This document shows, piece by piece, positions 1 to 64,000 of a DNA stretch of 64,000 bases. The DNA is from Nitrosopumilaceae archaeon. GTDB taxonomy: Archaea > Thermoproteota > Nitrososphaeria > Nitrososphaerales > Nitrosopumilaceae. Under the pieces are notes generated by a model, which saw nothing but the letters and a program-made list of their open reading frames with translations, searched no databases and had not been told where the DNA came from. The position numbers and the translations under genes are program-made. Each line of letters begins with the position of its first letter. Position 1 is the stretch's first letter. The stretch spans positions 320,001 to 384,000 of the forward strand of contig OZ242274.1 in the NCBI GenBank assembly GCA_965207375.1. Direction: 5' to 3'.

Positions 1-10
1 GACTCTTGAT

Positions 11-1006
11 TTGGAAAAATTTGATCCCTGCAACATGCACAAAATTTATGACACCTGGCCAACCCTTGCTCAAAATGCATATAACTCTGATCTAAAGTCT
101 GTAGATTTTAAAAACATTGATCATATCGTATTTGCCGGAATGGGAGGTTCAGGAGCCATCGGAGATCTATTTTGTGCAATACTGTCAAAAGACGACATTC
201 ACGTTTCTGTAGTTAAGGGATATCTCTTGCCAAAAACAGTTGATGCACATACCTTGGTAGTTGTAACTAGTGTATCAGGTAATACCGTTGAGGCATTGAC
301 CGTATTGAATTCTGCAAAAAAACTTGACTGTAAATTAATTGCGTTTTGTTCTGGAGGCAAAATGGAATCCTATTGCAAATCCAACCAAATAGCGTTTAGA
401 AAAATTGATCAAATACATTCTCCTAGGGCCTCTTTTGTTACATTTGTATATTCTATGCTTAAGGTGTTAAATTCAATCCTGCCAATTAACAAACAAGACG
501 TTTTAGAATCCTTGCAGCAGATGAGGTTCCAGTCTGAAAAGATCTCATCTACAAATCTTAATGATTCAAACCCATCCCTTAATCTGGCAAAATTTCTTGA
601 CGACATTGCGTGCATTTACTATCCATACGGACTGTACTCTGCAGCAACTAGATTCAAAAACTCGTTGCAAGAAAACGCAAAAATGCACGTCTTTACCGAC
701 GATATAATTGAGGCATGCCATAATGGAATTGTTTCATGGGAGACGTCTTCTCGAGTCCTGCCCGTCTTGATTCGAGGCATTGATGATTATGAAAAAACCA
801 AACAAAGATGGGAAATCCTAAAACGATTTTTTACAGAAAATCACATAAAATACTTTGAGGTCTTATCCGTACCCGGAAACATTTTGTCAAAAATTATCAA
901 CCTAATTTACCTGTTAGATTACGCATCAATTTACCGTGCAGTTTTGTCAAAAGTCGATCCCACCCCGGTAAAATCTATTGACTTTATCAAGAACCATCTA
1001 AAATGA
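11..1006 (+). CDS. Bifunctional phosphoglucose/phosphomannose isomerase (SIS family)
   Basis: GMGGSG, SVSGNT, SPRAS, RFKNSLQENAK and EACHN motifs of PGI/PMI. Confidence 0.85.
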   Translation: MEKFDPCNMHKIYDTWPTLAQNAYNSDLKSVDFKNIDHIVFAGMGGSGAIGDLFCAILSKDDIHVSVVKGYLLPKTVDAHTLVVVTSVSGNTVEALTVLNSAKKLDCKLIAFCSGGKMESYCKSNQIAFRKIDQIHSPRASFVTFVYSMLKVLNSILPINKQDVLESLQQMRFQSEKISSTNLNDSNPSLNLAKFLDDIACIYYPYGLYSAATRFKNSLQENAKMHVFTDDIIEACHNGIVSWETSSRVLPVLIRGIDDYEKTKQRWEILKRFFTENHIKYFEVLSVPGNILSKIINLIYLLDYASIYRAVLSKVDPTPVKSIDFIKNHLK

Positions 1007-1115
1007 TCCAAACCGTGCACCGTCTCAATTGTACCATACTATTTCCATCTGTGAATAGCCCAGCCATAACTGCATCAGAAATAATATCTACTAGCAATTT
1101 AAGAGTAAAACTAGA

Positions 1116-2081
1116 TTGAAAATACTGCTTGTACTTTTACCCCTCTTGATTCTCGTACCATACAATGCATATTCGCAGACACTAGACATCTTTACTGACA
1201 ACTCTGTCTACTCTGATAATGATCCCCTATTTGTTTACGGCAAGGCGCTACCAAATGAAAATTTGATTATTCGATTAATTGCACCAGATGAAACAATAGC
1301 AAAATTTGATCAGATAACTGCAGATGATGCAGGCAACTTCTCCCATATGCTGTTGACATGGCCCGGAACCTCAATTGATTTTCCTTATGGCACATATACT
1401 GTTGAGACTATAAGCACATCCCAAAACGGCATATCTGCCAAAATCTTCCTCAAATTTTCTGCATCCACCGATCTAGTCGAGGTTCCAGTTGAAAGACATG
1501 TAAACACGATAATCTTTGCCCCAGAATCTGCAGCAGTTAACAATTCGATCAGAATATTTGTACAAACCACTAGTGATGGGTTGCTGATAGGAGACAACAA
1601 CCCGCAGGAACTATTACAAACATCTCATGTACACCTGCCTGACGGCCAAGTCGACAACCTATCCTCGTCATTTCTTACACTACACAACGGACTGTACTAT
1701 GTTGATTATGTACCAAAATATGAGGGAACATATGTATTTCATGTGGTATCATTTAATCAGGGAACAGTCTCCCATGGCTCAGCTGCTACAAATGTATTGA
1801 GTCAAGATCTTGGCGGCATATCTGATGAAATTACCCGACTAAACTCTATCCTCGATGAAACCTCTGTCAAACTTGATACATTAAAATCAGAGGTAAGCGA
1901 TTTTGGCACAATTTTAGATACTGCAAGCACAAACATTGACTCTAGTGTGGTCTCTATTGCCACATCAGTAGAAAACACCAAAGAGGCATCGGCGCAACTA
2001 AACTCGTTGCTGTTTCCAGTTGTTGCATCAATTGGAATTATTGTAGCCTTGCAAATCGTTATTTTGGCGCGTAGAAGGTAA
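1116..2081 (+). CDS. Secreted/membrane-anchored hypothetical protein with Ig-like N-part and coiled-coil stalk
   Basis: Signal peptide, heptad region, C-terminal TM helix followed by RRR (archaeal sorting-like tail). Confidence 0.6.
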   Translation: MKILLVLLPLLILVPYNAYSQTLDIFTDNSVYSDNDPLFVYGKALPNENLIIRLIAPDETIAKFDQITADDAGNFSHMLLTWPGTSIDFPYGTYTVETISTSQNGISAKIFLKFSASTDLVEVPVERHVNTIIFAPESAAVNNSIRIFVQTTSDGLLIGDNNPQELLQTSHVHLPDGQVDNLSSSFLTLHNGLYYVDYVPKYEGTYVFHVVSFNQGTVSHGSAATNVLSQDLGGISDEITRLNSILDETSVKLDTLKSEVSDFGTILDTASTNIDSSVVSIATSVENTKEASAQLNSLLFPVVASIGIIVALQIVILARRR

Positions 2082-2090
2082 TTATAATAC

Positions 2091-5000
2091 ATGTCAAAGA
2101 CGTATTATGACATGCCCACGGCGGCAATAATTCTATCACTTGTACTGATGACTAGTTTGGTAGGAACATCTTATGCGTTAATTGACCATGATCTACAGTT
2201 ACCACAGGCAGACTACATGCCTCCTTCTTCAGGAATCTTTGACATTCCAATACAGGCAACGATGCCTTTTGATGTAAAGCGGTATGTGATATTTGGAGGC
2301 GGAGGCGTGCCTGATTCCATATCTGCTGTATATCGTGCATCCTCCTTTAATGGATTCTTTGCAATAGCGCTCATCTCAGAAAAGGAGGTTCCAAAATTAC
2401 AGTCTGATGGATATTACATTGTAGAGGATTTTGAACTAGACTTTCATGATGCCCCTGACGGCTCGCGAATAGGTGCAATTACAGGCTCTGATTTTGTACA
2501 CGACGAGTTTGGTTATACGGGAGATGGTGTAACTGTTGCAATTGTTGATACGGGAGTTGACTTTTCAAATCTGGATCTACGCAGTTCGCTGTTAAGAGAT
2601 GACCAGAACCATCCTGTAATGCTAGACCCTGACGGCCAAGGCATAATACTTACAAATAATACATTTTATGCAGCAATTGATGATGACGGACTATTACTAG
2701 ACACAAAATCAATACCTGAGGAGGCAATATCGTCAGTATATAAAAATCGCGACGGCATCTTTTTAGACATAGCACAGGGCGGCAACGGAACAGAGATTTC
2801 AATCTATAACTCATTTTTCCCACAGGCAGGCGAGTCTGCCGTGTTTCATGCAAAGCTTACAGAAGACATCAAGATTGGCAACGATTCGCATGACTATATT
2901 GTCTCTAAAAGCGGATATTATCATCTAGGAATGATGTATCAGGGCGCACTACAAGGAAGTTTTGCAAGATTGCAGGTGGTTCCTGTTTTAGTTGTTGATG
3001 CAAATCTGCCCGGCGTATACGATACTGTCATACCTGATCTGTCTACGTCATGGCAGGACTATACCAGATATGATTTGCCAGACGGGCAGCAACCTCAATA
3101 CGACTTTGATTTTACAGATGAAAAGCCAATAGTGCTAGGAAGCGGAAACGAATTTCTAGTTTATGACTCTGATGATGACGGACGCATTGACTATAGCGCA
3201 GGTACAATCGGTGCGCGGGTTTTAGATGTATATGGTGTAATTGAAAACAAGACCTCTGCTGTCGAGCCGCACGTACTTGCAGTCAATGGAACGCTGCTTT
3301 ACCCAATTGATCCTGCCGGAAATTACTTTGGTGTAATGACTGACTTTGAAGGCCACGGTACTGCTAGTGCAGCATCCGTTGTTTCAAAGGGTGTAAACCA
3401 GTACGATATTTACAATGACACAAAAAAATACTCTATAACTGCAGTTGCGCCAGGCGCCAAAATCCTTCCAATAAAATCTCTCTGGTTTGGAGACGTCGTA
3501 TACTCTTGGCTGTGGGCTGCAGGATTTGAAAACGAAAAACAAAATTGGGAGTTTACCGGAGAGCCACGTGCAGATATAATCTCAAACAGCTGGGGTATAT
3601 CCAACTTTCCAAATATACAGTATGCTCCCGGACTAGACGTAATCTCTCTAATTCTTACTGTACTGTCTACCCCCCATTCTTTAGATGATGACTATCCTGG
3701 TGTTGTCATGGTTGTAAGTGCAGGCAACTCTGGACCCGGATACGGAACAATAGGCTATCCAAACTTGGCACCCTTTGCAATATCTGTTGGTGCTACAACA
3801 AACAACGTGTTTGTAGGATACGGTCCGTTTTCTGGGGAGCCAAGATTTGGAAATACGACTGATCACCTCAATCATGTAGTTGACTTTTCAAGCCGAGGAC
3901 CCGGAATAATTGGGGATCCTAAACCTGACATTATGGGTACTGGTGCACACGGATTTGTGCCATCTACAATGCTAAAACTAGAAAAAAATTCTGATGCTGA
4001 ATCCTTTTCATTGTTTGGCGGAACTAGCATGGCAGGACCCATCGTTGCAGCAAGTGCTGCGGTTCTAATGGAGAGCATGCGCGACCATCAGCAAGAGTAT
4101 GATCCATTTTTGATTAAGAATCTGTTAATGTCTACTGCAACTGACATACACAACGATGCATTCACACAGGGCTCTGGACTAGTCAATCTCAAAAATGCCG
4201 TAAAATTTGTAAAGGGAAAGGACGTCTTTTTGGTGTACAACGACGCCTCTTATTCTAACATACAAAACATACTGAATATGCCTATTGAGAACATCAACTC
4301 TACCATTTTGAATCTAGACCGGTTCCAATTATCTCACAAAAATTTTAACATGATGAGTTGGTTTGGAGGCCATCTGTCCTCGGGCCAGCGCAGCACTGCC
4401 ACCTTTACGGTGGAGAATCCAACAAATGACACACTAGAGGTTGCCATATATAGCCAAAAACTTGATCTCATCAAACAGTCAAACTATTCGGGAATCACAA
4501 AGCCAAAGCTGCAAGACAGAAATCTCAACGCAGAAGATACATACCGTCCAAACTATATAGCACTCTCTGATGTGAAAAATTTTACAGACCTGGGATCATT
4601 TTTTGACAAGACAAATCCGATTCCTTCTGACTCTGAATTGATGATTCTAACACTGCATTTTCCCTTTGAGACATTTATGAACAAAACAAACGACATTTAC
4701 GCCGAAGACTTGCAAATATCCTCGCTGTATCTTTATGACTGGCAGGATCACAACGACGATACTAGAGTAACTAGCGATGAACTCTCAATGGTTTCTCGAG
4801 GCGGCTCGTGGGGAACCGTTCAGCAGCTGCGTACAAGTGATCCAAGTACAAAGTTTGAAGGCACGCCGCTAGTTGGAATTTATCCGGTACCGACCAAATT
4901 TTCATTTTGGATTGCAGATTCTGGAATCGATGCAGTACCTATGAACTATACCCTGACTGCAAGCTACTACAAAAAGGACACCTGGGAGCCGGTCTGGATT

Positions 5001-6113
5001 GGTGATGACTCTATTATTGTTCCCCCAAAAAGCTCTGGACAAATTGATGCCACAATTGTCGTACCACATGATTACGAAACAGGTGTATATAATGGATTTT
5101 TGAAATTTTCAAGCACTGCACATGATGTCAACGTACCTGTCAGCTTTGTTGTAACTGAAACTATAACTGATGACTATACAGTACTGTTTAGTGGCAAAGG
5201 CTCTAATGATATTTTGTATCATCCAGGTTTTATCGGGGGGGCATTTGACATGACTAGTCGCTATATGGCCGGAGACTGGCGCCAGTATTACTTTGACATA
5301 CAAAATTCAAATCTAAACACTGCTGCAATAGAGATCTCTTGGGAGCAAGATGACACAAGCCTTGCAGTATTTGCAATTGATCCGGAGGGAAGGATAGTTC
5401 AGAGCAATGTACCCTCGGGGGTTTTTGGACACTTTATGGGATGGCCTTCCATAGACTGGCTTGGAACATCGCCTTTTAGCCAGGGCGGTGGTTTTTTTCC
5501 GGTAACAAACAAGGATGATACCTCAACTGTACTGTATGTGCCACTAAATCAAACAGGGACATACTCGCTGCTAGTTCACTCTACGCTTTTTGGAGGCAAA
5601 TCAATCACTGACCCCATCACACTGTCTGCAAAGTTTACAACAATTACAGACAAGGATCTACCTCCAACAATCAATTTATCTGTGCCAGATTATATTCATG
5701 ATGATACTTTGATATATCCGAATATAACTGACAACAATCTGTCTAGTGTAAAGTTTTTTGCAAACGATATTGAGATTTTTGTAAAGGACGACAGGTTGGA
5801 CTTTGACCCTCTTCCTAATGACAACTATACTATGACTGTAACTGCATTAGATGAGGCAGGAAACTATACAGTTGAACATTTTATGTTTGTAAAAAATTTT
5901 ACAAATCATACCTATGAGAAGATCCAAAATAATACCTCTTTACAAGACGACACAAAGAAAGTCAGCCCAGATTTACAAAATGATTCCAAAGTCACTATAC
6001 CAGACACCTACCAGGACAACTTTGATCCTGCCATAATTATAGTGCCAACTGTGATCGCCTTAGGTATTGTGATTGCAGTTTTGATAAAATTGGGAAATTC
6101 ATCAAAAAAGTGA
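2091..6113 (+). CDS. Large membrane-anchored subtilisin-like (S8) serine protease
   Basis: Catalytic triad motifs VDTG, HGT, GTSMA; SAGNSG; signal peptide and C-terminal TM. Confidence 0.9.
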   Translation: MSKTYYDMPTAAIILSLVLMTSLVGTSYALIDHDLQLPQADYMPPSSGIFDIPIQATMPFDVKRYVIFGGGGVPDSISAVYRASSFNGFFAIALISEKEVPKLQSDGYYIVEDFELDFHDAPDGSRIGAITGSDFVHDEFGYTGDGVTVAIVDTGVDFSNLDLRSSLLRDDQNHPVMLDPDGQGIILTNNTFYAAIDDDGLLLDTKSIPEEAISSVYKNRDGIFLDIAQGGNGTEISIYNSFFPQAGESAVFHAKLTEDIKIGNDSHDYIVSKSGYYHLGMMYQGALQGSFARLQVVPVLVVDANLPGVYDTVIPDLSTSWQDYTRYDLPDGQQPQYDFDFTDEKPIVLGSGNEFLVYDSDDDGRIDYSAGTIGARVLDVYGVIENKTSAVEPHVLAVNGTLLYPIDPAGNYFGVMTDFEGHGTASAASVVSKGVNQYDIYNDTKKYSITAVAPGAKILPIKSLWFGDVVYSWLWAAGFENEKQNWEFTGEPRADIISNSWGISNFPNIQYAPGLDVISLILTVLSTPHSLDDDYPGVVMVVSAGNSGPGYGTIGYPNLAPFAISVGATTNNVFVGYGPFSGEPRFGNTTDHLNHVVDFSSRGPGIIGDPKPDIMGTGAHGFVPSTMLKLEKNSDAESFSLFGGTSMAGPIVAASAAVLMESMRDHQQEYDPFLIKNLLMSTATDIHNDAFTQGSGLVNLKNAVKFVKGKDVFLVYNDASYSNIQNILNMPIENINSTILNLDRFQLSHKNFNMMSWFGGHLSSGQRSTATFTVENPTNDTLEVAIYSQKLDLIKQSNYSGITKPKLQDRNLNAEDTYRPNYIALSDVKNFTDLGSFFDKTNPIPSDSELMILTLHFPFETFMNKTNDIYAEDLQISSLYLYDWQDHNDDTRVTSDELSMVSRGGSWGTVQQLRTSDPSTKFEGTPLVGIYPVPTKFSFWIADSGIDAVPMNYTLTASYYKKDTWEPVWIGDDSIIVPPKSSGQIDATIVVPHDYETGVYNGFLKFSSTAHDVNVPVSFVVTETITDDYTVLFSGKGSNDILYHPGFIGGAFDMTSRYMAGDWRQYYFDIQNSNLNTAAIEISWEQDDTSLAVFAIDPEGRIVQSNVPSGVFGHFMGWPSIDWLGTSPFSQGGGFFPVTNKDDTSTVLYVPLNQTGTYSLLVHSTLFGGKSITDPITLSAKFTTITDKDLPPTINLSVPDYIHDDTLIYPNITDNNLSSVKFFANDIEIFVKDDRLDFDPLPNDNYTMTVTALDEAGNYTVEHFMFVKNFTNHTYEKIQNNTSLQDDTKKVSPDLQNDSKVTIPDTYQDNFDPAIIIVPTVIALGIVIAVLIKLGNSSKK

Positions 6114-6152
6114 AACAAGGTTTATAAACAATTTGTCGAGTACGGAGCTTGA

Positions 6153-6761
6153 ATGTCGGAGCAGGGTAGCCAAAAGGCTAGTAATTTATCCAGACGAGAC
6201 TTTCTAAAACTGATGGGCGCAGCAGGAACCGGACTTGCATTTGCACCCTTTGTTCCATGGGGAAACTTTATGCCAAACCCTAGCGGCGCATCTCTAGAAA
6301 AGGTACCAGTTGAGCTTCCTGATGGAACCCAAGCAAACGTTAACACATTTCCAACTAATTATGCTGAGGTAATCACATATCCAAAAACCGGAGACCGAGT
6401 TCTAGATTCAGAGGCATTTAAAAAATGGCAATTTATCAGGCTTCCAGAAGAATTGGGAGGTGCAGCCAAGGATGTATCTGCGTTTAGGGCATACAGCATG
6501 GTGTGTTTGCATCTTTGGTGTCTATGGTCATACTTTCCCGGAGAAAACCGTAAAAGAGGGGAATGCCCGTGTCACGGCACCATGTATGATCCGGTCAATG
6601 GGCAGGCCATACAGGGACCAGCATCGGTACAGGCAGAGCCATCAAACGTACTGCCACAGTTGCTGTTTGAAGTTGATTCTGACGGATATGTGTGGATAAT
6701 GCCGCCAAAGTGGAGCCCTCATGAAAATGGAGTTATAGGATATGGACGCTTCCTTAAATAA
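6153..6761 (+). CDS. petA: Rieske 2Fe-2S protein of complex III
   Basis: Tat signal SRRDFLK; CLHLWC and CPCHG boxes; directly upstream of cytochrome b. Confidence 0.9.
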   Translation: MSEQGSQKASNLSRRDFLKLMGAAGTGLAFAPFVPWGNFMPNPSGASLEKVPVELPDGTQANVNTFPTNYAEVITYPKTGDRVLDSEAFKKWQFIRLPEELGGAAKDVSAFRAYSMVCLHLWCLWSYFPGENRKRGECPCHGTMYDPVNGQAIQGPASVQAEPSNVLPQLLFEVDSDGYVWIMPPKWSPHENGVIGYGRFLK

Positions 6762-8292
6762 ACACACAGGTGCTGTCACCTTTTTTCAATGGGTTTGGGA
6801 CGGCATAGACAGAACCATCTTTACTGCATTAAAATTTTCATTTCCTGCCAGATTCGTAAGTCCTTTTGGATTCTTGGGAATGCTGACCTTTATTGTATTT
6901 GTCATTTTGGGAATATCTGGCGCGCTTTTGATGTTTTATTATCAGCCGATTTTGGACAGGGCATGGGACAGCGTGCAATTTATCAACGACGAGGTACCCT
7001 ACGGCTTTCATATTAGAAACATTCACTATCATGGTTCAAATGCGATGGTTCTTTTGGCTGTACTTCACATGTATTACCAGTATTTTAGCGGAAGATACAA
7101 AATACGAAATGAGATTCTTTGGGTAACTGGTGTCATACTAGGTGTCGTAACAATTTTGGAGGCCTTTACCGGCTATGATGTAATTTTCAGCGAAAGGGCG
7201 CAATTGGCAATCAGTATTGCAGCCTCGCTTACAAACTCGATGCCTGTTGTGGGCCCGCTCATGCGGGATGCGATGTTTGGAAACGGATTCTCTGACTTTG
7301 TTCTCAGGTTTTATGCCCAACATGTGTTCTTGCTACCCCTAGTAATGCTTGGACTTATGGCGGTGCACTTTCCACGATTTTTGGTATTTGATGTGCCAAT
7401 GGTCATGGCAATTGGAGGCGCCATCATGATTACGGGAGGTGTGTTCCCAATAGATATGGGCTTTAAGTTTGACCCTACGATTCCTCCAGGTATCACCGTT
7501 CCAGAATGGTATCTGACAGGCATCTATGCGTTTATGAGGACACAGTATGACAAGTTCGTCACCGGAATGGCCTGGCCGCTGATATTTATTATCGCGCTGA
7601 TTTTGACGCCGTTTTTGGACAGATACAAGAAATTCTCCTGGCGAGACAGGCCAATAGTGACTGCATTTGGCATAACAGGCATCTCTCAGGTCATGGTTAC
7701 CACTTATTGGGGATTCTATATTTCACCTGATTCTACCATTCCATTGGTACAGCGCCTTGTAATTGATCCAGTATTTTTGTATTCTGTAATGTTACTGCTT
7801 GTTCCGGTAGGATTCGGATTCAGCTATATGATGATAAAGCTCTCAAAGGAGGCAGAACGCAAAGCAAAGCTTGCAAAGGATCAGGGCCCAAAGAAGGTTG
7901 CCACAATTGATCTGTCAGAAAAATGGCTAAACTGGGTAATTGTAGCCTTGATTGCATTCCAAGTGTTCTTAAACATTGCAGCGTACAATGCGGCACTGAC
8001 TGGAATGAATAATTTGTCATTGTTCTTTGTTGGACTGATAATGCTAGTCTTTGCATCGCTGTTTCATGTGTACAGATACGCAATGGCAAAATCAAAAGAG
8101 GCTCCACCTCCACCCCCTACGACAGTATCTAATCAAAGACCTTTGGATATTGTAGAGGCCCCAGAAAATGCCGTCCTGCCACCAACTGATCCTCCAAAGC
8201 AGCTTACACAGGAAATTGCGACACCGCAACTCAAGGCTGACATTGACTCTGACATATCTCCTGCAGGATCTGGCGACGTACCAAAACCATGA
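6742..8292 (+). CDS. petB: Cytochrome b of complex III with C-terminal extension
   Basis: Heme His ligands (RNIHYHG, VLHMY, AQHV, AVHF) and PEWY motif. Confidence 0.92.
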   Translation: MDASLNKHTGAVTFFQWVWDGIDRTIFTALKFSFPARFVSPFGFLGMLTFIVFVILGISGALLMFYYQPILDRAWDSVQFINDEVPYGFHIRNIHYHGSNAMVLLAVLHMYYQYFSGRYKIRNEILWVTGVILGVVTILEAFTGYDVIFSERAQLAISIAASLTNSMPVVGPLMRDAMFGNGFSDFVLRFYAQHVFLLPLVMLGLMAVHFPRFLVFDVPMVMAIGGAIMITGGVFPIDMGFKFDPTIPPGITVPEWYLTGIYAFMRTQYDKFVTGMAWPLIFIIALILTPFLDRYKKFSWRDRPIVTAFGITGISQVMVTTYWGFYISPDSTIPLVQRLVIDPVFLYSVMLLLVPVGFGFSYMMIKLSKEAERKAKLAKDQGPKKVATIDLSEKWLNWVIVALIAFQVFLNIAAYNAALTGMNNLSLFFVGLIMLVFASLFHVYRYAMAKSKEAPPPPPTTVSNQRPLDIVEAPENAVLPPTDPPKQLTQEIATPQLKADIDSDISPAGSGDVPKP

Positions 8293-8386
8293 TATTAAAC
8301 AAGGTTAATAATACACAAAACGCGGCTTGGATAATTGACTAGTCATCCCGTATCCTTGGATGAAGAGCACCTCAACTATAACAAAA

Positions 8387-8740
8387 TCAAAGGGATAGCA
8401 ACACTCCAAAAACAATAACACTTTCAATCTCTTTGTGTTGCTCGATTATAGATGCCCTAAACTTTACCTCGTACTTTCTTTTTGCCTCAAATGCAAGCAT
8501 TGCTGTAAACTCTATTCTATTTTCTGGCATGGACTCTTTTGCTACAAACAGTCTGGCAGTATTTTGAGAAATTTTTTTTTTATTGTATGATTTAAACGTG
8601 ATTAGCTCGTTTGAATCAAGAACTTGCGTGTTAATTACCACCCCGTCGTATCTGCCTGGAAAATTTACTGTAACTTCTCCCCCAAACTCTACATTTGGAA
8701 CAAATTGTTCTGTTTCTAGTTTTAGTTCAATATCTTTCAT
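8387..8740 (-). CDS. Conserved hypothetical protein
   Basis: Open frame; likely ATG start MKDIELK at 8740. Confidence 0.55.
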   Translation of the reverse strand: MKDIELKLETEQFVPNVEFGGEVTVNFPGRYDGVVINTQVLDSNELITFKSYNKKKISQNTARLFVAKESMPENRIEFTAMLAFEAKRKYEVKFRASIIEQHKEIESVIVFGVLLSL

Positions 8741-9010
8741 AATTGTGAGAATTTTTATTGAAATAAATAATTTTGTCAAAGGTTTGATCCCTGCCCTGAT
8801 TTTGCAAAAATGACAAATCGTTTGCATGAGCATTTACCTGTTCCAAATTTACGCGTGATTTTTCAGATACGTGCATCGGTATACTGTACGTAGCATTGCA
8901 AAATCTGTATTATCTGTTGAATCCTGCATTTGATGCCTAGGGCATTTTTTCCAAATCCGGAACTATTCTATAAATCAATAAATATCATAACAGGGTAATA
9001 ATACGCGGGT

Positions 9011-9871
9011 ATGGCAGGCATCGAAGTATATGATAATTCCTTGATTGAACCAATTGAGCTGCGAATGATTAGACCATCACAGTTTCCAGTAAGATACTCT
9101 GCAAGAAAAAATTCACCAGAATTGATAGCCCTCAAATCAAGCATTAAAGATCACGGCTTACTTCAGCCCATAGTTGTTAGGCCTCTAGAACACGGCTTTG
9201 AGATTGTGGCAGGTCATAGGAGATTTGCTGCATGCAAGTCCCTGCGATGGCGATTTATCACCTGTAAAATACGTGAATTCTCAGACAAACAGGCATACGA
9301 GATCCAGCTTACCGAAAACCTACAGCGAAAGTCAATGGATCCTATCGAGGAGGCTGAGGCCTTTGAAAAATACGTGATAGATTTTGGGTGGGGAGGTGTC
9401 AGTGATCTTGCCAAAAAGATTGGAAAAAGCGAGGAATATGTATCACACAGAATGCAACTTTTAAAACTTTCAGAGGAGGTCAAGGACAAAGTGACCAACA
9501 ATGATTTAAGCGTCAGCAAGGCACTAGAGCTCACAAACATGGATGCCTCTCAGGTTCAAATGGCAGATGAAATAGTTGAGAACAAACTGACCGTCAAACA
9601 AATCAGAAAGATGAAAAGCAAGCTAAAGACAAATTCAGATCAAGCTAGCTCAGGCGAACCAAAATCCAAAGAGGCCAACATTGTTAGAAAAAGCACACTG
9701 GCCCTGAAAATCACACTATCACGAATCGATGATCTTATAGAGGATGCACACAAAGTCGGTCCAAAGGAGCGGGTAGATCTAATCAAGTTTCTGATGAGCA
9801 TGCGAAGAAAGACTCATTCCATGATAGATGAGACTCTAAAGTACAAAAAGAATATTCGCAAAAGGCGTTAA
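9011..9871 (+). CDS. ParB/RepB/Spo0J family protein
   Basis: SIKDHGLLQPIVVR, IVAGHRRF, ENLQR motifs and HTH. Confidence 0.9.
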   Translation: MAGIEVYDNSLIEPIELRMIRPSQFPVRYSARKNSPELIALKSSIKDHGLLQPIVVRPLEHGFEIVAGHRRFAACKSLRWRFITCKIREFSDKQAYEIQLTENLQRKSMDPIEEAEAFEKYVIDFGWGGVSDLAKKIGKSEEYVSHRMQLLKLSEEVKDKVTNNDLSVSKALELTNMDASQVQMADEIVENKLTVKQIRKMKSKLKTNSDQASSGEPKSKEANIVRKSTLALKITLSRIDDLIEDAHKVGPKERVDLIKFLMSMRRKTHSMIDETLKYKKNIRKRR

Positions 9872-9889
9872 CTTACAGCTGATGTCGGC

Positions 9890-10429
9890 TTATTTTCCAA
9901 TAAAGGGTGGAGCCCACTCTTTGAGAAATCTTTTGTATTCTGCCTCCGTATAGGAGAGTGCATAAAGTGAGGCATCTGTCTGCGGTACAAAATCATACAC
10001 CTCATAGGTTTGGATTATGTCTCCAAACAAATTTCTGTAAATGTCATTTTCCTCGTCTCCCATATCTGAAGACAAAAATGACTTTACCGTAATCCAATCG
10101 TATCCGCCCCGAGTCTTTCCTGAAAAAATCACAAACGGTGCATCGTTGAGATATTTTTTGAGTCCCTCTAGTCTGCTTGGAAGGGCCTGCGAGGTTCTAA
10201 ACGTAACTAGGTCAACGCGAACCACTCTGCCAGGAAGTTTTTTTGAATCAACTGATATCGTATATTTTTTAATTACTCCATCTTCCTCTAAGATTTTTTT
10301 GCGTGACTCTATTTCTTCTTCTGAAACATTATGACCAAATCCCTTTAGAAAATCCCAAAGCTCAAAGGTGCCCTGTTTTGAGTTTTGACTGAGTGCAGAT
10401 ATGATTAACTCGTCTATCCTATCAACCAT
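9890..10429 (-). CDS. Lrp/AsnC family transcriptional regulator
   Basis: D-x-ID-x-LIISAL, LEEDGVIKKY N-terminal wHTH and GGYD ligand-domain motif. Confidence 0.75.
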   Translation of the reverse strand: MVDRIDELIISALSQNSKQGTFELWDFLKGFGHNVSEEEIESRKKILEEDGVIKKYTISVDSKKLPGRVVRVDLVTFRTSQALPSRLEGLKKYLNDAPFVIFSGKTRGGYDWITVKSFLSSDMGDEENDIYRNLFGDIIQTYEVYDFVPQTDASLYALSYTEAEYKRFLKEWAPPFIGK

Positions 10430-10536
10430 TTAATGAGTATGTACCAAACTGATATTTAATAAATTTTAAAACAAAACTCAAATTCATTCGTAAAACTGCA
10501 TACACCACTTTAATACTATATAATTTTTGATCTGCT

Positions 10537-12843
10537 ATGTCGGCCATCCTGCCTGAAAATATAGGATTTTTGGTATTGATCGGTGTCGGCCTGATCATGG
10601 CTATGGCAGTCACCCTGATGGTAAAGGCTGAAACAAAATGGCTTGGAACAAGAAAAACTTCTGAATGGTTTTACACTGCAGGACGTACCATCAAAACAGG
10701 ATTAATTGCCTCCTCCATAGTCTCTGCCTGGACGTGGGCTGCAACACTGTTACAATCCTCTACTGTGACCTTTGAATTTGGCATGGCCGGATCGTTTTGG
10801 TATGCTGCAGGTGCCAGCATTCAGGTGATATTGTTTTCTATTCTTGCAATAGAGCTCAAACGCAAGGCGCCGATGACTCATACGTTTCCTGAAATGCTTT
10901 ACGTCAGATACGGACGGCACTCCCACAAGGTCTTTTTGTTTTTTGGACTGATGACTAATACCATAGTTACAGCAATGCTAGTACTTGGAGGCGCCGCAGT
11001 TGTCAACTCGCTTACCGGAGTCGATATAACACTTGCAGCATTTTTACTGCCTATAGGAATCATTCTTTATACGATTTTTGGTGGACTAAAGGCGACCTTT
11101 TTTGCCGAATACCTTAATGCGGCATTTATCTTTGTGGTGGTTTTGATTTTTGTTACCGTCATCTATTTTCTGAGTCCGCAAATAGGTGGAATCGAGGGAA
11201 TGTATGACAAGCTCAGCAATGCCTCGGTGTTACGTCCTGTGGAGGGAAACGTACAGGGAAGCTTTCTGACTCTGGCATCAATTGGCGCATTAATCTTTGG
11301 TGTCATTAACATCGTAGGTAACTTTGGCACCATATTTGTAGATCAGTCCTACTGGCAACGTGCAATTGCTGCAAGACCAAAGGCTGCAACGGGTGGTTTT
11401 ATCATAGGTGGACTAGCCTGGTTTGCAATTCCATTTGCCTTGGCTACTACGCTGGGATTAGCAGCAATTGCAACCGGTGTTACACTGACTGAGGATCAAA
11501 TAGGTCTTGGTCTTGTAGCTCCTACTGCTGCCTCTCAACTAATGGGTGACTTGGGTGCAATTCTAATCCTTACAATTGTCTTTACTGCAGTAACTGCTGC
11601 AGGCTCGTCCCAACTAGTCAGCGTTTCCTCCCTCATAACATATGATGTCTTTCGAACCTATCTGAAACCCTCCTCAACAGGACGGGAACTTATTCGGGTT
11701 TCTCGATTCACAATCCTGTTTTTTGGAATAGGAATGGGAGTTTTGGCATCTTCTCTGTTCCAATTCGGCGTTAGTTTGCAGTATGTATATTTGCTTATGG
11801 GAATTTTGATTGGCTCTGCTGTAGCACCAATTTCATTTTCAATTTTGTGGAAAAAAACAAACCGATATGCTGCCACCGGTGCTGCAATAGTAGGTCTGGG
11901 GTGCGGCATCATTGCATGGTTGTCTTCTGCCAATCTGGTGGCAGGTGAAATTACTGTTTCATCAACTGGCAGTACAATTCCATTACTTGTGGGAAACATA
12001 ACCTCAATTCTTACTAGTCTTGCAATAACTCTTGGAGGTAGCCTGCTTGTTCCAGAATCATTTGACTTTCGTTCTTTAAAGCAAAAAATTCTACTAGTTG
12101 ATGACAAGGTTCGTTCAATGCTAAAACGCGATACTGATGAAAAGTTACTGGAAAAAGCCTCCAAACTGTGTAAAAGAGTTGGATTTGGCATAACTGTTTT
12201 TCTTGTAATTGTGTGGCCAATGTCGTTTTATCTGACAGGTTATGTCTTTTCATTGGAATCTTTTACAACCTGGGTTATACTGGCAGTAGTCTGGGCCTTT
12301 GCAGCCGCCGGTGCCGTTGTAATTTTGCCCTTTTTAGAGGCAATCCCTAGCATTAGAGAGATAATTTCAAAGACTAGCTATGCCGAAGAACAAAAAAATA
12401 GATTTGATTCACAGCAAGACTCTGATCTAAAACCTGTAATGAAAATTCTTGTTCCAGTAGATGGTTCGGTGCGATCTCTCAAGGCACTCAACAATACAAA
12501 TTATTTGTTCAGGGGCAATGCACGAGTAAAGATTTACCTGTTGCACGTTATAGAATGGTCCGATGAGAACGAGGAAAACATGGATGAGGAACTAAGCGCA
12601 CAGATGCAAGAGGAGGGACGACTGATTCTTAGAAGTGTTCTAGTCCCCAAACAAATCAATGATTATGCAAGAATTGTAAAACTTGGGGATCCGCCAGTCA
12701 AGATAGCAGAAATGGCAGACAAGCTGGGTGTAGATATAATTGCAATGGGAAGAAAGGGTCTTGGAGGCACAAAGGATGACTTTGGCCATGTAACTAAAAA
12801 GGTACTAAAGCTTACATCCAAGCCTGTAATATTGATAAATTAA
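10537..12843 (+). CDS. dur3: DUR3-type urea active transporter (SSS family) fused to a C-terminal universal stress protein domain
   Basis: SAWTWAATLLQSS, ELKRKAP, FVDQSYWQRAIAA; tail KILVPVDGS...DIIAMGRKGLG...PVILIN. Confidence 0.88.
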   Translation: MSAILPENIGFLVLIGVGLIMAMAVTLMVKAETKWLGTRKTSEWFYTAGRTIKTGLIASSIVSAWTWAATLLQSSTVTFEFGMAGSFWYAAGASIQVILFSILAIELKRKAPMTHTFPEMLYVRYGRHSHKVFLFFGLMTNTIVTAMLVLGGAAVVNSLTGVDITLAAFLLPIGIILYTIFGGLKATFFAEYLNAAFIFVVVLIFVTVIYFLSPQIGGIEGMYDKLSNASVLRPVEGNVQGSFLTLASIGALIFGVINIVGNFGTIFVDQSYWQRAIAARPKAATGGFIIGGLAWFAIPFALATTLGLAAIATGVTLTEDQIGLGLVAPTAASQLMGDLGAILILTIVFTAVTAAGSSQLVSVSSLITYDVFRTYLKPSSTGRELIRVSRFTILFFGIGMGVLASSLFQFGVSLQYVYLLMGILIGSAVAPISFSILWKKTNRYAATGAAIVGLGCGIIAWLSSANLVAGEITVSSTGSTIPLLVGNITSILTSLAITLGGSLLVPESFDFRSLKQKILLVDDKVRSMLKRDTDEKLLEKASKLCKRVGFGITVFLVIVWPMSFYLTGYVFSLESFTTWVILAVVWAFAAAGAVVILPFLEAIPSIREIISKTSYAEEQKNRFDSQQDSDLKPVMKILVPVDGSVRSLKALNNTNYLFRGNARVKIYLLHVIEWSDENEENMDEELSAQMQEEGRLILRSVLVPKQINDYARIVKLGDPPVKIAEMADKLGVDIIAMGRKGLGGTKDDFGHVTKKVLKLTSKPVILIN

Positions 12844-13023
12844 ATTGTACATGATAGATGAGGTGTCCTTAGATGACTTTTGAGATTTACTGTATACCTG
12901 AAGCATTGAGACTATCGTTTTATTTTAAAATATTTGTCCATCAAATGCTGTCATGTTAACGTATTTTCATGCAATTTTTGGAATACCTTCAGAATTGATC
13001 CTAATATAGTATTGACAAACTAT

Positions 13024-13383
13024 CTAGTTGTCGTCTTGTTTTTGTATCGTGGCATTCTGTTTTTGTATTAATTTTTCCTGATTTTGTATTATTTGCTTTA
13101 GATTTTATATCATGCCTTTTTGTTCTTGTATCCTACCATCTTGATTTTGTATTAATTTTTCCTGAGTCTGTATTAATTTTTCCTGTTTTTGTATCATACT
13201 ATTCTGATTTTGTATTATTTGCTTTTGAGTCTGTATTATTTTCTCTTGATTTTGTATCACCTCTTCCTGATCTTGCATTCTATAATTTTGTTCTTGTATC
13301 ATATCCTCTTGTATCTCTGTTGTTTGTTTGAGTTTTAGATTCTTATTTCGTTCATCTTTGTAGAGTTTTTTGTAATCTGTCAA
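13024..13383 (-). pseudogene. Gln-rich heptad-repeat relic, probably the N-terminus of an IS66-like transposase
   Basis: Degenerate 21-bp repeats; in-frame TAA at 13105 with heptads continuing; start and upstream DNA resemble the IS66 at 16637-18129. Confidence 0.45.
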
Positions 13384-13794
13384 TGTATGATTTGACTATT
13401 TGACCTCATTTAGATCCTGTTGATAAAAATTTGATCGTAAATGGTCAAACCTTAATCACTACATTACGACTTTGCAACAATTAAAAGCAGAACTGTTGCA
13501 TTTTGCAGTCATTATTGTATTTTACCGCCCCCTTGGTTATATAAGAAACGATATTAAATTGCGACATATTTTTTTGCACTGGTAATATTTTTAAGATTCC
13601 ACAATTTAACAATAAACTCAAAAGCAATCCCTAACTGCTCAAAAGCAAATTTGTCTAGAAAATAGATACAACTGCTTTAGAAATTTTGCAAGTGTTAACG
13701 TTATGTCTAAATTTTTATTCTATCTTTTGACAAAAGTAATTTCATACCTAAAATTACCATAAATTCAAAACAACAACAGATACGAGATTTTTAT

Positions 13795-14718
13795 CTAGTT
13801 TTTTCTGATTCCAAAAAACGGTGCATCTATTGCTATCTGTCTTACAACACCTACCATCTCCAAAATCATATCTTTGACAAGCTCTGTTTGATTTCCAAGA
13901 ATTCTCACCAATAATCCCGTATCATCTTTCATATAACTGACTCCGCCAGAAATCTCTGAATTTTTAGAAATTATATTGCTGATTATACCGTGTAATTTTA
14001 AGATACTATCTTTTTTTGACAGGACATAGACTGAGCCTATGATTGTATAGTCTCCCAAAATGCCAAATGATAAAAGTTTCTGACTTTTTGGTTCAAGATT
14101 TGCAATGTCTGTAAATCTTGGAATCTTTTTTTGATTACACGATACTGTCTTGAGATAGCACACATCATACTCAAATGACTCTTTCATTGCAACGCGTCCG
14201 GGAGTGATTATCTCCGAATAAATCATAGTGGCCGAATCATGCACATCCAAATTCACTTTTTGATAAAATCTTGAAGTCTTGTACGGAATTATCTGGTCTG
14301 GAATAAACTCCAAATACGAGTCCTCATGTAACGTGATGTTGATCATTTGAGTTGCACTGTTTGAATTCATACTGTAAATTCTAGTTGCACCCTGCGTTGT
14401 AATGTGAGCCTTTGAGTTTTTTTTTAGTGTAACGTCGATTCTATATCGGTCCCCCTGTAATATGCCGCCTGAGGTTGAAACAACGTACAAATTTGCCAGC
14501 TTCGGACATGCATCATCGCGCAATGCCCTTTGCACCTGAAGTGGTACCTCAGAGAACAACTCTTCAATGACGGTCTTGCCGGTTTCATCATTTTGAAAAA
14601 TCAGTCTTAGAGAACCTTTTTTTCCAGCCCTTCCAACTGCAAGCTGCCTTACCTCTGAGTCAAACGCCCTGATATTTTCAGGCACGTCTGAGGGAGTGTA
14701 AAAATTCAAATCGTTCAT
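13795..14718 (-). CDS. ureD: Urease accessory protein UreD
   Basis: [24 protein letters not shown] motifs. Confidence 0.92.
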
Positions 14719-15368
14719 TTTTTTGCAAGCATGACCTTTGGTTCTGCATCAAATAACACGTCATGTATAATGTATCGTGCTATATCGTCTATGCCCTCGT
14801 CTGTTTTGCAGTTTATGAACAAAAATGGCTTTTCGGCCCTAAGATTTTTTGCATCATTTTTCATTGCGTTTAGATCCGCACCCACATGTGGTGCCAGATC
14901 AATTTTATTAATTGCCAAAAGATCACAGCTTTCGATTCCCAATCCTCCCTTTCTGGGATATTTGTCACCGCCTGCAACATCGATAATATATATAAAATAA
15001 TCTGCTAAAATGGGACTAAATGTTGTTGTAATATTGTCTCCTCCGCTTTCTATGATAATCAGATCCAATCCAGAATGATTTTGCTCTAGCTCCTCTATTA
15101 CCGATATGTTCATGGATGGATCTTCTCTGATTGCAGTGTGTGGGCATCCGCCTGTGGCCAAGCCAATTACCATATTCGCAGGTAACAACCCTCCATCTGT
15201 AGCCAAATTCTTTCTCATTCGATCTGCATCTTCTTTTGAAATGACATCGTTAGAAATTATACTGACATTGTAACCCTTCTTTGCTAGTATCGGCACAACC
15301 CTTTCTATGAGCATGCTTTTTCCCGATCCAACAGGACCACCTATACCTATTCTGGGAATTCGCGTCAT
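14715..15368 (-). CDS. ureG: Urease accessory GTPase UreG
   Basis: [31 protein letters not shown]. Confidence 0.96.
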
Positions 15369-15386
15369 CCTAATACGACCTAAACT

Positions 15387-16106
15387 TTACGTAATAAACA
15401 TTTTAGAATCCATTGCCTCGTGTGACATTTGATTAATTTCCATTTGCGGTGCAAACTGCCACATGTCTTTGATGGTCTTGTTACAGTATTTTTTTGCAAC
15501 CTGCTCCATTGTAGGTTTTAACTTGTGAATTACCTTCTGACCTTCAAAATGGTGAATCATTCCCAAACGCAATGCTGCACCAACACTGCTTGTAACAAAA
15601 CCATAAAGCAACACAAGCTGCGCCCTATCTCTTTTAATTTGCAATGCATTGCAACATATTGCAAATGAAACAGGATAACTGCCTGTAACGCCTCCTTTTT
15701 GAATCTCGTCATAGTACCAGTTCAACAGTTTATCATTTGGCCAAAACTCTTTGACGCATCTTGCCATCTGTATTCCTGATCTAAATGATGCCTCTCTAGT
15801 CTCTTTTATCGTTTTCATTGAAGCATACGTTGAATCTATCTCTCTAATTTTTTCATATTGTAATGATTTTGTATAGTCATAGGTATTTGATAATGCAATA
15901 CAGTCACACGGGCCTAGCTGCTGTTCAAGATGTACTCTGTTAAACTCTACTAGCTGCTCTGCTGAGGTCACCTTGTTGTCCAAAAACAGACGCTCCAACC
16001 CATTTGAGGTCGAAAACAGTCCTGTGGGAAAAAACGAATCAGACAGCTGCATCACGTCAAGCTGACTTGCAAGCTCATTCATGGCCCTGTATATCAGCTC
16101 CTGCAT
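15387..16106 (-). CDS. ureF: Urease accessory protein UreF
   Basis: QLSDSFFPTG.FS.SNGLE, AALRL and C-terminal H...SKMFIT. Confidence 0.92.
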   Translation of the reverse strand: MQELIYRAMNELASQLDVMQLSDSFFPTGLFSTSNGLERLFLDNKVTSAEQLVEFNRVHLEQQLGPCDCIALSNTYDYTKSLQYEKIREIDSTYASMKTIKETREASFRSGIQMARCVKEFWPNDKLLNWYYDEIQKGGVTGSYPVSFAICCNALQIKRDRAQLVLLYGFVTSSVGAALRLGMIHHFEGQKVIHKLKPTMEQVAKKYCNKTIKDMWQFAPQMEINQMSHEAMDSKMFIT

Positions 16107-16584
16107 GTGGACTAAAGATTACCTCCTCAATTGAGAGTTTGACTCTGTCAATCACTTTTGCAAACAGATTCTGAAATACTGTTATCTCAGAGTCTGCCTG
16201 AATCGGAAAGGAGACTGTATCATTTTTTATTGAAATTGGTCTGTGTCTGTTTCCTATAATGTGTCCAAGTATTACAAGATCATCGCTAGATGCTGTGTCT
16301 TTTAATCTGACAGACATTACCTTTTCTGGCAGCTGTTCTATTACTATGGTACATTGCTTATTTGACAACATGTCACCGTGATGCAGGCGCTCACCCGGAT
16401 TTAAAATTATGCCGATATCTGTGCCAGCATCTGTTTTTTTTCGTATGCGTTTTTTTTCAAGCTCCAACCGTGAAACTTTGATGCGTTCAATTGTTTTATT
16501 TTCTATCGATTCATATTTTTTGCCATCAAAAATGTTTCCGTAAACGGACGTAAAAGTCAACACAGTAATTTGTAGATGTGACAA
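16075..16584 (-). CDS. ureE: Urease accessory nickel chaperone UreE
   Basis: RKKTDAGTDIGI, LHHGD, GHIIGNRH. Confidence 0.9.
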   Translation of the reverse strand: MSHLQITVLTFTSVYGNIFDGKKYESIENKTIERIKVSRLELEKKRIRKKTDAGTDIGIILNPGERLHHGDMLSNKQCTIVIEQLPEKVMSVRLKDTASSDDLVILGHIIGNRHRPISIKNDTVSFPIQADSEITVFQNLFAKVIDRVKLSIEEVIFSPHAGADIQGHE

Positions 16585-16636
16585 GTTATATGTATAAATT
16601 CGTCCCTTGTATCAAGTTATTTTTTGTCAAAAACTG

Positions 16637-18129
16637 GTACTTGTTCACCTATTTTTGAGCATTTTTGGCCCTAAATGTACCGAACCAGCTCTACTAGATA
16701 ATCCTGTCCCAGATTCTTCCAGGTAGTAACACACGTATACAGATTGCCTCTACGCTCCATACTTTTTTCAGATCTGAGACATCCACGTATTCTCCTGCAC
16801 ACGACATACTCACGCAGGCTCTGCTCTGCAAGATTGCTTGTAGATGGTATACGAGGGTCTATGACAAACCGGAACATGTCAGGTATGGCCCGTGACAGTT
16901 TTGCTACAAATTTACCCACAATTTCATCATTGGCATACCTTTTGACAAGGTTACGTGTTCTTTTTTCCAATTGTACAGCATATGATTCTCTGTAATCAGG
17001 TGGTTTGTCTAGGACATGTTTGCCGTCATGGTATATTTTCTGTAGGCATTGTAGTGTATTTTTTGCAATTTTAGAATCTGGATTCTTTTGTGATATTGTT
17101 TTGATTTCACGTATTAGGTGCGCGTTACATCTCTGGATGATATATCTGCGGTATGGAGGCCATCCGTCACAGGTAATGATTATATCTTGTGAGTCACCTA
17201 TTATTTCCTTGAGTACGTTTGCTCCCCTGCTGGGATTAATTATATAGAAATTCTCACTTGTAATTGGATTATGAAACGTCCACAACCATATAGTCTTTCC
17301 ATGCAGTCGCTCTGATGTCTCATCTGCTATCAGAATCTCGGCTTCCTGTATCTTTTCTTTTATCTCATTTGCAGGCACAAATAACGCATCAGAGACTGTA
17401 TCTATGATGTTTTGAATACCTCCTTCAGATATTTCGATTCCACGTCTTTTCATGGCCTCCTTGTTCATACGTACCGGCATGCGATGTATGTGGTTATCCA
17501 TTATCTCCTTTATCACTTCATTTCCAAACTGACCTTTTTTTGGAATGTCAACCTCGGGTGTAATGTCAGTAGCTCCACAGCAGTTGCAATGATACCCATG
17601 AATCTTGTGCTTGCAAGTATGTGGAGGAGGAGTTTTTACAATATCAGTTATTATCCTGATTTTGGTGTCTGTATGGTGTATGTCTTGAGAACCACACTTG
17701 GTACACGTGTCTAATTTGTGCTCTTTTTCTTCATCTACTTTGACCTTGCGGGTTACACCTGTGCGACCAGGTTGTCCTCCCTGTTTTTTTCCAGTAGATT
17801 TTTTGTTCTCTGCACGTATTTTGCGGTCCTGCTTGCGTGTAATGGAATCCTTAGATGGAGGAGTATTGGAATTGTCATGATAGTTGTCACGTTTGGTAAG
17901 CTCTTGAATTTTTATCTTTTTGTAGTAAGAGGTCATCTTTTTGTAATATGATTTTTTGTAAACTTGATACTAGAGATTCAAGAAGAAGGACTTTTCGGTG
18001 TTCCTTTTTGTATGCACTTTTCCAGTTGATGGTACTCATTATACAACTTGTGAGTCAGAATGATTTAGATCTGATGGTGATCAAAATTTGAACAAATGGT
18101 GAAATTGTAGACACCACGTGAACAAGTAC
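16637..18129 (-). mobile_element. IS66 family (single-ORF, ISBst12-like) element, copy 1
   Basis: Perfect 12-bp TIR GTACTTGTTCAC/GTGAACAAGTAC; 8-bp TSD AAAAACTG at 16629-16636 and 18130-18137. Confidence 0.95.
16671..18039 (-). pseudogene. IS66 transposase with a 2-nt frameshift near the 5' end
   Basis: SNTPPSKD, GGQPG, ADET, CDG, QRCNAHLIR, SNLAEQSLR; T5 tract near 17909-17913 versus T7 in copy 2. Confidence 0.85.
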
Positions 18130-18297
18130 AAAAACTGCAATTTTTGTACAAGCCTTGACAAATTCTATGTTACGTTATGTTGCCAACTATCATTTTACGT
18201 AGTATAACACAGGACAAAAACTCTTTTCCATAATGCCTTTTGCTTGAGCACTCTATCTTAAATCATCTTAAATACATAAAGTGAACTAGTCTATTCA

Positions 18298-18600
18298 ATG
18301 ATGCTTACACCGCGTGATATTGACAAATTGTATATTTTTTTAGCCGCACAGCTTGCCAGACGCAGAAAGGACAGAGGTCTGAAACTGAATCATCCCGAAG
18401 CTGTGGCATTAATTACCGATCATATTTTAGAAGGAGCACGTGATGGAAAATCCGTCTCTGATTTGATGAGCTCAGGCAGAAAAGTTCTCTCAAAAGATGA
18501 CGTATTACCTGAGGTTCTAGAGCTAATCCATTCAATTCAAGTAGAGGCCACATTTGATGACGGAACAAAGCTAGTTACTGTCCATGACCCAATAGTGTGA
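18298..18600 (+). CDS. ureA: Urease gamma subunit
   Basis: [30 protein letters not shown]. Confidence 0.97.
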
Positions 18601-18977
18601 TGTGTATGAAGCCCGGCGAATACATGATATCTGATCAGGAAATTTCAGCCAATATAGGAAAAGAAACAGTCACTATACGGGTAGTCAATTCAGGTGACAG
18701 ACCTGTACAGGTAGGATCCCACACTCATTTTTTTGAGGTAAATCGGGCCCTTGTGTTTGCACGGGAAAAATCCTACGGATTCCACCTAAACATTGCAGCA
18801 GGAACATCAATAAGATTTGAACCAGGCGACTCCCGACAGGTGGATCTTGTTCAATACGGAGGAAAGAGAATTGTTTTTGGATTTAACGGACTAGTCAACG
18901 GACCATTAGATGAAAAAAAGACGCAAGCTTTTGCCAAAGCAAAACAAAAAGGATTCTGGGACGATACAAAGTCATGA
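18597..18977 (+). CDS. ureB: Urease beta subunit
   Basis: [27 protein letters not shown]. Confidence 0.97.
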
Positions 18978-20686
18978 CACTTTCAATTCCAAGAAAAAGA
19001 TACGTTGAGCTTTTCGGCCCCACCGTGGGTGATAAAATCAGACTCGGAGACACTGATCTGATTGTAGAAATTGAAAAGGATCTGCTCAGGTACGGTGATG
19101 AGGCAGTCTTTGGTGGGGGCAAAAGTGCCCGTGATGGAATGGCACAGGCAAGCGGCGTAACAAGGGAGAATTCGCTAGATCTTGTAATTACCAATGCAGT
19201 TGTCATGGATCCAATTTTGGGCATAGTCAAAGGCGACATTGGAATCAAGGATGGAAAAATAGTCGGCGTCGGAAATGCAGGAAACCCAAATGTTATGGAT
19301 GACATTGACATGATAATATCCTCAAACACAGAAGTAATTGCAGGCGAACACACTATATGTACTCCCGGAACAATTGACTCACACATTCATTTTATTTCGC
19401 CACAGCAGGCAATTGATGCAATTTGTAGTGGCACCACAACAATGATTGGCGGAGGTACGGGTCCTGCTGATGGAACAAATGCTACCACCTGTACGCCGGG
19501 AGCCTGGAACATTCACAGAATGATCCAAGCAGTAGAGGAATTCCCATTAAACTTTGGATTTTTGGCAAAAGGAAATGACTCGCAAGAGCCTGCCCTGATG
19601 GAGCAAATTGAGGCAGGAGCATGCGGTTTGAAACTGCACGAGGATTGGGGCTCTACTCCTGCTGCAATAGACTCTGCATTGCGTGTTGCAGAAAAAACCG
19701 ACACTCAGGTTGCAATCCATACTGACACATTAAACGAATGCGGTTTTGTTGATGATACCATTGAGGCAATTGCGGGAAGGACAATCCATACCTATCATAC
19801 AGAAGGTGCAGGCGGCGGGCATGCACCTGACATTATGAAGATAGCTGGCAATCAAAATGTTTTGCCGTCATCTACTAATCCCACCAGACCGTTTACTGTA
19901 AACACGTTATCAGAACACTTGGACATGATGATGGTCTGTCATCATCTTAATCCATCTGTTCCAGAGGATGTCTCGTTTGCAGAGTCCCGAATCCGAGGCG
20001 AGACTATAGCTGCTGAGGATGTCTTGCATGATATTGGTGCCTTGAGCATGATGTCATCTGACAGCCAGGCCATGGGAAGAGTTGGTGAGGTTACAACAAG
20101 AAACTGGCAGACTGCTGACAAGATGAAAAAAATGACCGGACCGCTTGCAGAAGAAACGGGCCAAAACGACAACATGCGGGTAAAGCGATACCTTGCAAAA
20201 ATCACAATCAACCCTGCAATCACACATGGAATTTCCCACCATGTAGGTTCTTTGGAGCCTGGAAAACTAGCAGACATTATACTGTATAGCCCGCAATTTT
20301 TTGGCATAAGACCAAAGATGATAGTCAAGGGCGGATTTATAGCATATTCGTTGATGGGAGACCCAAATGCATCAATTCCAACAACTGAACCTGTCTACTA
20401 TAGGCCCATGTTTGGCGCTTTAGGAAGTGCAAAACACTCTATATCGCTCATGTTTACCTCAAAACTTGCACTAGAAAAAGGACTAGAGTCAAAACTTGAT
20501 GTTAAAAAGAAACTCGTTGCCGTAAAAAACTGTCGACGTATTGGCAAAAAGGACATGATTCACAACAATCTTACGCCAAACATTGAGATCAATCCTGAAA
20601 CATATGAGGTAAGAGTAGATGGAAAACTTGCAACCGTAAATCCGGCAGACCGGCTGTCTCTGTCTAGACTGTACAGTCTGTACTGA
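18974..20686 (+). CDS. ureC: Urease alpha subunit
   Basis: [47 protein letters not shown]. Confidence 0.98.
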
Positions 20687-20781
20687 TTTCTGCCGACATC
20701 GGCTGATTTTTGGGACCAAATTTTGTATTTAAAGAAAATAGTTTCTTGAATTGCTAAGTAAATCCGTCACTAACTAAACTC

Positions 20782-22779
20782 ATGGGATCTGCAAGTCTTG
20801 CACGAGTCGTTCCATTTTTTGTTCTAGTTGCCATAGTTGTAGGAGGCTCTGCCCAGACTGCTTTTGGAGCAGGCGCCATATCGGAAGGATTTGCAATCGG
20901 CGAGGCTCTGCCTGAATGGATAGGCTGGGCCATAGTAGTCGGCCTAGGTGCAGTATTTGCAGTTATAATTACAGTTGAGGTAAAAATTGAGGAAAAGTAT
21001 CTAGGTGTTAACCAGACATCTGAAATGTTTAACACCGCAGGTCGTACAATCAAAACCGGTCTAACTGCAGCTGCTATAGTTTCTGCATGGACTTGGGCTG
21101 CCACACTGTTACAGTCATCAACTGTGGCATATCAGTATGGTATAAGCGGTCCATTTTGGTATGCGGCAGGTGCATCAATCCAGGTACTCTTGTTTGGAAT
21201 CTTGGCAATAGAGTTAAAACGCAAGGCGCCAAATGCACATACATTCCTAGAAATCATTCGTGCACGTTACGGCAACGGTTCACACAAGGTATTCTTGGTA
21301 TTTGCACTGACAACTAACATGATAGTAACTGCCATGCTTTTACTTGGAGGTTCGGCAGTGGTCAATGGCCTGACCGGAATGGACATCTCTCTTGCAGCAT
21401 TTTTGATTCCAATCGGCGTGATGATTTACACCTTGGTGGGAGGTCTCAAGGCGACCTTTGTTGCTGATTATATGCATACAATTATCATATTTGTTGTAAT
21501 TTTGACATTTGTTGCAGCCGTGTATATCAACAGCGACATTACCGGAGGTATCGAGGGAATGTATGACAAGCTTGTAACTGCTGCAGAATTGAGACCCATT
21601 GAGGGCAATGCTGCAGGCGCATTTTTGACGATGGCATCAATTGGAGGTTTGATGTTTGGTATTATCAATATAGTAGGAAACTTTGGAACAGTCTTCGTTG
21701 ATCAGGCATACTGGCAGAGGGCAATTGCTGCAAAGCCCTCCTCTACAGTAAAGGGCTTTTTGCTTGGAGGTGCCTGCTGGTTTGCAATACCGTTTACTTT
21801 GGCTACTACAATGGGTCTTACAGCGGTGGCGCTTGACGTTGATCTAACTCCGGAACAGGTTCAGCTGGGACTAGTAGTTCCTGCTGCTGCAACTGCCCTT
21901 ATGGGGGAGCTTGGTGCAATTATGGTACTTACAATGTTGTTTATGGCAGTAACGTCTGCAGGATCTGCAGAGCTCATTGCGGTTTCATCGCTGATTACTT
22001 ATGATATTTATCGGACGTACAAGAATCCTAATGCCTCTGGTAAAAAGCTCGTCAAGGTTTCTAGGGCGACAATTGTAGGGTTTGGCCTTGGGATGGGCGG
22101 CCTTGCAGTAATGTTACTGCACATGGGCCTGAGTCTGGGATTTGTATATCTTGCAATGGGAATTATAATTGGCGCAGCAGTAATTCCGATTGCATTGACA
22201 ATTCTCTGGAAGAGAACAAACAGGGTTGCTGCCACCTCTGGTGCAATAATTGGCTTGGGTGTTGCACTGACTACGTGGCTTTCTGTTGCAGCATCACTGC
22301 CAGAGTTTGGCGGCCAAATCAATCTTGCAAGCCTGGGCCACAACTATTCAATGCTGTTTGGAAACATTGCAGGAATCTTGACTGGTGGTGCCATAACTGT
22401 TATTGGAAGCCTTGCAACAAAGTCAACCTTTGACTGGAAGGATCTCAAAGACAAGATTACCCTTGTCGAACTAACCGAGGCCGAATCTGCACAAATAACT
22501 GAAAACGAGGAGACTCTCAAAAAGGCATTCAAATTCAGTCTCAAAGGCGGCGGCATAATGACGCTTGTACTTATAATTGCATGGCCCATGCCTCTTATTG
22601 CATCGGGAATGGTCTTTGATATTTTGGCATACAGTGCCTGGGTAGGAATCTCAGTAGTTTGGGTAAGTGTTGCATCATTTTTCATAATCTTTTTGCCAAT
22701 TATAGAGGCAAGAAAGGGAATTGCACAGGTGCTTGGCAAAAAACCAGAATCTGAAGCAACAGGTGGGAAAGGAGCATGA
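20782..22779 (+). CDS. dur3: DUR3-type urea active transporter (SSS family)
   Basis: SAWTWAATLLQSS, FVDQAYWQRAIAA; directly after ureC. Confidence 0.9.
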   Translation: MGSASLARVVPFFVLVAIVVGGSAQTAFGAGAISEGFAIGEALPEWIGWAIVVGLGAVFAVIITVEVKIEEKYLGVNQTSEMFNTAGRTIKTGLTAAAIVSAWTWAATLLQSSTVAYQYGISGPFWYAAGASIQVLLFGILAIELKRKAPNAHTFLEIIRARYGNGSHKVFLVFALTTNMIVTAMLLLGGSAVVNGLTGMDISLAAFLIPIGVMIYTLVGGLKATFVADYMHTIIIFVVILTFVAAVYINSDITGGIEGMYDKLVTAAELRPIEGNAAGAFLTMASIGGLMFGIINIVGNFGTVFVDQAYWQRAIAAKPSSTVKGFLLGGACWFAIPFTLATTMGLTAVALDVDLTPEQVQLGLVVPAAATALMGELGAIMVLTMLFMAVTSAGSAELIAVSSLITYDIYRTYKNPNASGKKLVKVSRATIVGFGLGMGGLAVMLLHMGLSLGFVYLAMGIIIGAAVIPIALTILWKRTNRVAATSGAIIGLGVALTTWLSVAASLPEFGGQINLASLGHNYSMLFGNIAGILTGGAITVIGSLATKSTFDWKDLKDKITLVELTEAESAQITENEETLKKAFKFSLKGGGIMTLVLIIAWPMPLIASGMVFDILAYSAWVGISVVWVSVASFFIIFLPIIEARKGIAQVLGKKPESEATGGKGA

Positions 22780-23294
22780 CCTCGTGTACTGGTTGCAATG
22801 CCACACTTGGCTGGAAAAAATATAATTTCCAAAAACAGTGGAGGGTCCACGGATACTTTTGCAAAGAGTGTATGAAAAAGGTCGGCCAGGACTTTGATGA
22901 TAATGGACGGATTACAATGCCTAAAAGAAAATGTGACTCGTGTCACGGCGAATTTTTCTTTTTGAAAACTAGATTGCAAAACAAAAAACATTATCGTCTG
23001 TGTCAGATATGCAAAGATGTAGATATTGTAGAATCCTCAGGTGAACCTGCTTTGCCACCTGTTCCTTCACGGGTGCCGACCATGATGGCACTCTTTGCAG
23101 GATTTGGCGTGTTGTTGATGATTGCAGGATTTGCATACGTCATGCTTGTTGCACCACAGCAAGATTCCAACATACTGCACATTATAATAGGAAGCTCAAT
23201 GTCTGGCGCGGGATTTATGCTGGCAAGAAAGATGGTCAAGGTTCGCAATCTTGTGCTTGGAAAAAAAACCGAAATTGTAAATGAAATGAGATAA
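22776..23294 (+). CDS. Cys-rich (zinc ribbon) membrane protein
   Basis: Four CxxC pairs and two C-terminal TM helices; ATGA overlap with dur3. Confidence 0.6.
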   Translation: MTSCTGCNATLGWKKYNFQKQWRVHGYFCKECMKKVGQDFDDNGRITMPKRKCDSCHGEFFFLKTRLQNKKHYRLCQICKDVDIVESSGEPALPPVPSRVPTMMALFAGFGVLLMIAGFAYVMLVAPQQDSNILHIIIGSSMSGAGFMLARKMVKVRNLVLGKKTEIVNEMR

Positions 23295-24138
23295 ATGACA
23301 GGCAACAAAATTTCAGGAGAGTCAGTTTGTTAAGAACAAGCCATCCAAAGTATCGAAAATTCATGTATGCCTTGATGGGCGTATGTGCTGCCGTCATTTT
23401 ACTAGTAAATATTTAGCAAGATGAATCCTGTAAGGTAGGTTTATTGTTTCTGTATTTGCAATTCTAGCCACGGCTTATGTAAACTCGTCACGCCGGATCT
23501 GCTTATAGCAAAAGTAAATCATCTCAAGATGTAAAATAAAATATTTGCCAACATGTGTCAATTGGTAAGATTTGTGTTTTTGCTATAGTGTAATGGCGAT
23601 TGCAAGAATTTTATCAAAGACAATGGTTTGCGGCACGGTGGTATAGGCAAGGCGCATTAGTTGGCAGACATTATCGCATGGGCAAACAACAAGAACAAAG
23701 AACCTGACGGTGTTATTTCGATCAACATTGCTGACAAAATTATGAATGTAATGAAAAACAAGATAAAATAAGTCCCGTATCCACAACGGCCCAAGATCGC
23801 CGACAACCATGTCGTCCAAGGGATTCGGTTACGGATAATTATAATACGCGATGCTGAAATATAACTATGTCTAAAAGGCTAGATGGTAGCGTAATCTAAA
23901 TTTTAGGTACAAATTCATCACATTTTTACTAGTTTAGGCAGGTTACGTTACTAGTAGATCCAATGGGCATATTGACTCTTCTAAATCAGGACAGCGTGAT
24001 CAATTATCAAATTTGTTGTTTTAAGCAACGGTTGTTTGCATGATCTTGCCTCTCAAATAACACATTTGGTGTTTTTTATGTCTAAAGAGCATGCCGTAAT
24101 CCATTATCATTTCTTATATAACCAAGACCTGTAGAATA

Positions 24139-24243
24139 ATGATTACCAAAACAATTCTGTTCGCTCTGATTGTTGCAATATTGCTTCCATTTGCTGGAAT
24201 GCAAATTGCACAGGCACAAAATACAGCAAACACTGGTACCTGA
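24139..24243 (+). pseudogene. Truncated secreted protein (signal peptide only)
   Basis: MITKTILFALIVAILLPFAGMQIAQAQNTANTGT then stop. Confidence 0.35.
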
Positions 24244-24351
24244 TTCAGAAACAAAAATAATCGTAAATTGGAATAATGCTGAAAGTTTCCGACGCTGATT
24301 ATATGATGGCTGGAATTAGTGGGGATTTTGGGCACCAATTTGAGGTATCAT

Positions 24352-24453
24352 CATCTAAGCGAAATGTAACCTAAATTCTTACCCACGCCTCTGTTGCTCT
24401 GTTTGTATTTCAGTGTAGATTTTGTTCTATTTTGCACACATTTTGCTTAGCTG
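24352..24453 (+). mobile_element. ~100-bp MITE, copy 1 (diverged)
   Basis: CATCTAAGCGAAATGT...ACATTTTGCTTAGCTG ends; homologous to 37765, 62393 and 63455. Confidence 0.75.
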
Positions 24454-25565
24454 ATGGGGGGGATTATTTGAACAAGTGTTGATAGGCCTGGTGTATGTGT
24501 TACTTCAGATGTGTCACCTATTCCTTCATATAACATGTCGAGACCATTGAACACTACTTGATGTTCACCTACGCTGTAATGTCTATCTATAGTAAAATTC
24601 CATGATAATACTCCATTGGAATCTTCACTGAAAAAACACTCTGAGTTTGGGTTATTAACATGATGCCATTTACCAAGTGTAACATTATCGTATATGAGCT
24701 GATTCTCTTTCAGATGATTAAGAGAATCTTGTGAAACATACTTGTAGCAATTACCCTCACTCATATATACAATCCACATGTCTGAACCGTCAATTATTGA
24801 TATTGGTGGGTCTGGCAGTATGAGTTTAGCTGTAACAAATACAGTGTCACCTAAAGTGTAAATTTTCTTATCTGTCTTAATCCATGATTCTGCGGTTGGT
24901 TGTTCGTTTTGCGGTGCGATTAAATCGTCAGCACCTTTATTGTCAGGTTTAGTGGCCTTTCTGTCTAGTTTTTCCTGTAATTCCTCAATCTTGCTCTCTA
25001 GACGGTCAATCTTTTTGTTTTTTTGATCAAGTTTGTTCTTGGTCTCAACATACTTTGTTTCCTTTTGAGTATCGGTCATGGCTCTAAAATCTAAAATCCA
25101 TTGTGCGACTGTTTCTTGGATCTTAGTTGTAACATCTGTTATTGGATTTATGCTAGTTGGAATGTTTTGATTTTGACCCGTATTTGCAACCAATACTATG
25201 CCTGTCTTCCAAGGATGGACCATACAAAAGTATGGATAGGTGCCTGATTCAGTGAATTTGTGAGAAAATGTATTGCCTGCCATTACAATACCACTGTCAA
25301 ATCCATTTGGATAATCAACTCCGACCGTGTATGGATCGTTTAGGTCTCCTGCAGTAACAAAGTGCAATCTTGTATCGCTATTTTGCCAAGTCACAGTATC
25401 ACCAACATCAATTGTAACCAAATAGGGAATAAAACATTCTCGAGTGTCGTCACAGCTTGGAGCGTTTAAACCTTCAGGTATATCAACTGTTACTGTATCT
25501 GCAAAAGCAGGCGTTAATACTGAAACTGCTAAAACTGCGATAATTGTAATGTATAAAATTTTCAC
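24447..25565 (-). CDS. Blue (type 1) copper protein with coiled-coil and C-terminal extension
   Basis: Signal peptide; GDTVTWQN.D...H, YPYFCMVHPW cupredoxin motif; stop codon lies in the MITE. Confidence 0.75.
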   Translation of the reverse strand: MKILYITIIAVLAVSVLTPAFADTVTVDIPEGLNAPSCDDTRECFIPYLVTIDVGDTVTWQNSDTRLHFVTAGDLNDPYTVGVDYPNGFDSGIVMAGNTFSHKFTESGTYPYFCMVHPWKTGIVLVANTGQNQNIPTSINPITDVTTKIQETVAQWILDFRAMTDTQKETKYVETKNKLDQKNKKIDRLESKIEELQEKLDRKATKPDNKGADDLIAPQNEQPTAESWIKTDKKIYTLGDTVFVTAKLILPDPPISIIDGSDMWIVYMSEGNCYKYVSQDSLNHLKENQLIYDNVTLGKWHHVNNPNSECFFSEDSNGVLSWNFTIDRHYSVGEHQVVFNGLDMLYEGIGDTSEVTHTPGLSTLVQIIPPIS

Positions 25566-26376
25566 TGGATTTTAGGCTGAATTGAGAGTAATTAAATCAG
25601 GCGATAATGCACGGGTTCATAATGTTGATTATTTTTAAAATCTACGAGGCCTAAAAGCTCTAAGGAATCTGGTCGCTTTGCATATCTCATCGTCAAGGTA
25701 TTTTCATTATAATATTTTTCCAAAATTAAAACTAGAGTCTTCTTTTGTATCATAAATTCAGAATCTTCCAAATCAATTTTTAAAAACTATATTAAACCAC
25801 ATGGATTATGATGGAAAACAGTCGATTTGACACCAACTGAACCACGATTTGCATTCTAAACCCATCATAGCCTGTATTTGATAGAATCATTTTCAATTGT
25901 TAAATTTGTCGTATTTGACTTGTTACACTAGCATCCGCGTTTACCATTTTTGTGTACCATCTTTGTTCTTTGGTAACAAGTTACTTTTTGTTTTGTGGTT
26001 TTTATTTTTTGCAACATGTATTGTTTTGATGTACTATTTGATAAATTAACACATATGCATCAGCAAAATTTGATTTTTGAAAAATTATTATACTAGTGTG
26101 TTGTAGCATAATCGTGAACAACAAATTACTTTCCAAAACAAAAATAATTAAAGTTTGTAAATTGCATTCTTTTTAAAATCGAATGAAAAATGAGGTAAAC
26201 TTTTCCTGACCAAATAGTTGTGTTAAAAGTTAGTAAGAAAAGTCAAGTAATTTAGGCATATGTGGGCATGAATCTCAAAAATCAGAGACAAGGAAAATTT
26301 TATGAAAAAATAAACATGAAAAGCAAATTTAACATAAATATCACTAAGATCTATCAAATTATTTGATGATTTTTTA

Positions 26377-26765
26377 TTGACCATGCGTGATGCTGGAACA
26401 AAAAGTGCTGATGATATACACGAGGAGGTACTTGCAGAACTAGACAAAATTAATACAAAAGAATGCATAGATACTGTAAGCGATCTTTTACAGGACTGGG
26501 TTCACTATCTAGACAAGAACAACCTGTCCCAAAAACTGTTAGACTTTATTTTTCCGCACTGAACATATATTTGCACTAGAGGAACAAGACTTGCACCTTG
26601 AAATGTGTAGTCAAATACTGTATTTCTAGCAAAAATAAAAAAGAGGAAAAGTATTCTTTGACGGTACAAGAGATCCAAAAAATTTTAAATGTTGTCATGT
26701 GGAAGAAAAAGAGCCTATACCTGACACTTGCCTCATCAGGCATGAGAATAGGGGAGGCCGTACGA
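26377..26765 (+). pseudogene. Fragmented tyrosine recombinase/integrase
   Basis: LT.QEIQKIL...LYLTLASSGMRIGEAV box I motif; broken into several frames, C-terminus missing. Confidence 0.7.
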
Positions 26766-26942
26766 TATGTCCAGGATCTGGTATCGGCGAAAAAACTCAT
26801 CACCGGTCAGCCATCAAAGAAAAGATGGCGCTGCAAGTGTGGTGCAGGACCCTATGTTTCTGGTGAGGTAGCCTTTGCAGGCCAAGCTCATCGAAGAGTA
26901 TCACAAGGGCGACGGCCACGAGATAATTTTCTAGATCGGCAC

Positions 26943-27232
26943 TTTTGTTCCATGTTCCAGATGAATTATTACTCTCCTATAATGACAGATTTTACACCAA
27001 TTTTCAGAATATATGACTTCAATGATCACCTGGAACATGGAACAAAAATATCAAACTCTTCAAAATGGACTCTATTTGTCTGAAAGGCATCGATCATGTG
27101 GACTTTTTTTGTTCCACTTGTTCCACTTTGATTTTACCGATTTGCGAACTTTAGCCCAAAAATGGCAAAAATGGAACATACGAAATTCGCTAAAATGAAT
27201 TTGATCTGGAACAAGTGGAACAAAGTGGAACA
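26943..27232. repeat. Iteron-like cluster of ten TGGAACA/TGTTCCA heptamers in two inverted-repeat pairs
   Basis: 22-bp IR (1 mismatch) 26943-26964/27026-27047; perfect 18-bp IR 27108-27125/27207-27224. Confidence 0.75.
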
Positions 27233-27807
27233 CAGGCGTGTCATTTCGCAAATCAGACAAAAATTTTTGATCCCTCTTACGCCTAACCAGATTTGATACT
27301 ATGATTTACAGTGCCAAAATTACCCATATTTTTGATGGAAATCATTTTTTTGCGATCCGAAATAGTGGATATTTAAACCCCCAAAATAACTCAATTTCTG
27401 TGCCTATTTTGATCCCTGTTTGTTAACAAAACGGACAAAAACCCATTTTATGATATCTTTGATTTTTGATGGGAATATTTCAAATTGGCCAGATTGTGCC
27501 TCTGGTACCAATTTTGGGTCAAAATCGGCATTTTTTACGAAATTCGCACTCTCGGTACACTAAAGTGGTCTGCATAAAGAAAATAGATTAGATCGCTACA
27601 TGTTTTTGTCTGATTTGCTCTTTTTTGATCTCTATTTTCAAGGATTACAGATCCCACCTATACCTGACACTTTTCCACTTGCAAAACATCACAGACTCTG
27701 TCCAAAACTAACTTTGTTTCATCTGGAACACGCGATGATACTCTTTGATCCATACATTATACCACACAGGCACGAATTTGGTTTGTGCCAGATATCATTT
27801 CTGATCC

Positions 27808-28110
27808 ATGTCTGATTCGCTACTGCTTTTATCAAACATGATACACAACGGTACTATACTGTTAAAGTTCTATAATGTGACATCACAAAATATCGTCTGT
27901 ATATCAAAACCATACAAGCCATATTCTTTGGTGAATCATCCAAATGGTACCATACAAAAAACCAACAGTATCACCGGCCAAAAGATACGATGTAATAAAA
28001 TACCATACAGGGGCACATCTGAATCAGATTTAGAGTCAGAAATTAACCAAAGATACTCGTATTTGTGGGATGCTGGTTTAACAGTTAACCCACCAGCAGA
28101 TAACAAGTAA
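27808..28110 (+). pseudogene. Relic of family B DNA polymerase N-terminal domain
   Basis: LLLS...ILLKFYN..SQ.I....YKPY and ESEI...YSYLWDAGL resemble the archaeal PolB1 N-terminus. Confidence 0.5.
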
Positions 28111-29244
28111 CGATATTCGACAAAAAAAGTAAACCGAAACAGATCAATAAGGCCTGCCTCTGAGGACTTTATGATCAAACAAAACCAAAAGAGGCTGACA
28201 ATATAATGGATAATCCACTCACATATCAAAATATCGCCGCACCTTTGAAGAAGTTCATAGAACTGTGCGGTATCATATCAGACAGTGACACCATAGAACA
28301 TGATGCATCAGATATGACAAATAATGACTGGAACCGCATGTATCACTACATCAGCAGGAGGATATGCAGAAGGCATGAGAAAAACAACAGGTACATCTGG
28401 ATGCAATGGATAAGGCAAAGCAGGCCTACATGACGCCATGTAAAAATACGCATAATGTGGTAGTAGCACTTGATGAGTTTGACGTAAATATTCGTGATGA
28501 AAAATCTGAATGCATACTTGAAAATCATGATGCTGCTGTCAAATATATCATGATGATAGTAAAGGGGACATCACGCAAATGTAAACACGGCACGTCATGA
28601 CAGGATTGCACGCCAGAAAAGCCAAGTGAAAAATATATTGGATTTGCATGTAATTCAAACGAACTAGACGTTGCAGCATACATGAAAAGATGGGGAGTTG
28701 AAACAGGGTACCGCATGATTGAGGATCTTCGAGTCAAAACCGCAGTACTGTATACTGGTGCAAGATTACTGTGTTTTACAGCATCAATCATGGTATCATA
28801 ATCAATGGGTTGTAATTAATGCAGAATCTGGTTTTGGATTGGGTGACTCTAAATGGTGTGGAATTTCATTTGTCACACTTGAGTTTAAAATTACAATTAT
28901 ATCCGAATATCAGATCAATCCCAAGCCTCCGCCGGATATTGCAGCAGATTCTGCGTTGCTGGTGGGTTAACTGCTGATTTAGGCAGTGTTATATGTCTGG
29001 ATTACCTAAATTAATTACCCGTACTCGAATCCTTTGGGCCACGGTTTGTGGTAATACTAGGGGCGTAATGTGGGTACGGACTTATTTTATCATGGGGAAT
29101 CAGGGGCTCATGTGAATGTAGTATCTTATTTTATAACGCGATTTAATTTATTATTAATTCTAGAGATCAAATCCATTGTAATTGTTCCATCCGATTCATA
29201 TTTTCTGTTATTGGACCATGCAACAATATCAGACAGTATGTGCA

Positions 29245-29627
29245 CATAACCAATATCGATAGGCCAGGGAACCTCAGAAATAATCATGATTGAGGACAAC
29301 AAGATACTTGATGGTCAGAGTCTGGATTGGGCCTCTGAATTTATCACACACAAGATAAACCGATTTGCATATCTTGATACAAAGATGTTGTTACAGCACA
29401 AAGATGTTTGTGCAAAATATGCCAAGGCACTAGCTGAGAATATAGCCACAGAGACAGAGGCAATGGCATCTGCATACGGTTATACAAAAGACATCATAGT
29501 ATCTGGCGGAGGAATTCTGATTCCAAGGGTGCGCCAAGAACTCCAATCAAGACTAGGAAAATATAACATCAAGGTTCCAGATGATCCCGTGATGAGCAAC
29601 GCCGAAGGCCTTTACAGGCTGGCATAA
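29245..29627 (+). pseudogene. ParM/StbA-like actin ATPase C-terminal fragment
   Basis: Frameshifted phosphate-2 motif ID(I)GQGTSEI, IIVSGGG, DDPVMSNAEGLY. Confidence 0.7.
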
Positions 29628-29757
29628 TCTCCTTTTTTATTTTCTCAATTTAGTTTTTACACATGCATAAAATTATCAAAACATCTAGGGGATAGGGAAA
29701 GTTTGATTCTCTCTGAAAAGTAATAGAATCCGAATTATTTAATTCTGTTGAAAAACA

Positions 29758-29841
29758 CGCCGAGAGAGGGATTTGAACCCCCGCCACTGGAATGTGAGTG
29801 GATCATAAGTCCACCGTCATACCAAACTAGACCATCTCGGC
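29758..29841 (-). tRNA. Class II tRNA with serine-like body and UAU anticodon (nominal tRNA-Ile(TAT))
   Basis: GCCGAGA/TCTCGGC acceptor, GTGGA-CTTATGA-TCCAC anticodon arm, 15-nt variable region, GGGGG-TTCAAAT-CCCTC T arm, G73. Confidence 0.85.
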
Positions 29842-30365
29842 ACAAATTTTTACTAGTCAATTAATATAATAAAAATGCCCTGACCATTCCAGTCAAATCA
29901 GGGCTTTTAGTCAAATGTGAGACACATAAGACACGGACAAGTAATCTTGACCATCATTATTAGATAATTGCCTATTAAAAAGAATTGGATGGATTTTTTA
30001 CTACATCAATACGATATGGAACTGTCTTTAATTATACTAGATTGGCATATCTTGCCAATTATGTATCAAGAATTGTATTTTTGAATCTAGTTTCAAAAAT
30101 ATGATGCATATGATCGGGTTATTCTGGGCAGAATTTTGGCTTTAAAAGTAAACCAGATTTGAGAATATGTGAGTGAGATACGATTCTCCAGCGTTAATTG
30201 TTGGTAAAACATCAATATGCAAATTTTCTCTGGATTGCCCGTGCCTAGATTACTGCCTATACCAGCAGATCAATCACACATTATCAAAGCAATCACACAT
30301 TAGCAGAACATAATCTTCTCCGAGTTGTCACTGTTTCATCACACATGTAACTTTGACATTAGAGT

Positions 30366-31590
30366 TTATTGCACGTACAGTGCAGCGTTTGATATTACTG
30401 TCCTCCACTTTTGTCCGTGTATAGTTATACCTGCAGCCTCTGCAGGCGTCTTGCCTCCAAGACTCGAGTGACACCGCATGAAATTGTAATAAATATCACA
30501 TCCTGCAAATATTGGCGAGTTTTTACTTTTAATGCCGCGTCTGGGTCGTTGTATAGCACGTAATGTCCCGTTGAATCTTTCTCAGACATTGTTGTTGTTC
30601 TTTTTGGAAATTCCTGCATTTGATATGTGTGTGCAATGTTGATGTATCGCGTTTGGTGCAGCATACACTGATTCAAATGCTTGTGCATATGAGGGCAGGC
30701 CATCGCTTACAAATTCTGTAGGTTTCTTTCCGGCACGGGCTGCTGCAGCTTTGAGTAGGTTTTCTGCATTGTGTCCGTCCTTGCAGTCTGCAACCTCCCA
30801 TGCTAGTAAAAATCGGGTATCATAATCAGTCTCTGCAAAAAGATAATTTTGTTTACCTCTTATTGAAACGTATTCTTCGTCTGCACAGAATCGATTGCCT
30901 GTATTAATTGAAAGTGACATCAGGTATACATACACCATTGTTACAAATTTGATTATCCATCTGTATATCGTAGATATACACTCCCTTTTGTGCTAGCGTG
31001 TCTTGTATTGCACTAGGTGTATGTCCCTTATAGTAGGCATCAAGTGCATCTGTGATTGCCCATGGTATAGTTTGCATGTGTTCCATGCCTCCCTTGTACC
31101 CAAAGACACGATTGCAATTTTTGCATTGGTATCGTTGCGTAGTGCCATGTCTACGCTGTATGTGACCATATTTTATGATGTGTTCGTCACCGCAATGCAT
31201 ACAGTGTGATGGAATCTCTATTAGAACTATTTCTGTGGTTTTTTTCTCAGTATTGTCATCTGCATCTTTGGGCTGTTTGTCCTGGCAAGGCAGCTTAGCT
31301 GCATCTTTGGATTGTTCATCAATTATTGTCTCTGCATCTCTGTCTACAGTATCTGCAATTACTGCTAGGATATGCTTGCATTGAGCCTGTCTGTATTTGT
31401 GATCTGGACAGTCACAGGACCAAGAATTTTTTTTCTGTATCACGGTATATCTGGTGTTATCCTTAGATTGGGACTGTACTGTGTAATGGTTAGGTTTGAC
31501 TTTTTTTATTGCATTTTGTGTTTCTAGTATTTTCAAGGCACGATTTCCACGCCTCTGTGCACCCTTACTCCAGGATACACGTGTACTCAT
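30366..31590 (-). pseudogene. IS6-like DDE transposase with N-terminal SWIM zinc finger, disrupted
   Basis: CDCPD...CKH SWIM, zinc ribbon, ADE, SDGLPSY, NNNV*ERFNGTLR, TPAEAAGI; frameshift near 30975 and stop at 30582. Confidence 0.8.
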
Positions 31591-31837
31591 CCATCTAGTA
31601 ACTCTTGCCATTTTGTCAGTACTGCGCGTAAGCAGTACCGATGTCTTGTTTCGTATAGCCTCAAATTTTTCGTGTAGTTTAAATTTTGATCTTGTATATG
31701 ATTTTTGATATGTTAGTCCCATCATTGCGAAATTCGATGGGACTACATGTCGTGATACATTTGGATCATGTGGGTTAACAAATTTTGAAAAAATGGTTAA
31801 ATTTTTGATCTCTTTTACCTGCACAAGAACAAACTAT

Positions 31838-33551
31838 GTAACAATTGAAGAAATTTTGTAACATTCCCACTTTCTAAAGTTCCTTATATAGTCAGGCAGT
31901 AAAGCATAAGGATCACCACTATCAGCATAAAATATGCTGCCAGGATTTGATCTTGAGGGAATAGATTGGAAGAATCCCGATGTCAACAGGCTTTTCGAGG
32001 TTCTTACTGAAAAATTTGATCAAATGGATAAACAAATTAAAGATCTACAAAAAGACAATCATCTAAAAGATGTAAAAAGTGAACAAGTGATTGCAGAAAA
32101 TAAACAGCTAAAAGAAGAAATGGTTCAACTAAAAAAACTCATAGCAAAGCTGCAAAAGAAAAAAACAAGATCCAGTCATGTCAGTAGCTATAACACCAGA
32201 GAGTACAAGGGATACCCAAAGATCAAAAAACAAAAGACACAGCCAAAATATACACAGCAAGAATCTGAGACTAACAATCTAACCATAGATCACAAGTTTT
32301 GTCCACAATGTGGTAATGCTCTTGCAGATTCATCAAGCAAATACACCAGAAACGGTGAATCAATAATAGACGGCAAATGGTCTAACGTCAATATGACCAT
32401 TGTAGGCAGATACTGCAAAAAATGTGCACAAATGCAATATGCAAAACCTGTTGACTTTTTGTCCAATGAAAAATTTAGCATCACTATAATGGCAAGAATT
32501 TCTACAATGAGACACCTGACTATATCGTATGGCAAAATACAGAAACTCTTGCAGATGTTTTACGGCAAAAATATGGCAATCTCTACACTAGAAAGACTTG
32601 ATGCGCAAGCCTCAAAATGCCTAGAACCGCTCTACTATTCGCTTCTTGATGAGATTACCAAGGCAAAAATCGTAGGAGGTGATGAAACAGGATGGTATCT
32701 AAACGGCAAACTATGCTGGGCATGGGTGTTTCATTCGATATACACGGTAGTATATCACATCTCACAATCTAGAAGCAAAATGGTATCTGAGACGTTTCTA
32801 AAGGATTTTGAGGGCATACTAATGGGTGACTCTCATCCTGGATGGAGTGTTGCAGACATACTTCAAAAATGCCTGCTACACTATTTCAGGGACATGTACA
32901 GAACGCTTGAAAAAAATGACAAAAAAGAATTTCAGAGCTTCTTTGATGAACTATACAAGATACTAAAATCTGCAATAAAGCTTGGCAAAAAACATGACAC
33001 AGTACAGGACATTGCAAAGGGCAGTATAACCAAACTGCAAAAAAGAATCAATGCACTTGCTACAGGAACATATGAGGATGAAGATTGTCTCATATATGTA
33101 AAGCGACTAAAGCGTGAGGGTAACTCTTTGCTGACATTTCTAAAATATGATGGCGTGCCGTACCACAACAACGCAAGCGAGCAGGCAATGCGCATATTTG
33201 CCATAATGCGAAAAGTATTCTACGGTAGTCGCTCAGAGAAAGGCCTCAAAACCACAGAGATACGTCAAAGCATATTTGCCACATGTGAAAGGCGCGATGT
33301 AAATCCGTATCCGTTTGTCAAGGAATATCTGCGTGGCAATATCAAAGAAATCCCCATGCCAAAAGTCACAGTTGCTGCATGATATAATCAAATGTACAGT
33401 GTATAATACACAAAATTTGATGCTGTATGATCATTTCTATAGTCTGGATATGTTCTGTGCCGGTTCATTGTCGTAAACTGCACTAGGGTTTTGCATGCAG
33501 TTTCATGGATCATCTAAAAACCAGAGTAACTTCAGAAGGTCGATCTGTTAC
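31838..33551 (+). mobile_element. Second IS66-family element (different isoform)
   Basis: Imperfect ends GTAACAATTGA / TCGATCTGTTAC; no matching 8-bp TSD, so the left boundary is uncertain. Confidence 0.65.
31934..33382 (+). CDS. IS66 family transposase
   Basis: Coiled coil, CPQCG zinc finger, GDETGW, QKCLLHYFR, HNNASEQAMR. Confidence 0.92.
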   Translation: MLPGFDLEGIDWKNPDVNRLFEVLTEKFDQMDKQIKDLQKDNHLKDVKSEQVIAENKQLKEEMVQLKKLIAKLQKKKTRSSHVSSYNTREYKGYPKIKKQKTQPKYTQQESETNNLTIDHKFCPQCGNALADSSSKYTRNGESIIDGKWSNVNMTIVGRYCKKCAQMQYAKPVDFLSNEKFSITIMARISTMRHLTISYGKIQKLLQMFYGKNMAISTLERLDAQASKCLEPLYYSLLDEITKAKIVGGDETGWYLNGKLCWAWVFHSIYTVVYHISQSRSKMVSETFLKDFEGILMGDSHPGWSVADILQKCLLHYFRDMYRTLEKNDKKEFQSFFDELYKILKSAIKLGKKHDTVQDIAKGSITKLQKRINALATGTYEDEDCLIYVKRLKREGNSLLTFLKYDGVPYHNNASEQAMRIFAIMRKVFYGSRSEKGLKTTEIRQSIFATCERRDVNPYPFVKEYLRGNIKEIPMPKVTVAA

Positions 33552-34155
33552 GATTTCTCTTAGAGTACAGTAGCAAGTACGATGATCCTTGTGTAAAATA
33601 TTCAGAGATAGCAAAATATTTTTTCAAATACTATTGGCTACAAGAATGTAAATCAAAGCTACGACAGGGACCACAAAATCAGGCAGTTGGAGTAATAGAA
33701 AAGATAAGAGAGGAATTCAAAAAAGATTCGTATCCTGAAACGTTTGAGGAGATAGAAAAAGAAGAAGAACAAAAAATAAAAAATTGCATTAAAAAAATCA
33801 CCCCCATATGCCGCAAGGACGTAATACACAGATTTCAGGGGAAACGTGAGGAGAGTAAGATATTTTACAAGTATTTTGCCAAAGATTACAAGGACAAGTC
33901 AGGTAACATGGGAACAGATCCCAAGGGTGGTATACTGTTAAACCCAGACGCAATGCGATTCTTCAAAAGAAACTTTGTACCGCTATACAAGTCAGTAATT
34001 CTTGAATGGATACGTTTTCTTGACAAGAAAAATTTTGGTGTGCCGTATATAGTAGACAAAATAGAGGGAAACAATACAGGCCCAAGGGATCAGAAAAGAT
34101 TCCTCAAATATCTTAAACTGTTTGAGGATAGGTGTTTTTACTGTAATGACTCTTT
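33552..34155 (+). pseudogene. HNH endonuclease, 5' part (N-terminus removed by the upstream IS66)
   Basis: Stop-free frame FLLEY...KYYW...CFYCNDSL ending at the IS66 TSD. Confidence 0.85.
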
Positions 34156-35649
34156 GTACTTGTTCACCTATTTTTGAGCATTTTTGGCCCTAAATGTACC
34201 GAACCAGCTCTGCTAGATAATCCTGTCCCAGATTCTTCCAGGTAGTAACACACGTATACAGATTGCCTCTACGCTCCATACTTTTTTCAGATCTGAGACA
34301 TCCACGTATTCTCCTGCACACGACATACTCACGCAGGCTCTGCTCTGCAAGATTGCTTGTAGATGGTATACGAGGGTCTATGACAAACCGGAACATGTCA
34401 GGTATGGCCCGTGACAGTTTTGCTACAAATTTACCCACAATTTCATCATTGGCATACCTTTTGACAAGGTTACGTGTTCTTTTTTCCAATTGTACAGCAT
34501 ATGATTCTCTGTAATCAGGTGGTTTGTCTAGGACATGTTTGCCGTCATGGTATATTTTCTGTAGGCATTGTAGTGTATTTTTTGCAATTTTAGAATCTGG
34601 ATTCTTTTGTGATATTGTTTTGATTTCACGTATTAGGTGCGCGTTACATCTCTGGATGATATATCTGCGGTATGGAGGCCATCCGTCACAGGTAATGATT
34701 ATATCTTGTGAGTCACCTATTATTTCCTTGAGTACGTCTGCTCCTCTGCTGGGATTAATTATATAGAAATTCTCACTTGTAATTGGATTATGAAACGTCC
34801 ACAACCATATAGTCTTTCCATGCAGTCGCTCTGATGTCTCATCTGCTATCAGAATCTCGGCTTCCTGTATCTTTTCTTTTATCTCATTTGCAGGCACAAA
34901 TAACGCATCAGAGACTGTATCTATGATGTTTTGAATACCTCCTTCAGATATTTCGATTCCACGTCTTTTCATGGCCTCCTTGTTCATACGTACCGGCATG
35001 CGATGTATGTGATTATCCATTATCTCCTTTATCACTTCATTTCCAAACTGACCCTTTTTTGGAATGTCAACCTCGGGTGTAATGTCAGTAGCTCCACAGC
35101 AGTTGCAATGATACCCATGAATCTTGTGCTTGCAAGTATGTGGAGGAGGAGTTTTCACAATATCAGTTATTATCCTGATTTTGGTGTCTGTATGGTGTAT
35201 GTCTTGAGAACCACACTTGGTACACGTGTCTAATTTGTGCTCTTTTTCTTCATCTACTTTGACCTTGCGGGCTACACCTGTGCGACCAGGTTGTCCTCCC
35301 TGTTTTTTTCCAGTAGATTTTTTGTTCTCTGCACGTATTTTGCGGTCCTGCTTGCGTGTAATGGAATCCTTAGATGGAGGAGTATTGGAATTGTCATGAT
35401 AGTTGTCACGTTTGGTAAGCTCTTGAATTTTTTTATCTTTTTGTAGTAGGAGGTCATCTTTTTGTAATATGATTTTTTGTAAACTTGATACTAGAGATTC
35501 AAGAAGAAGGACTTTTCGGTGTTCCTTTTTGTATGCACTTTTCCAGTTGATGGTACTCATTATACAACTTGTGAGTCAGAATGATTTAGATCTGATGGTG
35601 ATCAAAATTTGAACAAATGGTGAAATTGTAGACACCACGTGAACAAGTA
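34156..35649 (-). mobile_element. IS66 element copy 2; last base of its TIR displaced to 37071 by an IS110 insertion
   Basis: Near-identical to 16637-18129; TSD GACTCTTT at 34148-34155 and 37072-37079. Confidence 0.95.
34190..35560 (-). CDS. IS66 family transposase (intact)
   Basis: 456-aa ORF with leucine zipper, zinc finger and DDE motifs. Confidence 0.93.
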   Translation of the reverse strand: MSTINWKSAYKKEHRKVLLLESLVSSLQKIILQKDDLLLQKDKKIQELTKRDNYHDNSNTPPSKDSITRKQDRKIRAENKKSTGKKQGGQPGRTGVARKVKVDEEKEHKLDTCTKCGSQDIHHTDTKIRIITDIVKTPPPHTCKHKIHGYHCNCCGATDITPEVDIPKKGQFGNEVIKEIMDNHIHRMPVRMNKEAMKRRGIEISEGGIQNIIDTVSDALFVPANEIKEKIQEAEILIADETSERLHGKTIWLWTFHNPITSENFYIINPSRGADVLKEIIGDSQDIIITCDGWPPYRRYIIQRCNAHLIREIKTISQKNPDSKIAKNTLQCLQKIYHDGKHVLDKPPDYRESYAVQLEKRTRNLVKRYANDEIVGKFVAKLSRAIPDMFRFVIDPRIPSTSNLAEQSLREYVVCRRIRGCLRSEKSMERRGNLYTCVTTWKNLGQDYLAELVRYI

Positions 35650-35751
35650 TCCATGTGCCATATTATTAAAAATTCCCCACGTTTTTAATCCCGACATGTA
35701 TCCATGTGCCATATTATTAAAAATTCCCCACGTTTTTAATCCCGACATGTA
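35650..35751. repeat. Exact 51-bp tandem duplication of the IS110 right end
   Basis: TCCATGTGCC...CCCGACATGTA at 35650-35700 and 35701-35751. Confidence 0.95.
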
Positions 35752-35912
35752 TGGCATAGCCTAATTCTAATTTCCAAACCGCAAGGGTCCAAAGATAAAG
35801 AAGCGAATACTTATCCATCCGAGTCAATCGCAATGATTACTCATTATCATTCTTCATTCTTTTATCAGGCATACTGCAATTACAAAACGAGGCAACAAAC
35901 TAGGTCTGTTCC
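35701..35912 (-). ncRNA. Candidate IS110 bridge/seek RNA
   Basis: Three predicted hairpins; internal loop carries an 8-nt match to the element circle junction. Confidence 0.55.
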
Positions 35913-37061
35913 TCATACATGTTCCCGCAACCGGGTATCCTGACTGTAATTTGTAATAAACTCTCTTCTCTCCTTGAGCATTGTGTGAATCATTCGTAAC
36001 ATCTTAGAAGCAGCAGCAACTGTTGCCTTTGATGTTCCTCTCTTTTTTGCAATCCTTATGAAAAATTTTGAAATATCAGAATTTGGTGCACACCTTACAT
36101 GAGACAGGACACTTTCTACTAGAACCCATCTGCATATGTTGCTTCCAGTATGTGTTATGTGTCCATAGTGTACCGTGTTTCCTGATGATCTAACCGATGG
36201 AACCACACCAATATACGAGCACAGCTTGTGTGATTTGACAAATCTTTCAATTCCGTCTATTGTACATGATATCACCAGTGCAGTATATGCTCCAACTCCT
36301 GGAATGCTTTGTAGTAAAGTTGCATCTTCATTTTCCTTTGCTGCCTGACGTATTCTGGCATCAGACTGGAGTATTTTGTCATTGATGAACGTAATTATAT
36401 CCAAATACGCATTTATCCTATAGTCATTTATTGCTCTGACCTGTGCAAGCCAAGGCGTGTAAAATGGTGCACCTGAGGGCTGGATTGATTTTTGTAGTAA
36501 AATTCCATGGACTGAATTTTTCAACCCTGTTCTGTGACGGACCAGAGTATATCGATAGTTTACCAAATCCCTGTTGTCCATGTTTTGTGCTGAGGGCACG
36601 TGGCACGGTATAGTGTATCCTCCTCTGAGTAAATCTGCTAGAATTTTAGCATCTACCTTGTCTGTCTTCTTTTTGGATTCTGCAATGAGTCTATTCATAC
36701 GAGGATTGGACAGTATGACATCTAGGTGTAACTTGTCTCTTATTTGAAAAAATGCAGCCTTCCATACAGATGAGGATTCAATTACTAGTTTTGAATTTGG
36801 ATGTATGTATCCTAGGCAATCCTTGATGTCCTCTGGATTGTTTCGTATCTTCTTGTTGGCCAGTTCATTACCGTCTGCATCCATGATAGATATCTGAATG
36901 GTCTTTTTGTGAACGTCTAGACCGACAAAACAGGGTTCCATAGATACCCTCAATTTTACGGTTTTGTGTTTGTTTGCATTGGTGCTTGAGCGGGATCTTG
37001 TAGAACGGGATCTTGTAGAACTTGGACTACTGCCATCATCTAATTTCCTTGATCGGGGCAC
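35913..37061 (-). CDS. IS110 family DEDD recombinase (start may be ATG at 36941)
   Basis: GLDVHK, IESSS, KKTDKVDA (DEDD); SIPGVG, RSSG serine, VAAASKM. Confidence 0.93.
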   Translation of the reverse strand: MPRSRKLDDGSSPSSTRSRSTRSRSSTNANKHKTVKLRVSMEPCFVGLDVHKKTIQISIMDADGNELANKKIRNNPEDIKDCLGYIHPNSKLVIESSSVWKAAFFQIRDKLHLDVILSNPRMNRLIAESKKKTDKVDAKILADLLRGGYTIPCHVPSAQNMDNRDLVNYRYTLVRHRTGLKNSVHGILLQKSIQPSGAPFYTPWLAQVRAINDYRINAYLDIITFINDKILQSDARIRQAAKENEDATLLQSIPGVGAYTALVISCTIDGIERFVKSHKLCSYIGVVPSVRSSGNTVHYGHITHTGSNICRWVLVESVLSHVRCAPNSDISKFFIRIAKKRGTSKATVAAASKMLRMIHTMLKERREFITNYSQDTRLREHV

Positions 37062-37071
37062 ATATGATTAC

Positions 37072-37434
37072 GACTCTTTAAAGTTTGATAGCAAGACTCA
37101 CGTTGATCACGTGATTCCGTTTGATTACATCGGCGATACGAAAATGTGGAATTTGGTTTTGTCCTGTCAAAAATGTAACTGTGAAAAGCTTGGTAACCTG
37201 CCTCCCTGCTACTTTGTCAAAAGACTGACAAATCGCAATAAAAAATTTAAAAAAATAACTAACGAAGAATTAAACAAAAGCAATGACCGGAAAACTAAAA
37301 AGAACATGAAGGACATAAAGGAGATGCTAGACATGGAGGGCAAAGAGAATCTTGACTGGCATTATGCAAATGCAACCAACCATGGATATCCCATATTGAA
37401 TAACTTTCCAAAAAAAATCAAACGAATTATTTAA
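37072..37434 (+). pseudogene. HNH endonuclease, 3' part
   Basis: DSLKFDSKTHVDHVIPF...WNLVLSCQKCNCEK joins in frame with the 5' part through the TSD. Confidence 0.85.
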
Positions 37435-37511
37435 AAATATTATACAGACTAAATTGGATGTAAAATTTATGATTTTGTTATTTTTTATGCATGCTAATAT
37501 ACAATCACAAA

Positions 37512-37580
37512 TACGGAATATACAGGTTTTCACTGCCAATGCTACGGAATATACAGGTTTTCACTGCCAATGCTACGGAA
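37512..37580. repeat. 31-bp tandem duplication (2.2 copies)
   Basis: TACGGAATATACAGGTTTTCACTGCCAATGC x2 plus TACGGAA. Confidence 0.9.
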
Positions 37581-37764
37581 CTATATTCTGAACAGAATGA
37601 CTAGTTTACACTAGACAAAAATGGGAAATCTTTTAGAATCAAATCATAGAGACAAAAATCCTTTACAAAAAAGTTACCTATGGATGATGCTCAATGATGA
37701 TTGTACAAACTAAGACATGATGACATGTTAGATCTGGGCACGGATTGTCGCTCTTCACGTAAAT

Positions 37765-37865
37765 CAGCTAAACGAAATGTGGACAAAATAGGTCAAAATC
37801 TACCCCAAAATGCAAATAGAATAATAGGGGCGAGGTAAGAATTTGGGTCACATTTTTCTTAGCTG
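37765..37865 (-). mobile_element. ~100-bp MITE, copy 2 (inverted)
   Basis: CAGCTAAACGAAATGTG...CACATTTTTCTTAGCTG; reverse-complement homolog of the other copies. Confidence 0.78.
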
Positions 37866-38702
37866 ATCTGTGGGAACTTTTGATATCAAACCCGCATGTT
37901 TTGCTAAAAGTACCCCGATCAGTATGGCCACTGCAATAATTACTATGGTTCCAGAGGGTGCAGTACTGTAATAGTATGACAAAAGAATTCCGCTTATCAC
38001 AGATACAACTGAAATGCACATTGATATTCCAATTGTCTTTTTAAAGCCCTTTCCAAACATCATTGCAGAAATGTTTGGGATGACGACAAGAGCAGATATC
38101 AACAAAATGCCAACTAGTCTCATTGAGGTCACGACTGTTATAGATGCAAGTATGACAAATGCATAGTTTAACAAGGTGACTGGCAGTCCTGCAAGTTTAG
38201 CTTGCTCTTCATTAAATGTTAGTTGCAGGAACTGTTTTTGCAGTAAAACCAAGGTGATAATAATGCCCGTACTGATTGTAAGAATAATTATCATGTCCTC
38301 GTGACTTATCAGTAAAATACTTCCAAAGAGAAAGCTAAACAGATCGACTGAAAAACCGCCTGATGCGCTAATCAAAATAACACCGATTGACAGTCCAGAG
38401 ACTAAAACCACGGCTACTGCTGCATCTCCAGATATCTTTGTGCTTTGTCTAAGCTTTTGTAATCCTAATCCTCCCAAAATGGAAACAATGAATGCAGTCC
38501 AAAGCGGAAATATCCCTAGAACCAGACCTACCGATATTCCACCAAATGCAACATGTGCAATGCCGTCTCCAAATAATGAATATCTTCGAAGTACAAGAAA
38601 TGTGCCCATAAAAGAACAAATCAGGGCAACCGCAATTCCTGAGATCAGTGCTTTTTGAATGAATCCATAAGAGAGTACTTCAAGAACCATTTGGTAGATC
38701 AC
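37848..38702 (-). CDS. znuB: Zn/Mn ABC transporter permease
   Basis: VLRRYSLFGDGIAH, FLFGSIL, VGILLISAL. Confidence 0.88.
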   Translation of the reverse strand: MIYQMVLEVLSYGFIQKALISGIAVALICSFMGTFLVLRRYSLFGDGIAHVAFGGISVGLVLGIFPLWTAFIVSILGGLGLQKLRQSTKISGDAAVAVVLVSGLSIGVILISASGGFSVDLFSFLFGSILLISHEDMIIILTISTGIIITLVLLQKQFLQLTFNEEQAKLAGLPVTLLNYAFVILASITVVTSMRLVGILLISALVVIPNISAMMFGKGFKKTIGISMCISVVSVISGILLSYYYSTAPSGTIVIIAVAILIGVLLAKHAGLISKVPTDQLRKM

Positions 38703-38710
38703 CTAAAATT

Positions 38711-39520
38711 TCAATGCATGTTATGGTGATGCATATGCATCTGCATCGATGATTCTGTGTATGTTTTTAAAAGTTCCTCATCAGAGAAGAATTTGTCTTT
38801 TTGTCCATGAAAGAACATTTTTTTGTTCATACATGCAACTTTGTTTGCATGTTTTGATATGGCATCAAGGTCATGAGACGACCAAATAATGGTAATTTTG
38901 TTTTCTTTATTTATCTTTTTGATAACATTATAGAATTTTGTTTGTGATTCAACATCTACACTAGTTACAGGTTCATCTAGAATAAGCAACACGGGATCTT
39001 TTACAAGTGATTTTGCAATAAAAACACGTTGTAGTTCTCCTCCGGATAACTCGCCAATTCTTCTGTTTCGCAAAGCTTCGAGTCCTACCGTCCTTAGAGC
39101 CTCAGTTACTTTGTCACTACTGTTTGTAATTTTTTTGTATACCCTATTCCAGCAACAGTCACATTGTTGAATCAGTTTGGTTCCCTTGAGGAGTTTGTTA
39201 TCAGATACTATTCCCATAGACACTATATCATATACGGTGGCAGGGAAATTCGGTTCAAATGTTACTTCTTGAGGCACGTAACCAATTAATGGCAATAGAG
39301 AACGATGCTTTGATCCTTCAAATCCAAATAGTTTGATTTTCCCAGAATACTGCTGTAATCCTAAAATTGCCCTAAACAGTGTGGTTTTACCTGCACCATT
39401 TGGTCCAACAATTCCAAGCAAATCTCCCTCACGCACATCAAAACTGATCTGTTCAACTGCCAGATGATTGTTATAACCTACATTAAGATCTTTTACATCT
39501 AGTACACTGGTCATTGACAT
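38711..39520 (-). CDS. znuC: Zn/Mn ABC transporter ATP-binding protein
   Basis: GPNGAGKTT, GYVPQ, LSGGELQR, ILDEP, SHD. Confidence 0.9.
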   Translation of the reverse strand: MSMTSVLDVKDLNVGYNNHLAVEQISFDVREGDLLGIVGPNGAGKTTLFRAILGLQQYSGKIKLFGFEGSKHRSLLPLIGYVPQEVTFEPNFPATVYDIVSMGIVSDNKLLKGTKLIQQCDCCWNRVYKKITNSSDKVTEALRTVGLEALRNRRIGELSGGELQRVFIAKSLVKDPVLLILDEPVTSVDVESQTKFYNVIKKINKENKITIIWSSHDLDAISKHANKVACMNKKMFFHGQKDKFFSDEELLKTYTESSMQMHMHHHNMH

Positions 39521-40797
39521 TCCAAAGCAATCCTTAGAGCTTTCAAGTTTTGTTCCATTTTATCAATATACGTGATGTTTTGTCCGATTTCATCTTGAGT
39601 CAATGCCTCAAGCGGACTAAACAACAAAACTTGGGCACCTGCCTCATCTGCAATTACCTCGGCAAGTCTAGGATCTACTAGTTCTTCGGCAAATATTACC
39701 TTGATGTCATTATCACGAATAAAGTCTACAAATTCTGCAATCTCTGCAGCCGAGGCCTCAGATTCGGGAGCAATTCCACCTAGAGGCATTATGTGAAGGT
39801 TGTATCTTTGGGCAAGATACGTAAATGCATTATGGAACGGAACAAATGTATCCTTGCTACATGATGATAAAGATGATTCAAAATTTGCATCCAAAGCATC
39901 TAGCTGTGCATTGTATGCTTGAGCATTTTGCTCATAATGTTCCTTATTTTGAGGATCTACTGTGATAAGACCGTCTCTAATGTTGTTTACTTGATGTTTT
40001 GCCAATATTGGATCTAGCCAGATATGCGGGTCAAACTCTAATTCATGATTGTGTCCGTCATGTTCATCTTCATGTCCTTCATCTTCATGTTCATCTTCAT
40101 GTCCTTCATCTTTGGCCTCATCGCCGTGTTCATCTTCCTCCATTCCCAGAATGAAATGATGTATTTCCTCAATTCCTTGCTCAGGGCTAAAATGACCATC
40201 CTCTACCTCATGTAACAGTTCTTCAATACCCTCAATTGTTTGATTGCCATGATCATGACCATCTCCTTCATGTTGATGTAAAATTTCCTCTATTTGTTCA
40301 AGTGTTTGTGATTCATTAATGTGTCCATGTTCATACTCTTCTATTATAGCCTCTAATTCCTCAATGAATTCTTCTGCATGTCCCATCTCTGTTTTAATTA
40401 ACTGAACTGACTCGGATGCTTTGAGAAACAACACATGGTTAAATTCTCCAGATTCTATCAGATTATCAACATAAGACTCTATTCCTAGTCCAGTGTATAC
40501 AAAAACATCTGCATCCTCAAGTGACTGAATCTCTAATGCTCTAGGTTCCCAGTCATGGGCCCCCACTCCAAATGGAAGGTACTGTTCTACGATTGCGTGA
40601 TCTCCGGCGACATTTTTGGTAAACTCATAGTATGGAAAAAAGGATGCAAAAACCTTGATCTTGTCTGTATCATCTATAACCGTCGGCTGTGGCGTGTTTG
40701 TAGGCATTGTACTGTCAAATCCGCCTGCAATAATGATTCCTGCAATAACTGCAACGGCGACGCCGATTCCGATTGATGCAATGACTGAGTTTTTCAT
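39511..40797 (-). CDS. znuA: Zn/Mn ABC substrate-binding protein with long His/Glu-rich insert
   Basis: HDWEP, DPHIWLDP, FHNAFTYL; EHEDEGHED repeats. Confidence 0.88.
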   Translation of the reverse strand: MKNSVIASIGIGVAVAVIAGIIIAGGFDSTMPTNTPQPTVIDDTDKIKVFASFFPYYEFTKNVAGDHAIVEQYLPFGVGAHDWEPRALEIQSLEDADVFVYTGLGIESYVDNLIESGEFNHVLFLKASESVQLIKTEMGHAEEFIEELEAIIEEYEHGHINESQTLEQIEEILHQHEGDGHDHGNQTIEGIEELLHEVEDGHFSPEQGIEEIHHFILGMEEDEHGDEAKDEGHEDEHEDEGHEDEHDGHNHELEFDPHIWLDPILAKHQVNNIRDGLITVDPQNKEHYEQNAQAYNAQLDALDANFESSLSSCSKDTFVPFHNAFTYLAQRYNLHIMPLGGIAPESEASAAEIAEFVDFIRDNDIKVIFAEELVDPRLAEVIADEAGAQVLLFSPLEALTQDEIGQNITYIDKMEQNLKALRIALECQ

Positions 40798-40809
40798 ATT
40801 ACCTTCTGC

Positions 40810-40945
40810 AACAAATTATTAATAACGTAATATAAACTTAATAAAAACTCTCAGAATTTCTAAAATTATTAATAATAAAAAAGAAATAATTCATTTTAAA
40901 GTTATTAAAAAATAATACTAGGTTTAAATAATAATTAATAATCAG
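40810..40945. promoter_or_regulatory. Divergent promoter with repeated TTATTAATAA palindromes (putative metalloregulator operator)
   Basis: AT-rich intergenic region between znuA and the NikR-like gene; palindrome present twice plus variants. Confidence 0.45.
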
Positions 40946-40951
40946 CATATT

Positions 40952-41335
40952 ATGCCTATTGTTTCAATATCATTAAACGGCGATATGCTAAAGGAGCTTG
41001 ACAAGCTGCAAGATTCGATGGGATTTACCGGAAGATCCGAGATTATCCGTGCAGGAATCAGAACGTTCGTACAAGAAGAAAAACAAAAACTAGAATTGAG
41101 TGGAAAGCAAAACGCAGTCCTTATTGTGGTTCATGAAGATGAGTTTGATGATCAGGTCGCACGGATAAAGCACGATTATGAAGATTTGATCAGGACACAT
41201 CTCCACAACAAGATAGATGGGGACAGATGCATGGAGATGTTTTTCCTAGATGGTGATTCTGAAAAAATTCAATCAATAACTAGGGGATTTCTTACCGACA
41301 AAAAGATGGATACGGTAAAGCTTGTTGCCCTGTAG
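40952..41335 (+). CDS. NikR/CopG family ribbon-helix-helix metalloregulator
   Basis: IVSISL...ELD...GF.GRSEIIR; H...THLH......CME metal motif. Confidence 0.85.
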   Translation: MPIVSISLNGDMLKELDKLQDSMGFTGRSEIIRAGIRTFVQEEKQKLELSGKQNAVLIVVHEDEFDDQVARIKHDYEDLIRTHLHNKIDGDRCMEMFFLDGDSEKIQSITRGFLTDKKMDTVKLVAL

Positions 41336-41451
41336 GCCTGTTTTGAAATCATTGTAATCACATGTGTCACAATCAAAGTTTAGGTGATTCTGATTCAAAG
41401 CGTACTTACCAATCCAAACAAAAAGATTAGGGCAAAATACAATACCGCAAA

Positions 41452-41660
41452 TGATGGATAATGTAGCCTTTGTAGGACTCGATGTTCACAAGAGAACAGT
41501 ATAGGTCTCAATGATGGATACAGATGGAAACGAAATTGTCAATGGTTCTGTTCCAAATACAGAAAAACAGATCTACAATACACTAGAAAAATTCCCAAAG
41601 GCTTGTACAAATCGTAATGGAATCATCATCCGTATGGAAGACCATATATTTTCAGATTTG
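41452..41660 (+). pseudogene. IS110 transposase 5' remnant
   Basis: FVGLDVHKRTV*VSMMDTDGNEI, then frameshifted VMESSSVWK; parallels 35913-37061. Confidence 0.8.
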
Positions 41661-41976
41661 AAATTCACTAAAGACCTTATGCATAATCGACATTCTAGAA
41701 ATTTGACAGTATCTAGACACAATTAAAGCAAATGTGGTAATTTACACAGTTTATAGCAGATCTAACTAATCAATAGTTTTTCTACATATTTTAAAAAAAG
41801 TTGTGACCCGACAATGACACTTGCGATCAAACTAAACATAAAATGCACAAAATATTCAATACAGATTACAACAAGTTAGGTATGGGCATTGATCAATAGA
41901 TTTGACCTTCTAGTTGCACCGAGGCCTAGAAACGACAAGACAGCAACACCAAAAGAATCTAGTCAGCAAAATGAGA

Positions 41977-42051
41977 TGGGCCCGCGGGGATTTGAACCCC
42001 GGATCTTCGCCGTGTAAGGGCGACGTCATAACCGACCTGGACTACGGGCCC
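41977..42051 (-). tRNA. tRNA-Val(TAC)
   Basis: Cloverleaf GGGCCCG...TCGCC-CTTACAC-GGCGA...GGTTCAAATCC. Confidence 0.95.
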
Positions 42052-42135
42052 AGCAAACCACGTTATCAAAATCCATTTAAACTTTGAGAAAGATTTTGCA
42101 AAAATCTACAAATTAGATGTAATTATAATATTATT

Positions 42136-43143
42136 GTGAATCCGCTGTTTTTTTGCAGTCCTATAGGATTAGGTCATGCAACAAGGGATGCAGCAATTGT
42201 AGCGTATAGTAAGGACAGACCAAGATTTGTGACCGGAGGTGCTGCTGTGAATTTTTTCAAAAAGAGCGGTTTTGATGCAATAGATAGATATGAGCCTCCA
42301 AGATTCACGGTACAAAATGGAACGCTGAAAAGGTCTACTAGATGGCTTTGGCAATATTATCAGTACTATAAAGAGTGTAAAAAATCAGCCAAAAACATTA
42401 TAGAAAATAAAAGACCAGACACCATAGTTAGTGACGAGGATTTTGCATCATTGACGATATCACAGGAGAAAAAAATTCCAAATGTTTTGATTACAGACAT
42501 ACTTGAAACAAAATTTACCGGCAGGATGGGTGCGCTGATGGAAAAAAGAATGAACAAATCCATGAAACAAATCATTGCAAAATGTGATGCAGTTATTTTG
42601 CCAGAATATGGAGATGACGTAGGAAACATAAAAAGAGTAGGCCCAATAGTAAGAGGGACCAAATTTTCCAGAGAAGAGCTTAGAGACAGGCTAGGATTTG
42701 ATAGGAAAACCATAGTTATCAGCACAGGAGGAACAGATGCCGGTTCCTTTTTGATTGAAAAATCACTGAGCGCGATACAGAAAATTAAAAATGACTATAA
42801 GGTGATAGTGGTTGTAGGTCCTTTACTTGCCAAACAATACAGCGATGTGGAGAATTTGGGATTTGTAGAAAACCTGCATGAGATAATTTTTGCATCAGAT
42901 TTGACGATATCTCTTGCGGGAAAATCAACCATAGATGAGGCAAATGCATACGGAACACCGGGAATCTTTATCCCCATAAAAAATCATTTTGAACAGCAAG
43001 ACAATGCAAAAGAGCAAGGATACACATACGAAGATATCTTCAAACTAGAGAAACTAATTGTGGAAAAGATTTCAGAACCCAGAAATAAAATAAAATGTGA
43101 CGGGGCACAAAAGGCTTGGAACATAATTAAAAATATCCAATAG
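42136..43143 (+). CDS. Glycosyltransferase (GT28/MurG-like)
   Basis: GLGHATR, STGG, AGKSTIDEA..YGTP, HFEQ..NA. Confidence 0.82.
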   Translation: MNPLFFCSPIGLGHATRDAAIVAYSKDRPRFVTGGAAVNFFKKSGFDAIDRYEPPRFTVQNGTLKRSTRWLWQYYQYYKECKKSAKNIIENKRPDTIVSDEDFASLTISQEKKIPNVLITDILETKFTGRMGALMEKRMNKSMKQIIAKCDAVILPEYGDDVGNIKRVGPIVRGTKFSREELRDRLGFDRKTIVISTGGTDAGSFLIEKSLSAIQKIKNDYKVIVVVGPLLAKQYSDVENLGFVENLHEIIFASDLTISLAGKSTIDEANAYGTPGIFIPIKNHFEQQDNAKEQGYTYEDIFKLEKLIVEKISEPRNKIKCDGAQKAWNIIKNIQ

Positions 43144-43194
43144 ATTTACGCTTAAAAATAACGATTAATAGATGTAAAAATAGATAGGTAAGAA

Positions 43195-44607
43195 ATGGAG
43201 AAATTAGTTGTTGCAAAATTTGGAGGTAGTGCGATAGGACCGTTTGGAGAGTTTATACCAATTATAATTGATCGGATAAACGAGCTCAAAAAAGACGCAA
43301 AGGTAATAGCTGTTTTTTCTGCACCTCTTACAATAATTGATAATAAGAAAAAATCTTTGACAGATGTTGTATTAGAGATTGGCAAAAAGGCGCAGGATGG
43401 CAGCGAGTCTGACCTAGAAGAAATCAAATGTACGTATGAGAAAATTCTCAAAATGGTAGATGACAAACACAAAGAGCGGTGCCAGGCGACTGTGGAAAAA
43501 TTTCTAAACCTGACAAGGCAGGCATTTGAGACTGCAAAAAATAGAGGTGAGTTTGCAGATGAGACAAGATCAAAGGCGTTGGGATTTTCAGGGGAAATCT
43601 TAATGTCAAATGTGATGAATTATATCCTAAAATCAAACGGAATTGCATCTGGCGTGATTGATTTTGATAATTGGCCCATAATTACAGACAGCAACATAGA
43701 ATCGACAAATTTTCTGGCCTCAAAATCACAACAATACCTAGAACACACAGAGAATCTAGTTGCCAGACATCAGGTAGTATGTATGGGTGGCTTTATTGGA
43801 AAAACCATAGACGGAGTCGTAACTACTTATGAACGGGGCGGTTCTGACAGAACTGCTGCAGATATTGGAATTTTATTTCATAAAAAATATGATTCAAGAA
43901 TTAATTTTGAAAAGGACAGTTCTGTAGTTTCAGCCGATCCAAAAATTGTTTCAGAAAATCTTTCAAAAGTAGGCACTCTATCATATAATGAGGCGCGCCT
44001 TGCAGGAATGTTTGGTATGAAGATCTTAGATCCCATAGCAATCAAAGAGATCTTAGAAAACGGAATAGACATGCCGATTCTTGTTACAAACATGAAAAAT
44101 CCAGAAAAAAACACGATGATAAAAAGAAATCCCAAAGACAACAGTCATCCGTTAAAAATAGTCACAGGAAAGAAAAATTGTGCGATAATTAGAATGGAAA
44201 GAGATTCTGCACAAAAATTGCTGTTATCATTAGAGCACGACAAAAGATACAGCGAATATGTAATACTATCCCCGTTTACAAAAGACGGCATTGAATTTAC
44301 CAGAATTTTGTTTCTAGACGGAGACTATGTAAAAAGAAATGAAAAGTATTTGCTAGGATTTGATTCTTTGGCATCAATTACATACAACAGAGGAGTCATT
44401 ACACTAATCGGGGATCAAATGTGGAGGGTACAACAGATTGCATCAAAGGTTAGCTCAAAGATTGGTGATGCAGGATTAAACATCCTAAACATGGATGCGC
44501 AAGAAGAGACATCTAGAATTATTATTGTTATAGAGGATTCAAAAGACAATATCGAGCGGGCCATCAGGTCTGTACATGCAGAAAAATCAAAAATTGCATT
44601 TATTTAA
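43195..44607 (+). CDS. lysC: Aspartate kinase
   Basis: VAKFGGS, RGGSDRTAA, SADPKIV, LSYNEA; C-terminal ACT. Confidence 0.88.
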   Translation: MEKLVVAKFGGSAIGPFGEFIPIIIDRINELKKDAKVIAVFSAPLTIIDNKKKSLTDVVLEIGKKAQDGSESDLEEIKCTYEKILKMVDDKHKERCQATVEKFLNLTRQAFETAKNRGEFADETRSKALGFSGEILMSNVMNYILKSNGIASGVIDFDNWPIITDSNIESTNFLASKSQQYLEHTENLVARHQVVCMGGFIGKTIDGVVTTYERGGSDRTAADIGILFHKKYDSRINFEKDSSVVSADPKIVSENLSKVGTLSYNEARLAGMFGMKILDPIAIKEILENGIDMPILVTNMKNPEKNTMIKRNPKDNSHPLKIVTGKKNCAIIRMERDSAQKLLLSLEHDKRYSEYVILSPFTKDGIEFTRILFLDGDYVKRNEKYLLGFDSLASITYNRGVITLIGDQMWRVQQIASKVSSKIGDAGLNILNMDAQEETSRIIIVIEDSKDNIERAIRSVHAEKSKIAFI

Positions 44608-45094
44608 ATTGCGTATGGCTCTACAAGTTTGACCCTGTAGCGCCATAGTGGGTTTTTTCTTGGACACGTAGTCTAGAATTAGTCCGGCGTTACCCATAAC
44701 ACGCGATACTATACCTACACAGTTGTGCTATTTAGAGCTGATCTATATAGATCGAGGCTAGGCGTGAGTTTACGTGTTGTCAAGTGCCGTATATTGTCAG
44801 GTTGTCGAATTTATGCAAAATAGGAAATAGGTTCTTGTGCCAGAAATTTGAGGTGTGCGGTATAGCATGGTTTTATCCCATAGTTCTAACAAAAAGTTTG
44901 TTTTAATGCCCCAGATGAAATTATCAAAAATGACATGTTTACTAGGTGTTTTGATTAAAAGTTCTTGAAATTTTGGTATAAACTAGGTCTATACCAAACT
45001 AGTGATCACGCATCGGATATATTTAAAAAATTCAAAAAACCCTAGCTGCACTATACACAATTCTTTAAATTAGTTGGATTTTTTATTCCATGGT

Positions 45095-46009
45095 ATGAAA
45101 GAGTCAGGCAAGATTTGGATGAACGGCAAGCTAGTACCGTTTAAGGATGCCAAAGTACATGTGTTGACTCACGCCTTACATTATTCTACGTCGATATTTG
45201 AGGGAATCAGGTGTTACAATACCGAACAGGGTTCGGCAATTTTTAGGTTGCCCGAACATGTAGACAGGTTATTTGAATCAGCAAAATTATACTCTATGAA
45301 AATGCAGTATTCAAAAAAACAAATATCTGATGCAATTATCAAAACTGTACAAGCAAACAAGCTAAAACAATGTTACATCAGGCCTTTAGCATATTACGGG
45401 TATGGAACCATGGGGCTGACCCCATCTGCAAACAAGGTGGATATTTCAATTTCATGTTGGGAATGGAATATGGGCGAATCAAAGGCAGGAAAGTTTTCTG
45501 GAGCAAAATGCAAGGTTTCAAGTTGGTTAAAAATAGACTCTAGAGCACAGCCAATGAAGGCAAAGGCTGCCTCAAACTATGCCAATGCAGCACTAGCCAG
45601 AATGGAGGCACTAGATGAAGGATATGACGAGTCAATAATGCTAAATTATTACGGAAAAGTAACAGAAGGTAGTGCGGAAAATATTTTCATCGTCAAAAAC
45701 GGTGAAATTTTGACGCCACCAATATCAGCAGGCATTTTAGAGGGAATAACTAGAGACAGCGTAATTCAGATTATAGAAGAAAACGGAGGATATGTAGTAG
45801 AGACAGAACTTGGTAGAGATGACCTGTATGATGCAGAAGAAGTGTTTATGACAGGTACTGCTGCAGAGGTAAAATCTGTAACTCAAATTGACAGAATCAA
45901 AATCGGAAACGGCAAGGTGGGCAAAATTACAAAGGCACTGCAAAAATCATTTATGGATGTAACTTTGGGCAGAAACGAACAGTTTGTTTCCTGGCTAAAA
46001 TACATTTAG
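45095..46009 (+). CDS. ilvE: Branched-chain amino acid aminotransferase
   Basis: HALHY...FEGIR, EGSAENIF, ILEGITR, MTGTAAE. Confidence 0.93.
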   Translation: MKESGKIWMNGKLVPFKDAKVHVLTHALHYSTSIFEGIRCYNTEQGSAIFRLPEHVDRLFESAKLYSMKMQYSKKQISDAIIKTVQANKLKQCYIRPLAYYGYGTMGLTPSANKVDISISCWEWNMGESKAGKFSGAKCKVSSWLKIDSRAQPMKAKAASNYANAALARMEALDEGYDESIMLNYYGKVTEGSAENIFIVKNGEILTPPISAGILEGITRDSVIQIIEENGGYVVETELGRDDLYDAEEVFMTGTAAEVKSVTQIDRIKIGNGKVGKITKALQKSFMDVTLGRNEQFVSWLKYI

Positions 46010-46013
46010 GGAT

Positions 46014-46187
46014 ATGAATAGTTTGGATTCATGTACAAACGGCAATGCTGCACAAATCTGTTGGTTTTGTCGCAAAGAACGACACCAGGACTGTATGAAG
46101 GAGATGCCTGCCGATGAAAAGTCAGAAGGCCCGCACGATTGTACATTTGATACAAAAATGATAAAGTGTAGATGTAAACATGAATGA
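46014..46187 (+). CDS. Small Cys/His-rich protein (57 aa, absent from ORF track)
   Basis: MNSLDSC...CWFCRKERHQDC...HDC...CRCKHE; fills the gap between ilvE and the next gene. Confidence 0.6.
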   Translation: MNSLDSCTNGNAAQICWFCRKERHQDCMKEMPADEKSEGPHDCTFDTKMIKCRCKHE

Positions 46188-46653
46188 ATTCTCAAGATAC
46201 ATAAGAGATCTGTCAGTATCATTGCACACAACTGCAATACTGTATCTTGGATGCAGCAATCAAGAGGATTTGGCAGAGTTTCCAAGCGACACAAATGTTT
46301 GCGGCATTGCAGACGGTATTGAAAAATTTACCAGAAAATATCCCAGTTTCAAATTCACGCAGGGCAGTGTAGATGCTACCCCATATGCAGATGGTACCTT
46401 TGATTTTGTATTTACACACAAGCTGTTTAGTTGCACAAACAAAGATGTAAAAAATGTGCTAAACGAAATGTATAGAATCTCATCCAAATATATTGTAAAT
46501 TTTGAATTAAAGGAATCAGAAAATAAAGACGTGTCTGATACACTGTACAACAAATGGCTGGAATTTGGAGTAAAAATCATAAGCAATGTACAGATGCACA
46601 AAGACATTGATTCAGAACAGTGCCAATTTACACTGGTTAGAAAAATCAACTAG
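46180..46653 (+). CDS. Class I SAM-dependent methyltransferase-like protein
   Basis: LYLGC, GSV...PYADGTFDFVF, LNEMYRIS. Confidence 0.72.
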   Translation: MNEFSRYIRDLSVSLHTTAILYLGCSNQEDLAEFPSDTNVCGIADGIEKFTRKYPSFKFTQGSVDATPYADGTFDFVFTHKLFSCTNKDVKNVLNEMYRISSKYIVNFELKESENKDVSDTLYNKWLEFGVKIISNVQMHKDIDSEQCQFTLVRKIN

Positions 46654-46701
46654 ATTTTAGCATGTGCAGAGTCTCAAAGACACTTTGAAAATGATTTGAG
46701 G

Positions 46702-47955
46702 TTAAAATCTAGTTACTGCAAATATTATTGCAAAGCCTGTTAAAAATACAATTCCTGTATAGCTTAGAATTTGCAGGCCTACAGATGGTTGGAATTTTTT
46801 TTCAAGGTGTTTGTCTCTTACTAGTTTTAGATTAAAGATTGCAATAATGGGAGCAATAACAAAGGATAGGACCGTGGCAAAATCAACTAGCTCCCTTAAA
46901 TTGTTGCCAAACTGAAAAACAACTATCAGAGATCCTGATGCCAAAGATACTAGAAACACAGAATTGAGTGAACGGTTGGTTTTCTGAGCTGATTTTGTAG
47001 AAAACAGTAGAAAGGCAGTACGGTGAAGTGAGCGTGAATATCCATCAAATACTGTCAAAATAGTTCCAAACATGACCGTAAAGGCAGATGCAGAAATTAC
47101 AATATTGCTCCAGTCACCAATAGTAACAGTGTATAGTGTGACTATTTGGTGAGCAAAATCGGCATTGTTGTTTGATAGCCGTTCTCCTGAACCAAAGAAA
47201 ATGTACGAGCCCAATGTGACAAACATTACAGCAAGAATCGCAGTGACAGTGTAAGCTAGTCGAAATTCAAAAAGGGTTTCGCATAGTTTTGGTTTGTATT
47301 TTGACTGTTTTATTCTCTCAATTGTCCACAGGCTATTCCAGCTAGACAGATCCAGTGCAGTGGGCATCCAGCCCATCAAGGCAAGCAGAAACAAGATTCC
47401 AGCGTCATCCCATAGCTCTTTGGGCGCAAAACCTTCAACCGGAATAATTGGTCCGTTCTGCAAGGCAAACAAAAATGCAGATACAGTAGTAATTAACAAG
47501 ACAATTGCTATAACCTTGATGATGCCGTCAAGTGCATTGTATCTGCCTATAATCAAAATGGTTACGCAGATGGCAAATAAAATTATGATGACCCAGTCTT
47601 GTAGGAAATCAATCTGAAATAAATTTGAGAAAAATCCTGTAGTAATAAAGCCTACTGCGCCTGTGACAAAAAACATCGAGGCTAGGGTAATTATAAAATA
47701 CAGCCAAAGTGCACCCCTGCCAAGCTTTTTGTATCCATCAATGATGCTAGTACCGGTGGCATTTGCATATCTAGAACCGTATTCAAAGAAGGGATACTTT
47801 AGGAGGCTGGCTAGAACCACAAATCCTACAAGCAGCATGCCAAATTCTGCACCGGCCCTTGTAGATTGAACTAGATGCGATACACCAATGGCAGTACTTG
47901 CAAACAAAATTCCTGGCCCTGCAATTTTAGAAAAGTTTCCTAGTCGGGAATTCAA
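46702..47955 (-). CDS. NRAMP-like divalent metal transporter
   Basis: GPGILFASTAIGVSHLVQSTRAGA, LMGWMP; multiple TM helices. Confidence 0.78.
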   Translation of the reverse strand: MNSRLGNFSKIAGPGILFASTAIGVSHLVQSTRAGAEFGMLLVGFVVLASLLKYPFFEYGSRYANATGTSIIDGYKKLGRGALWLYFIITLASMFFVTGAVGFITTGFFSNLFQIDFLQDWVIIILFAICVTILIIGRYNALDGIIKVIAIVLLITTVSAFLFALQNGPIIPVEGFAPKELWDDAGILFLLALMGWMPTALDLSSWNSLWTIERIKQSKYKPKLCETLFEFRLAYTVTAILAVMFVTLGSYIFFGSGERLSNNNADFAHQIVTLYTVTIGDWSNIVISASAFTVMFGTILTVFDGYSRSLHRTAFLLFSTKSAQKTNRSLNSVFLVSLASGSLIVVFQFGNNLRELVDFATVLSFVIAPIIAIFNLKLVRDKHLEKKFQPSVGLQILSYTGIVFLTGFAIIFAVTRF

Positions 47956-48092
47956 TCTGAAAATTGCTTTTTATTTAGGGTATAATTCGGTTTATTTTTA
48001 ATGCAAATTTTGCCTTTGCATGTCAGACCGGAATTGGCAAAGAACCCTTGAGTTATTCTATCATGACAGCATACGTTGGTTTTAGAGACTGA

Positions 48093-48737
48093 TCATTTGG
48101 TTATCTCGTATGCTACAAAAAGTGGTCCAATGTATCGTTTTGATACAGTACCGTATCTGCCAAGTAATTTTTCATAGTTTGATTCTCTATGAAAGTAAAT
48201 CTCGGTCTCAACTAGTATTCCAGAAGGCAGCTCATAGCTGCCGCTTATGTGTCCGGCATCAGCTGTATCCACTCGTACAAATGCGCCATGAATAAACTCA
48301 TAGCCCTTATCTGCAAAGGTGACTAGTATCAATCTGCCACCGTCATTTAGTGCAGTATACAAAATATCAATGCATCTGCGTAGATCAGGTGCCATGTGTA
48401 GTACCATAGAACACAGTACGACAGAATATCTGCGATGTATTCGCAGATCTGGAAGCTTGGCACAATACAGGGTCATATTTTGGAATTTGCTGCCGTATTT
48501 TTGTTTAATAAAATCTAAAAACTCTGAAACCCTGTCTACACCTGTATATGATACGTCATGTTTTAGATAGTCTAGGACAGCACCCCAACCGCAGCCAACA
48601 TCTAGTATGTCTGATACTGTTGCAAGTCTTTCTTTGAAATACGGTCCAAGATATTCTTCTCTGAAAGGATCAGTGCCTGATTGACTGTGCCGTATCCACG
48701 TCCTTGCATATTCGGCATCATATGCGGGGCCACTCAC
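48093..48737 (-). CDS. Class I SAM-dependent methyltransferase
   Basis: ILDVGCGWG, YTGVD, SMVLH, L..GGRL. Confidence 0.85.
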   Translation of the reverse strand: MSGPAYDAEYARTWIRHSQSGTDPFREEYLGPYFKERLATVSDILDVGCGWGAVLDYLKHDVSYTGVDRVSEFLDFIKQKYGSKFQNMTLYCAKLPDLRIHRRYSVVLCSMVLHMAPDLRRCIDILYTALNDGGRLILVTFADKGYEFIHGAFVRVDTADAGHISGSYELPSGILVETEIYFHRESNYEKLLGRYGTVSKRYIGPLFVAYEITK

Positions 48738-49428
48738 GCCATATCAACCACGCAGGACAGGACATTATCATACATTGTTGTATAAGGGGTGATTTTTAGA
48801 TAATAATTGTTCTGTTTGGTTTTATGCTTGCAGGATTGACTTTACAATACCATGCAGTATAATACGAATTTTGGTAACAATGGTGATGTAATATCAAGAT
48901 CTTCTGGGATCTGTTCAGAAAAAGCCTGCATCATGATACATTAACAACTGATAACACACAAAAAACCAGAATTAGGATCTGATGGGTTAACACATATTGG
49001 AAAATATATGAATAAATTAAATGCACCGTATCACATGAGCCCCTGATTCCCCATCTCGGATGGTCCAAGGGATTCGATTAGGTGCAAATTACAAAACACT
49101 AATCTGATATATTAAGTCATTGTTTTTGATAGGGAGGATCCGGCACGTAGTCAAGGGATTTTTCATATGGGAGTTAATGCGGAAGAACCATGAATTTCAA
49201 AAAATAAAATGGTTACCTCAGGCAGAAAAATCAATTAGATCCGAATCCTTACTTCAAATCAGAGTCAAATCCAAAATTGTCATAGTTAGGCAGGTGTATA
49301 CCATAGAGGTGATTCGTAATTAGTCAATTTATCTAAATTTCACGCCTTGCAATACCAAAAAGATCAAAACATCATCAAATTTTACTACAACTCATGATGC
49401 GTGTCCTAATTAAATGTCAAAAATGAAG

Positions 49429-49503
49429 CGGGTCTAGAGGGATTCGAACCCCCGACAGCCGGATTAAGAGTCCGGTGCTCTAGCCTGGCTGAGCCATAGA
49501 CCC
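49429..49503 (-). tRNA. tRNA-Lys(CTT)
   Basis: Cloverleaf with CCGGA-CTCTTAA-TCCGG anticodon arm and GGTTCGAATCC. Confidence 0.95.
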
Positions 49504-49674
49504 AATAAGGTTAGCAAATGCTAAAGTCGTTATTAATCTTGACATAAGTATCTAATTTTTTCCAATCTATTCTGAACCAAATGTTTCCCTTTGTTTTGTT
49601 ATCTTATCACAAAGATGCAATTGATGATAATGCGTACAGTCAAGACATAAAGATGCCAGAGAATGTAATTGATC

Positions 49675-51720
49675 TTAACTGTTTATGTCAGATACTGGAG
49701 AATCATCATATAGGAAAAATGTTGCATAATTTTTTTTATCAAGTACGTTGCGTCCTATGGTTATCCATCTACCTATTGCTTTTTCTTGCTTTGCCTTCTT
49801 GTATCGATGTACTGCTTGCTTGTAAAAATCCTCCATTCCATATCCTCCAATGTATGTAAAGCCAATATCTAATTCTATACTAGATATGTTAGCTTCGGAC
49901 CAGTAATCAGGTTTTGTAGTTTTGTTTACGTATTTGATATTATCAGAAATGTCTTGCCATCCATGGGCAAAATCAAGCAGTGTACCGGTGATCTTTGTGA
50001 ATCCACGTTGATAATATTTTTGCATGTTAAGCAACAGGTCTTGTAGTGTTTCAGGAATCGGCAGTGTAGGTAGGTCGTGGTTTAAGATATAGTAATGCTC
50101 TATAGGATCCATTTTACTAAGCGGTAACAAATAATCCGGGTCATAGTCAGAATTTTCATCAAAGAAAAAATACCCATGTGTCAAATAGTGTCCAAGAAAG
50201 GCAAGCTCATACGGAGATCTGAACGCGTTTTGCCGCTGTACTGTGTTTCTTTGTTCCATATAATGTATAAAGTATATCGGCTGGTTGAGCAAATCCGTTA
50301 TAATATCAAGATCATACAGGTTTACAAACCACGGGCGTATTTTTTTGCCAAAGCAATCAAATGCGGCCACATTTTTGAGGTTGGTAGCCAAAATGTTGGG
50401 CTGATCTGGAGTTACTGCAACAAAAAAGAACTCATAATCAATATCAGGTTGCAGCGTAACTGTACGCCCGTCATCAGCTTCTAGTTTGACCTTTGAACCT
50501 GTAGCATACTCTAGAATCTGCGATACATTGTTCAACGATTTTGATACCTCTGATGCAAACTCTTTGTAAAGATGTTCGCGCAAAGGGCGCAGCTGATACA
50601 ATGAAAGATGTGACTCTACTGTTACAATCACCTTGTTGTCATATATGACACAGGGTCCAGTGTCATTTCTTTTGCCGTCTATTTCATAAGACAAGTTCTC
50701 AAAGATATGTTTTTTGGGAAATACTTTGGATAGTGATTCATATGATTTTTGTAGGATATAATCGGATCTGAGTTGGACAAATTTTTTCCATGTATCTGTA
50801 TTTTGTTTTCGTTCTGATTCTAGCAGGTACTCTAGTGCTTGATCCAGTCGATCTCGTAGTATCTCAGGCTTTGGAAAAAAGAAGGTTTTTTCATCTAGCC
50901 GTATAATGGGCTTGTAAAAAATAATATTATCAGATAACGGTCCTTGAAAATTCTTAAACTGATCTCCAAAGGTGCAGCTAAATGCATCAAGATACGCCAA
51001 AAACACCTTCTTTTCTTGGGAGCTCATCCCGACTGCATACTCTTCTGGATTTATGAACAGTACATCTCTAGAAGCTGCTGCATAAAATGCATAATAACAA
51101 TATTGGTCAATGCAATTTGTTTCATCTACCTCCTCAAAGTATTTGTTTATCCATGATGTCTCTTTGTTCTTTGCAAGTTTCTTGAATTGATTAAATTTGC
51201 CTGTATAGATGCCAGAATTTTGGATTTCAATGACCGTAATGCGTGTAATAAAATCATCAACAAATTTGACGATATCTTTTACACTAAAGCCAAAATGAGA
51301 CATGAAATAATCATCTAGGGGAGAAAATACCTCTAGATGGTATCGAGCCCTTTGTTTGACGTGCAATGGTAATCTGCGTTGGCCTATCTGTTGATATTGA
51401 AAGATATAGTCAGGCGATTCCCTGTCATGTATACGGGGAAACTTGGTGTGCAGATTCAGACAATATTTGGTAAAAAAATCATGCATTTCATCATACAAGG
51501 TATTGAATTCAGCATAGGTGGGCGCGTCTACAGCAAGATTATGATCTGATAAAAACAGTCCCAGAAGGTACTCATCAAGCATGTAGAGGTTTGGAGTGTC
51601 TGCATCCTCAAACTTGTCATCATAAGAATGCCTTGCATAAATCATAAAGTTTGCAACATTTACAGCAGAGACAAATTGAGACATGTGTTCTTTTATCTGT
51701 GAGGGATTCTCATCTAGCAA
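49675..51720 (-). CDS. Large hypothetical protein, possibly NERD/PD-(D/E)xK-related
   Basis: 681-aa ORF; FENLSY...VIYDNKVIV..E and PW.VNLYDLDII....FIHY.EQR patterns. Confidence 0.45.
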   Translation of the reverse strand: MLDENPSQIKEHMSQFVSAVNVANFMIYARHSYDDKFEDADTPNLYMLDEYLLGLFLSDHNLAVDAPTYAEFNTLYDEMHDFFTKYCLNLHTKFPRIHDRESPDYIFQYQQIGQRRLPLHVKQRARYHLEVFSPLDDYFMSHFGFSVKDIVKFVDDFITRITVIEIQNSGIYTGKFNQFKKLAKNKETSWINKYFEEVDETNCIDQYCYYAFYAAASRDVLFINPEEYAVGMSSQEKKVFLAYLDAFSCTFGDQFKNFQGPLSDNIIFYKPIIRLDEKTFFFPKPEILRDRLDQALEYLLESERKQNTDTWKKFVQLRSDYILQKSYESLSKVFPKKHIFENLSYEIDGKRNDTGPCVIYDNKVIVTVESHLSLYQLRPLREHLYKEFASEVSKSLNNVSQILEYATGSKVKLEADDGRTVTLQPDIDYEFFFVAVTPDQPNILATNLKNVAAFDCFGKKIRPWFVNLYDLDIITDLLNQPIYFIHYMEQRNTVQRQNAFRSPYELAFLGHYLTHGYFFFDENSDYDPDYLLPLSKMDPIEHYYILNHDLPTLPIPETLQDLLLNMQKYYQRGFTKITGTLLDFAHGWQDISDNIKYVNKTTKPDYWSEANISSIELDIGFTYIGGYGMEDFYKQAVHRYKKAKQEKAIGRWITIGRNVLDKKNYATFFLYDDSPVSDINS

Positions 51721-51877
51721 TACATCGTATAAAATATGACTAGTATAAACAATTTATCTAGAGAATCATCTACTTTAACCTTGGAGGTAACATTTGACAA
51801 AATTAGGTATGGATATGTTGCAAACTCTGCAATTCATCTTGACAAAAGATTCCAGATATCAAGGTCAGTTGCAAAAG

Positions 51878-52483
51878 CTAGTTTTGAACCTGAACCTTTG
51901 CCTGCTCGTATTTTTCTATAATGGCTGAAAGTACGGTAGATACAGGAATGTCATTCATCTTTTTCTTTTCTGCAAGTAATTTTTGATATGCATCTAGCGT
52001 TATGTATACAGGAATCGAGCCGTTTCCCTCAAGCAGACCTCTTACCTTATACAGGGCAGTTTCCATTCCCTTTTCTGCAGATTTTGCAAACTTTGCCTTG
52101 TCCATAATTGCACCTAATGGCCCAAAGGGCATCTCATAGTGAACTGTCATAGTAACTCTGGTCAGATTATCTCCCAAAGATTTGAATTCATTTATGATTT
52201 GCCATTTTTTAAACGGCCCGTCTATCTGTACTGCACTGATTTTTTCCTCTCTGATAAATTCAGTTGTTTCACAGTCCCACTCTAGTCTTTTGCCGCCAAA
52301 GTCGCTGATAATTCTAAACGTAGTTCCAACGCCCATGCCCTCTTTGATATCCATCGGAATAACAGTCATGCCTACTCCCTTGTCGGCCATCTGATCAGAT
52401 ACGTGTTCTGGTCGTGCAAAATATGTAAAGACCGTATCAACAGGAGTTTTAATATCGATTGATTTGCTTACTACAGTCAACAT
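51878..52483 (-). CDS. SRPBCC/polyketide cyclase family protein
   Basis: SIDIKTPVDTVF, QIDGPFKKW, YEMPFGPLG; likely ATG at 52483. Confidence 0.8.
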   Translation of the reverse strand: MLTVVSKSIDIKTPVDTVFTYFARPEHVSDQMADKGVGMTVIPMDIKEGMGVGTTFRIISDFGGKRLEWDCETTEFIREEKISAVQIDGPFKKWQIINEFKSLGDNLTRVTMTVHYEMPFGPLGAIMDKAKFAKSAEKGMETALYKVRGLLEGNGSIPVYITLDAYQKLLAEKKKMNDIPVSTVLSAIIEKYEQAKVQVQN

Positions 52484-52569
52484 TTGTGGTTCTTGCCGGT
52501 GAGGATTTAAAGGTTTTGACAATTTTTGAGAAAATAATTCCGTTGTAATATATTTATCAAGATCGCAAC

Positions 52570-53094
52570 ATGTATGAGTTGGAAAAAATTGCAACAGGTT
52601 CTTTGGTTTTGTTTATTATACTTGCAAGCATTACAGTACCGATGGCTGACGCCCACTCTTTATTTAATTCAGCAGAACAGAGTATAGGAAATCACCGCAT
52701 GCAAATTGCGACCCTGCCAGAATTTCCACAGGTTGGAGAAAAATCACAAATTCTATTTAGATTCACAGACGAGAATTTAAACGAGGTTGACCAATTCACA
52801 ATGGGAATCAGAGTGGAACAAAACGAAAAAAGAATACAAACATTTCAGCCCCAATTGATTGAGGACGGACACTGGGAGATGGACTATGTTTTTGAGAACA
52901 GTGGAAATCATGTTTTCAGAGTGGATGTATATAATTTGGGCAAAAATGGAATTTTAACATATACGTTTAACATGAGTACACAAAGCCCATTTGGATACGT
53001 CTTCTTTTTTGCAATTACTATAGGTGCAGTCATGTTTGCAATAGTTATAGGATACATTTACCTGCCAAAACTAAGGACTAGATTTCAGTCTTAA
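52570..53094 (+). CDS. Exported membrane-anchored hypothetical protein
   Basis: Signal peptide ending ADA-H; C-terminal TM; next to oxidase genes. Confidence 0.6.
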   Translation: MYELEKIATGSLVLFIILASITVPMADAHSLFNSAEQSIGNHRMQIATLPEFPQVGEKSQILFRFTDENLNEVDQFTMGIRVEQNEKRIQTFQPQLIEDGHWEMDYVFENSGNHVFRVDVYNLGKNGILTYTFNMSTQSPFGYVFFFAITIGAVMFAIVIGYIYLPKLRTRFQS

Positions 53095-53521
53095 TTGTCC
53101 GCTTATCGAGCCTAAATGCAAATATTGTTGTCAACAAAACCATTGCAAACAACAGTATTCCAATTCCAAGATGAATTGCGACCAAAACTGCATGCAGTTT
53201 AAGATCAATTACTAGTGCGCCCAATGTAATTTGGGTGACGACTAGTACGGATGCTAGGGTGCTAGTGACTCGGATTTTGACCTCAGAATTCTTTAAAATC
53301 CAGCTTCCAACCGTAGTAGCTAAAACCAGCACTCCAGTAGAGGCTGCAACTACTCTATGAATATACTCTATGAGATACTCTTTGCTTGGAAGTAGTCCGT
53401 CTGGACACAGTGGCCAGTCAGGACAGGTCAGGCCAAGTCCTGCAGCAGAAACATAGCCTCCAACAAACATCAGCGAGTATAAAACGATTAATGTGGATAA
53501 TGCGACATATTTGAGAGCCAA
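53078..53521 (-). CDS. ctaA: Short heme A synthase (COX15/CtaA family)
   Basis: GLTCPDWPLC, EYIHR, QITLGA, AIH. Confidence 0.85.
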   Translation of the reverse strand: MALKYVALSTLIVLYSLMFVGGYVSAAGLGLTCPDWPLCPDGLLPSKEYLIEYIHRVVAASTGVLVLATTVGSWILKNSEVKIRVTSTLASVLVVTQITLGALVIDLKLHAVLVAIHLGIGILLFAMVLLTTIFAFRLDKRTIKTEI

Positions 53522-53523
53522 TA

Positions 53524-54471
53524 TTACTCTACAATAAACGAGCCTACCATGCCCTGTATCGCATGTCCTGGAACAGTACAGATATAATGATACTTTCCTG
53601 GTGCACCTGCAGTAAAGGTAGTACTTGCAGATTCGCCCGGCTTTAACGGATTTGACATTGAGGCAATTTCAGAGCCCCACAATGAGTTGCCAAAATCTGC
53701 CGGATCTGCAGTTATTCCAAATGAGTGAAATGATTTTCCAACATTTGTGGCAGTAAATGTTACCTCATCGCCGGAATTGACCGTAAAGTCAGGATTGTGA
53801 TTTTCTCCCTCTAATGCGTTAAATGCTAGTTTTGTAAGATCGTCTGATTCCACAAAGTCTACTGCAAAGTCATGACTTATGCCTGTTGGTGCTGCAGCCT
53901 CTCCTGAAGGCTCTGCCTCGCCCACAATAATTGTACCTACCATTCCCTGTATCCTGTGTCCTGGTACAGTACAGATGTAATAGTATTGGCCCGCCTCTGT
54001 TGGAACAAATGTTGAAGTGCCGCTTTGGCCTGGCTTTAACGGATTTGACATTGAGGCAATTTCAGAGCCTGAAATAATTCCCTCATAGCCTTGCTCATCT
54101 TGTGTTACACCAAATGAATGAAATGATACTCCATCATTGACTACATCAAATACTAGCTCATCTCCGACATTTGCCTCAAGTGTAGGATTGCTACCGTCCT
54201 CTCCTGGTAACGCATTAAATGCAAGCGTTACAAAGTCAGAGGATTCCACAAATGATAGTGAGACATCAATTGTCTCACCTGTTGCCTGAGCTGGAGCAGA
54301 TACCTGATCATTTGTTGCACCTGTAACGACTGGAGGTAGCTCAGATATCCAGTAATCCCACAGTCCAAAGAAAATTGCGCCGCCAACAATGCAGATTCCA
54401 AGCATGATGGCCATCATTTTGCCTACCCTTGCAGGACTTGTTCTGTAAATTGGTTCGTGGTGTTGGCTCAT
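53524..54471 (-). CDS. Membrane-anchored two-domain blue copper protein
   Basis: Two HSFG...YICTVPGH..QGM cupredoxin sites. Confidence 0.88.
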   Translation of the reverse strand: MSQHHEPIYRTSPARVGKMMAIMLGICIVGGAIFFGLWDYWISELPPVVTGATNDQVSAPAQATGETIDVSLSFVESSDFVTLAFNALPGEDGSNPTLEANVGDELVFDVVNDGVSFHSFGVTQDEQGYEGIISGSEIASMSNPLKPGQSGTSTFVPTEAGQYYYICTVPGHRIQGMVGTIIVGEAEPSGEAAAPTGISHDFAVDFVESDDLTKLAFNALEGENHNPDFTVNSGDEVTFTATNVGKSFHSFGITADPADFGNSLWGSEIASMSNPLKPGESASTTFTAGAPGKYHYICTVPGHAIQGMVGSFIVE

Positions 54472-54483
54472 CTTCTTTTTCTC

Positions 54484-56010
54484 CTAGTGATGCGGGTTTT
54501 TGGATTGATACGGATAATAGTATTTTCCTCCTAGTCCGAATGGATCCTCCATGTTGGCAGGCTTTCCCTTGGCAGAACTGTATATCAAGTTTGCAAGGAA
54601 TATTGCCATGCTGATTCCAATTAACATTGCACCTATTGTTGCTATTTGGTTCATTGCAATCCATTCTGGGATTGGCGGATAGTCGTAAATTCTTCTTGGC
54701 ATTCCAAACAGGCCAAGAACGTGTTGAGTGAAAAATACCATAACGGTTCCAATAAATGAGAGAATAAAGTGCACATAGCCGAGTTTTTCTTTGTACATTC
54801 TTCCGGTAACATATGGGAACATGTAATAGACATATCCTATAGAACCAAACGCTATAGTTCCCATTACAAACAGATGAAAGTGTCCAACCACCCAATAGGT
54901 GTCATGTGTTGTAAAGTCCAATGGCATTGCACTGTTAACTACGCCTCCGGCGCCTGCAGAGAAGAACAAGGCAATTCCTCCAACTGCCCACATCATCGGA
55001 GTGGCAAAGCGAATTCTGCCGTTCCACATTGTAGCCAAAAAGTTAAAGACGTGCATTGCAGATGCAGGAACCGCTGCTAGTGTTCCCACCATAAATACGG
55101 TCTTTTCGGTAAATGACATGCCGGTTGCATACATGTGGTGTGCCCATGATGAGAATCCCACAATGGAAAGCAGCACAAATGCAAAGATGCCAGAGCTGTT
55201 GCTGTAAATGGGTTTTCTTGAGAATCTTGGAATGATTTCATACATCATTCCGATTGCAGGAATTACAAGTACGTATACTTCGGGATGGAATGTAAACCAG
55301 AACAGATGGGCATATGCAATTGGATCTCCCCCCATTGCAGGATTGAAGAATCCAGATACACCTAGTCTGTCAGTAAGCAGCATAAGCAGGGCCGCTGCAA
55401 ATGTTGGGATAGCAACAAGAATAATCAAAGATGAGGAAAGAAATGACCATGCAAGTAGCGGGACCTGTCCTAATGACATGTCAGGATGCTTGCATTTCAT
55501 AATAGTTACTACAAAATTAATGGCGCCCAAGACAGAGGATATACCTAAAATCTTTAGTCCAAATATCCACATGTCTGCTGCCGGACCCGGTGCGCTTATA
55601 ATAGAATAGGGAGGAGTAGCATACCACGTAAAGTCTGCAAAGCCCAGCCAAATGAGGGCACCTGCGGGTGGAATCATCCAAAATGCAATTGCATTAAGCT
55701 TTGGATATGCCATATCCTTGTATCTTACCATGATTGGAACAAAATAGTTGCCAACTGCAGAAGCAAACGGTATGATAAACAAAAAGATCAAAGTGGTGCC
55801 GTGAACTGTGAAAATTCGGTTAAAGGTCATTGAATCTGCAATAAATTGTGAACCAGGCAGGAACAGTTCCAACCTAATTGCAAGTGCTAATGAGCCACCT
55901 AAGAACAAAAATGCCAGTGATGAAATCAGATAAAGCAGGCCTACATCAGTGTGGTGAGTTGAAAACATTATTTGCCAAACAGGTCTTGGCTTTTGCAACT
56001 CTAAAACCAT
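54484..56010 (-). CDS. coxA: Heme-copper oxidase subunit I
   Basis: TVHG, WFTFHPEVY, WAHHMY, VVGHFH, GMPRR. Confidence 0.97.
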   Translation of the reverse strand: MVLELQKPRPVWQIMFSTHHTDVGLLYLISSLAFLFLGGSLALAIRLELFLPGSQFIADSMTFNRIFTVHGTTLIFLFIIPFASAVGNYFVPIMVRYKDMAYPKLNAIAFWMIPPAGALIWLGFADFTWYATPPYSIISAPGPAADMWIFGLKILGISSVLGAINFVVTIMKCKHPDMSLGQVPLLAWSFLSSSLIILVAIPTFAAALLMLLTDRLGVSGFFNPAMGGDPIAYAHLFWFTFHPEVYVLVIPAIGMMYEIIPRFSRKPIYSNSSGIFAFVLLSIVGFSSWAHHMYATGMSFTEKTVFMVGTLAAVPASAMHVFNFLATMWNGRIRFATPMMWAVGGIALFFSAGAGGVVNSAMPLDFTTHDTYWVVGHFHLFVMGTIAFGSIGYVYYMFPYVTGRMYKEKLGYVHFILSFIGTVMVFFTQHVLGLFGMPRRIYDYPPIPEWIAMNQIATIGAMLIGISMAIFLANLIYSSAKGKPANMEDPFGLGGKYYYPYQSKNPHH

Positions 56011-56059
56011 TTCAATACTCCTCTAGACTGCAAACTCAAATGTCTGCTTAAAATTGTTA

Positions 56060-56491
56060 TCATGCTACAGGATCCTCCACAATTAATTTTCCACGCATGT
56101 TATAATGAATCAGACCACAGTATTCCCTGCATTGAATATCATGTGTACCTGCCTCGTCTGGAGCAAACCAGACAATATTTGTTCGTCCCGGTACTGCATC
56201 CATCAAAACTACATAGTCATGAATGTTAAACGAATGAATTACATCTGTGGATGTTATCTCAAACTTGTAGGCCTTTCCCGTCTCCACATGAAGCTCACCT
56301 AGCTCCGTTGTGCCGTCTTCGTGTTCAAAGGTCCAGTACCATTGTTGTCCTACAACCTTGATTGTTTTTGCATCTTCTGGTACGTGTTCGACCAGTCTTT
56401 CTGCCTCCCATGCCTCGGCCCCTACCCAGCAAAGAATTGCAATTACTATACCAATGTATACCCATTCAGGCCAATTAGAATGTCCGCCCAT
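56060..56491 (-). CDS. coxB: Heme-copper oxidase subunit II (CuA domain)
   Basis: GQQWYW, DVIHSF, DAVPGR, CREYCGLIHYNM. Confidence 0.93.
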   Translation of the reverse strand: MGGHSNWPEWVYIGIVIAILCWVGAEAWEAERLVEHVPEDAKTIKVVGQQWYWTFEHEDGTTELGELHVETGKAYKFEITSTDVIHSFNIHDYVVLMDAVPGRTNIVWFAPDEAGTHDIQCREYCGLIHYNMRGKLIVEDPVA

Positions 56492-56493
56492 TT

Positions 56494-56754
56494 CTACCAG
56501 TCCTTACCCTCGTATTCTGTTGGCTTTGCCTTTGGATGAGATTCCCTGAACCTCCAAATCTGCCATACCATTGTACCTGACACTATGGCACCCACAGTAA
56601 AGGCAACTGTCATCATTTTAAAGAATAAATTCCAAATAATTACACGGCGATCAAGATACTCACCTGGCGTATCTCCTGCAGCAAATGCCATTTCTACGGA
56701 TGGCACTATTATCAATACTGTCAACACTAGAAATAATATAACTATGCGCCTCAT
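56494..56754 (-). CDS. Small membrane protein, probable detached N-terminal part of subunit II
   Basis: Signal peptide and one TM ending IWRFR; 2 bp from the coxB start. Confidence 0.55.
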   Translation of the reverse strand: MRRIVILFLVLTVLIIVPSVEMAFAAGDTPGEYLDRRVIIWNLFFKMMTVAFTVGAIVSGTMVWQIWRFRESHPKAKPTEYEGKDW

Positions 56755-56809
56755 GACGGTTAATTTGTCGTGGCCTAGAAATTCTATTTAAGGGTTTTGA
56801 ACATTTTTG

Positions 56810-57433
56810 CTACCAGGTCTGAGCAAATCTTGATGGATGCATCAGATTAATTGCAGAGCAAGAAATCTGTCCATCTAGTTCTCTGAAAATATTTAGTGAG
56901 GCATTGGCAATAATTAGTTCAAAAAGTATCTTCGGACTAGGATCCATAACTGTCGAAAGCATTGCCTTGATGGGATCCATGTGTGTGACTAGAACAACAT
57001 TTTGGCCGGAATGTTTTTTGACAACATGACTCACGATATCGTCTACTCTTGATTTTACCTGAAAAAAGGTCTCTACACCCCGGTCTGCAATCTCTTGGCT
57101 TCCTTGATAAAATTTCAAAAATACATTGTCATATTTGGAAAAAATATCATCATATGCCATGCCGGTAAAATTTCCCATTTCTAGTTCGACTAGTCGGTCA
57201 TCAACTGTATAGTCTATAGAATTGTGTTTGGCAGCTATTTGTGCAGTCTCTGTTGCCCGCTCAATCGGACTAGAATAAATTGCAGAGACATCAAGATGCT
57301 CTAGGAATTCTGCTGCCTGCTGGGCCTGTTGTTTTCCGGTATCAGTCAGGTGCACCCCAGAGCTTCGCCCCGCAAGGATTCGTTGTGTGTTGTTTGTAGC
57401 TTGGCCGTGGCGTAGGAAGATTATAGATCCCAA
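56810..57433 (-). CDS. Histidine phosphatase (phosphoglycerate mutase family)
   Basis: FLRHG, YSSP..RA.ETA, RL.E, VTH; likely TTG start at 57433. Confidence 0.85.
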   Translation of the reverse strand: MGSIIFLRHGQATNNTQRILAGRSSGVHLTDTGKQQAQQAAEFLEHLDVSAIYSSPIERATETAQIAAKHNSIDYTVDDRLVELEMGNFTGMAYDDIFSKYDNVFLKFYQGSQEIADRGVETFFQVKSRVDDIVSHVVKKHSGQNVVLVTHMDPIKAMLSTVMDPSPKILFELIIANASLNIFRELDGQISCSAINLMHPSRFAQTW

Positions 57434-57485
57434 TTTGTTTGTAAAGTCAAATAGAGATAATAATAACATTGTCAGGACATATTCT

Positions 57486-58154
57486 ATGAAGATAGGAATT
57501 ATTGGCGGTACAGGTGGAATGGGAAAGGGATTTTCTCTCAGATGGTGCAAGAACCACGATATTATGATAGGCTCTAGAGAGGCTGCAAGGGCCTCTGCTG
57601 CAGCACAGCAGTACGCAGATTTGGCAAAAGATGCGTTTGGTACAATCGGCGGTACCGTAACAGGCAGCGATAACGCCTCTGTTGCAAAACAAAGTGACGT
57701 ATTGGTTTTGTCAATAGGCTATGAAAACATTGATTCAACATGCTCAGAGTTGTTACCTTTGATTGGCAATGACTGTGTTGTGGTATCTCCAATTGTGCCC
57801 ATGACAAAAACGGATGTAGGTTTTGAATTTATTCCATTAAAGGAGGCAAAGCCATTTTCACATCAGCTTGTAGAAAAATACATGAAAAACAGATCAAAGC
57901 TGGTCTCTGCGTTTCATGTAATTTCTGAAAAAAAGCTTGCAAATCCAGAGTTGACATTAGATTATGACATCTTTGTTTGTGGAGACGCAGAGGCAGTAGA
58001 GACAGTAAACGGACTAGTCAATGAAATCAGTGGTTTGCGTCCTGTTTACTTGGGTCCTGGTTCACTAGCATACATGGCAGAGATTGCAACCCCGTTGCTG
58101 CTAAATGCCATGATAAGAAACAAGATGAAAAATCCAGGTATCAAGCTAGTCTAA
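57486..58154 (+). CDS. npdG: NADPH-dependent F420 reductase
   Basis: MKIGIIGGTGGMG, IGSR, VSAFH. Confidence 0.85.
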   Translation: MKIGIIGGTGGMGKGFSLRWCKNHDIMIGSREAARASAAAQQYADLAKDAFGTIGGTVTGSDNASVAKQSDVLVLSIGYENIDSTCSELLPLIGNDCVVVSPIVPMTKTDVGFEFIPLKEAKPFSHQLVEKYMKNRSKLVSAFHVISEKKLANPELTLDYDIFVCGDAEAVETVNGLVNEISGLRPVYLGPGSLAYMAEIATPLLLNAMIRNKMKNPGIKLV

Positions 58155-58156
58155 AA

Positions 58157-58387
58157 ATGAGCAGACAGGATAATCGCCGTGGTAGAAATTGGTTTACCGC
58201 CATGGGGGCAATGTTTCTCATTATGGCTACAATTGTATTTGTAAGACAGCTGTTTTTATGGGGCCCTGATTTTGTCTTGGATTTTTTAATTAATGCAGAA
58301 TTTACAAATGAGAAAATCTCTGCTGCAATGATGATTTTTGGCAGCATTATGATAACAAAAGGATTGTTAAAAAATGATAACAGATGA
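58157..58387 (+). CDS. Small membrane hypothetical protein
   Basis: Two TM segments; operonic spacing. Confidence 0.55.
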   Translation: MSRQDNRRGRNWFTAMGAMFLIMATIVFVRQLFLWGPDFVLDFLINAEFTNEKISAAMMIFGSIMITKGLLKNDNR

Positions 58388-58772
58388 GTTTGTAAAGAGT
58401 CAAAAGATCTTGCATTTGACAACGATTAATCCAAAAGGAATTCCGCACATAGTTCCGGTTTGGTACCTGTATAGTGCAAAAAAATTCTACATAGGTACAA
58501 ACACTAAAACGGTAAAGGCAAGGAACCTACAGCACAATAACAGGGTGGCATTTTGTATAGATACCGGAATCAATGCGCCTGACATTTATGGAATTACAGG
58601 AGACGGTACTGCAAAATTAATTTTAGAGCAAAAGCAGGTAAGAAAAATTGCAGTAAAGATACTATGCCGATATTTTAAAACAATTGCAGACAGCTCAGCG
58701 CAAGAGCTGCTAGATGATACAGATTGCATCATAGAAATTTTGCCAAACAAGACTGCAAAGTGGCATTATTGA
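58374..58772 (+). CDS. Pyridoxamine 5'-phosphate oxidase-like (PPOX/F420-binding) protein
   Basis: LTT....G.PHIVPVWY, K.RNL..N.RVAFCID. Confidence 0.82.
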   Translation: MITDEFVKSQKILHLTTINPKGIPHIVPVWYLYSAKKFYIGTNTKTVKARNLQHNNRVAFCIDTGINAPDIYGITGDGTAKLILEQKQVRKIAVKILCRYFKTIADSSAQELLDDTDCIIEILPNKTAKWHY

Positions 58773-59941
58773 TGCATAAAGTCTTCAATTTTATCCAAGA
58801 CAGATTCCAAGACTGAGATTTCAGGCAAAAAAACCAGCCGAAAGTGACCGCGTCCATAGGCCTGCCCAAAGCCTGAACCGTGTACTACAAGTACACCTTT
58901 TGATTCTAATAGTTTCAAAACAAATTCCTGATCATCTGCATATGGATTAGTATCAATTTTTGGAAATGCATAAAATGCACCTCGGGGAAGGGGGCATGAT
59001 AATCCTGGAATTTCATTTAATCTCTTGACTACTAGATCGCGTCTTTGTTTTAATTCATTGACAAACCTGCTTATATAGTCCTGTGGTCCGCGCAAGGATT
59101 CCAATGCGGCGTGCTGTACGGGCAGGTTAGTAGCAATACGTACTCTGGCCAATTTTGGCAGATGCTGTTTTAGTGGCTCAAGCTTTTGAGATTGATTAAA
59201 TGCAATATAGCCGATTCGCCAGCCCGTCATCAGGTGTACCTTAGAAAAGCCGTTTAGGACTATTACCGGCGAGTCACTAGATACCTTTCCTATTCCAAAG
59301 AATTTCTCGTCATAAATTATCTGATCATAGATTTCATCACATATTACATACAAGTTGTGTTCGTTGGCAACATCGATTAAATCCTTTAATGCTTTTTCGT
59401 TAAACACGACACCGGTAGGGTTGTTTGGACTGATTAAACAGATTGCAACGGTTTTTGATGTTATTTTTGAGCGAATATCGTCTAGGTCAGGGGTGGAATT
59501 ATCCAAATCCACTCCAAACTCAACTGCAATACCTCCATGCAGGCGAATATAAGATGCATATGGTGGATAATATGGTCCGGGCAGCAACACCTCATCACCG
59601 TCTTCTACAATTGAGGCAATTATCATCTCAAGTGCTTCAGAGACGCCGTTTGTAACTAGTACATCGTTGCCAGAAATTGAGAATCCCTTGTGATTTTCTT
59701 TCTCAGCTATGGCCTGCTGTAGTTCAGGCAGTCCCTCTGACTGGGAATAATAATTATGATTGTTTTTAACGGCATTGATCAGGGCGTTTTTTACATTATC
59801 AGGAGGTTGGAATCCGTATTGAACCGGATCACCGATGTTTAGATAATCCACATGTTTTCCCCGTGCCTCTAATTTTCTAGCAGCTGTTACAATGTCTCTA
59901 ATTGCGTATTCAACGCCTGCAACCTTTTTTGAAATTTTCAA
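58766..59941 (-). CDS. Class I/II PLP-dependent aminotransferase (alanine aminotransferase-like)
   Basis: YAIRD, LNIGDP, PNNPTG, DEIY, GFSK...TGWRIG; likely TTG start at 59941. Confidence 0.9.
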   Translation of the reverse strand: MKISKKVAGVEYAIRDIVTAARKLEARGKHVDYLNIGDPVQYGFQPPDNVKNALINAVKNNHNYYSQSEGLPELQQAIAEKENHKGFSISGNDVLVTNGVSEALEMIIASIVEDGDEVLLPGPYYPPYASYIRLHGGIAVEFGVDLDNSTPDLDDIRSKITSKTVAICLISPNNPTGVVFNEKALKDLIDVANEHNLYVICDEIYDQIIYDEKFFGIGKVSSDSPVIVLNGFSKVHLMTGWRIGYIAFNQSQKLEPLKQHLPKLARVRIATNLPVQHAALESLRGPQDYISRFVNELKQRRDLVVKRLNEIPGLSCPLPRGAFYAFPKIDTNPYADDQEFVLKLLESKGVLVVHGSGFGQAYGRGHFRLVFLPEISVLESVLDKIEDFMHQ

Positions 59942-59985
59942 TGTATCTAGACAGATATTTAGGTCTGTTAAATTCCTACTTGTTT

Positions 59986-60060
59986 GGACTCGTTGCACAG
60001 TCTGGATAGTGCAGGCGGCTTCGGACCGCCAGGTCGAGGGATCGAAGCCCTCCGAGCCCT
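59986..60060 (+). tRNA. tRNA-Arg(TCG)
   Basis: GGCGG-CTTCGGA-CCGCC anticodon arm; T arm GAGGG-ATCGAAG-CCCTC; one acceptor mismatch. Confidence 0.85.
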
Positions 60061-60091
60061 TTTGCTCAAATTTGTTTTGGCATGAGTATTA

Positions 60092-60583
60092 ATGGCTCAA
60101 ATTATTGCTCAAACTATGAATTTGTCGCTTTTTTGGATTGGCGTACTTTTTACTATATCAGGAATTAGTGCAAGCGCATATTTTTTTGTTGATGCCGAAA
60201 AAACAAGCGAGCCGTTTGCACTAGATACGGCACAGACAAAATCCATCAAAAAGGTTTTGTCAAGCCAGGATATTGGCTTTTTTAAAACGTATACACCTGA
60301 CTTTGAGGGAGGTGCAGTTTTTGTTCAAATAGCGGATCAATATGGAAACATAATTGCAGATAAAAAAATCCAGACAAAAATGGCAATAAATTATTTTGAT
60401 ATTGATAAAAGCGGCACATATACTGTAAAGGCCACAAATTTATCTCAAAATTCAATATACTTTGAGCTTGAGTTTGGCCAGACAAACTCCCAGCAAATTA
60501 TGTATCCGGCAATAGTCATTGTTGCAGGAATGATTCTAGTGATAGTTTCTTCCTATAGGAAACTACAGTACAGCACAGCCTGA
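60092..60583 (+). CDS. Membrane hypothetical protein
   Basis: N- and C-terminal TM helices around a beta-rich domain. Confidence 0.55.
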   Translation: MAQIIAQTMNLSLFWIGVLFTISGISASAYFFVDAEKTSEPFALDTAQTKSIKKVLSSQDIGFFKTYTPDFEGGAVFVQIADQYGNIIADKKIQTKMAINYFDIDKSGTYTVKATNLSQNSIYFELEFGQTNSQQIMYPAIVIVAGMILVIVSSYRKLQYSTA

Positions 60584-61162
60584 TGAGAATATCGTGTAAA
60601 TTGGGATGCACATCAATGTTGCACCTAACAGCAGCATCAGATTAAATCCAAGCCATAGGGTGGCAGCAAGAAAGGACACTATGGAAAAAGGCAATAGGTT
60701 TTTTGCAGCGCCGTTTGGAATTTTTTTTAAAATTAAAAATCCTCCTAGTGACGCAAGAACTAGGCCCAATTCCAGTGGCTGATGAGACAGGGACAAAAGG
60801 CCGTCTATGCCAAATATATCATGAGATATAGAATCTGCAAATCCAGATACGATTTGCAATGCGGCACCGATAGCTAGGATTTTCACGCCCAGGCCAAATT
60901 TTTCAAGATCGCTGCTTTTTAAAACAACATATGAGGTCAATCCTGCAATTGCAGACATTGCAACGCCTGCATAAACAACTACGTGCTGTATGGTCCAAAA
61001 CAATTCAGGCTCATTGAGAATGTGTGAAACTGCATCCCAGACTCCTCCTGACAGTACAGTTATCGTGCCAAATACGGACAGCATCGATACTGTAACCATC
61101 AAAGGGTTTGTTTTTGCCGAGATGCTACGGGAGAATTTTTGCCTCATTTGCATTATTTTCAA
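60563..61162 (-). CDS. Polytopic membrane protein with two D-x3-H-x12-H motifs
   Basis: WDAVSHILNEPELFWTIQH and ADSISHDIFGIDGLLSLSH. Confidence 0.65.
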   Translation of the reverse strand: MKIMQMRQKFSRSISAKTNPLMVTVSMLSVFGTITVLSGGVWDAVSHILNEPELFWTIQHVVVYAGVAMSAIAGLTSYVVLKSSDLEKFGLGVKILAIGAALQIVSGFADSISHDIFGIDGLLSLSHQPLELGLVLASLGGFLILKKIPNGAAKNLLPFSIVSFLAATLWLGFNLMLLLGATLMCIPIYTIFSSGCAVL

Positions 61163-61320
61163 ACATTGTAAATTACAAGGTATTTTTCAAAGTAAGGAAT
61201 TGCAACTTTTTACTAGTTGTAAACAAATGATAACCACCTTATGAGGTATGGTGGAGGCAAAAATGTCGTATTCAAAGTGTAAGACTTTGCTATATATTAG
61301 ATGATTTTGAAAACATAGTC

Positions 61321-61563
61321 ATGAGTCCCGGAATAGGCCTGATGAAAAGACGTCTTGAAAAAGAAAAGGATGCAATTGCATTAGCAGTATCAGGCATTAC
61401 AAAAAAATACAATATAAAACCTAAAGAAATTTCAACGCTGGAAACAAGATACCATCAAGACGCAGGAGACTGGTATGTAGCATTAGGATGGGATGAAAAA
61501 AAGGCCATAGTCAAGATGGATTCGGTGCAGGGAACAATCACCGAGGTAAAAGAGATCCAATAG
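61321..61563 (+). CDS. Small conserved hypothetical protein
   Basis: 80-aa ORF with ATG and upstream TATA-like TATATATT. Confidence 0.6.
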   Translation: MSPGIGLMKRRLEKEKDAIALAVSGITKKYNIKPKEISTLETRYHQDAGDWYVALGWDEKKAIVKMDSVQGTITEVKEIQ

Positions 61564-61648
61564 GTCAGATAGGTGTTTGAAATTCTGTCACAGTTGGCAG
61601 AATCTTTTATCCATGAGTTTAATTATCAAGGGTTTCAACTAATACCTG

Positions 61649-62296
61649 ATGGGCAAAGCTATTGTCTTGGGAGGCTCTAGGGGGATTGGAAGAGAGATTG
61701 CAGTAGCTATCTCAAAATTAAATTACAATGTAATTGCTGCATCACATTCTGATATCGATACATCAAATATTGAAGATGTTGAAAAGTTTTGCAGGAATAA
61801 TCCCGATACCGATGTTTTAGTGTTAAACACAGGAGGCCCCCCGCCTAAGGAATTTGATGCAGTCAAAAGACAGGATTGGGAAAAATATCACAATCAGCTG
61901 TTTTTGGGATTTGTTACGATACTGCAAAACATCAGGATTAGTGATGATGGATGGATATTTTTGATTAGTTCAAGTGTAATCAAAGAGCCCGATTCAAGAT
62001 TGGTTCTTTCGTGTGCATATAGGGCGGCATTTGTACAGGTCTTTAAGATACTTGGTAAAGATTACGCTAAAAGAAACATCAGTTGCATAAATATCGCCCC
62101 CGGGCCTATCAACACAGATAGGACAAAGGAGCTAATCAAAAACATTAAAGAATACAAGCAGACGCTGCCAATGAAAAGACTAGGTGAACCAAAGGAGATA
62201 GGGGATTTTGTCAAGGCTATAATTCAAAACAACATCAAATATTTGTCAGGAGTCACGATAAATTTTGATGGTGCTAATTCCAGTTATGTATTTTAG
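61649..62296 (+). CDS. Short-chain dehydrogenase/reductase
   Basis: GGSRGIG, NTGGP, APGPINTDR, PMKRLGEP.E. Confidence 0.88.
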   Translation: MGKAIVLGGSRGIGREIAVAISKLNYNVIAASHSDIDTSNIEDVEKFCRNNPDTDVLVLNTGGPPPKEFDAVKRQDWEKYHNQLFLGFVTILQNIRISDDGWIFLISSSVIKEPDSRLVLSCAYRAAFVQVFKILGKDYAKRNISCINIAPGPINTDRTKELIKNIKEYKQTLPMKRLGEPKEIGDFVKAIIQNNIKYLSGVTINFDGANSSYVF

Positions 62297-62392
62297 AGAT
62301 TGTAAAGTTGCCAAAGGCCGGGTACAATCACGTGTAAATTCTTAGGTACAGTTGGTGTTAATCTGCACCCATTGAAAATCCTTTGACTGCAA

Positions 62393-62492
62393 CATCTAAG
62401 CGAAATGTTGCCCAAATCCTTACCCTGTCATTATTGTTCTCTTTGCATTTTGGGATAGATTTTGCCTATTTTGCACACATTTCGTTTAGCTG
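62393..62492 (+). mobile_element. 100-bp MITE, copy 3
   Basis: TIR CATCTAAGCGAAATGT / ACATTTCGTTTAGCTG (14/16). Confidence 0.8.
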
Positions 62493-62551
62493 ATATTTTA
62501 ACAAGACATTAATACATTATTAAGAAATAGTTTACAGAGGGTAAATCAATA

Positions 62552-62788
62552 TTGAAATCTGAGATAAAAATTCTTTGTAATAACCACGAAATCTGCCCAC
62601 AGGTAATGTTGATACTGGGAGATATGGGTTTCACAAACATAAAGGATGTACATGATTCATCTACTTCATTTGATATTTTAGCTAAACATAATTTTAAAGA
62701 TGAAAAAGAAGAAAAGGAGATGATCGAAAGGATCTTTCATGAATGTGAAGGAAAGATTCACCAAGTTACACTTGTTCGAAAAAATTAA
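62552..62788 (+). CDS. Small protein resembling a stand-alone Lrp/AsnC ligand-binding domain
   Basis: 78 aa, beta-alpha-beta-beta-alpha-beta-like pattern with FDILAK. Confidence 0.45.
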   Translation: MKSEIKILCNNHEICPQVMLILGDMGFTNIKDVHDSSTSFDILAKHNFKDEKEEKEMIERIFHECEGKIHQVTLVRKN

Positions 62789-63134
62789 ATCATTTTTCAA
62801 ACCCCCAAACACGCGAATTTCAATTATACTAAAGAACAGACGTCTGACTATTGAACAGTGTAAAGATATTCAAAAAATGCTGAAAATAGATGAAGATTTT
62901 ATTATGACAGATACTCAAACAGGATGGACATATTCAAGACATTCACGAAAGATATATGTTGGTGATCCAACAGAATTTAAGAAGAGACTAACAGAATGTG
63001 GTAAAAAATATCCTGACATTGCATTTTTTGCAGATTTTATTTCATTCAAAAATCAATTCTCAAAAATTATTACTAGTGTTCTTATAGCTGTAATTAGTAT
63101 AGTTATCAAATTAATTCTGGATATGTTCTGGTAG
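62739..63134 (+). CDS. Hypothetical protein with C-terminal TM helix
   Basis: 131-aa AT-rich ORF. Confidence 0.5.
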   Translation: MNVKERFTKLHLFEKIKSFFKPPNTRISIILKNRRLTIEQCKDIQKMLKIDEDFIMTDTQTGWTYSRHSRKIYVGDPTEFKKRLTECGKKYPDIAFFADFISFKNQFSKIITSVLIAVISIVIKLILDMFW

Positions 63135-63454
63135 ATAACAAATAGGTTGGATTATCTAAGATTTATCTCGAATAGATCTCATCAATTCCTGTGAGTTTTG
63201 CTCAAAATCCACATAATCATGTAACGGTCCATCAAGGGAGGCTGTATCAACATCATATACAACAACAAAAATGGATTCCAATTCTCTTCTACTAGAATCA
63301 TTGCGTTTGATTAGACGACATAGACTATACCACTTGACAATAAGGTTATTGAAAGTAATGTGAACGTCTTCACTAGGTTATGCTCAAAACTATGATGATT
63401 AATCAACATGTATGGATCCCCCGCCAACATCTTTAATGATTCTATCCGTAACTG

Positions 63455-63554
63455 CAACTAAGCGAAATGTTGCCCAAATCCTTACCCTGTCATTATTGTT
63501 CTCTTTGCATTTTGGGATAGATTTTGCCTATTTTGTACACATTTCGTTTAGCTG
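63455..63554 (+). mobile_element. 100-bp MITE, copy 4
   Basis: Nearly identical to copy 3 and in direct orientation. Confidence 0.8.
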
Positions 63555-63691
63555 TGCAACAAATCCTATACAGTGTACAGTTACATCAGGACATCTTTTG
63601 CTGTGTCATCTAGTTTTTGATATTTTCGTTTTTTTAGAGGCAATAGGGTTTTCTAGATGTCTTTTAAATATAGAATTATTTCTGGTATAGT

Positions 63692-64000
63692 ATGAATACG
63701 GACACGTCACTGCGCACCGTTAGATGGAGCAATAACAAAGTTGTCATGGTTGATCAAACAAAGCTTCCAAACGAGTTGGTATTTGTAGAATATGACAGTT
63801 ATCAACAGGTTGCAGATGCAATACGAACCCTAGTGGTTCGAGGTGCTCCGGCAATTGGAGTTTCTGGTGCCTTTGGCCTAGCATTGGCTGCCCTACAGAG
63901 TACTGCTACAAACAAAGATGAATTAATTTCGGATCTGCAAAAGGCAAAAAAAGTTCTTTATGAGACCCGACCTACTGCTGTAAACCTTGCTTGGGGCCTG
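63692..64000 (+). CDS. mtnA: Methylthioribose-1-phosphate isomerase (partial, runs off window)
   Basis: DQTKLP, AIRTLVVRGAPAIGV, TRPTAVNLAW. Confidence 0.9.
   Translation, partial: MNTDTSLRTVRWSNNKVVMVDQTKLPNELVFVEYDSYQQVADAIRTLVVRGAPAIGVSGAFGLALAALQSTATNKDELISDLQKAKKVLYETRPTAVNLAWGL

Follow-up and report, generated by a model that had tools for sequence, protein, structure and literature searches.

Natural tRNAs in which body and anticodon belong to different amino acids are raw material of code change, and deliberate mistranslation may also arise from them. Mismatched tRNAs of this kind also occur in CUG-clade yeasts, where a tRNA-Ser(CAG) joins a body of serine identity to a leucine-type anticodon and G37 and decodes ambiguously; this is a fixed, chromosome-wide eukaryotic reassignment, unlike a patchy mobile-element gene. 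Among Archaea, the UAU tRNAs of Korarchaeum and Nanoarchaeum are of class I, and neither organism is known to have TiaS. Body/anticodon mismatches have been reported from nematodes and some bacteria (PMC3333845, PMC5389517). No literature report of them in Archaea was found; the supplementary tables of PMC5389517, PMC6000648 (S3) and PMC6563490 (S1/S2) could hold cases.

The allo-tRNAs, described from Clostridia, Proteobacteria and Acidobacteria, have an acceptor/T-stem branch of 12 bp laid out as 8/4 or 9/3 (PMC5389517). They combine a long variable arm and serine elements (or alanine elements, G3:U70) with non-serine anticodons, UAU being frequent, and they are patchily distributed, with broken copies and linkage to transposon-related genes (PMC5389517, PMC7609411). 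In nematodes, nev-tRNA-Ile(UAU) and nev-tRNA-Gly(CCC) are class II tRNAs with a canonical cloverleaf and the anticodons of class I amino acids, UAU included; they derive from tRNA-Leu, are charged with leucine and are expressed weakly, as additions to an otherwise complete normal set, and the published accounts, as far as they go, present them as nematode-specific and report no transposase linkage (PMC3333845, PMC4033280). In 2018, a survey that covered 167 archaeal genomes gave tRNA(UAU) only for Korarchaeum and Nanoarchaeum, annotated as tRNA-Ile; the former resembles the organism's own tRNA-Ile(GAU), and the latter is described as having no clear relative (PMC6000648).

The gene described here lies in the window, the whole stretch of 64,000 nucleotides analysed (contig OZ242274.1 of a Nitrosopumilaceae archaeon), and is best read as an archaeal 7/5 counterpart of the bacterial allo-tRNAs and the nematode nev-tRNAs. 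With the allo-tRNAs it shares, judged by sequence alone, serine-type elements, a long variable arm and an anticodon foreign to that identity; it differs from them in its acceptor stem of 7 bp and T stem of 5 bp and in its archaeal host, and the partner of the archaeal family is one IS6/IS240-type DDE transposase, which follows the tRNA in a fixed order. From the eukaryotic nev-tRNAs it is set apart by a serine-like body with G73, and the nev-tRNA identity, descent from tRNA-Leu, was rejected on G73 and on the leucine profile score given below. Like the UAU tRNAs of Korarchaeum and Nanoarchaeum and the agmatidine-modified tRNA-Ile2(CAU), it would read AUA (PMC6000648), but it differs from the former in being of class II, in G73 and G37, and in the presence of TiaS in its genome.

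The window tRNA(UAU) is a full-length class II gene of 84 nt (Table 1). ARAGORN calls it tRNA-Ile(tat) at 29757-29842, and the Rfam model RF00005 matches it over the whole model (positions 1-71) with 59.6 bits and an E-value of 2.2e-10, the gathering cutoff being 29. The RF00005 alignment gives a 7/5 cloverleaf with the usual two-base linker at 8-9, perfect acceptor (7 bp) and anticodon (5 bp) stems, a 5-bp T stem with one G-U pair, the anticodon loop CUUAUGA with UAU at 29805-29807 followed by G37 and A38, a variable region of 15 nt (29783-29797) and the discriminator G73 at 29758. An earlier note had named a tRNA at this place, with perfect acceptor and anticodon stems, a long variable arm, G73, G37, the anticodon TAT and a TATA-like element upstream, all of which the alignment and the flanks bear out; the gene is on the minus strand, and the sequence quoted in that note is the RNA-sense strand. 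Two further features went unmentioned there: the D stem has three Watson-Crick pairs and a U13-U22 mismatch at its fourth position, and the variable-arm stem has only 3 bp.

Thermodynamic folding alone recovers the acceptor and T arms and not the centre of the cloverleaf (z -2.71); the cloverleaf is supported by the covariance model and by covariation within the family. A/T-rich TATA-like elements are found at a similar upstream distance from canonical tRNA genes of the genome, many of which are also followed by similar T runs, and about 60 nt on the 5' side of the tRNA can be aligned with its closest homologue, G394b (155 nt, 74.8%, tRNA included). The contigs of three public sequencing runs (X1 and X3 from one study, X4 from another study and under another organism label) show 0 differences across the tRNA, so the TAT anticodon, for which a check against sequencing data had been suggested, is not an assembly error. 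The window tRNA(UAU) gene is real and intact, and its flanks resemble a promoter and a terminator.

Table 1. Features at and around the tRNA gene (positions in the window).
Feature	Position	Strand	Basis
Class II tRNA, long variable arm	29758..29841	-	ARAGORN; RF00005; contigs of three runs; family covariation
Putative promoter, TATA-like TTTTTATTATATTAA, -34 to -20 from tRNA 5' end	29861..29875	-	Read from sequence
Putative terminator, T5 run two bases past the discriminator	29751..29755	-	Read from sequence
Single-copy 1.1-kb island with the tRNA and a 113-aa ORF	29095..30173		blastn of 25500-31000 against the genome; Pfam
113-aa ORF in the island	29286-29627	+	Weak sub-threshold match to a BadF/BadG-type ATPase (Pfam)
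Multi-copy IS copy, IS6/IS240-type DDE transposase	30182..31857	-	Pfam PF13610/PF00665, SWIM
Fragment of another multi-copy repeat, internal deletion	28082..28992		blastn; 5-6 copies
IS66 family transposases	31934-33382; 34190-35560	+; -	Pfam
IS110 family transposase	35913-37061	-	Pfam

It had also been suggested that the variable arm be checked as a possible intron. ARAGORN's intron search calls none in this gene, and no bulge-helix-bulge motif of an intron-containing class I tRNA can be drawn on the 15-nt region (by drawing, without a BHB covariance model); the region is as long as that of canonical Ser tRNAs, and all 3 of its stem pairs covary in the family. A tRNA-Sec, with a 9/4 fold, a long D stem and UCA, was likewise rejected for a gene with a 7/5 fold, a short Watson-Crick D stem and UAU.

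The body of the gene was compared with purpose-built profile HMMs, for which relatives supplied 28 distinct canonical tRNAs of the serine and 8 of the leucine type. It scores 44.4 bits on the serine and 11.8 bits on the leucine profile, canonical tRNAs scoring 82 bits (Ser) and 92.5 bits (Leu) on their own profiles; the serine score is therefore about half the canonical one. The Ile(GAU) and CAU tRNAs of the genome give no match on the Ser profile; Ile(GAU) and the Ile2-like CAU tRNA have a common acceptor stem with A73, unlike the window gene. With the Ser tRNAs of the genome the gene has in common G73, G1:C72, C2:G71, G30:C40 and the lengths of D loop and variable region; the T arm is also that of canonical tRNA-Ser, and the 3'-terminal 27 nt show 96% identity with the 3' ends of the tRNA-Ser(UGA) of relatives. 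Of all 84 positions only 55-59 agree with the genome's own Ser tRNAs, the variable arm is without the canonical serine 4-bp stem and GCAA-type loop, and the conserved variable-arm sequence of the leucine type is also absent. On these comparisons the body is of serine type, as the earlier note had it, and not of isoleucine or leucine type. Compared with a canonical tRNA-Ser isoacceptor, the gene has the class II arm, G73 and a serine-type acceptor/D arm, its anticodon is UAU and not NGA or GCU, and orthologue conservation in relatives is lacking. A tRNA-Ile identity, which requires a class I body, A73 and A37, was rejected for this class II gene with G73 and G37. The identity rules given in PMC9976931 name G73 and the variable arm for serine, G73 as an antideterminant for archaeal LeuRS, and the anticodon, the discriminator and t6A37 for isoleucine. 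Recognition by SerRS is not assured, because the serine score is half the canonical one, the variable-arm stem has 3 bp and the D stem contains a U-U pair.

The genome is equipped to decode AUA by the agmatidine route, which the earlier note had expected for most archaea: it has TiaS (109.5 bits, an open frame of 438 aa) and an Ile2-like tRNA(CAU), as well as tRNA-Ile(GAU) and the full set of Ser tRNAs. AUA is frequent, at 31.3 per 1000 codons (3.1%) and 37% of Ile codons. When three urease-region genes are compared with those of a relative, G004, their 31 ATA codons align with Ile (25), Val (4), Leu (1) and Thr (1), and 0 with Ser, which rules out a genome-wide reading of AUA as serine; AUA keeps its isoleucine meaning, and the earlier view that full recoding is unlikely stands. 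A second, dedicated SerRS was not found, the genome having 1 Seryl_tRNA_N match; the SerRS gene is in the region of C1:891095-891412. A role as mutated-anticodon stand-in for a missing tRNA-Leu(UAA) was ruled out by the tRNA-Leu(UAA) with introns at C1:902510. The window tRNA(UAU) is dispensable for ordinary AUA decoding and is not the AUA decoder of the cell. With AUA so common, a Ser-tRNA(UAU) that worked efficiently would do great harm, and the persistence of the gene despite this may mean that it does no decoding at all.

The earlier note had treated the gene as a singleton, a view that gives way to a wider archaeal family. In a survey of 401 Nitrosopumilaceae genomes, intact class II UAU tRNAs occur in G002, G004, G396 and G376, twice each in G394 and G395 and three times in G158, with 1 truncated gene in G395 and 1 partial gene in G158. 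Broken or mismatched copies are those of G395 at 302 kb, G158 at 1509 kb, G148 and G394b. Most of the pattern matches in the family (genera g11, g6, g9 and g26) were tRNA-Lys(CUU) with a canonical intron and were excluded before counting. A scan of genome contigs gave an intact class II UAU tRNA at 14 of 80 loci among the matches listed, nine of these 14 lying outside the Nitrosopumilaceae, in Methanoperedens (3), Methanothrix, Methanoregulaceae, Bathyarchaeia, Thermoplasmatales and Iainarchaeum (2). G73 is present at all 14 listed loci, and nearly all intact class II UAU tRNAs carry it. The three Methanoperedens species have near-identical genes, and the same UAU loop recurs on different bodies in distant archaeal lineages, the conservation of the CUUAUGA loop within the family partly reflecting the design of the search. 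From these matches, class II UAU tRNAs appear patchy in the Nitrosopumilaceae and extend to several distant archaeal lineages, Iainarchaeia included. An exact 19-mer scan for the anticodon arm gave 0 matches in the genome contigs, and searches of metagenome contigs for the variable arm plus T arm and for a Ser-like UAU pattern gave 0 matches each; the viral scans (18 + 22 pattern matches) contained 1 real class II tRNA(UAU), L026, on a viral contig of 65 kb.

Within an alignment of 13 sequences, 95.2% of cells pair, against 65.7% after shuffling (0 of 500 shuffles as high), and double changes are seen in 18 of 24 pairs, among them all 5 of the anticodon stem. The stems of the family are thus kept through compensatory change, a pattern that points to structural selection on intact copies. 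The window gene itself has few close relatives. A full-length BLAST search of 60 relatives matched only other tRNAs, at 72-78%. Its 5' 62 nt have 1 real homologue (in G394) among 400 other family genomes, a G034 match to this part having been dismissed as tRNA-Pro; the nearest homologue is identical at 66 of 85 positions, and no orthologue of its sequence type was found in these 400 genomes. The Ser-like tRNA(GAA) of the genome and the tRNA(UAU) of G396 are identical at 70 of 85 positions and have the same anticodon stem, a pair which indicates that the anticodon is labile on one body.

Part of the family travels with a transposase. A PF13610 transposase lies at most 1.2 kb away in 7 of the 22 UAU loci; the other 15 have none within that distance, several of them being only 2-8 kb long. 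As a module we define a class II G73 tRNA directly upstream, on the same strand, of the gene for a PF13610 transposase about 370-395 aa long. The module was found in G395 (2), G004 (UAU and GAA), G394 (CAG, 2) and Methanoregulaceae. In both G395 copies and in G004 the transposase gene begins 40 nt downstream of the tRNA, and copies from these two genomes are 98-99.8% identical although the genera differ. The UAU, CAG and GAA forms are homologous over a stretch that starts about 180 nt before the tRNA and extends through the transposase, and with the Methanoregulaceae transposase the identity is 32% along the whole protein (E 4e-57). Of the insertion sequence only the right end can be defined (IS6-like GGTTCTGTG...), no left repeat having been found. 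Private recoding of the transposase was rejected: beside tRNA(UAU), 0 of 10 ATA codons align with Ser (Ile/Val instead), and beside tRNA(CAG), 0 of 11 CTG codons do (Leu instead). These comparisons indicate a class II tRNA family that is linked to a transposase and moves between genera, with which the 'element-borne' origin offered in the earlier note agrees.

In the window, the tRNA sits at the edge of an IS-dense stretch, in an island flanked by multi-copy repeats on both sides. The transposase of the nearest insertion sequence is frameshifted, being split into two overlapping ORFs (30904-31824 and 30582-30938), and the distal end of the element lies 340 nt upstream of the 5' end of the tRNA. 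In tblastn with the G395 transposase, this copy is found at 42% identity and 536 nt from the tRNA; the copy shares the strand of the tRNA but precedes it, unlike the order of the module. Contig C1 holds about 10 near-full-length copies of this element, none of which carries a tRNA. Transposase matches occupy 14.4 kb of this 2.16-Mb contig, and by our own arithmetic a random point of C1 has a chance of about 2% of lying within 536 nt of such a match. Proximity could here be coincidence, because the position is not that of the module, the other copies are free of tRNA and the region is IS-dense. On the other side of the island, full copies of the repeat at 28082..28992 encode a 401-aa ORF, and Pfam gives no match on its fragments in the window. 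The IS66 and IS110 calls rest on PF03050, PF01548 and PF02371. An integration scar was ruled out, the 3' end of the tRNA occurring only once in the window.

The reading that we consider somewhat better than even is that the window gene is an accessory, horizontally acquired, transposon-associated Ser-type tRNA(UAU), belonging to a patchy archaeal family of body/anticodon-mismatched class II tRNAs. The mismatched anticodons seen in these sequences are UAU, GAA, CAG and others, and members, often found beside an IS6/IS240-type DDE transposase, are most likely transposon cargo. The window tRNA would be transcribed from its own putative promoter, processed, and probably serylated by the single SerRS of the cell, since G73 and the long variable arm are serine determinants and SerRS ignores the anticodon. 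It would read AUA weakly, because G37 cannot become t6A37 and tRNA-Ile2 already serves this codon, and replacement of Ile by Ser would therefore be low-level or conditional. In yeast, G37 variants of a mis-anticodon tRNA-Ser were less toxic than A37 variants (PMC6125640). Against the reading stands that six bacterial allo-tRNA(UAU) bodies showed no activity in E. coli once converted into amber suppressors (PMC5389517). Any selected benefit would probably fall to the element and not to the routine translation of the host.

Unlikely, but the first of the alternatives to be weighed, is a tRNA-shaped RNA that serves the insertion sequence and not the ribosome; it could act as a processing or termination insulator before the transposase gene, as a transposition cofactor or recognition element, or as an addiction or toxin-like device. 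The constant order on one strand, with a spacer of 40-48 nt, across three anticodons and two phyla would suit such a role, as would inheritance of the module as a unit (the two G394 copies are 77% identical, tRNA included). Yet the window gene lies outside the module position, and many transposase copies do without a tRNA: the C1 copies mentioned above, the G395 copy at 1037 kb and one of the two in the Methanoregulaceae genome. The transposase gene moreover has a TATA-like box of its own between tRNA and ATG, no terminal inverted repeat enclosing the tRNA and placing it inside the element was found, and the restriction to Ser- and Ala-like bodies, identities that survive an anticodon change, together with the kept G73, argues for selection on aminoacylation.

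Slightly more doubtful is a decaying or neutral relic, in which a stray Ser-type tRNA copy with a mutated anticodon was stranded among insertion sequences and is functionless, with little or no expression. The lack of an orthologue, the single match of the 5' part and the distant nearest homologue described above are what a relic would leave, as are the location in an IS graveyard, the U13-U22 mismatch, the short variable-arm stem and the damaged copies elsewhere in the family. Decay is however at odds with perfect acceptor and anticodon stems, a fully paired T stem, intact promoter- and terminator-like flanks and upstream sequence that still aligns with G394b, and at family level with the compensatory changes, with one loop recurring on different bodies in distant lineages and with the near-identical Methanoperedens genes.

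Weakest, and in our estimate very improbable, is the earlier proposal of a novel isoleucine tRNA on a serine scaffold, in which IleRS would read UAU and boost AUA decoding for an AT-rich genome or for mobile-element genes. tRNAs are often carried by mobile elements and viruses, and a class II tRNA(UAU) does lie on a viral contig. For IleRS the anticodon is a strong determinant (PMC9976931), and AUA is common, but G73 in place of the A73 of the genome's Ile tRNAs, a G37 that rules out t6A37, a class II body of a kind that those tRNAs do not share, an AUA route already in place, the restriction of tRNA(UAU) to Korarchaeum and Nanoarchaeum in the survey of 167 genomes (PMC6000648) and close relatives of the same body with GAA or CAG, inexplicable by an isoleucine role, speak against it.

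With a wider archaeal family, the question is no longer about a single odd gene but concerns a class of mobile tRNAs. Canonical-fold Ser-type tRNAs with UAU or other sense anticodons are present in several archaeal lineages, and some of these move together with one transposase family; this offers a concrete system for asking why mobile elements carry such tRNAs, whether as decoders, toxins or structural RNAs. A bolder extension, which we hold to be speculative and improbable, is that IS6/IS240-type transposons carry these tRNAs as cargo, charged with Ser (in a sister group, Ala) and reading AUA, UUY or CUG, and thereby impose a controlled code ambiguity on the host for the benefit of the element. 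Such ambiguity would perhaps depend on stress or copy number, and the gain could be addiction or conditions that favour transposition; were this true, transposon-encoded mistranslation would, with the bacterial allo-tRNAs, be a general cross-domain strategy. For annotation, it should be borne in mind that anticodon-based tools will call the window gene tRNA-Ile. UAU looked dominant among the anticodons in five genomes, a biased sample picked for its UAU matches; in 41 relatives picked by kinship, the matches listed include GAA no less often than UAU, and the genome of the window also has tRNAs that combine a Phe anticodon with a Ser-like or an Ala-like body.

The candidate class II tRNA gene with anticodon UAU is real and intact, and its overall description in the earlier note proved correct. 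Of the four tRNA genes that ARAGORN calls across the window, the one at 29757-29842 is read from the minus strand and has the anticodon tat, and the Rfam tRNA model covers 29758-29841 end to end (59.6 bits, E 2.2e-10). The Rfam alignment confirms the perfect stems, G73, G37 and TAT that the note had described: the acceptor stem (7 bp) and the anticodon stem (5 bp) are free of mismatches, the T stem has 5 pairs, one of them G-U, the variable region measures 15 nt, the discriminator is G, and the anticodon loop is CUUAUGA, which places G37 and A38 after UAU. The D stem is mismatched at U13-U22, and base pairing in the variable arm is limited to three bases. An energy-only fold recovers the acceptor and T arms and rearranges the centre (z -2.71); the predicted cloverleaf derives from the covariance model together with covariation among relatives. 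The TATA-like element noted earlier, TTTTTATTATATTAA, is present at -34 to -20, a run of five T begins two bases past the 3' end, and the flanks of ordinary tRNA genes in the same genome resemble this arrangement. The tRNA end is not repeated in att-like fashion anywhere in the window. Contigs from three public runs, two from samples of one study and one from a second study under another organism label, cover the candidate with 0 differences; the TAT is thus not an assembly error, and no other anticodon emerged. Reading the variable region as a spliced intron was ruled out, since its length is canonical, no bulge-helix-bulge can be drawn and the ARAGORN intron search was negative; it is further contradicted by covarying stem pairs across the UAU tRNA family.

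Judged by sequence, the body of the candidate is assigned to the serine type, as the note had claimed. Two profile HMMs were made, one on 28 distinct canonical Ser tRNAs and the other on 8 canonical Leu tRNAs, taken from this genome and its relatives. The candidate scores 44.4 bits with the Ser and 11.8 with the Leu profile, compared with 82.2 and 23.2 for a canonical Ser tRNA and 33.6 and 92.5 for a canonical Leu tRNA. It shares G73, G1:C72, C2:G71, G30:C40, D-loop length, the 15-nt variable region and a GGGGG T stem with the genome's own Ser tRNAs. Against the Ser profile it reaches only roughly half the score of a true Ser tRNA, and the stem and loop conserved in the variable arms of those tRNAs are missing from its own. 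The identity rules applied are those in the available part of PMC9976931.

The candidate is not needed by the cell for reading AUA. The window lies in C1 (2.16 Mb, 38% G+C), one of the four contigs of the assembly, which encodes a complete serine set (GGA, intron-containing; UGA; GCU; CGA), every leucine isoacceptor (UAA in a two-intron gene misread by ARAGORN) and tRNA-Ile(GAU). Its tRNA(CAU) looks like tRNA-Ile2, having its acceptor stem in common with tRNA-Ile(GAU), and a TiaS gene was identified (109.5 bits, 438-aa open frame). The genome has a single SerRS; a search for a second found none. Across 897 ORFs at least 250 aa long, AUA occurs 31.3 times per 1000 codons and makes up 37% of the codons for Ile. 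When three urease-region genes were aligned with one same-genus genome, their 31 ATA codons faced Ile in 25 cases, Val in 4, Leu in 1, Thr in 1 and Ser in none. AUA is therefore isoleucine in this genome, in line with the earlier view, drawn from ureC, that full recoding is unlikely.

Relatives do carry such genes, as became evident when they were surveyed. By BLAST against 60 relatives the whole gene matches other tRNAs only (72-78%), and in a search of 400 other family genomes its 5' 62 nt found a single real homologue. A search pattern combining the loop CUUAURA, class II spacing and the T loop, which makes the invariant loop of the family partly an artefact of the search, matched in 64 of 401 family genomes (reversed control, 0); the majority of matches, intron-containing tRNA-Lys(CUU) genes, were removed from the count. 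Class II UAU genes occur in G002 and G004, both of the window's genus, where these genes fall into three distinct sequence types, and in the Nitrosopumilaceae genomes G376, G396, G394 (two), G395 (two intact, one 5'-truncated) and G158 (three intact, one partial). Scanning all prokaryote species genomes gave at least 118 pattern matches. Among the 80 matches listed, 14 are intact class II tRNA(UAU), all with G73: five are Nitrosopumilaceae or 'Thaumarchaeota' records, the other nine belong to Methanoperedens (three species), Methanothrix, Methanoregulaceae, Bathyarchaeia, Thermoplasmatales and Iainarchaeum (two), and none is bacterial. Two metagenome scans yielded no match, and two viral scans yielded 40 matches with 1 real gene. 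In a 13-member alignment, standard pairs fill 95.2% of cells versus 65.7% after shuffling (0/500 shuffles as high; slid controls, 39-57%), and 18 of 24 pairs, including all five of the anticodon stem, show both-sided changes.

The most interesting aspect of the candidate is the linkage of such tRNAs to a transposase across phyla. In G395 (twice) and G004, a 373-aa PF13610 (IS6/IS240-type DDE) transposase gene begins 40 nt past tRNA(UAU) on the same strand, and tRNA and transposase are 98-99.8% identical between these genomes of different genera. The same layout recurs in G394, twice with a G73 class II tRNA(CAG), and in G004 with tRNA(GAA); for the latter, homology to the UAU modules starts some 180 nt ahead of the tRNA and includes the transposase. 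In Methanoregulaceae, a 394-aa transposase follows class II tRNA(UAU) by 325 nt on the same strand and is 32% identical to the Nitrosopumilaceae protein over its full length (E 4e-57). A homologue lies within 1.2 kb of the tRNA in 7 of 22 UAU loci, several of the remaining loci being only 2-8 kb long. Transposase matches account for 14.4 kb of the 2.16 Mb of C1, and the chance of lying within 536 nt of one is estimated at about 2%, a figure weakened by the IS-dense surroundings of the candidate. The adjacent IS has frameshifted ORFs with SWIM and IS240/rve DDE domains, and IS66 and IS110 transposases lie past it. Of the IS ends, only the right one is definable (IS6-like); a left terminal repeat enclosing the tRNA was not found. 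That missing repeat and the tRNA-free transposase copies (about 10 near-full-length in this genome, one in G395 at 1037 kb, one of two in the Methanoregulaceae genome) speak against a strict tRNA-transposase unit. A private code for the transposase was rejected: Ser aligns with 0/10 ATA codons in transposases beside tRNA(UAU) and 0/11 CTG codons in those beside tRNA(CAG).

The G004 urease neighbourhood likewise holds a class II tRNA(UAU), of different sequence type and orientation. C1 itself carries further mismatched tRNAs. Downstream (114 nt, same strand) of the Ser-like tRNA(GAA) at C1:1677242 lie an IS terminal repeat and the same transposase gene in truncated form. This tRNA is identical to the G396 tRNA(UAU) at 70 of 85 positions, including the whole anticodon stem; the anticodon thus varies on a single body. 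In the set of five alanine-type GAA genes and two related odd genes, each is preceded, about 45 nt upstream, by a near-copy of its own anticodon stem-loop, and the copies have about 200 nt of upstream sequence in common. Among the matches listed for 41 relatives picked by kinship, class II loops read GAA, UAU, GCA, UUC, CUA, CCU and CAG, with GAA at least as frequent as UAU.

Coordinates of the candidate, its surroundings and other tRNA genes (C1 and C4, contigs of the candidate's assembly unless a genome is named; L026, a 65-kb viral contig)
Feature	Location	Remarks
Candidate tRNA(UAU)	window 29758-29841	minus strand
Single-copy island with candidate	window 29095-30173	1.1 kb; multi-copy repeats on either side
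IS copy	window 30182-31857	upstream side of candidate; ~10 near-full-length copies in C1
Dense IS and fragments	window 26000-37000	IS6/IS240-like, two IS66, IS110, unclassified 401-aa-ORF repeat; immediately follows urease cluster
Class II tRNA(UAU)	L026 5334-5418	G37, G73
IS240-type DDE transposase homologue	L026 9417-10310	40% identity to G395 protein; 4 kb from tRNA
Ser-like class II tRNA(GAA)	C1:1677242-1677325	G73; acceptor stem as in candidate
Second class II GAA gene	C1:1996875-1996975	14-nt intron
Broken copy of C1:1996875 type	C1:1372449-1372494	3' fragment
Five class I GAA (Phe anticodon) genes	C1:1341226-1341299, 1355323-1355396, 1407365-1407438, 1444064-1444135, 1974999-1975072	alanine-like (G3:U70, A73)
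Two related odd genes	C1:234287-234360, 823191-823261	
Possible amber-reading class II tRNA	G022:C1:1094150-1094193	class II-spaced loop UU-CUA-AA before Ser-like T arm
Class II-spaced loops	G005:C1:947296, 954157, 1145199, 664624, 318412	three identical copies and one other with GAA; one with GCA (Cys)
tRNA-Arg(tcg), ARAGORN	window 59986-60060	plus strand; acceptor mismatch A3-C70
Ser-UGA	C4:187580-187661	eukaryote-looking

Taken together, the candidate is most likely an accessory, transposon-associated cargo of the serine type, a reading we hold to be somewhat better than even. Such a tRNA may be charged with Ser and would decode AUA weakly at most; AUA is common, so an efficient Ser-tRNA(UAU) would affect almost all proteins. 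That the RNA instead fulfils a non-adaptor role for the element is unlikely; the prevalence of Ser and Ala identities, which are independent of the anticodon, hints that being chargeable matters for mismatched tRNAs. A neutral relic is also rather improbable; degenerate copies of class II UAU genes do occur among family genomes, and the covariation indicates that intact members are maintained as tRNA-shaped molecules. An Ile-accepting tRNA, as the anticodon might suggest, is very improbable, the genome's own Ile(GAU) and CAU tRNAs having no match whatever to the Ser profile.

Considered as serine-type cargo, the candidate is, by its predicted identity, an archaeal, canonical-fold form of the tRNAs whose identity and anticodon disagree, and this form appears to be new; our literature search, which covered texts outside supplementary tables, returned no account of mismatched class II tRNAs from Archaea. 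According to the available parts of the respective sources, one nematode nev-tRNA is a class II tRNA(UAU) that descends from tRNA-Leu and is Leu-charged (PMC3333845), whereas the candidate shares its class and anticodon on a Ser-type body. Bacterial allo-tRNAs combine Ser or Ala identity with varied sense anticodons, most often UAU; among those with UAU, one pseudogene overlaps a transposon-related ORF, and six bodies made into amber suppressors were inactive in E. coli (PMC5389517, as far as available). Their defining feature is an 8/4 or 9/3 fold, in contrast to the 7/5 of the candidate. In yeast, the accessible text of PMC6125640 describes accumulation of tRNA-Ser with a GAA or GAU anticodon as lethal, and toxicity of mis-anticodon tRNA-Ser as tending to be lower with G37 than with A37. 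The available portion of a survey of 167 archaeal genomes lists tRNA(UAU) genes, under the label tRNA-Ile, from Korarchaeum and Nanoarchaeum only (PMC6000648), and that of a thaumarchaeal mobile-element survey treats tRNA genes as integration targets, not cargo (PMC6563490).

The tRNA-Arg(tcg) in the window is not recovered at the Rfam tRNA gathering score in either the window or the whole-genome search. The other three contigs, C2, C3 and C4 (2.14 Mb in all), contain very few long ORFs (16, 55 and 68, counting those of at least 250 aa), and the IS copies of C1 are absent from all of them. They carry eukaryote-looking tRNA genes, including Arg and Thr clusters, and look like DNA of another organism, probably eukaryotic, binned with the archaeon.

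What the first reader, a model, noticed from the sequence alone, without database searches (positions are those of the whole stretch)
35640..37079. Archaeal IS110/IS1111 recombinase inserted precisely inside the terminal inverted repeat of an IS66
Seen: the IS66 TIR GTGAACAAGTAC is split as GTGAACAAGTA | IS110 ...ATGATTA | C + TSD GACTCTTT, with a TA core at both junctions. Subterminal IRs are offset asymmetrically, and the DEDD and serine motifs are intact. Established: IS1111-group elements such as IS4321/IS5075 target transposon TIRs in bacteria using RNA guides. Inference: an archaeal RNA-guided element that parasitises and immobilises IS66, reversibly on excision.
Basis: partly seen in the sequence, partly recalled or inferred. 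Interest (0 to 1): 0.75.

Follow-up and report, generated by a model that had tools for sequence, protein, structure and literature searches.

The report
Archaeal RNA-guided IS inside IS66 end
A small jumping gene of the IS110/IS1111 kind, which appears to carry its own guide RNA, sits one base from the tip of another jumping gene (IS66) in a Nitrosopumilus-type archaeon, and relatives elsewhere hit the same spot: an archaeal case of a behaviour already known in bacteria.

Summary
A 1,421-bp IS1111-type element (35650-37070, minus strand) lies between GTGAACAAGTA and the last C of one terminal inverted repeat of a 1,495-bp IS66-family element. That IS66 splits an HNH gene with an 8-bp duplication. 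TA stands at both junctions. The ends show a 7-nt and a 3-nt extension outside a 7-bp subterminal repeat.

I found a bridge/seekRNA (35781-35958). It has two stem-loops, each with an internal loop, and is conserved in 18 of 121 Nitrosopumilaceae genomes searched. Its loops match the donor ends. Across the clade they co-vary with the flanks (0 of 20,000 permutations reach the observed fit). In this copy the 5' guide overlaps the last four codons of the recombinase gene and pairs with the IS66 repeat at 9 of 11 positions.

Four other insertions at IS66-type repeat tips show the same choice (five junctions with the window's):
- a relic in this genome;
- two copies of a 74%-identical relative, in miniature IS66-type elements of another MAG;
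- one contig from a public run.

One further insertion sits at a non-repeat site that fits its guide equally well.

Immobilisation of IS66, and its reversal on excision, remain inference. This is a new archaeal member of a known kind, analogous to IS4321/IS5075.

The parts
33530..34155 (+). 5' part of the host HNH-endonuclease gene, cut by IS66
   Evidence: joining it to 37080-37434 gives one 326-codon open frame. Start is approximate. HNH Pfam hits on the 3' part.
34148..34155 (.). Target-site duplication of IS66, copy 1 (GACTCTTT)
   Evidence: direct reading.
34156..35649 (-). IS66-family element (1,495 bp together with the C at 37071). One of 11 near-identical copies on C1.
   Evidence: 10 further copies at 98.7-100% over at least 1,494 nt. 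PF03050.
34156..34167 (.). Intact terminal inverted repeat of IS66 (GTACTTGTTCAC)
34190..35560 (-). IS66 transposase gene (456 aa, single ORF)
   Evidence: DDE_Tnp_IS66, 2e-33.
35639..35649 (.). Inner 11 nt of the interrupted IS66 repeat (GTGAACAAGTA), on the transposase-upstream end of IS66
35650..37070 (-). IS1111-type (IS110 family) element, 1,421 bp. The only full copy in the genome.
35650..35659 (-). Right end: 3-nt extension (GGA on the element strand) plus 7-bp subterminal repeat
   Evidence: Ends conserved in relatives.
35650..35751 (.). Tandem duplication of the terminal 51 bp of the right end (35650-35700 and 35701-35751). The inner junction reads GGA|TACATGT on the element strand, a 7-nt fit to the target guide.
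   Evidence: period 51, 98% match.. A contig of run X2 carries one unit only.
35781..35958 (-). Bridge/seekRNA: two stem-loops, each with an internal loop. It overlaps the last 46 nt of the recombinase gene, stop codon included (35913-35958).
   Evidence: covariance model R1, 102.4 bits, E 1.5e-21; consensus structure, 13 of 25 pairs with compensatory changes.
35916..35926 (-). 5' target guide GGGAACAUGUA, which also encodes the last four codons. Complementary to the IS66 repeat at 9 of 11 positions.
   Evidence: Clade-wide fit of guide to right flank.
35879..35888 (-). 3' loop of the target stem-loop (GUUUUGUAAU). It matches G-TA-AT of the left junction.
35844..35854 (-). 5' loop of the donor stem-loop (AAGAAUGAUAA). 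Complementary to the 7-nt left-end extension at 6 of 7.
35810..35819 (-). 3' loop of the donor stem-loop (GAUGGAUAAG). AUGGAUAA equals right end + TA + first left-end base, which is the circle junction.
   Evidence: The G/A difference co-varies with the right end in 8 of 8 lineages whose ends were found independently.
35913..36941 (-). DEDD recombinase gene (342 aa from the ATG; the listed GTG start at 37061 is probably spurious)
36991..37021 (.). 15-bp tandem repeat in the left non-coding end
37057..37070 (-). Left end: 7-bp subterminal repeat plus 7-nt extension (TAATCAT on the element strand)
37071..37071 (.). Displaced outermost base (C) of the IS66 repeat
   Evidence: 10 of 11 left-end copies in the genome are followed by C.
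37072..37079 (.). Target-site duplication of IS66, copy 2 (GACTCTTT)
37080..37434 (+). 3' part of the host HNH gene
   Evidence: (PF01844, PF13395).

Best explanation
The insertions happened in two steps. An IS66-family element first inserted into an HNH gene and made an 8-bp duplication. An IS1111-type element of the IS110 family then inserted between the G and the TA of the terminal GTA of one IS66 inverted repeat.

Proposed mechanism:
- The element encodes a DEDD/serine recombinase and, across the end of that gene and its right non-coding end, a bridge (seek) RNA with two stem-loops.
- The donor stem-loop reads the joined ends of the excised circle (right end, TA, left end).
- The 5' strand of the target loop pairs with the top strand of TA + CTTGTTCAC, which is the IS66 repeat.
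- The 3' strand of the target loop reads only G-TA on the other side, because everything beyond the G is variable flanking DNA.
- Recombination at the TA core inserts the circle in one orientation and makes no duplication.

Shown here: the anatomy, the nesting order, repeated use of the same site, the RNA structure, and the co-variation of its loops with flanks and ends.

Inferred: that the RNA is made and bound, that a circle forms, and that IS66 is disabled until excision.
For: Anatomy and nesting.

IS1111 hallmarks:
- 7-bp subterminal repeat with 7/3-nt extensions, set against the definitions read.
- 263 nt downstream non-coding versus 129 nt upstream.

The RNA:
- Conserved architecture in 36 loci.
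- RNAalifold gives 25 pairs, 13 of them with compensatory changes.
- The covariance model finds 4 copies in this genome, each beside a recombinase gene. It finds matches in 18 of 121 family genomes and 8 of 27 genera.

Guide fit across the clade:
- 5' guide against own right flank: mean 7.6 of 10, versus 4.7 (sd 1.1, n=442) for foreign flanks. 0 of 20,000 permutations over 17 guide families reach the observed sum. This copy scores 8 of 10.
- 3' loop against own left flank: 2.65 versus 1.24 of 5, again 0 of 20,000.
- L003 and L027 differ by a matching change in guide and target.
- Five further loci not used to set the rule also fit.

Same site in independent events:
- Relic at C1:579640, GTGAACAAGTA followed by 17 nt of the right end.
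- L021 and L022, 74% relatives, sit in two copies of an ~82-bp IS66-type miniature element. Each has its own 8-bp duplication spanning both elements.
- A contig of run X2 joins a miniature-element end ...GTGAACATGTA to the right end. That fits the guide at 10 of 11.
- L023 sits at a non-repeat site that fits its guide at 9 of 11, as well as the repeat does.
Against: - The guide of this copy fits the IS66 repeat at only 9 of 11 positions. The genome holds 4 perfect sites (one is the guide's own DNA) and 49 one-mismatch sites, none occupied. The 11-mer alone therefore does not explain the choice, or the copy is not active.
- There is only one full copy in this genome.
- Only 2 of 58 repeat tips are occupied.
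- The other 10 left-end copies: nine are fragments of 29-264 bp that have lost their right-hand context, several cut by other repeats, and one (C1:47135-48532) is the left end of a full-length hybrid element.
- One of 11 left ends is followed by T, not C.
- A 56% relative (L002) interrupts an IS66 transposase gene, not a repeat. Some IS66 association may therefore just reflect IS-dense DNA.
- No RNA data and no circle or empty-site read were obtained.
- The right ends used were partly located with the donor-loop motif. That is circular for the donor test, though not for the target test.
Confidence: 0.85

Rival explanations
1. The copy in the window is a fossil. It was inserted by the guided mechanism, but it no longer moves and its guide has drifted. 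This is compatible with the main reading of how it got there.
For: - Single full copy.
- Guide fits at 9 of 11.
- Two internal tandem duplications.
- Ten other left-end copies, nine of them fragments, and a hybrid with another family show a decaying population.
Against: - The 342-codon frame is open and all catalytic columns are kept.
- The RNA scores 102 bits against the family model.
- Run X2 holds a further junction in a different miniature element, with a single 51-bp unit. This suggests recent movement in the population.
Confidence: 0.3
2. The recombinase recognises the site through protein-DNA contacts, and the conserved RNA-like region has another role.
For: - Better guide matches are unoccupied.
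- Left-flank pairing in this lineage is only 2 of 5.
Against: - Guides and flanks co-vary across 17 lineages with different targets.
- Relatives at 24-34% identity are the experimentally RNA-guided family (papers read).
Confidence: 0.07
3. Chance insertion into IS-rich DNA, with no preference for the IS66 repeat.
For: - The genome is full of IS and miniature-element copies.
- L002 lies inside an IS66 gene.
Against: - Five junctions fall at the same base of IS66-type repeats, in this genome, in a second genome (G041) and in a contig from a public run.
- Orientation is always the same.
- 10 of 11 left ends are followed by C.
Confidence: 0.03
4. IS66 and the IS110-type element form one composite unit that transposed together into the HNH gene.
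For: The 8-bp duplication flanks both elements together.
Against: - The outer end would then be a single C.
- Ten other IS66 copies have the intact repeat and no passenger.
- The composite is found nowhere else.
Confidence: 0.02

Closest known systems
IS4321 / IS5075 (IS1111 group, enterobacterial plasmids)
   Same: IS1111-type elements with subterminal repeats. They insert in one orientation at a fixed place in the terminal inverted repeats of another transposon family (Tn21 family). This is known to me only from the title listed in the reference list of PMC11208160 and from mentions in PMC11187229.
   Different: - The host here is an archaeon.
- The target is the outermost 11-12 bp of IS66-type repeats, including miniature elements.
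- Enterobacterial plasmid proteins annotated IS110 or IS110-like are only about 23-25% identical; no hit was named IS5075 or IS4321.
- The original paper (PMC219399) is not held, so I could not compare the position inside the repeat.
ISEc11, ISKpn4, ISPa11 (IS1111 family with experimentally shown seekRNA)
   Same: - The long non-coding region and the RNA lie downstream of the transposase gene.
- The segment that pairs with the top strand comes before the segment that pairs with the bottom strand, and the two overlap at the core.
- Terminal extensions are 7 and 3 nt (PMC11187229, sections read).
   Different: - The subterminal repeat is 7 bp here, versus the usual 11-13 bp.
- The target guide overlaps the last codons of the gene.
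- Nothing has been shown experimentally.
IS621 and ISCro4 bridge recombinases (solved structures 8wt6, 9t56)
   Same: - Same fold families and aligned catalytic columns.
- The RNA has a target loop and a donor loop, each an internal loop read on both strands, around a dinucleotide core (PMC11208160, passages read).
   Different: - They belong to the IS110 group, with the RNA upstream in the left end.
- E-values are only 1e-7 to 1e-9.
- The core here is TA.
Haloarchaeal IS110-family transposases
   Same: They are the nearest annotated proteins in the plasmid collection, at 33-35% identity over 94-97% of the length. Archaeal IS110 recombinases are already catalogued (662 in the preprint passages read).
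   Different: They form a different clade. Their RNAs and targets were not examined here.

Membership tests
IS110 family (DEDD recombinase elements) | [quoted passage not shown] | tested here: met
   2.6e-23 and 1.4e-18, both above the curated cut-offs.
IS110 family (DEDD recombinase elements) | D, E, D, D and the S-G motif present | tested here: met
   D9, E55, D94, D97 and S253 invariant in 7 of 7; the same columns align with IS621 and ISCro4. Which residues are catalytic is recalled knowledge.
IS110 family (DEDD recombinase elements) | No target duplication; a short core shared by donor and target | tested here: met
   one TA in the intact repeat, and TA at both junctions after insertion.
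IS110 family (DEDD recombinase elements) | Element-encoded RNA whose loops match target and donor | tested here: met
   by computation only. Expression and binding cannot be tested with these tools.
IS1111 group | Subterminal inverted repeats of 7-17 bp (definition) | tested here: met
   ATGTGCC/GGCACAT, 7 bp, at the lower limit.
IS1111 group | Asymmetric terminal extensions of 7 (or 6) and 3 nt | tested here: met
   TAATCAT and GGA.
IS1111 group | Longer non-coding region and the RNA downstream of the gene | tested here: met
   263 versus 129 nt; model hit at 35781-35958.
IS1111 group | The top-strand match comes before the bottom-strand match in the RNA | tested here: met
IS1111 group | Recombinase branches with IS1111-group proteins; C-terminal GL-P----S(t)G motif | tested here: inconclusive
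   No tree with ISfinder references was made. The motif reads GVVPSVRSSG here and GLVPSVRNSA in the clade consensus.
IS4321/IS5075 subgroup | Close sequence relationship to those elements | tested here: inconclusive
   enterobacterial plasmid hits annotated IS110 or IS110-like are about 23-25% identical, but none was named IS5075 or IS4321, and no direct comparison with those proteins was made. It works like them; close kinship is unlikely but was not tested directly.
IS66 family (the host element) | DDE_Tnp_IS66 transposase, terminal inverted repeats, 8-bp duplication | tested here: met
   There is a single ORF with no accessory genes; the sub-group name is not given because it would be recalled only.

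The most novel reading that the evidence does not exclude
A lineage of archaeal bridge-RNA recombinases has specialised on the outermost 11-12 bp of IS66-type repeats, both of full elements and of their miniature derivatives. It reads essentially one side of the core only.

By displacing the terminal base pair it would cap that end. It would also place a conserved TATA-like box, 14-21 nt from its right end, so that it reads outward into the IS66 transposase gene, which lies 89 nt downstream on the same strand.

The element would then act as a hyperparasite that both blocks and rewires IS66 in IS-rich Nitrosopumilus genomes. The same box would be an archaeal stand-in for the bacterial circle-junction promoter.
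Probability: 0.2. Interest if true: 0.65.

Novelty: new member of a known kind. Interest (0 to 1): 0.45.

Why it matters
The finding extends transposon-on-transposon targeting by RNA-guided IS1111-type elements from bacterial plasmids to marine ammonia-oxidising archaea.

It also yields a compact natural set of about 17 guide/target pairs, from one conserved RNA scaffold. These could be tested as programmable recombinases.

Two details are unusual:
- A guide that also encodes the C-terminus of its own recombinase.
- Target recognition that is nearly one-sided.

For genome biology, it offers a possible brake on IS66 and miniature-element bursts in very IS-rich Nitrosopumilus genomes.

Tried and rejected
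- Rfam 15 over 35400-37300 at E up to 10 gave two chance hits only. This RNA is not in Rfam.
- The locus C1:114368-117428 first looked like a third nested case: an IS66 end, then 3 kb, then a 37-nt left end, then C. The 3 kb holds GmrSD and Schlafen/AlbA_2 genes, so I dropped it.
- L023 first looked like a third repeat-tip insertion. Searches show that the neighbouring repeated element begins 8 nt further in, so it is counted as a non-repeat site that fits the guide.
- The genome scan for the perfect guide site found no repeated family that fits better than the IS66 repeat.
0 of 116 encode a relative of the recombinase, so no target logo came from there.
- Sequencing runs: no RNA holder was listed. 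The runs laid were contigs only, and no contig joined across the element (no empty site) or showed a circle junction.
- No tree against ISfinder references was made.
- I did not see supplementary tables of the papers (for example the bridge-RNA predictions of PMC11208160). They may already list archaeal members.
- None of the listed papers, or the passages I read, describes this archaeal IS66 targeting.
- Rows dropped before counts:
  - two hits, C1:985065 (misaligned end) and C1:2153576 (does not reach the end).
  - L006, L012, L017 and L070, because the script found no perfect 4-bp hairpin.
  - L040 and L053 were mis-parsed at the first TAA, which lowers the observed score.
Full report
WHAT IS THERE

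The window is G000:C1:320001-384000. Read on the + strand, the region runs as follows:
- GACTCTTT (34148-34155)
- GTACTTGTTCAC (34156-34167)
- a minus-strand gene for a 456-aa DDE_Tnp_IS66 protein (34190-35560)
- GTGAACAAGTA (35639-35649)
- an element from TCCATGTGCC... to ...GGCACATATGATTA (35650-37070)
- a single C (37071)
- GACTCTTT again (37072-37079)

Removing both elements and one GACTCTTT restores a 326-codon open frame with an HNH motif. The order of events was therefore IS66 into the HNH gene first, then the second element into the IS66 repeat.

The IS66 element has 10 further copies at 98.7-100% identity over at least 1,494 nt, all on contig C1. The 11-mer GTGAACAAGTA occurs 58 times. 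Most are ends of these copies or of ~70-80-bp miniature elements with the same ends. 52 are followed by C.

THE INSERTED ELEMENT

Its minus-strand frame carries DEDD_Tnp_IS110 and Transposase_20. It aligns with the solved IS621 and ISCro4 recombinases through the D, E, D-x-x-D and S-G columns. Those columns are invariant in 7 of 7 clade proteins.

In element orientation it starts TAATCAT-ATGTGCC and ends GGCACAT-GGA. This is a 7-bp subterminal repeat with extensions of 7 and 3 nt. The non-coding stretch is 129 nt upstream and 263 nt downstream of the gene.

These are the marks of the IS1111 group, as given in PMC11187229 (sections read) and PMC11208160 (passages read). I did not make a tree against ISfinder references.

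It is the only full copy in the genome.
- Ten other copies of its left end remain. Nine are fragments of 29-264 bp; the tenth belongs to a full-length hybrid element. Counting the window's own left end, 10 of 11 are followed by C.
- Several fragments are cut by other repeats.
- A second family at 43-47% identity has two full copies and its own target. An unoccupied paralogous site for that family exists.

THE GUIDE RNA

Rfam has no match.

Aligning the downstream regions of relatives showed a conserved scaffold. RNAalifold on 21 sequences gives two stem-loops, each with an internal loop around a small hairpin. Of the 25 pairs, 13 show compensatory changes.

A covariance model built from that alignment finds:
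- 4 copies in this genome, each next to a recombinase gene, including 35781-35958 in the window;
- matches in 18 of 121 genomes of the family, in 8 of 27 genera.

Donor stem-loop. The 3' loop carries AUGGAUAA. The G/A difference in this loop follows the right end in 8 of 8 lineages whose ends were found without using the loop. The 5' loop is complementary to the 7-nt left extension at 6 of 7 positions.

Target stem-loop.
- The 5' loop is complementary to the top strand of the right flank, starting at the TA. Over 22 unique guide/flank pairs the mean fit is 7.6 of 10, against 4.7 (sd 1.1, n=442) for foreign flanks. No permutation out of 20,000 over 17 guide families reaches the observed sum.
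- L003 and L027 differ by a matching change in guide and target.
- Five further loci, not used to set the rule, also fit.
- The 3' loop ends in UAA, the core plus the first left-end base. Before that it repeats the left flank: 2.65 versus 1.24 of 5, again 0 of 20,000.

The order (top-strand match first, overlap at the core) is the IS1111 order described in PMC11187229.

THIS COPY AND THE IS66 REPEAT

Here the 5' guide is GGGAACAUGUA (35916-35926). It is also the last four codons of the recombinase gene. Its perfect site would be TACATGTTCCC. The IS66 repeat reads TACTTGTTCAC, a 9 of 11 fit (8 of 10 in the scoring, a level reached by 5 of 442 foreign pairs).

The 3' loop matches only G-TA-AT. 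This fits a target whose left side, beyond the G, is whatever DNA IS66 happened to land in.

INDEPENDENT INSERTIONS AT THE SAME SPOT

(a) C1:579640 has a miniature-element half ending GTGAACAAGTA, followed by 17 nt of the right end.

(b) In a Nitrosopumilus MAG (G041), a 74%-identical relative has four copies.
- L021 and L022 sit between the G and the TA of the terminal GTA of two copies of an ~82-bp IS66-type miniature element. Each pair has its own 8-bp duplication (TCATCTAA, CCTACAAA) spanning both elements.
- GTGAACTC[AG]TAC occurs only 8 times in that genome.
- Their guide differs from ours in step with their target: 8 of 11 positions match plus one wobble pair.

(c) A contig of public run X2 joins a miniature-element end ...GTGAACATGTA to the right end and runs on into the element with a single 51-bp unit. 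That repeat variant fits our guide at 10 of 11.

(d) L023 lies 8 nt outside the end of an unrelated repeated IS. Its site, TACGTGTTCAG, fits its guide as well as the repeat does.

In all of these the right end faces the matching sequence.

WHAT SPEAKS AGAINST, OR REMAINS OPEN

- The genome has 4 perfect sites (one of them the guide's own DNA) and 49 one-mismatch sites for the 11-mer, and none is occupied.
- Only 2 of 58 repeat tips are occupied.
- A 56% relative (L002) interrupts an IS66 transposase gene rather than a repeat.
- No RNA run was listed, and the contigs laid show neither an empty site nor a circle.
- Whether displacing one terminal base pair disables IS66, and whether excision restores it, was not tested. 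Both are reasonable by analogy with the family.
- The copy may be a fossil. Against that stand its intact gene and RNA, and the extra junction in run X2.

THE 51-BP DUPLICATION

The last 51 bp of the right end are present twice. The inner junction reads GGA|TACATGT on the element strand. That is a right-end terminus joined at a TA to a sequence that fits the guide at 7 of 7 positions.

I read this as a recombinase-made event at a pseudo-target inside the element, followed by homologous resolution. Slippage at the short repeat ATAC is the alternative. I did not test either.

COMPARISON AND NOVELTY

The closest analogy is IS4321/IS5075, IS1111-group elements that target the terminal repeats of Tn21-family transposons. 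I saw only the title of that paper, in a reference list; the paper itself is not held.

Enterobacterial plasmid proteins annotated as IS110 or IS110-like are only about 23-25% identical. Haloarchaeal IS110-family proteins are the nearest annotated ones, at 33-35%.

Archaeal IS110 recombinases are already catalogued (662 in the preprint passages read). A 2026 survey notes very IS-rich Nitrosopumilus genomes without mentioning nesting (passages read).

My four literature searches turned up no description of an archaeal IS1111-type element aimed at IS66 ends. I could not see the supplementary tables.

Verdict: a real, well-supported feature, and a new archaeal member of a known kind. It has two unusual details: the guide lies inside the coding sequence, and recognition is nearly one-sided.

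Noticed in passing
window 35650-35751: The 51-bp tandem duplication starts exactly at the element's right terminus. Its inner junction mimics a guide-matched insertion site, so it may be a footprint of recombinase action on its own element.
   Followed up: partly
window 35664-35671, and the right ends of relatives (alignment, one search list): A conserved box (tttaataa, cttataaa, cttaaaaa, tttaaaaa and tttattaa in the alignment) lies 14-21 nt from the right end in the clade. It may be an archaeal TATA box that fires across the circle junction. In the inserted state it would fire outward into the IS66 transposase gene, which lies on the same strand 89 nt away.
   Followed up: no
G000:C1:47135-48532: A hybrid IS110-type element. 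Its left end and N-terminal half resemble the window's family (88% nt over 438 nt). Its right end, RNA and C-terminal half resemble the second family, and each flank matches the corresponding family. This looks like recombination between two elements, hence a genome rearrangement.
   Followed up: partly
G000:C1:625417-626792 and 1528402-1529777; unoccupied site near C1:628054: The second IS1111-type family (43-47% identity) targets ...AATCGGAAC|TA|CTG.... Its 3' loop matches the left flank at 5 of 5 positions.
   Followed up: partly
L002 (G003:C1:896782-900786): A 56% relative interrupts an IS66-family transposase gene. The two halves of the gene flank it.
   Followed up: no
G000 contigs C2-C4: Every IS66 copy, IS110-type copy and repeat-tip 11-mer lies on C1 (2.16 Mb), and none on C2-C4 (2.14 Mb). 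Some C4 stretches printed look like simple repeats. C2-C4 may belong to another replicon or organism, despite the 0.06% contamination figure.
   Followed up: no
window 31934-33382 and 30904-31824: A second, different IS66-family transposase gene (482 aa) lies next to a SWIM zinc-finger ORF.
   Followed up: no
window 41469-41670: A short fragment similar to the N-terminus of the recombinase (51-57% over 21-39 aa).
   Followed up: no
window 37512-37585: A 31-bp tandem repeat, 2.4 copies, just downstream of the HNH gene.
   Followed up: no
G000:C1:114700-117360 (L101): GmrSD type IV restriction gene and a Schlafen/AlbA_2 gene, lying between an IS66 end fragment and a left-end fragment.
   Followed up: partly

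Follow-up and report, generated by a model that had tools for sequence, protein, structure and literature searches.

The window, by which we mean the whole 64,000-nucleotide stretch of DNA analysed here, very probably carries an IS110-family insertion sequence of IS1111-type layout that encodes a bridge RNA (seekRNA), in which two loops of the same design are devoted to the element's ends and to its target. A conserved two-loop RNA structure and covariation of the loops with element ends and insertion flanks among relatives argue for this reading. The host is archaeal, as had been predicted from the letters alone: the archaeal SSU model scores 1444.9 bits and the bacterial one 1086.2, and AmoA is present.

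An IS110-family element in the tip of an IS66 repeat

The element occupies the minus strand and interrupts a repeat of an IS66-family element. The features of the element and its surroundings are:

34156..35649 (+): IS66-family element serving as target, 1495 bp including the C at 37072; repeat tip GTACTTGTTCAC; Pfam DDE_Tnp_IS66
35648..35649: copy of the TA core where the right end joins its flank; it also belongs to GTAC, the IS66 repeat tip
35650..37069 (-): IS110-family insertion sequence with IS1111-like layout, 1420 bp, sole full copy in the genome
35650-35700 and 35701-35751 (-): two tandem 51-bp copies of the right-end tail, each ending in GGCACATGGA and each with a TATA-like box
35663..35670 (-): TATA-like box TTTAATAA at a distance of 14-21 nt from the right end, repeated at 35714-35721
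35913..36941 (-): DEDD transposase/recombinase ORF, 342 aa from ATG; an in-frame GTG at 37061 would give 382 aa
35913-35915: stop codon TGA of this ORF, within the range of the P3 hairpin of the RNA
37058..37069 (-): left end ATCATATGTGCC, with a sub-terminal repeat that recurs in inverted form in the right end GGCACATGGA
37070..37071: copy of the TA core where the left end joins its flank

The IS110 element is inserted exactly between GTA and C of the IS66 tip, so that its flanks read GAACAAGTA (ending at 35649) on one side and C followed by gactcttt (37072-37080) on the other. The 8-bp target duplication of the interrupted IS66 copy (34148-34155) recurs past the insert at 37073-37080. The genome contains 10 full-length IS66 copies including that of the window, and the nine others all have GTAC ends and 8-bp target duplications. 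Because these intact copies supply the empty site of the IS110 element, its ends and its core can be read directly: TA alone is repeated and is the only sequence common to both junctions, which upholds the TA core of the original prediction. The circle junction that had been predicted is now firm, since the comparison with the empty site fixes the element's ends. Insertion is thus site-specific and adds no target duplication beyond the shared core dinucleotide, as in the IS110 family. In 10 of 11 copies or fragments of the left end in this genome, TA is preceded by G. No RNA-seq run contains the element. Four sets of DNA contigs over 35300-37400 are uninformative: their contigs break at the repeats, and they yielded neither circle junction nor empty site.

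The layout within the element resembles the IS1111 group. Sub-terminal repeats, read by eye, are placed 5 nt from the left terminus (ATGTGCC) and 3 nt from the right (GGCACAT) and are kept in relatives; sub-terminal inverted repeats of 7-17 bp characterise that group. Again as in IS1111 elements, the transposase gene is followed by the longer of the two non-coding regions: the right end has 263 non-coding nucleotides (212 without the duplication), the left end 128 counted from ATG and 8 counted from GTG.

The ORF contains the Pfam domains DEDD_Tnp_IS110 (83 bits, 2.6e-23) and Transposase_20 (67.5 bits, 1.4e-18), both above the curated cut-offs. Its motifs GLD, IE, TDKVD and SSG align with GID, IE, TDTVD and ESG of IS621, so that the D, E, D, D and Ser columns of the IS110 family are all present. 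The catalytic roles of D, E, D, D and of the Ser in the C-terminal SG motif are taken from PMC11208158.

A conserved two-loop RNA at the end of the transposase gene

The RNA family models have 126-127 positions, and the family comprises more than 100 copies in 19 genomes, the window's included; one locus (L054, genome G227) was left out of every alignment and count. Model R1 scores the window RNA at 35801-35946(-) with 87.2 bits. R2, a covariance model built without the window RNA, L033, L034 and the chimera, returns the same interval with 73.2 bits (E 5.7e-16) as its sole match in 64 kb. The RNA is composed as follows, listed from its 5' end:

35801..35946 (-): conserved core of the two-loop bridge RNA with helices P1-P5; its first ~34 nt are at the same time the last of the ORF
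35939..35944 (-): P1 5' strand, paired with 35864-35869; compensatory changes in 5/6 pairs in alignment A3, which was fitted to the model, a caveat on its pair counts
35926..35930 (-): P2 5' strand, paired with 35874-35878; closes the target-binding loop; 4/4 modelled pairs compensatory
35916..35925 (-): 5' side of the target-binding loop (GGAACAUGUA); right-target guide that would pair with TA+CTTGTTC on the top strand of the IS66 repeat
35888..35915 (-): hairpin P3 within the target loop, with a lineage-specific extension formed by the AACAGAC/GTTTGTT hairpin
35879..35887 (-): 3' side of the target-binding loop (UUUUG-UA-AU), made up of the left-target guide, the core and two bases that equal the first two of the left end
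35874..35878 (-): P2 3' strand
35864..35869 (-): P1 3' strand
35855..35859 (-): P4 5' strand, which closes the donor-binding loop by pairing with 35805-35809
35844..35854 (-): 5' side of the donor-binding loop (AAGAAUGAUAA); its AUGAU would pair with ATCAT on the left-end top strand
35820..35843 (-): hairpin P5 within the donor loop; two of its pairs switch AU/GC in roughly half of all distinct RNAs
35810..35819 (-): 3' side of the donor-binding loop (GAUGGAUAAG); has the sequence of right end ATGGA followed by TA and A, and would pair with the bottom strand
35805..35809 (-): P4 3' strand

A bridge-type guide RNA at the 3' end of the element had been proposed from the sequence of this copy, and the conserved structure and the model match bear this out. 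Its borders have to be redrawn: the proposed range, 35701-35912, overlaps the core, but 35701-35800 falls outside it, and the core begins ~34-35 nt inside the transposase ORF rather than at 35912. Because the model match spans 35801-35946(-), the RNA starts within the 3' end of the gene and ~112 nt of its core follow the gene.

In a MAFFT alignment of 25 RNAs, 96.6% of cells pair as modelled, compared with 36-46% when partners are slid, and 15/25 pairs show compensatory changes. Across the 81 distinct RNAs among 108 matches the values are 97.1% and 19/25, and 0/500 shuffles are as good. The non-coding end thus holds a conserved, structured RNA with internal loops, as bridge RNAs and seekRNAs do. 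No Rfam family came at or near its gathering score when cmscan was run over 34000-39000 with E up to 10; the scan gave only weak noise from snoRNA models, none of it at the RNA.

Folding of the single sequence, which had been suggested as a check, is uninformative as evidence since the energy is not beyond that of shuffles, neither for 35701-35912 (minus strand, z +0.53; plus strand, z -1.26) nor for 35650-35930 (z -0.53). The fold does contain the predicted inner hairpin (35820-35843) within an enclosing stem. The long stem itself, given as 35794-35866, coincides only in part with the conserved helix, P4 (35855-35859/35805-35809), that the comparison of relatives supports; the single-sequence fold takes another P4 register because GAAU occurs twice in the window. 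The five strings named in the original prediction lie as claimed or within the ranges given (e.g., AACAGAC at 35904-35910 and GTTTGTT at 35894-35900). By eye, the conserved GAAGA of the donor loop might form an extended or alternative pairing with CAUCUU-like segments downstream, an observation on which we make no claim.

The right-end tail and the state of this copy

In relatives the right end lies ~195-250 nt past the stop codon, which is the position of the inner of the two tail copies in the window. The TATA-like box follows the consensus (C/T)TTAWAAA at -21 to -14 in 51 distinct right-end tails (T at -19 in 48/51, A at -15 in 49/51), and it may act as a promoter. The original prediction had placed the target loop in this tail, as a third hairpin (35707-35756) carrying TACATGTC. 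This candidate was rejected: it lies in the duplicated tail and has neither significant nor conserved structure (last 60 nt of the right end: MFE -9.4, z -0.27; z < -2 in 0/53 distinct tails of relatives), and the homologous target loop is found elsewhere. TACATGTC occurs at 35744-35751 and again at 35693-35700; it is not itself a guide, and its likeness to the target arises because it is nearly a perfect complement to the right-target guide proper. Another small third hairpin past the donor loop (CUAGCGAAAGCCAU region, ~35745-35760) is weak, with 81% pairing and 16/500 shuffles reaching its covariation score.

The window copy may be inactive, because the genome has no other full copy and this one carries a duplicated right end. 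One can ask whether it is an immobile relic of the bridge RNA kind whose guides have drifted away from abundant targets, which we regard as a serious but rather doubtful possibility. Some ten truncated left ends and one right-end remnant elsewhere in the genome would agree with such a history, as would the fact that the perfect complement of the window's right guide has 0 exact sites in the genome, compared with 52 exact IS66 tips that are all unoccupied save the window's. The 51-bp duplication, which adds a second right end, points the same way. Against this, the open ORF retains every catalytic column, none of the five helices is broken (87 and 73 bits with the two models), and the terminal motif and TATA-like box are preserved in both copies of the right end.

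The donor-binding loop

The internal loop originally claimed to read the donor is indeed the donor-binding loop of the family. Its 3' side contains ATGGATAA at 35811-35818, i.e., right end ATGGA, TA and the first base of the left end, an 8-nt identity to the circle junction, and on its 5' side ATGATAA (35844-35850) matches the other strand of the left end at 6/7 positions. Taken singly, such an 8-mer match is not beyond chance, as 907/5000 dinucleotide shuffles of the 212 nt contain an exact 8-mer match to the 24-nt junction on either strand (~18%). The weight lies on covariation in relatives, for which loops were parsed by column anchoring and later by model alignment. Loop position 4 and right-end position -3 are both G in 38 and both A in 25 of 63 distinct RNAs with 0 discordant, a count to be read with the caveats that copies within one genome are kin and that the scripts locating the ends required conserved end motifs and favoured matches adjoining TA. 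Left end and 5' side of the loop likewise change together, as ACCAT/AUGGU (22 times), ATCAT/AUGAU, ACTAT/AUAGU and GTCAT/AUGGC. Loop bases thus covary with the element's ends, as they do in bridge RNAs and seekRNAs, and this holds on few independent switches because the donor ends are highly conserved.

This conservation leaves room for a seeker RNA that reads the target only, in which case the second loop would not read the donor, the protein would recognise the ends through the sub-terminal repeats and the likeness of loop and ends would stem from shared conservation. Siddiquee et al. characterise the seekRNAs of IS1111 elements through matches to the target and suggest that the families may differ in how ends are recognised (PMC11187229); moreover, donor ends that vary little provide few independent changes. 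Nevertheless, we consider this improbable, given that the G/A states agree in 63/63 cases, that matching changes occur at three left-end positions and that the second loop shares the design and lengths of the target loop as well as UA at the core position (56/67 distinct donor loops, 66/67 target loops).

The target-binding loop and its natural targets

The target-binding loop is the 5' arm (35916-35925 and 35879-35887) around the hairpin that had been described at the 5' end, as follows from homology with 80 other distinct RNAs. The right guide of the window RNA matches its target at 8/10 positions, in a register that puts the core where the donor loop has it, and 0/79 non-cognate flanks reach this score; its mismatches are an internal U-T at +2 and another at +8. 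Its longest exact run is 5, which 13/79 non-cognate flanks equal. On the left, G-TA-AT matches the junction and only 2/5 bases before the core match. A second case of a right end next to an IS66-type repeat, in the form of a remnant, is located at C1:579632.

In the family as a whole, the longest run shared by the 5' side of the loop and its cognate right flank averages 5.83 compared with 3.42 +/- 0.16 after permutation (40 guide groups), and between the 3' side and the left flank 3.21/5 bases match compared with 1.36 +/- 0.17 (35 guides, 59 events), with 0/5000 permutations as good on either side. Loop bases therefore covary with target flanks on both strands family-wide, as in bridge RNAs and seekRNAs, and the covariation between loops and donor or target sites that the original prediction had named as a check is found for both. 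Sister elements differ by single covarying bases, namely AGUAAAUGUA with CATTTAC and AGUAAAUAUA with TATTTAC, or UCGUAUGCAU with TGCATACG and UCUUAUGCAU with TGCATAAG. "Programmable", a term of the original prediction, would here refer only to such natural loop/flank covariation in sister elements. At least 8 copies home to another site, the left end of a sibling IS110-family element in one genome (G176), AAC(T/C)A-TA-TGTGAATAA.

In 28/35 guides, the target-loop dinucleotide that follows the core agrees with the donor (AU with left end AT, AC with AC). The last two bases of the 3' side of the donor loop do not match the right flank (0.60 compared with 0.54 +/- 0.09), and hence a full pair of IS621-like handshake guides is not seen. 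Among guides with runs of at least 7, the core is offset from the P3 stem by 0 in 1, by 1 in 10, by 2 in 8 and by 3 in 2 cases. This spread of 0-3 rules out a fixed register for the right-target guide, and a rigid ribonucleoprotein would not predict it.

That the structure is instead a 3' UTR element acting on stability, termination or translation of the transposase, with the loop matches as by-products, would accord with the lack of an Rfam match and the unremarkable fold energy but is highly implausible, since the protein is homologous to RNA-guided recombinases and loops of sister elements change with their own insertion flanks on both sides while the stems stay fixed, for which a UTR offers no reason.

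Proposed mechanism

We propose that the two loops of the bridge RNA work alike. In each, the 5' side would pair with the top strand to the right of the TA core, and the 3' side, because it has the sequence of the top strand from the left up to and including the core, would pair with the bottom strand. The second loop (35810-35819 and 35844-35854) would hold the joined ends of the excised circle, ...ATGGA-TA-ATCAT..., and the first loop (35879-35887 and 35916-35925) would hold the target G-TA-CTTGTTC (G-TA-CTTGTTCAC), the outer tip of the IS66-family inverted repeats. The recombinase would then exchange strands at TA, leaving the element between two copies of TA; for the chemistry of this exchange we rely on homology to IS621. 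The RNA would be made, and probably cut, from the transposase transcript and would bind the recombinase. Transcription from the TATA-like box would run into the left end only where the circle junction joins the two ends.

Ammonia-oxidising archaea of this family might have an IS1111-like bridge recombinase clade of their own, marked by a TA core, mirror-image internal loops, guides repeatedly rewritten toward the termini of other insertion sequences, a right-target guide that works at core offsets of 0-3 nt from the stem and expression from an archaeal TATA box that is brought to the gene only by the circle junction; we put this forward tentatively, at slightly below even chances. If so, the 51-bp duplication would result from the same recombinase acting on an internal look-alike of its target, GCCA-TA-CATGTC, which has a 7-bp match to the guide, core included.

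Comparison with known systems

According to Durrant et al. (2024, PMC11208160), the bridge RNAs of IS1111 elements belong to the right end, and many IS1111 orthologues have their donor-binding bases in a multi-loop. In IS1111-type seekRNAs, the top-strand-complementary segment precedes the other (Siddiquee et al. 2024, PMC11187229). The window element resembles IS1111-type elements (ISEc11, ISPa11, ISKpn4) in having a long non-coding region and an RNA downstream of a DEDD transposase, sub-terminal inverted repeats, a shared core dinucleotide flanking the insert and short loop segments that match both target strands, the top-strand-complementary one lying 5'. It differs in its host, an ammonia-oxidising archaeon, in its TA core, in an RNA that begins inside the ORF and, unlike the multi-loop described, in a donor-binding part that is a plain internal loop mirroring the target loop. 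The likeness is one of layout and described features; on one bacterial relative (Allorhizobium), R1 gave no match (4.3 bits).

With IS621 (IS110 group, PDB 8wt6) the element shares two internal loops with one guide per strand that overlap at a 2-nt core, as well as the conserved DEDD and Ser catalytic columns, and the post-core bases of the target loop that match the donor (28/35 guides) recall IS621 handshake guides. Unlike in IS621, the RNA lies in the right rather than the left end, the guide order is reversed, the core is TA and not CT and the donor loop gives no handshake-like signal; protein similarity is low (E 8.4e-8).

Regarding the type of target, the element resembles a known member of the IS110 family that homes to a different transposable element, at the terminal inverted repeat, but here the target is the tip of an IS66-family repeat and the host is an archaeon. 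The closest named transposases are those of ISHvo9-like elements of haloarchaea, which are archaeal IS110-family members with 33-35% identity over 93-97% of the protein. RNA model matches in these elements are weak (15.0 and 12.6 bits; E 0.025 and 0.088) and lie upstream of the ORF, not downstream.

Implications

To our knowledge, bridge or seeker RNAs have been shown to work for bacterial elements only. Archaeal IS110 recombinases are known as proteins, 662 of them according to Vaysset et al. (2024). Full-text searches, judged from listings, abstracts and passages, gave no account of archaeal IS110 guide RNAs or of such elements in ammonia oxidisers; one may nonetheless be in print, and the tables that Durrant et al. 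and Siddiquee et al. compiled across ISfinder may list archaeal elements with predicted RNAs. Judged from its sequence, the window RNA is a further member of the known bridge RNA kind, with loops that match the element's own ends and its insertion site.

The family is now defined with loops, core, ends and natural targets for dozens of elements, and the single-base co-changes of guide and target in sister elements amount to a natural reprogramming series. Archaeal insertion sequences here use the ends of other insertion sequences as landing sites. The family also brings AT-rich, mesophilic orthologues with a TA core into the bridge recombinase toolbox. We know of no genetic system for ammonia-oxidising archaea, and hence a programmable recombinase already resident in them could plausibly serve as the basis of one.

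Insertion Into the Tip of an IS66-Family Element

The IS110-family element lies on the minus strand and adjoins an IS66-family element, of which the genome holds ten full-length copies, the window's included, at 98.7-100% identity.

34156-35649 plus the C at 37072: IS66-family element, 1495 bp, with Pfam DDE_Tnp_IS66, a single 456-aa transposase ORF and the repeat tip GTACTTGTTCAC
34148-34155 and 37073-37080: its 8-bp target duplication, gactcttt

The other nine copies start with GTACTTGTTCAC, finish with GTGAACAAGTAC and are flanked by 8-bp target duplications. The window's copy stops at 35649 with ...GAACAAGTA, and the missing C and duplication are found at 37072-37080. Since the IS66 ends are interrupted and resumed across the insert, 35650-37071 entered the tip of a finished IS66-family element. 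Only TA is repeated at both junctions; being alone common to them, it delimits the IS110-family element as 35650-37069 with TA as its core. Comparison with the nine other copies thereby confirms the TA core of the original prediction. An HNH endonuclease gene, now in two parts (33908-34155 and 37073-37434), had first been interrupted by the IS66-family element; the IS110-family element then landed on the IS66 tip. This tip has 52 exact occurrences in the genome.

The IS110-family element has a single full copy in this genome. About ten truncated left ends occur elsewhere, all with TA directly before them, and G precedes the TA at 10 of 11 left ends (the window's counted). In a remnant on contig C1 of the same genome (C1:579632), the right-end tip is joined again to TA + CTTGTTCACGT. 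Two further features lie nearby: a second, distinct IS66-family transposase ORF (482 aa, 31934-33382), with a 3' flank (33300-33551) that recurs over 10 times across the genome, and a 33-bp unit (ACGGAATATACAGGTTTTCACTGCCAATGCT) in two tandem copies at 37513-37578, downstream of the HNH gene fragment.

The Recombinase and Its Host

35913-37061, minus strand: ORF with IS110-family domains (DEDD_Tnp_IS110, 2.6e-23; Transposase_20, 1.4e-18)

In an alignment with the IS621 recombinase, the ORF motifs GLD, IE, TDKVD and SSG fall on its D, E, D, D and S columns; the roles of these catalytic residues are taken from excerpts of PMC11208158. The closest solved structures to the ORF product are ISCro4 (1e-9) and IS621 (8.4e-8). 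The host genome (4.3 Mb, G+C about 37-38%) encodes an archaeal AmoA (382 bits), and its SSU locus scores 1444.9 bits with the archaeal model vs. 1086.2 with the bacterial one. Hence, the host is an ammonia-oxidising archaeon, and the archaeal origin assumed in the original prediction holds.

A Conserved Predicted RNA Overlaps the End of the Gene

Of 301 genomes sampled from the host's taxonomic family, 31 (this one included) encode relatives of the transposase, and the regions 3' of the relatives' stop codons share a clear common pattern. Five helices (P1-P5) were drawn on an alignment of 25 such regions. In this alignment 96.6% of 619 cells pair vs. 36-46% with partners slid, two-sided changes are seen in 15 of 25 pairs, and none of 500 column shuffles reaches the observed covariation. 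A covariance model made from it (R1) detects four copies in this genome and copies in all 18 genomes having a protein match of at least 40% identity, with up to 33 per genome. Its 108 matches (81 of them distinct) show pairing in 97.1% of cells and compensatory changes in 19 of 25 pairs; these values come from an alignment fitted to R1 and biased in its favour. A control model (R2) left out a local chimera as well as the window's RNA and the two RNAs closest to it; its sole match in the 64-kb window is 35801-35946 on the minus strand (73.2 bits, E 5.7e-16), which puts the RNA start about 34 nt inside the ORF. The core thus differs from the 35701-35912 first proposed. Helix P1 contains the stop codon TAG in most relatives; the window's copy has CAG in its place and the frame continues to a TGA at the base of hairpin P3. 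Rfam holds no family matching the RNA. The architecture, all on the minus strand, is as follows:

35939-35944 with 35864-35869: helix P1
35926-35930 with 35874-35878: helix P2
35916-35925 (GGAACAUGUA) and 35879-35887 (UUUUGUAAU): first internal loop, enclosing P3
35888-35915: hairpin P3
35855-35859 with 35805-35809: helix P4
35844-35854 (AAGAAUGAUAA) and 35810-35819 (GAUGGAUAAG): second internal loop, enclosing P5
35820-35843: hairpin P5

Both inner hairpins, P3 and P5, have a U-G closing pair, and on both 3' sides UA stands four and three bases ahead of the closing stem (66 of 67 distinct first loops, 56 of 67 second loops). One relative, L115 in genome G044, has two bridge RNA copies on the same strand (1501-1626 and 1856-1981), 355 nt apart.

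The Second Loop Matches the Element's Own Ends

In the second loop, the 3' side equals the right end, the core and one further base (ATGGA-TA-A). Its fourth base is G with right end CATGGA (38) and A with CATAGA (25), with no discordant case among 63 distinct RNAs, so the donor loop was correctly recognised in the original prediction. The 5' side contains the complement of the left end: ACCAT is paired with AUGGU in 22 distinct RNAs, ATCAT with AUGAU in the window's copy, ACTAT with AUAGU, GTCAT with AUGGC and, via a G-T wobble, ATTAC with GUGAU. A minority of 5' sides, a chimeric copy among them, are one base off the left end. The last two bases of the 3' side bear no relation to the right flank. 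The family of L115 frequently carries UG where the core stands in its donor loop; in several such copies the right end is followed by TG.

The First Loop Tracks the Insertion Site

In relatives with several insertions, both sides of the first loop track the insertion flanks. For the right-target guide (5' side), we scored the longest exact run of this side plus the closing U against the bottom strand of core and right flank, using 40 guides and 80 events (one guide with N was removed from 81 events). The mean of group medians is 5.83 vs. 3.42 +/- 0.16 with flanks reassigned, and none of 5000 permutations reaches 5.83; runs of at least 7 occur in 0.4% of 2854 non-cognate pairs. For the left-target guide (3' side), the five pre-core bases agree with the left flank in 3.21 of 5 positions (permuted 1.36 +/- 0.17; 0 of 5000 reach the observed value; 35 guides, 59 events). 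Guide groups are kin, and both flank tests therefore somewhat overstate independence. Sister elements show single-base covarying differences between guide and flank. The predicted target loop is thus the first loop and not the hairpin at 35707-35756 originally chosen.

In 28 of 35 guides, the 3' side of the first loop finishes with the same two bases that open the left end: AC for AC in 26 cases and AU for AT in two, one of them the window's. The distance of the core-facing base from the P3 stem varies: in guides with runs of at least 7 it is 0 nt in 1, 1 nt in 10, 2 nt in 8 and 3 nt in 2, whereas the register of the donor loop is constant.

Of the 10 positions compared between the right guide of the window's copy and TA + CTTGTTC, 8 pair, with the core in the register seen in the donor loop; none of 79 non-cognate flanks gives an 8-position match. 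The guide's longest exact run of 5 is ordinary, as 13 of the 79 reach it, and the genome contains no perfect complement of this guide. The left guide shares G-TA-AT alone with the left junction (2 of 5 pre-core bases), which fits a target with an arbitrary flank left of the first IS66 repeat base.

A sister family in genome G176 (loci L155-L163; guide UUUUCACAU / AAACUAUAAC) has at least 8 insertions at AAC(T/C)A-TA-TGTGAATAA; this site is within the left end of other G176 IS110-family elements, so the family homes into the ends of its relatives. A second local family, with two identical copies (C1:625-627 kb and 1528-1530 kb) and 47% protein identity to the window's, has the target AATCGGAAC-TA-CTG. 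The broken chimeric copy L002 (G000 C1:46900-48600) resembles the window's element in its left end and N-terminal transposase half (88% DNA identity) and this second family in its C-terminal half and RNA. At L043 (genome G014), about 25 bp of left flank (TCGTTTTGAAATTTCAGGTATAATG) recur directly past the right end, either as a long flanking direct repeat or as a repeated target.

A Duplicated Right-End Tail

35650-35700 and 35701-35751: tandem right-end tail copies of 51 bp each, with two right-end tips
35663-35670 and 35714-35721: the two TATA-like boxes

Relatives have their right end some 195-250 nt past the stop, in agreement with the inner tail copy. No significant fold was found in the tail (z -0.27; none of 53 distinct relatives' tails is below -2). 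Counted from the right end, 51 distinct tails show a conserved (C/T)TTAWAAA box at -21 to -14, preceded by AA at -25/-24. Judging by its sequence and spacing, this may be an archaeal TATA/BRE, which would direct transcription into the left end solely in the circular form.

Each 51-bp unit opens with TACATGTC, the string read as target-like in the original prediction, which comes close to a perfect complement of the right guide as corrected here. TA stands at both borders of the units, and their opening 7 bp match the element's own right-target guide, core included. From these matches, the recombinase itself could possibly have made the duplication by acting on an internal sequence that resembles its target. 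Because the phase of a tandem repeat is undefined, the TA-bounded unit is not evidence for this origin. In the relative L098 (genome G089), the right-end tip is likewise duplicated in tandem (15 bp, TA-bounded).

Relation to Known Bridge RNAs

In IS1111-type seekRNAs the top-strand-complementary segment comes first (excerpts of PMC11187229), the reverse of IS621 (excerpts of PMC11187229 and PMC11208160). The guide order of the window's RNA family is that of IS1111-type seekRNAs and opposite to IS621. Protein family, layout, sub-terminal repeats, core logic and guide order together mark the predicted system as an IS1111-type bridge (seeker) RNA system. It differs from known IS1111-type systems in its archaeal host, TA core, plain mirror-image loop pair and RNA-ORF overlap.

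The closest named transposases are haloarchaeal and ISHvo9-like (33-35% identity). R1 gives weak full-length matches in ISHvo9 of Haloferax volcanii pHV4 (L175, 1023-1166, 15.0 bits) and on a Halorubrum ezzemoulense megaplasmid (L176, 1043-1189, 12.6 bits), at matching positions upstream of their IS110-family transposase genes. These haloarchaeal elements may carry a distant relative of the two-loop RNA at their other end. One bacterial relative gave no match to the RNA model. The passages returned by a full-text literature search describe neither this RNA nor bridge RNAs in ammonia-oxidising archaea. The predicted bridge RNA is, on this comparative evidence, real and well supported, a new member of a kind already known.
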